Source of the DNA: a virus
Taxonomy: Duplodnaviria > Heunggongvirae > Uroviricota > Caudoviricetes
Reading direction: 5' to 3' (one strand)
DNA: 5,359 bases
Virus record (IMG/VR): IMGVR_UViG_2529292725_000015
Numbering within the stretch: position 1 is the stretch's first letter; every line of letters starts with the position of its first letter. The translations under genes were made by a program, and so were the position numbers. Below the pieces are notes generated by a model. The model was not told the DNA's origin, searched no databases, and saw only the letters and a list, made by a program, of their open reading frames with translations. Below, piece by piece: positions 1 through 5,359 of the stretch.

Positions 1-555
1 TCATTTATCTCCGACCGGAAACTTCTTATACAAAGTCGATACGCCAACATCATAAATGATCGCCACCTTCTGGCGAGGAACTCCTGATGCAATTAGTCGC
101 CCGGCCTGCGCCCATTGTTCTGGTGTAAGTTTGGGACGACGTCCACCAATTCGTCCCTGTGCGCGAGCAGCTTCCAGTCCAGCTTTTGTTCGTTCAACAA
201 TCAGTTCTCGTTCCATTTCAGCCAGGGCACCCATCACATGAAAGAAAAAACGCCCCATCGGTGTGCTGGTATCAATTGAATCCGTCAGACTACGAAAGTT
301 AATGCCTCGTTCGCGCAACCCCTCCACCAGCACGACAAGATGCCGCATACTGCGCCCCAGTCGGTCCAGCTTCCAGACAACCAGAGTGTCACCTGCCGAT
401 AATGTCCTAAGCAGTTTTTTCAGTCCCGGCCTTTCGGACTTTGTGCCGCTTATCTTGTCTTCAAAAATCAGCTCGCATCCTGCACAGTTCAGCGCATTAC
501 GTTGTAGATCTGTGTTCTGGTCATTTGTTGATACGCGTACATAGCCAATAAGCAT
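1..555 (-). CDS. pin: Serine-recombinase DNA invertase, Gin/Pin/Cin/Hin family (184 aa from the ATG at 553-555; the 196-aa ORF reaching 591 is probably a 5' over-extension)
   Basis: Translation MLIGYVRVSTNDQNTDLQRNAL...GRIGGRRPKLTPEQWAQAGRLIASGVPRQKVAIIYDVGVSTLYKKF has the small-serine-recombinase N-terminus with the catalytic Ser in the YVRVST motif (codon at 529-531) and a C-terminal HTH domain; the length is typical for Gin/Pin. A GGGGGA Shine-Dalgarno-like motif lies ~9 nt upstream of the ATG at 555. Stop TGA is at 1-3 (minus). The gene sits next to an invertible tail-fibre segment. Confidence 0.93.
   Translation of the reverse strand: MLIGYVRVSTNDQNTDLQRNALNCAGCELIFEDKISGTKSERPGLKKLLRTLSAGDTLVVWKLDRLGRSMRHLVVLVEGLRERGINFRSLTDSIDTSTPMGRFFFHVMGALAEMERELIVERTKAGLEAARAQGRIGGRRPKLTPEQWAQAGRLIASGVPRQKVAIIYDVGVSTLYKKFPVGDK
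425..500. promoter_or_regulatory. Predicted Fis-dependent recombinational enhancer inside the 5' part of the invertase gene (position inferred by analogy, not identified by motif)
   Basis: In the Gin, Hin and Cin systems the enhancer lies inside the first ~150 bp of the invertase coding sequence. The coordinates here are placed by analogy only; I could not confidently pick Fis sites by eye. Confidence 0.25.
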
Positions 556-581
556 GGTAGATCCCCCTGACAAAAGCAGGA

Positions 582-1160
582 ATGATGCCATTTGCTCGTT
601 ATTTCTGCATTTTCATAAACGTTGGTTTGGGAGAAGGTTCGGCATTACCCGTTGGCGTGCCTGTTCCGTGGCCTTCCGCCACTCCGCCAACAGGCTGGCT
701 GAAATGCAACGGTGCCGCTTTTTCTGCTGAAGAATACCCGGAACTGGCAAAGGCTTATCCGACAAATAAATTGCCTGATTTACGTGGTGAGTTTATTCGT
801 GGCTGGGATGACGGGCGTGGTGTGGATGCGGGACGTGCCTTGCTAAGTCTTCAGGATGACTCTTTTGAAGCGCACAGGCATGAGTCCTTTTTTTACGCGG
901 GTATTTCTCGCAATGAAATACCATTAAAAAATCTTCCAAGTTCAGACGAGATGCTGACTTTAAGTTCTACAACTAATGCCTTGTCCCCGGACGGTATTGA
1001 TGCCACTAATTCGTTAATTGGTAATGATGATTACAACTGTCTGATTGAAGGAAATAAAAATAACAAACGAACAGCGACGGGGTTGAGTACCAGTATTGTC
1101 GGTGCAGCAGAGACACGCCCACGTAATATTTCATTTAATTACATTGTGAGGGCTGCATGA
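582..1160 (+). CDS. Silent alternative tail-fibre C-terminal cassette (Sv'-like). The ORF runs 582..1160, but the functional reading frame starts at the crossover (codon at 624) and would be fused to the constant fibre N-terminus only after inversion
   Basis: Translation ...GLGEGSALPVGVPVPWPSATPPTGWLKCNGAAFSAEEYPELAKAYPTNKLPDLRGEFIRGWDDGRGVDAGR... carries the conserved C-terminal motif of Mu/P1/e14-type tail fibres. The ORF is in frame with the crossover core, and no convincing independent start context is evident. Confidence 0.8.
   Translation: MMPFARYFCIFINVGLGEGSALPVGVPVPWPSATPPTGWLKCNGAAFSAEEYPELAKAYPTNKLPDLRGEFIRGWDDGRGVDAGRALLSLQDDSFEAHRHESFFYAGISRNEIPLKNLPSSDEMLTLSSTTNALSPDGIDATNSLIGNDDYNCLIEGNKNNKRTATGLSTSIVGAAETRPRNISFNYIVRAA
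610..635. repeat. 26-bp inversion crossover site (gix/pix/hix-like), invertase-proximal; read on the minus strand as TTCTCCCAAACC-AA-CGTTTATGAAAA
   Basis: Dyad-symmetric site with an AACC..GGTT-type core arrangement. It matches the site at 2535..2560 at 21 of 26 positions when compared in inverted orientation, including an identical 14-bp interior half plus core. The 2-bp core is AA on the minus strand (plus 622-623 = tt). Confidence 0.8.
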
Positions 1161-1762
1161 TGTATAACGCCATCTTGAATAGTAAATTTATTGCCACAAA
1201 GGCAGGAGAGATTACCGTTTATAACTATGACAGTGAGACACGGGAGGATATTTCTGCATCAACTGAATATCTTGCTGTGGGTGTCGGTATCCCTGCATAT
1301 TCCTGTTTAGATGCTCCTGGCACACATAAGGCTGGTTATGCAATCTGCCGTTCGGCAGATTTAAACTCATGGGAATATGTGTCAGACCATCGCGGTGAAA
1401 TCATCTATAGCACCGAAACAGGAGAATCGAAAGAAATCACAGCTCCGGGTGATTATCCTGAAAATACAACCACTATCGCCCCGTTAACGCCATACGATGA
1501 ATGGGATGGTGAGAAATGGGTAACAGATACTGTGGCACAGCATAGCGCCGCAGTAGGCGCGGCAGAAGCACAGCGTCAGTCACTGATTGATACTGCAATG
1601 GCTTCCATTAGTCTGATTCAGCTGAAATTGCAGGCCGGACGGAATCTGACGCAGGCAGAAACCGCCCGACTTAACGCTGCGCTGGATTACATTGACGCGG
1701 TGACGGCAACAGATACCAGCACCGCGCCGGATGTCATCTGGCCTGAACTGCCGGAGGCGTAG
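1157..1762 (+). CDS. Tail-fibre assembly protein (Tfa / Mu U-like), cognate of the silent cassette
   Basis: 201-aa product with a Tfa-like C-terminus (...LDYIDAVTATDTSTAPDVIWPELPEA). Its start overlaps the upstream stop as ATGA (1157-1160), and GAGGG lies ~5 nt upstream. It sits directly downstream of the variable fibre cassette, as in the G and P segments. Confidence 0.85.
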   Translation: MMYNAILNSKFIATKAGEITVYNYDSETREDISASTEYLAVGVGIPAYSCLDAPGTHKAGYAICRSADLNSWEYVSDHRGEIIYSTETGESKEITAPGDYPENTTTIAPLTPYDEWDGEKWVTDTVAQHSAAVGAAEAQRQSLIDTAMASISLIQLKLQAGRNLTQAETARLNAALDYIDAVTATDTSTAPDVIWPELPEA

Positions 1763-2174
1763 GCCATTCAATATCTGGCGCACCGGAAGTATCGACCAGT
1801 TCCAGTGCGTCCAGATAATCCAGCCACAAATTATATTGCGCCAGTTCCTCCCCTTTCAGCCGGCCAATAGCCGCTTTACCAGGCCATTGTTTACTGTTCA
1901 TATAATCGTTGGCCTGATTAATCAGTTGCTGCTTTTCCAGTTCGGCTGCAGCAATCTGTTCCTCATGTGTTGGTGGTGGAATTTCAGACCATGCAGGAAA
2001 ACCATTTTCTCCAGCGATACGGATTTTTCCTTTCGGCGGTAATCCGGAAAACTCAATATACACTTGCTCATCAACTTCAACAGCATCATCTGGCCATGAG
2101 TCAGCTTGAGTGTAATCCTCTTTCATCTCCAGCGGATAGAAAGAGTTTGTAGTCGCGGAATATATGTAATTCAT
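1734..2174 (-). CDS. Tail-fibre assembly protein (Tfa), cognate of the currently expressed fibre C-terminus
   Basis: 146-aa product ending ...NLWLDYLDALELVDTSGAPDIEWPTPPAVQAR, the same C-terminal Tfa signature as the plus-strand tfa. GGAG lies ~8 nt upstream of the ATG at 2172-2174. It follows the fibre gene stop (2196-2198) by 21 nt. Confidence 0.85.
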   Translation of the reverse strand: MNYIYSATTNSFYPLEMKEDYTQADSWPDDAVEVDEQVYIEFSGLPPKGKIRIAGENGFPAWSEIPPPTHEEQIAAAELEKQQLINQANDYMNSKQWPGKAAIGRLKGEELAQYNLWLDYLDALELVDTSGAPDIEWPTPPAVQAR

Positions 2175-2195
2175 TTTTCACTCCATATAGCTAAA

Positions 2196-2885
2196 TTAAC
2201 AGCCTAACGCTAAAAATGAAGCGCCGAGGCCAGGAGTACTGGCTCTGGATATAAATTTAACCGGGTCGGGACTAAAACCTGCACAGGCAATATAACCAAC
2301 AGCCCCGCTATCTGGTGTGTAGTCTTGTGAGACCAAAACACGCAGACATCTGTTTGGAAATGCAATCGGGAAATGGGTTACTACATCCTGTGCAATGCCT
2401 GGTGCGCCGATTGAGCCCCACTGAAGAATAAAACCTGATGGTAATTTTTGATATCCAGTACCTGAAACAGAAAGCGTGAAGCTACCCATATCAGGTATCT
2501 GATTCGCCCCTGTCCCTACATTCCTTTTAGCCGCTTCTCCCAAACCAAGGTTTTCGAGAGCCGTTTTCACCGTGCCATCCGATTTGATATCACCAAACGG
2601 ATTCTTGCGGCTCAGGTATTCAACAGCAAACCCCGATCCCAGCAATTCAACAAAACCGGGCAGATCACCATTATCAAGCACATCCCGTTGCGTTTTGTCA
2701 CTTACAAACTGGGCCAGAGCTGCAGCAATAAAGCTGGCCTGCCGAATAACCTTATTGACTTGCGCACTGGATGCTTTCCCTGCTGTAAATCCGGATAAAA
2801 GCGCAGGCAACGCTTCCCATTCCTCCTGCGACATAACATTGGCATTCCGATCAGTTGCAAACGCTTTAAAGTCATTTTTCGCCAT
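2196..2885 (-). CDS. Tail-fibre protein in the currently expressed configuration: constant N-terminal part (2885 down to ~2549) fused through the crossover site to variable C-terminal part (2546 down to 2196); 229 aa
   Basis: The ORF is continuous through the crossover site 2535..2560, which encodes ALENLGLGE. The ATG at 2883-2885 overlaps the stop of the upstream gene (ATGA), which favours MAKNDFKAF... as the true start over the upstream MGSITL start in the ORF track. GGGGAG lies upstream. Confidence 0.85.
2535..2560. repeat. 26-bp inversion crossover site (gix/pix/hix-like), invertase-distal; plus strand TTCTCCCAAACC-AA-GGTTTTCGAGAG
   Basis: Internal dyad symmetry (9 of 12 between half-sites). 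Core AA at 2547-2548 is inverted relative to the site at 610..635. The site lies inside the tail-fibre coding sequence at the constant/variable junction. Confidence 0.8.
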
Positions 2886-3565
2886 CAGAGTAATACTCCC
2901 CATGCCCCTACATCAAAACCACTGATGAATTCGTTATCCATATCAAAACCAAAAAATTTTGAACCTTCCGATGGAGTTTCCACCGAAGGTGTTTCAATGC
3001 CACCCGCCCAAACCCCGGCGGCTTTTACTGTGAGATATCCCTGTTTAATTGCAGCAATTAACTCACGCGATACATCTGAAATATCAGTATCAGGAAAGAG
3101 CCAGACCGATATCGTCATGTCCTGGTTATCGACTATCTGCATTCGCAGTCCGGATCCTGCTGTCGCCGCGTCAAGAATTGCTGGAAGCGAATCATTCCGT
3201 CCGTCCCAGTTATTAATCGCAATCTTCGCTTTAAGGATGACACGATAAGTTTCATCGCTGAGGTACATGTATCCGGAATCAGGATCGTATGGCCCCTGCC
3301 ATACACCCTGATCATATCCAAGCCCGTCGGTATCCCAGCTGAAATAGACACCTGAGATAGGCTGGCTGACAACACGGCTACGTCCGATCCACAATCCAAG
3401 AATGTCAAGTTGCACACCAACCGCAGAGTCAATATCAAATGCAGTAATCAGCCCTCTGGTGGCAGCCGCAACATCAATAAGCGGCCGGGTCATCAGATCA
3501 ACATGTGCAAGAAATTTAGGTTTGGTGGCGTGGTAGTTCGTGATCAGTTCGGTGTATTTGCTCAT
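2885..3565 (-). CDS. Phage tail/baseplate-associated protein (226 aa), the gene immediately upstream of the tail fibre; family assignment uncertain (position is consistent with Mu gp48 / e14 YmfQ-like proteins)
   Basis: Long ORF on the same strand as the fibre gene. Its stop overlaps the fibre start (ATGA at 2883-2887) and its start overlaps the stop of the upstream ORF (ATGA at 3562-3565), i.e. an operon with translational coupling. GGTGGAG lies upstream of the ATG. Confidence 0.7.
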
Positions 3566-3864
3566 GACTCCACCGTTATAACGATATTTTCCGGTGTACA
3601 GGACGCAGATTCGTTGTATCTGATATCAATGTTTGATGACGACAAAGCCCCCGGGGATTTCCCAATCGTCAGTTCCTGAATATCGTAATAGCGTGCATTC
3701 CCGCCACTCACCACGCCAAGATTCGCCGGTGAGTAAATGCGACTTAAAAGGACCGAATCACCAATCATCAGACTATTGATATAGTCGGAAATAGCCTGCT
3801 GGATCTGCTGCCCTATCTGTGAGGTATAACCCGTAAAAACTTTTAATTTAATCCGGGCATAAAC
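3562..3864 (-). pseudogene. 3' remnant (~100 codons) of an upstream tail/baseplate gene, apparently truncated at its 5' side by the IS66-family insertion
   Basis: The minus-strand frame ending at TGA 3562-3564 stays open upstream of the only ATG (3766-3768), through the IS boundary at ~3865, as far as an in-frame stop at 3997-3999 inside IS DNA. The product C-terminus is protein-like and translationally coupled to the next gene, so the 68-aa ORF in the track is more likely the tail of a disrupted larger gene than a small protein. Confidence 0.5.
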
Positions 3865-3890
3865 GTAAGCGTACAGCCTGAACCGTCTGG
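3865..3890. repeat. Putative left terminal inverted repeat of the IS66-family element (extent approximate)
   Basis: GTAAGCGTACAGCCTGAACCGTCTGG begins with the GTAAGCG motif characteristic of IS66-family termini. The right end is outside the window, so the repeat cannot be confirmed by pairing. Confidence 0.45.
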
Positions 3891-3956
3891 TCAGAATCTG
3901 ACGAATTAGACAAAGTGGTGTCCACCAAATAAGTAGTGGGAACCAAAGTGTCAGAT

Positions 3957-4337
3957 ATGCAGAAAAATGTGACTCCCGGCAGGCGAAAAGGCAGCCCTAA
4001 TTATCCTCCCGAATTTAAACAGCAGCTCGTTGCTGCCTCCTGTGAACCCGGGATATCCATCTCAAAACTTGCTCTTGAAAATGGCATTAACGCCAATCTG
4101 TTGTTCAAATGGCGACAACAATGGCGCGAGGGAAAGCTGCTATTACCTTCTTCAGAGAGCCCCCAGCTACTTCCTGTGACTCTCGATGCAGCTGCCGAAC
4201 AGCCAGAATCGCTCGCAGAGGACCCGAAAACCCTCAGTATCAGCTGTGAGGTAACGTTCCGGCACGGGACGCTCCGCTTCAATGGCAATGTCAGCGAAAA
4301 GCTCCTGACTCTGCTGATACAGGAACTGAAGCGATGA
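3957..4337 (+). CDS. tnpA: IS66-family OrfA (TnpA-like small HTH protein); an alternative GTG start lies at 3936
   Basis: Translation MQKNVTPGRRKGSPNYPPEFKQQLVAASCEPGISISKLALENGINANLLFKWRQQW is an IS3/IS66-type HTH transposase-accessory N-terminus. Its stop overlaps the next start as ATGA (4334-4337). Confidence 0.8.
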   Translation: MQKNVTPGRRKGSPNYPPEFKQQLVAASCEPGISISKLALENGINANLLFKWRQQWREGKLLLPSSESPQLLPVTLDAAAEQPESLAEDPKTLSISCEVTFRHGTLRFNGNVSEKLLTLLIQELKR

Positions 4338-4681
4338 TCCCGTTACCTTCCGGGACCAAAATTTGGCTGGTTGCCGGTATCACCGATATGAGAAATGGCT
4401 TCAACGGCCTAGCGGCAAAGGTGCAGACGACGCTGAAAGACGATCCGATGTCAGGTCACGTTTTTATCTTCCGTGGGCGTAATGGCAGTCAGGTAAAGCT
4501 CCTCTGGTCTACCGGCGATGGACTGTGTCTGCTGACCAAACGGCTGGAGCGCGGCCGCTTCGCCTGGCCGTCAGCCCGGGATGGCAAAGTGTTCCTCACA
4601 CCGGCACAGCTGGCGATGCTCCTTGAAGGTATCGACTGGCGGCAGCCTAAAAGACTGCTTACGTCCCTGACTATGTTGTAA
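4334..4681 (+). CDS. tnpB: IS66-family OrfB (TnpB-like accessory protein)
   Basis: 115-aa product MIPLPSGTKIWLVAGITDMRNGFNGLAAKVQ...LWSTGDGLCLLTKRLERGRFAWP... matches the conserved IS66 Orf2 pattern and is translationally coupled to orfA. Confidence 0.85.
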   Translation: MIPLPSGTKIWLVAGITDMRNGFNGLAAKVQTTLKDDPMSGHVFIFRGRNGSQVKLLWSTGDGLCLLTKRLERGRFAWPSARDGKVFLTPAQLAMLLEGIDWRQPKRLLTSLTML

Positions 4682-4729
4682 GCCTCTTTATCCTGGTCGA
4701 CGCTGAATGAGCCTGGTAATATACCCGGT

Positions 4730-5359
4730 ATGAGCAGCTCACTTCCTGACGGTATCAATGCGCTGAAACGTCTCCTTGCCGAACAGGAGGCGCTGAACCG
4801 TGCCCTGCTGGAAAAGCTGAACGAGCGTGAACGCGAAATAGACCATCTGCAGGCACAGCTGGATAAGCTGCGCCGGATGAACTTCGGCAGCCGCTCCGAA
4901 AAAGTCTCCCGTCGTATCGCACAGATGGAAGCTGACCTGAAGGCACTTCAGAAAGAAAGTGATACCCTTACCGGTCGGGTTGACGACCCGGCCGTGCAGC
5001 GCCCGCTGCGTCAAACCCGCACCCGCAAACCGTTCCCCGAATCACTCCCCCGCGATGAAAAACGGCTGCTGCCGGCAGCGTCATGCTGCCCGGAATGTGG
5101 AGGCTCACTGAGCTATCTGGGTGAGGATGCCGCCGAACAGCTGGAGTTGATGCGCAGCGTCTTCCGGGTTATCCGGACTGTACGTGAAAAGCATGCCTGT
5201 ACTCAGTGCGATGCCATCGTGCAGGCCCCCGCGCCTTCACGGCCCATCGAGCGGGGTATCGCAGGACCGGGGCTGCTGGCCCGCGTGCTGATCTCAAAGT
5301 ATGCAGAGCACACCCCGCTGTACCGCCAGTCTGAAATGTACGGCCGCCAGGGCGTGGAG
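4730..5359 (+). CDS. tnpC: IS66-family transposase (TnpC), N-terminal 210 codons; 3' end beyond the window. Not in the supplied ORF track because no stop lies within the window
   Basis: Open frame from the ATG at 4730-4732 to the window end, translating MSSSLPDGINALKRLLAEQEALNRALLEKLNERE...LPAASCCPECGGSLSYLGEDAAEQLELMRSVFRVIRTVREKHACTQCDAIVQAP... (coiled-coil/leucine-zipper-like N-terminus followed by a zinc-finger-like CxxC...CxxC motif, as in IS66 transposases). Confidence 0.85.
   Translation, partial: MSSSLPDGINALKRLLAEQEALNRALLEKLNEREREIDHLQAQLDKLRRMNFGSRSEKVSRRIAQMEADLKALQKESDTLTGRVDDPAVQRPLRQTRTRKPFPESLPRDEKRLLPAASCCPECGGSLSYLGEDAAEQLELMRSVFRVIRTVREKHACTQCDAIVQAPAPSRPIERGIAGPGLLARVLISKYAEHTPLYRQSEMYGRQGVE

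Follow-up and report, generated by a model that had tools for sequence, protein, structure and literature searches.

The locus analysed here raises the question of whether a prophage holds a complete and working inversion switch for its tail fibre, and of what such a switch can still serve when a neighbouring baseplate gene is cut by an insertion sequence. The DNA examined, called the window below, is 5,359 nt long and was read on one strand, the parts of the switch occupying positions 1–2885. The first-pass annotation of this DNA had claimed a complete Gin/Pin-type fibre inversion module, and every part that it described was located at about the place assigned to it. The locus is very probably a two-state site-specific inversion switch of the Pin/e14 type, acting on the tail fibre of a myovirus prophage. 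It is an ordinary, intact copy of a known type of system, without novelty of kind, in agreement with the earlier view that it belongs to a known class and is a Pin-type module. The features of the window, with their coordinates and strands, are as follows:

1–555, minus: pin-type serine DNA invertase gene (184 aa), identified by Pfam, Gin structure matches and identity to PinE, Cin and Gin
466–537, minus: candidate Fis-dependent recombinational enhancer (nt 19–90 of the invertase gene), placed by homology to P1 cin
582–622, plus: short leader ORF, M(M)PFARYFCIFINVGLGE, with an AGGA Shine-Dalgarno sequence, running into the left crossover site
610–635, minus: left, invertase-proximal 26-bp crossover site, core TT at 622–623, reading TTCTCCCAAACCAACGTTTATGAAAA
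636–1160, plus: Sv', alternative fibre C-terminus, currently unjoined to the constant part (Collar, E=1.7e-15)
1157–1762, plus: TfaE-like tail fibre assembly protein for Sv', 200/201 aa (Caudo_TAP, E=3e-31)
1734–2174, minus: TfaP-like tail fibre assembly protein for Sv, 146 aa (Caudo_TAP, E=8e-38)
2196–2534, minus: Sv, fibre C-terminus expressed in the window orientation (Gp53-like_C, E=8.9e-15)
2535–2560, plus: right 26-bp crossover site, inside the fibre gene, core AA at 2547–2548, reading TTCTCCCAAACCAAGGTTTTCGAGAG
2561–2885, minus: Sc, constant fibre N-terminus, about 108 codons before the right site, its ...ALENLGLGE ending across the site
2885–3565, minus: baseplate wedge protein, DUF2612/Phage_Wedge1 (Pfam, E=9e-47), the upstream gene of the fibre operon
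3562–3864, minus: 3' fragment of the baseplate J/gp47 gene (last 100 codons), cut by the IS and matching the C-terminal end of the intact gene
3865–5359, plus: left part of ISEc22 (IS66 family), with tnpA at 3936–4337, tnpB at 4334–4681 and tnpC from 4730

Crossover sites and fibre cassettes

The two crossover sites, whose coordinates were assigned in the present analysis, lie in inverted orientation and are identical at 21 of 26 positions around the central AA/TT, exactly as had been claimed for them. All five mismatches fall in the outer half-sites, while the inner halves plus the core are identical at 14 of 14 positions; the half-sites match each other at 8/12 and 9/12 positions (imperfect palindromes). 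The pair ranks first among the inverted repeats of the window, and a degenerate 26-mer pattern with three mismatches allowed finds these two sites and no others there, compared with none in 200 shuffled sequences. The invertible segment measured between the site centres is 1,925 bp. The left site is identical at all 26 positions to the pinE-proximal site of e14 in K-12 and the right one, also 26/26, to the stfP site of the same element, which bears out the proposed kinship to the e14 P segment. The published inverted repeats of that segment are TTGGTTTGGGAGAAGG and CCTTCTCCCAAACCAA (PMC12529663), and the arms in the window match them at 16/16 and 15/16 positions, respectively.

The constant N-terminus of the fibre is located outside the segment and two C-termini that can be read in frame with it lie inside, each accompanied by a tfa gene, with the two tfa genes convergent. 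The present fibre ORF (2885–2196, 229 aa) consists of Sc and Sv. Its ATG at 2885 overlaps the TGA of the upstream DUF2612 gene (ATGA), an arrangement that couples translation of the fibre gene to that of the baseplate genes before it. Sv is 39% identical to the C-terminal part of StfP, and the TfaP-like protein 62% identical to K-12 TfaP over aa 55–146. On the other side, Sv', which also weakly matches S_tail_recep_bd, is 57% identical to K-12 StfE, and the TfaE-like protein 87% identical to K-12 TfaE. The tfa genes are on opposite strands and overlap by 29 bp at their 3' ends. The first-pass annotation had described mirror-image cassettes, each a fibre C-terminus plus Tfa; the Collar, Gp53-like_C and two Caudo_TAP matches agree with that description and dispose of the prospect, raised there, that the cassettes might show no similarity to tail-fibre proteins, as both tail-fibre and Tfa domains were matched by Pfam.

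That inversion would swap the end of the fibre was examined by inverting the segment in silico. The fusion proved to be in frame in either orientation: Sc with Sv' gives a 288-aa fibre in place of the 229-aa Sc plus Sv, both being open to the stop codon, and both fused forms are annotated by PGAP in natural genomes. The two fibre ends carry unrelated domains, Collar and Gp53-like_C, which fits the expected difference in receptor specificity.

The so-called silent cassette is fused to the leader ORF, which has a start codon of its own. The leader is in frame with whichever cassette faces it, yielding 191/192 aa with Sv' in the present orientation and 129/130 aa with Sv after inversion; it is conserved in K-12 stfE, and both leader-fused forms are annotated by PGAP in related genomes. 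A search for a sigma-70-like promoter of the invertase gene or the leader ORF gave none.

The invertase, its candidate enhancer and the proposed mechanism

The start of the invertase gene was placed at 555 (MLIGYVRVS) and not at the upstream ATG at 591. The protein is, as anticipated, a full-length serine invertase of 184 aa with the catalytic Ser9, and comprises the Resolvase (E=5e-51) and HTH_7 (E=4e-14) domains. The Gin structures 3UJ3 and 4M6F match it at E=3e-93 over residues 1–181, with a 1:1 alignment to Gin 3UJ3. Its identity to K-12 PinE, P1 Cin and Mu Gin amounts to 96.7%, 82.1% and 77.7% (full length for Gin), respectively, and this range of 78–97% supports the kinship with the e14 P, P1 C and Mu G systems that had been put forward. 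The catalytic-pocket residues R7, S9, D64, R65 and R68 are all present, and H106 and M114 are unchanged (position occupied by Val in the 3UJ3 Gin chain). Residues specific to the subclass have been defined in Hin as a basic patch on helix B (K47, R48, K51) and the Fis contacts Q151, R154 and L155 in helix 1 of the DNA-binding domain (PMC3798978). Their counterparts in the window are K46/K47/R50 for the patch and, by alignment to the Hin DNA-binding domain chain 1HCR, Q150/R153/L154 for the Fis contacts. Fold, catalytic residues and subclass residues together point to membership in the Fis/enhancer-dependent subclass comprising Gin, Cin, Pin and Hin.

A Fis-dependent enhancer may be present within the 5' portion of the invertase gene. 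In the record of P1, the enhancer for inversion by Cin is annotated at nt 19–90 of cin, which is collinear with 466–537 of the window; this stretch is identical at 57 of 72 positions to P1 and at 55 of 72 to Mu gin. The candidate is thus 79% identical to its P1 counterpart, barely above the 74% found for the whole gene. The first 120 nt of the invertase gene, the enhancer region included, are 100% identical to K-12 pinE. Two 15-mers of the form G-N13-C are found at nt 22–36 and 71–85 of the gene, as in gin, and since they are 49 bp apart centre to centre, compared with the 47 bp published for hin (PMC3798978), they place the Fis cores only approximately. The first 15-mer and the crossover site are 95.5 bp apart, measured between their centres; the distance from hixL to the proximal Fis site is ca. 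100 bp (PMC3798978).

By analogy with the family, dimers of the 184-aa invertase would bind the sites at 610–635 and 2535–2560 and come together in a synapse on supercoiled DNA with the Fis-bound enhancer at the 5' end of the invertase gene (ca. 466–537). Both sites would then be cut by Ser9 in the middle, at the AA/TT dinucleotide; one pair of subunits would rotate by 180 degrees, and religation of the ends would leave the 1,925-bp segment flipped. The promoter and Sc (2885–2561), as part of a minus-strand operon of baseplate J, DUF2612, fibre and tfa genes, would stay fixed. In the orientation seen, Sc is joined to the Gp53-like C-terminus, followed by the 146-aa Tfa; in the inverted one it is joined in frame to the Collar-domain C-terminus, followed by the 200-aa Tfa, and the receptor-binding end of the fibre would thereby be changed. 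The cut-and-rotation chemistry, the dependence on Fis and the enhancer, and the change of receptor specificity with orientation are all expected from what is known of the family, as is the adjacent invertase, rather than a Pin paralogue, being the enzyme that does the flipping.

Orientations of the segment in related genomes

The segment inverts in close relatives of the strain, and the exchange takes place inside the crossover sites. Three near-clonal pairs of genomes were found in which the flanks are 100% identical and the segment is precisely reversed. In the first, LR882978 carries the window orientation (99.9% identity) and ETEC-2264 (CP023349) matches the inverted construct over its full length (99.9%); the insertion site is the same, the flanks are 100% identical, and only 617–2553 is reversed. 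The second pair, RIVM_C036204 and RIVM_C029670, likewise has flanks of 100% identity; a polymorphic base (T/C) at the site's inner end switches sides along with the segment. In the third, the window is 100% identical to the L020 contig AQDB01000092.1 (GCA_000354275.2); among sister assemblies with the IS-cut J gene, which share SNPs at 1247 and 1851, L022 has the same orientation and L021 and L023 the inverted one. The breakpoints in the three pairs lie inside the 18–20-bp repeat shared by the crossover sites, and Sc does not differ (100% identity) between genomes of the two orientations. Of the complete E. coli genomes, 15 contain the window form (at least 80% of it in one place) and 10 the inverted form. 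The first-pass annotation had reckoned with the outcome that only a single orientation would ever be detected; instead, a complete genome carries the inverted form at 99.9% identity with flanks identical to those of the uninverted form, and both orientations occur even within the window's own IS-disrupted lineage.

It could be argued that the module, although its parts look intact, is a fossil, and that its segment is flipped not by the adjacent invertase but by another Pin-family invertase of the genome acting in trans, or that the orientations of the relatives are old, fixed differences. PinQ and PinR reportedly act in trans on the P segment of e14, inverting it more strongly than PinE does (PMC12529663), and since the crossover sites are identical to those of e14, a PinQ/PinR-like paralogue could act on them. 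However, every catalytic and regulatory residue checked is present in the adjacent invertase, and the same invertase protein, WP_001386857.1, adjoins segments of both orientations. Moreover, orientation differs between 100% identical flanks in three pairs, and the flips are therefore recent and not ancient; an enzyme acting in trans would alter only who catalyses the reaction, not the nature of the module. We therefore give this reading hardly any credence, and retain that of an intact two-state switch.

Known switches and the carrier prophage

The closest known relative of this switch is the e14 P segment with PinE, described by Plasterk and van de Putte (1985) and Mehta et al. (2004), as cited in PMC4272514 and PMC12529663. 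Besides the invertase, TfaE and the crossover sites, the two share the gene order (wedge gene, fibre composed of Sc and Sv, tfa, convergent tfa, Sv', leader, invertase), the 29-bp overlap of the convergent tfa genes and the leader ORF. They differ in the carrier phage, with a DUF2612 wedge gene here and the DUF2313 YmfQ in e14, and in location, beside yfhH here and in icd in the case of e14. The cassettes have diverged (57% for StfE, 62% for TfaP, 39% for the StfP C-terminus), the N-terminus of Sc is unrelated except for ca. 50 bp adjoining the site, and the K-12 segment is 1,827 bp long centre to centre, compared with 1,925 bp here. As in Mu G, a site precedes the invertase gene, whose direction of reading points away from the segment; the layout is likewise Sc/Sv-U and U'-Sv', the constant part lying outside, and the 26-bp sites are related (TTCCTGTAAACCGAGGTTTTGGATAA in Mu, TTCTCCCAAACCAAGGTTTTCGAGAG in the window). 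However, the core of gix is GA and not AA, the segment of Mu measures 3 kb and its fibres are much longer (S has 504 aa), there is no overlap between U and U', and the fibre sequences are unrelated. The P1 C system has related sites with the same AA core (cixR is TTCTCTTAAACCAAGGTATTGGATAA) and the collinear enhancer described above, but its segment is 4.2 kb, its fibre ca. 990 aa, and cixL is located at the 3' end of cin, which therefore reads towards the segment. Hin of Salmonella belongs to the same invertase subclass, with the Fis-contact Q/R/L and the basic helix-B patch conserved (PMC3798978) and a similar site-to-proximal-Fis-site spacing of ca. 100 bp, but Hin flips a promoter of flagellin genes (flagellar phase variation) instead of exchanging coding ends within a fibre gene.

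The possibility that the carrier is e14 itself was rejected. The DUF2612 upstream gene is unmatched in e14, where the DUF2313 protein YmfQ takes its place; the element of the relatives is inserted beside yfhH and not in icd, and the neighbour of pin differs from mcrA. At the DNA level only the part comprising pin, the site and tfaE is e14-like (88–93%). The tail module of the carrier is of the E217_gp31/PhiTE-tube type. Its match to the window stops at 3864 and the IS begins at 3865; from 3863 onward the sequence agrees completely (100%) with annotated copies of ISEc22, the domains being HTH_Tnp_1, TnpB_IS66 and LZ_Tnp_IS66/zf-IS66/DDE_Tnp_IS66, and tnpC runs off the end of the window. LR882978 and CP023349 carry the J gene intact (399 aa), and the fragment in the window matches its C-terminal end with 100% identity. 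Since baseplate J is cut by ISEc22, fibre expression and an effect on host range are doubtful in this genome; a switch of host range is probably without consequence in this strain, and the switch probably no longer serves a viable phage.

As baseplate J is destroyed and yet the segment flips in the lineage, the host may have taken over the switch: the module would be kept in the IS-crippled prophage because it benefits the host, being a phase-variable device for the cell surface or against phages. Orientation would then set the tip carried on the leader ORF, a 191-aa leader-Collar product at present and a 129-aa leader-Gp53-like product after inversion, and one of these free fibre-tip products would cover a surface receptor, so that other phages could no longer adsorb. 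The leader ORF, with its start codon, AGGA Shine-Dalgarno sequence, frame shared with both cassettes and conservation in K-12, is in line with this, as is the persistence of inversion in a lineage with an ISEc22-cut J gene. A precedent in e14 has been claimed for PinQ/StfE2, inversion of the P segment being said to create StfE2, which blocks adsorption of T2 (PMC12529663). However, an active invertase suffices for continued flipping, so that selection is unnecessary, and the IS insertion may be recent because the flanks are 100% identical to those of intact prophages. Moreover, the cassettes are only 39–57% identical to those of K-12, and the K-12 phenotype is therefore not transferable. Such a takeover is thus considered very unlikely, and the locus is read as a phage fibre switch left in a prophage that is probably no longer viable.

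The points added here to the first-pass annotation are the candidate enhancer, the leader ORF on the silent cassette, the non-e14 carrier prophage and the ISEc22-cut baseplate J gene. The importance of the locus lies mainly in annotation, as a clean, fully assembled Pin module in a non-e14 prophage. Since both orientations occur in public sister assemblies, orientation calls for the fibre gene in ETEC are arbitrary, and annotation pipelines will give different "protein" names to one fibre locus depending on its orientation. Invertase, crossover sites and one tfa gene move between tail modules as a cassette, of which this is an example in a non-e14 myovirus. Finally, a defective prophage with an active switch is a situation in which the proposed anti-phage role of Pin inversions may be tested.

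Organization of the invertible module

A textbook Pin-type fibre inversion switch is the best explanation of region 1-2885, which the first-pass annotation had placed in the class of the Mu, P1, and e14 switches. The features described there are confirmed, and that interpretation is supported. Its components and their neighbours are as follows.

Features of the inversion module and of the adjoining sequence
1-555, minus strand: serine invertase, 184 aa (Resolvase catalytic domain, E=5e-51; resolvase-type HTH, E=4e-14)
582-622, plus strand: leader ORF, M(M)PFARYFCIFINVGLGE, between the invertase gene and the left site, start at 582/585
582-1160, plus strand: leader and Sv' (alternative fibre C-terminus) ORF with a Phage Tail Collar domain, by domain match
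610-635, read on the minus strand: left crossover site, 26 bp, TTCTCCCAAACCAACGTTTATGAAAA, from extension of the inverted repeat
1157-1762, plus strand: tail-fibre assembly gene (Caudo_TAP)
2174-1734, minus strand: second tail-fibre assembly gene (Caudo_TAP)
2535-2560: right crossover site, 26 bp, TTCTCCCAAACCAAGGTTTTCGAGAG, from extension of the inverted repeat
2885-2196, minus strand: fibre gene, 229 aa, with a Gp53-like_C domain as its C-terminus
3565-2885, minus strand: wedge gene (DUF2612)
3864-3562, minus strand: baseplate J/gp47 gene, last 100 codons
3865-5359: left part of ISEc22 (IS66-family): tnpA, tnpB, and the first part of tnpC; IS end sequence GTAAGCGTACAGCC, from 3865

The full-length invertase with its catalytic serine, predicted at first reading, is borne out. 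Its start is MLIGYVRVS at 555, where homology to Gin of Mu, Cin of P1, and PinE of the K-12 prophage e14 begins and where the PGAP annotation of related genomes also places it; a mechanical ORF list starts the gene at an upstream ATG at 591. The protein differs from K-12 PinE in 6 of 184 residues, is 82.1% identical to Cin and 77.7% to Gin, and is matched by the Gin crystal-structure sequences (E=3e-93). It keeps Ser9 with the pocket residues Arg7, Asp64, Arg65, and Arg68, the basic helix-B residues K46, K47, and R50, as well as His106 and Met114, the last replaced in the 3UJ3 Gin chain by Val at a position that marks an activating, Fis-independent change. In the alignment with Hin, the triad Q150/R153/L154 falls on the residues that Fis contacts (for these and the family features of serine invertases see PMC3798978). 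A scan of 1-3950 yielded 5 promoter-like sites versus 6.4 in shuffles and 3 terminator-like sites versus 3.5, with no convincing promoter for pin or the leader ORF. A 17-nt inverted repeat (209-225/695-711, 94% complementary) joins the invertase gene, at its ALAEMER codons, to the Sv' cassette; by a rough estimate about 0.04 such repeats are expected by chance at this window size, and it has no evident function.

The top inverted repeat of the window, 617-636/2534-2553, extends to two 26-bp sites, which agree with the first-pass description: they are inverted, identical at 21 of 26 positions, and share the central AA/TT. All five mismatches fall in the outer half-sites, beyond the segment, and the core and inner half-sites are identical, so that inversion recreates the same two sites; the inner half-site codes for the shared ...GLGE residues. 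A degenerate site pattern with three mismatches allowed found only these two sites in the window and none in 200 shuffles, which makes the module a simple two-state switch and rules out a multi-state shufflon like Min of p15B. Both sites are identical in 26 of 26 positions to those of the K-12 e14 P segment, whose published inverted repeats (PMC12529663) are contained in them.

The two fibre C-terminus and Tfa cassettes are mirror images, one combining Collar with Caudo_TAP and the other Gp53-like_C with Caudo_TAP. The minus-strand set (J fragment, DUF2612 wedge gene, fibre gene, and tfa) converges from the right on the plus-strand Collar/tfa pair, and its gene starts and stops overlap (ATGA at 2885), hence it is read as a single operon entering from the right. 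In silico inversion, with cuts at the central dinucleotides and 1,925 bp reversed, gave an open 288-aa fibre with the same first ca. 116 residues and the Collar-domain end. The two tfa genes converge and share their last 29 bp (1734-1762), their C-terminal codons lying on opposite strands of the same DNA, and an inverted repeat at 1681-1698/1807-1824 reflects the LDYIDA/LDYLDA motif common to both.

An AGGA Shine-Dalgarno sequence lies 5 nt ahead of the leader start at 585. The leader ORF, which K-12 stfE has conserved, continues across the left site and keeps the reading frame of both Sv and Sv', depending on the orientation. The cassette next to the invertase may therefore not be strictly silent, and a free fibre-tip protein could be made from it. 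StfE/StfE2 represent the same arrangement in e14, whose inversion has been claimed to block T2 adsorption (PMC12529663); by analogy with that arrangement an exaptation of the switch might be considered, with low probability.

An enhancer of Cin inversion is annotated at nt 19-90 of cin in the P1 record. Window positions 466-537 are collinear with it, 57 of 72 being identical to P1 and 100% to K-12 pinE, and the first candidate Fis core of the invertase gene lies 95.5 bp from the crossover centre, the comparable hixL spacing being ca. 100 bp (PMC3798978). Because 466-537 is hardly better conserved than the gene as a whole and the Fis cores are placed only approximately, the enhancer is regarded as a candidate by homology only.

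Natural inversion among related prophages

The first-pass annotation had proposed a search for both orientations, and both were found. Complete E. coli genomes, searched also with an inverted form built in silico, contained at least 80% of a form in one piece in 15 cases for the window form and in 10 for the inverted one. The element in complete genomes is a full-length myovirus prophage beside yfhH. For the inverted form, identity was 99.9% to ETEC-2264 (CP023349), across the full 3,864 bases, and 99.5% to an isolate from yak; for the window form, it was 99.9% to LR882978. LR882978 and CP023349, both ETEC, share the insertion site of the intact prophage as well as its invertase, Tfa, and wedge proteins; the flanks agree in every base, and the reversal is confined to 617-2553. 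The segment is also reversed between RIVM_C036204 and RIVM_C029670, where a polymorphic base (T/C) at the site's inner end lies on opposite sides, placing the exchange inside the 26-bp site.

The inverted segment of CP023349 (L003) has three 1-base gaps relative to the window, owing to which the gp53-like gene is split and the fibre shortened in the PGAP annotation (L003 3585-3973 and 5151-5882); the gaps are probably long-read indel errors, not real frameshifts. Three related loci carry decayed versions of the module: in L009 the Sv' cassette is missing and the outer half of the left site has diverged, in L010 a 234-aa ORF matches Resolvase only weakly, and in L018 the invertase is truncated to 111 aa and the baseplate J gene is split. 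A further locus, L007 10001-13900 (GCA_043907865.1, DAZTPA010000002.1), has the same fibre and segment with fibre constant parts on both sides, one from the DUF2612 prophage and one from an e14-like prophage (96.5% to K-12 jayE-ymfQ-stfP); both its sites are of the constant-part (Sc) type, with no invertase between. Either two prophages recombined here through Pin or the short-read assembly mis-joined the repeated segment; such a tail-to-tail fusion was absent from the complete genomes searched, and no conclusion is based on it.

The ISEc22-interrupted lineage

ISEc22 interrupts the baseplate J/gp47 gene, of which the last 100 codons are left, 300 bp upstream of the wedge gene. With this insertion tail assembly is probably no longer possible for the prophage, whose fibre operon may be poorly transcribed. 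The junction was absent from the complete E. coli genomes searched and, in an exact 38-mer scan, from GTDB representative genomes; it did turn up in several draft assemblies that were reached through the 68-aa ORF of the J fragment. The window equals, at 100% identity, the end of contig AQDB01000092.1 (GCA_000354275.2); both stop at the same point inside tnpC, which leaves the remainder of the prophage out of sight. Sister assemblies of GCA_000354275.2 are GCA_000355335.2, GCA_000355355.1, and GCA_000354935.2. In one sister assembly (L022), which has the same IS-cut gene, the segment is oriented as in the window, and in two others (L021 and L023) it is inverted, the flanks being 100% identical save one right-flank base in L023. 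Two differences are those expected from the imperfect repeat and the others are SNPs at 1247 and 1851, plus 736 in L023. As both orientations occur among IS-cut assemblies and share the SNPs at 1247 and 1851, the segment flipped after the IS insertion.

Relation to e14 and proposed operation of the switch

The e14 gene order is the same as that of the window—wedge gene, stfP, tfaP, convergent tfaE, stfE, and pinE—and K-12 tfaP and tfaE share the 29-bp overlap, while U and U' of Mu are separated. Nevertheless, likeness to e14 at the DNA level is confined to the pin-site-tfaE part (88-93%), the cassette proteins are 57% (StfE), 62% (TfaP), and 39% (StfP C-terminus) identical, and the DUF2612 wedge gene has no counterpart in e14; identity of the window with e14 is ruled out, as the backbone genes differ. 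The fibre constant part resembles e14 DNA only in 87 bp around the right site (2526-2612, 93% identity), and the conserved module thus takes in ca. 50 bp of Sc sequences that are unrelated beyond this stretch. Among deposited phages the nearest are induced E. coli prophages, e.g., vB_EcoM-606R2, and Citrobacter phage Omnitron, and the invertible module alone is also found in P2-like phages.

The components of the switch, its reading frames, and its natural inversions are shown by the sequences compared here. By analogy with the family, invertase dimers would bind both sites and assemble with a Fis-bound enhancer in the 5' end of the invertase gene. Ser9 would cleave the AA/TT core, one subunit pair would rotate once, and the ends would be religated, exchanging fibre tip and chaperone behind a fixed promoter and N-terminus, presumably with a change of receptor. 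The adjacent invertase gene is only the likely catalyst, since the sites are identical to those of e14, whose segment the paralogues PinQ and PinR have been reported to flip in trans (PMC12529663). The system is a long-known one, essentially the Pin system itself, and would not surprise a specialist.

Follow-up and report, generated by a model that had tools for sequence, protein, structure and literature searches.

The stretch of DNA analysed here (5359 nucleotides of a tailed-virus record, hereafter the window) ends inside an insertion sequence (IS), and a short open reading frame (ORF) of 68 amino acids (aa) lies beside the terminus of this element. The question raised by this locus is whether the ORF is a small gene of its own or what is left of a larger tail gene. 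The sequence-only reading favoured the second answer. It held that an IS66-family element with its terminus at GTAAGCG (position 3865) had probably disrupted a baseplate or tail gene upstream of the fibre genes, that the in-frame sequence preceding the only ATG was still protein-like, and that the 5' portion of the gene lay beyond the far end of the IS. The coordinates given for the reading frame are all confirmed: the minus-strand frame that ends at 3562 has a stop at 3997–3999, and all 145 codons between it and the next stop, at 3562–3564, are open. The sole ATG, GTG or TTG codon in this frame is the ATG at 3766–3768, which yields the 68-aa ORF, with no other canonical start upstream in frame.

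The minus strand of the window, read from right to left, is the end of a phage late operon. The features of both strands are the following.

1–555, minus strand: pin-type serine invertase
582–1762, plus strand: alternative fibre C-terminus with its assembly gene
1734–2174, minus strand (late operon): fibre-assembly gene
2196–2885, minus strand (late operon): short tail-fibre gene
2885–3565, minus strand: baseplate wedge gene DUF2612/Phage_Wedge1, 226 aa (Pfam PF11041, E = 9e-47)
3562–3864, minus strand: orphaned 3' end of a gene assigned to the baseplate J/gp47 (wedge-2) family, 100% identical to ETEC-2264 CJU63_RS14935 up to 3864
3562–3768, minus strand: 68-aa ORF as reported by gene callers, starting at the internal Met332 of J
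3857–3864, no strand: left copy of the 8-bp target-site duplication GCATAAAC, also found outside the IS right end
3865–5359, plus strand: left 1495 bp of the 2441-bp ISEc22 (IS66 family), cut by the end of the window
3865–3886, plus strand: left terminal inverted repeat of ISEc22, GTAAGCGTACAGCCTGAACCGT, identical in 19 of its 22 bases to the reverse-complemented right end GTAAGCGTGCAGCAAGAACCGT
3957–4337, plus strand: ISEc22 tnpA, 126 aa, HTH_Tnp_1 (PF01527, E = 1.4e-12), annotated as tnpA in an identical copy
4334–4681, plus strand: ISEc22 tnpB, 115 aa, IS66 Orf2-like (PF05717, E = 1.6e-38), named after the annotation of an identical copy
4730–5359, plus strand: 5' part of ISEc22 tnpC, which codes for the DDE transposase (512 aa in full) and continues past the end of the window

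Between 3865 and 3996 the frame passes through 44 stop-free codons of IS DNA. The chance expectation of such a run is about 12 per cent, and this part of the open frame has no meaning. The part between 3769 and 3864 encodes residues 300–331 of an intact J protein of 399 residues, and the description of this sequence as protein-like was therefore correct.

Window positions 3400–3864 are matched in 335 of 5426 complete E. coli genomes, and in 333 of these with at least 80 per cent query coverage. In all 30 listed matches the DNA belongs to a gene for a 'baseplate J/gp47 family protein' followed by a DUF2612 gene, the latter being named 'baseplate wedge 1 family protein' in one of the 30 records. 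As to whether homologues end naturally as proteins of about 68 residues, they do not: the sequence is uninterrupted in the 333 complete genomes and codes for 399 aa in ETEC-2264. The allele of ETEC-2264 (CJU63_RS14935; 1200 nt, uninterrupted) matches with 100 per cent identity. Compared base by base, the window is identical to it through position 3864 and unrelated from 3865, where GTAAGCG starts, so that the proposed IS terminus coincides with the first base that departs from the uninterrupted allele. Some megablast matches start 5–15 bases before 3865; this reflects a ranking by coverage, which favours chance extension, and the boundary is fixed at 3864/3865. The window keeps 101 codons of the gene, that is, residues 300–399 and the stop, and their translation is the intact C-terminus.

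The intact protein passes the Pfam model PF04865 (Baseplate_J) with 55.7 bits against a gathering cut-off of 21.1, over residues 85–342. Searches with phmmer against solved wedge proteins retrieved gp88 of 9zd7 (1e-31), wedge protein 2 of 9ndy (1e-24), gp16 of 7kh1 (1e-16), E217 gp44 of 8env (8e-7) and gp47 of 9ki1 (2e-3). The alignment with solved wedge proteins (9zd7 gp88, and also wedge-2 proteins of the phiTE, E217 and Mu type) reaches residue 396. On four contigs carrying the region, the gene order is Sheath_initiator (117 aa), J, Phage_Wedge1/DUF2612, fibre and assembly protein. From its sequence and its neighbours, the disrupted gene is identified as a member of the baseplate J/gp47 (wedge-2) family of simple myovirus baseplates, to which Mu gp47, E217 gp44, Pam3 gp22 and phiTE wedge 2 belong. 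P2 gpJ and T4 gp6 are also of the J/gp47 wedge-2 type. The gene studied here differs from known wedge-2 proteins in being split at residue 302/303, with the C-terminal 97 residues unattached and probably not made. The disrupted gene is thus indeed a baseplate gene, located directly upstream of the DUF2612 wedge gene, which is followed by the fibre and assembly genes.

The DNA from 3865 to 5359 is 100 per cent identical over its 1495 bp to copies whose transposase is named 'IS66-like element ISEc22 family transposase' in RefSeq, two of these copies being carried by a plasmid of ETEC-2264; the attribution to the IS66 family thus stands. A reference copy (NZ_CP023350.1, 2501–4941) measures 2441 bp, from GTAAGCG to CGCTTAC. 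Three consecutive genes, tnpA, tnpB and tnpC, are present, as is usual in the IS66 family. The window contains the first 210 codons of tnpC, which on two other contigs is complete and codes for 512 aa with the domains LZ_Tnp_IS66, zf-IS66 and DDE_Tnp_IS66. Han et al. reportedly described in 2001 that the imperfect terminal inverted repeats of this family begin with GTAAGCG. Elements of the IS66 family carry three genes, tnpABC, and generate 8-bp target duplications (PMC6778807). By sequence identity, the inserted DNA is ISEc22, of the IS66 family. The element itself shows no difference from ISEc22; only its insertion site is particular to this lineage. Its GTAAGCG terminus contains TAA (3865–3871, mirrored at the right end on a contig that carries it), and a gene that enters either end of ISEc22 in the matching frame stops at once; here this gives a clean product of 302 aa, without any tail encoded by the IS.

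On the assumption of a simple insertion, its far side was predicted by continuing the ETEC-2264 gene up to a copy of 3857–3864 and then into the reversed right end of the IS. The predicted frame, ...GTT TAT GC/G TAA (the slash marks the IS boundary), encodes J residues 1–302 with a TAA stop provided by the IS terminus. Exactly this 302-aa protein exists, deposited as a 'hypothetical protein', in E. coli 2872800 and 2875000. The 68-aa ORF is present in the same strains as the 302-aa product (2872800 is named in detail), and the records of E. coli 2872800 and DEC12D list it as a 'putative bacteriophage domain protein'. A lookup of the exact 68-aa product gave seven draft E. coli assemblies with an identical left junction, and each of these seven contigs ends inside the IS. 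The window itself is the end of one contig, AQDB01000092.1 (GCA_000354275.2), over 5359 of 5359 bases.

Six contigs (L013–L016, L018 and L019) hold the far junction, which reads ...GGTTCTTGCTGCACGCTTAC, then GCATAAAC, then AGGTACATCACTGG... Closest to the breakpoint the letters are CGCTTAC, GCATAAAC, AGGTACATC...: the IS finishes with its right end, 3857–3864 is repeated, and the sequence then goes on exactly as in the empty site. ETEC-2264 has a single copy of the octamer GCATAAAC at its empty site; in the IS-bearing strains a second copy lies directly outside the IS right end. The 8-bp duplication which the sequence-only reading had suggested looking for is therefore found, and beyond it the same ORF continues, as had been foreseen for the missing 5' portion, with residues 1–302 on contigs of sibling assemblies. 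J residues 300–302 (VYA) are encoded at both junctions because of this duplication. Upstream of the 302-aa gene, these contigs carry the genes for a terminator, sheath, tube, chaperone, tape measure, hub and spike proteins and the sheath initiator; on its 3' side there is the IS66 transposase, on the opposite strand. Two of the right-junction assemblies come from Logan and represent separate sequencing runs, ERR217374 and SRR446711. Both junctions occur within a single assembly in GCA_000354455.1 (contigs L011 and L013) and in GCA_000354935.2 (contigs L007 and L015). The IS segment on L013 covers positions 683–2441 of the element, 100 per cent identical to the reference, and overlaps positions 1–1495 present in the window. 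No single contig crosses the whole element; from these overlapping identical IS segments and the matching duplication, we infer that the two halves are continuous across the IS.

No record spanning the junction was found by megablast in the 5426 complete E. coli genomes. The 34-bp left junction had no exact match in a contig collection that holds one genome per species, a result that consequently carries little weight. Two further matches to the 302-aa product (L017 and L020) were rejected: they are contigs of the uninterrupted allele that end by coincidence 1–2 bases past codon 302, and not insertions.

Taken together, it is highly probable that a single complete copy of ISEc22 splits the J gene of an otherwise intact E. 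coli prophage, with a defective prophage tail as the inferred consequence. According to this explanation, the 2441-bp element transposed into codon 302/303 of the 399-aa J/gp47 gene by a simple insertion, duplicating the 8-bp target GCATAAAC and deleting nothing. The 5' part now encodes residues 1–302, closed by the TAA of the IS terminus (GC/G TAA), and the 97 codons of the 3' part are without a start codon until Met332. A wedge protein truncated in this way, lacking its conserved C-terminal part, would give no baseplates and hence no infectious virions, and 2.4 kb of antisense IS DNA would stand between the late operon and the wedge and fibre genes downstream.

Other explanations of the same data have to be weighed against this one. 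If the 68-aa ORF were a genuine small gene, the IS would merely lie in the intergenic DNA upstream of it, and several genomes do have this ORF annotated and deposited as a protein. However, it starts at the internal Met332 of J, has no Shine–Dalgarno-like sequence upstream and no Pfam match, and the same DNA is uninterrupted in the 333 complete genomes, being located, among the listed matches, inside the J/gp47 gene (399 aa in ETEC-2264); moreover, the genomes without the IS in which this ORF is called have 1-bp frameshifts in the 399-aa gene. The small-gene reading is refuted by the intact homologues and keeps only a negligible probability. The 68-aa ORF is an artefact of gene calling on the orphaned 3' end of J, a by-product of the truncation, reported because the 97 orphaned codons have no start codon before Met332.

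An assembly chimera might be suspected from the position of the left junction, close to the end of a contig that terminates inside a multicopy repeat, but this junction was assembled independently in seven assemblies and the right junction in at least six contigs, including two Logan assemblies. The precise target-site duplication in all junction assemblies also argues against a chimera, which we regard as extremely improbable. A complex rearrangement would place the two halves of J elsewhere than 2.4 kb apart, either because two ISEc22 copies bracket other DNA or because recombination between IS copies has inverted half of the prophage or carried it to another place. Every short-read contig breaks off within the IS, and these genomes contain several ISEc22 copies, which makes recombination between copies conceivable. 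Nevertheless, a perfect 8-bp direct duplication at both ends, together with an empty site that has lost nothing, is the signature of a single simple transposition, whereas the flanks left by recombination between different IS copies normally do not match, a pattern reported for IS66 (PMC6778807), and an inversion with another copy would not produce the matched left and right ends observed. We consider such a rearrangement very unlikely. One simple transposition without deletion is preferred because the 8-bp repeat is matched and the sequence beyond it continues the empty site without change.

The likely effect of this insertion can be judged from the role of the protein family. In Mu, Pam3, E217, Milano and phiTE, the baseplate is built from six wedges, each with two copies of wedge-2 in two conformations; the N-terminal helices of wedge-2 form the core bundle with a second wedge protein, the remainder forms the trifurcation unit, and the inner wedge-2 copy 'shakes hands' with the outer copy of the neighbouring wedge, joining adjacent wedges (PMC11915804, PMC11972413). 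The break at 302/303 falls inside the Pfam Baseplate_J domain (85–342), and the 97 lost residues align with the solved homologues. Since the break lies within this domain, the conserved C-terminus is lost and the family belongs to the baseplate core, J has likely lost its function and the tail module is likely defective. The prediction is that this prophage makes no infectious particles.

It could also be imagined that the insertion has been kept by the lineage, either because a prophage that can be induced, lyses the cell and flips its fibres without infectious tails benefits the host, or because the 302-aa fragment, alone or with the 68-aa peptide, still assembles a working or altered baseplate. 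The insertion persists across many isolates and sequencing runs, and nothing points to selection; we find this idea highly unlikely.

The insertion might also affect the genes downstream. The DUF2612 wedge gene is intact and has its own ribosome-binding site (GGTGGAG), and the IS has put 2.4 kb of antisense DNA between it and the upstream late genes. Overlapping stop and start codons are observed on the minus strand between J and the wedge gene (ATGA, 3562–3565) and between the wedge and fibre genes (TGATG, 2883–2887); such overlaps between successive genes are typical of translational coupling. As the 3' end of J is probably no longer translated, expression of the wedge gene may be reduced through this coupling. 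Q-modified late transcripts might read through the IS, and a polar effect on the fibre genes is uncertain. A scan of positions 3400–4400 found no sigma-70-like promoter on either strand, so that nothing indicates transcription of the orphaned 3' end or of the wedge gene from an outward promoter of the IS; the same scan found one terminator-like hairpin (minus strand, 4037–4021), which is no more than expected by chance.

The prophage of ETEC-2264, with the empty site, is about 40 kb long and integrated between yfhH and yfhL. It encodes an integrase, a repressor, DNA polymerase, primase, the Q antiterminator, lysis, terminase and head proteins, a contractile tail, baseplate, fibres and pin. It is a SEN34-like temperate myovirus, similar in size (about 40 kb) and gene content to SEN34 and the vB_EcoM phages. 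The same baseplate and fibre module, with J uninterrupted, is found in Escherichia phages vB_EcoM-606R2, 689R2, 611R5 and 683R1 (98 per cent DNA identity) and in Salmonella phage SEN34 (75 per cent).

The IS-bearing strains are probably Bangladeshi isolates of enterotoxigenic E. coli (ETEC), as the ETEC-2264 record suggests in part. In the tail genes upstream of the insertion they are 99.97 per cent identical to ETEC-2264 over 10.8 kb, with three differing bases and no gaps. The insertion looks recent, within one ETEC lineage, because the flanks and the IS are identical or nearly so and the sister strain has both the empty site and an identical ISEc22 on a plasmid. This plasmid, NZ_CP023350.1, is the virulence plasmid of ETEC-2264; two ISEc22 copies 100 per cent identical to that of the window (2501–4941, and from 5326 onwards) adjoin its CS7 fimbrial genes, and the chromosomal insertion could plausibly have originated from a related plasmid.

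The existence of a near-identical strain with the empty site makes the insertion a clean and recent marker for this ETEC lineage. The event is of a known kind, a known IS disrupting a known type of prophage gene, and raises no new biological question. Its practical consequence concerns annotation: the deposited 68-aa 'putative bacteriophage domain protein' and 302-aa 'hypothetical protein' are one pseudogene and should be marked as such, and predictors of prophage completeness would probably overcall this prophage as intact.

The window also contains a Pin-type invertible segment (617–2553), bounded by 20-bp inverted repeats at 617–636 (AAACGTTGGTTTGGGAGAAG) and 2534–2553 (CTTCTCCCAAACCAAGGTTT), within which lie two alternative fibre C-termini, both accompanied by an assembly gene of their own. 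Among the IS-bearing siblings the segment has the orientation of the window in L004, L006 and L009 and the inverted one in L005, L007 and L010; it is also inverted, relative to the window, in ETEC-2264. As both orientations occur among IS-bearing siblings, the invertase still flips the fibre segment in spite of the broken baseplate gene. Invertible fibre segments of the Pin/Gin type are known from e14 (Pin), Mu (Gin) and P1 (Cin), including defective E. coli prophages. Like these systems, the present one combines a pin-type serine recombinase with an adjacent invertible segment of alternative fibre C-termini and assembly genes. Unlike defective prophages of the e14 type, it belongs to a different prophage family and owes its defect to a single recent IS insertion rather than to extensive decay. 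On one contig (AQDC01000084.1 of GCA_000354455.1, 3469–4794) the invertible segment runs into the constant fibre and wedge sequence a second time, in inverted form. The culture probably contained both orientations, which would have produced this join as an artefact of assembly.

Split or truncated forms of this module are also seen elsewhere. The 68-aa ORF is called in two unrelated genomes without the IS, E. coli DEC12D (790–1990 of the contig) and GCA_046575725.1 (9009–10207 of the contig), where 1-bp indels near codons 310–325 divide the 399-aa J into about 330 and 68 aa. These frameshifts may be independent pseudogenizations or sequencing errors; the DEC12D prophage occupies a different chromosomal site, near rsmF and pqiA, and the contig of GCA_046575725.1 contains many split genes. 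Finally, the metagenome scaffold ERZ28662589 carries a prophage remnant (5957–6871) in which the 3' end of J (window 3379–3791) is joined directly to upstream neck genes and the wedge gene has an internal deletion (window 3038–3378 missing). Here the same module has decayed in another way, by deletion.
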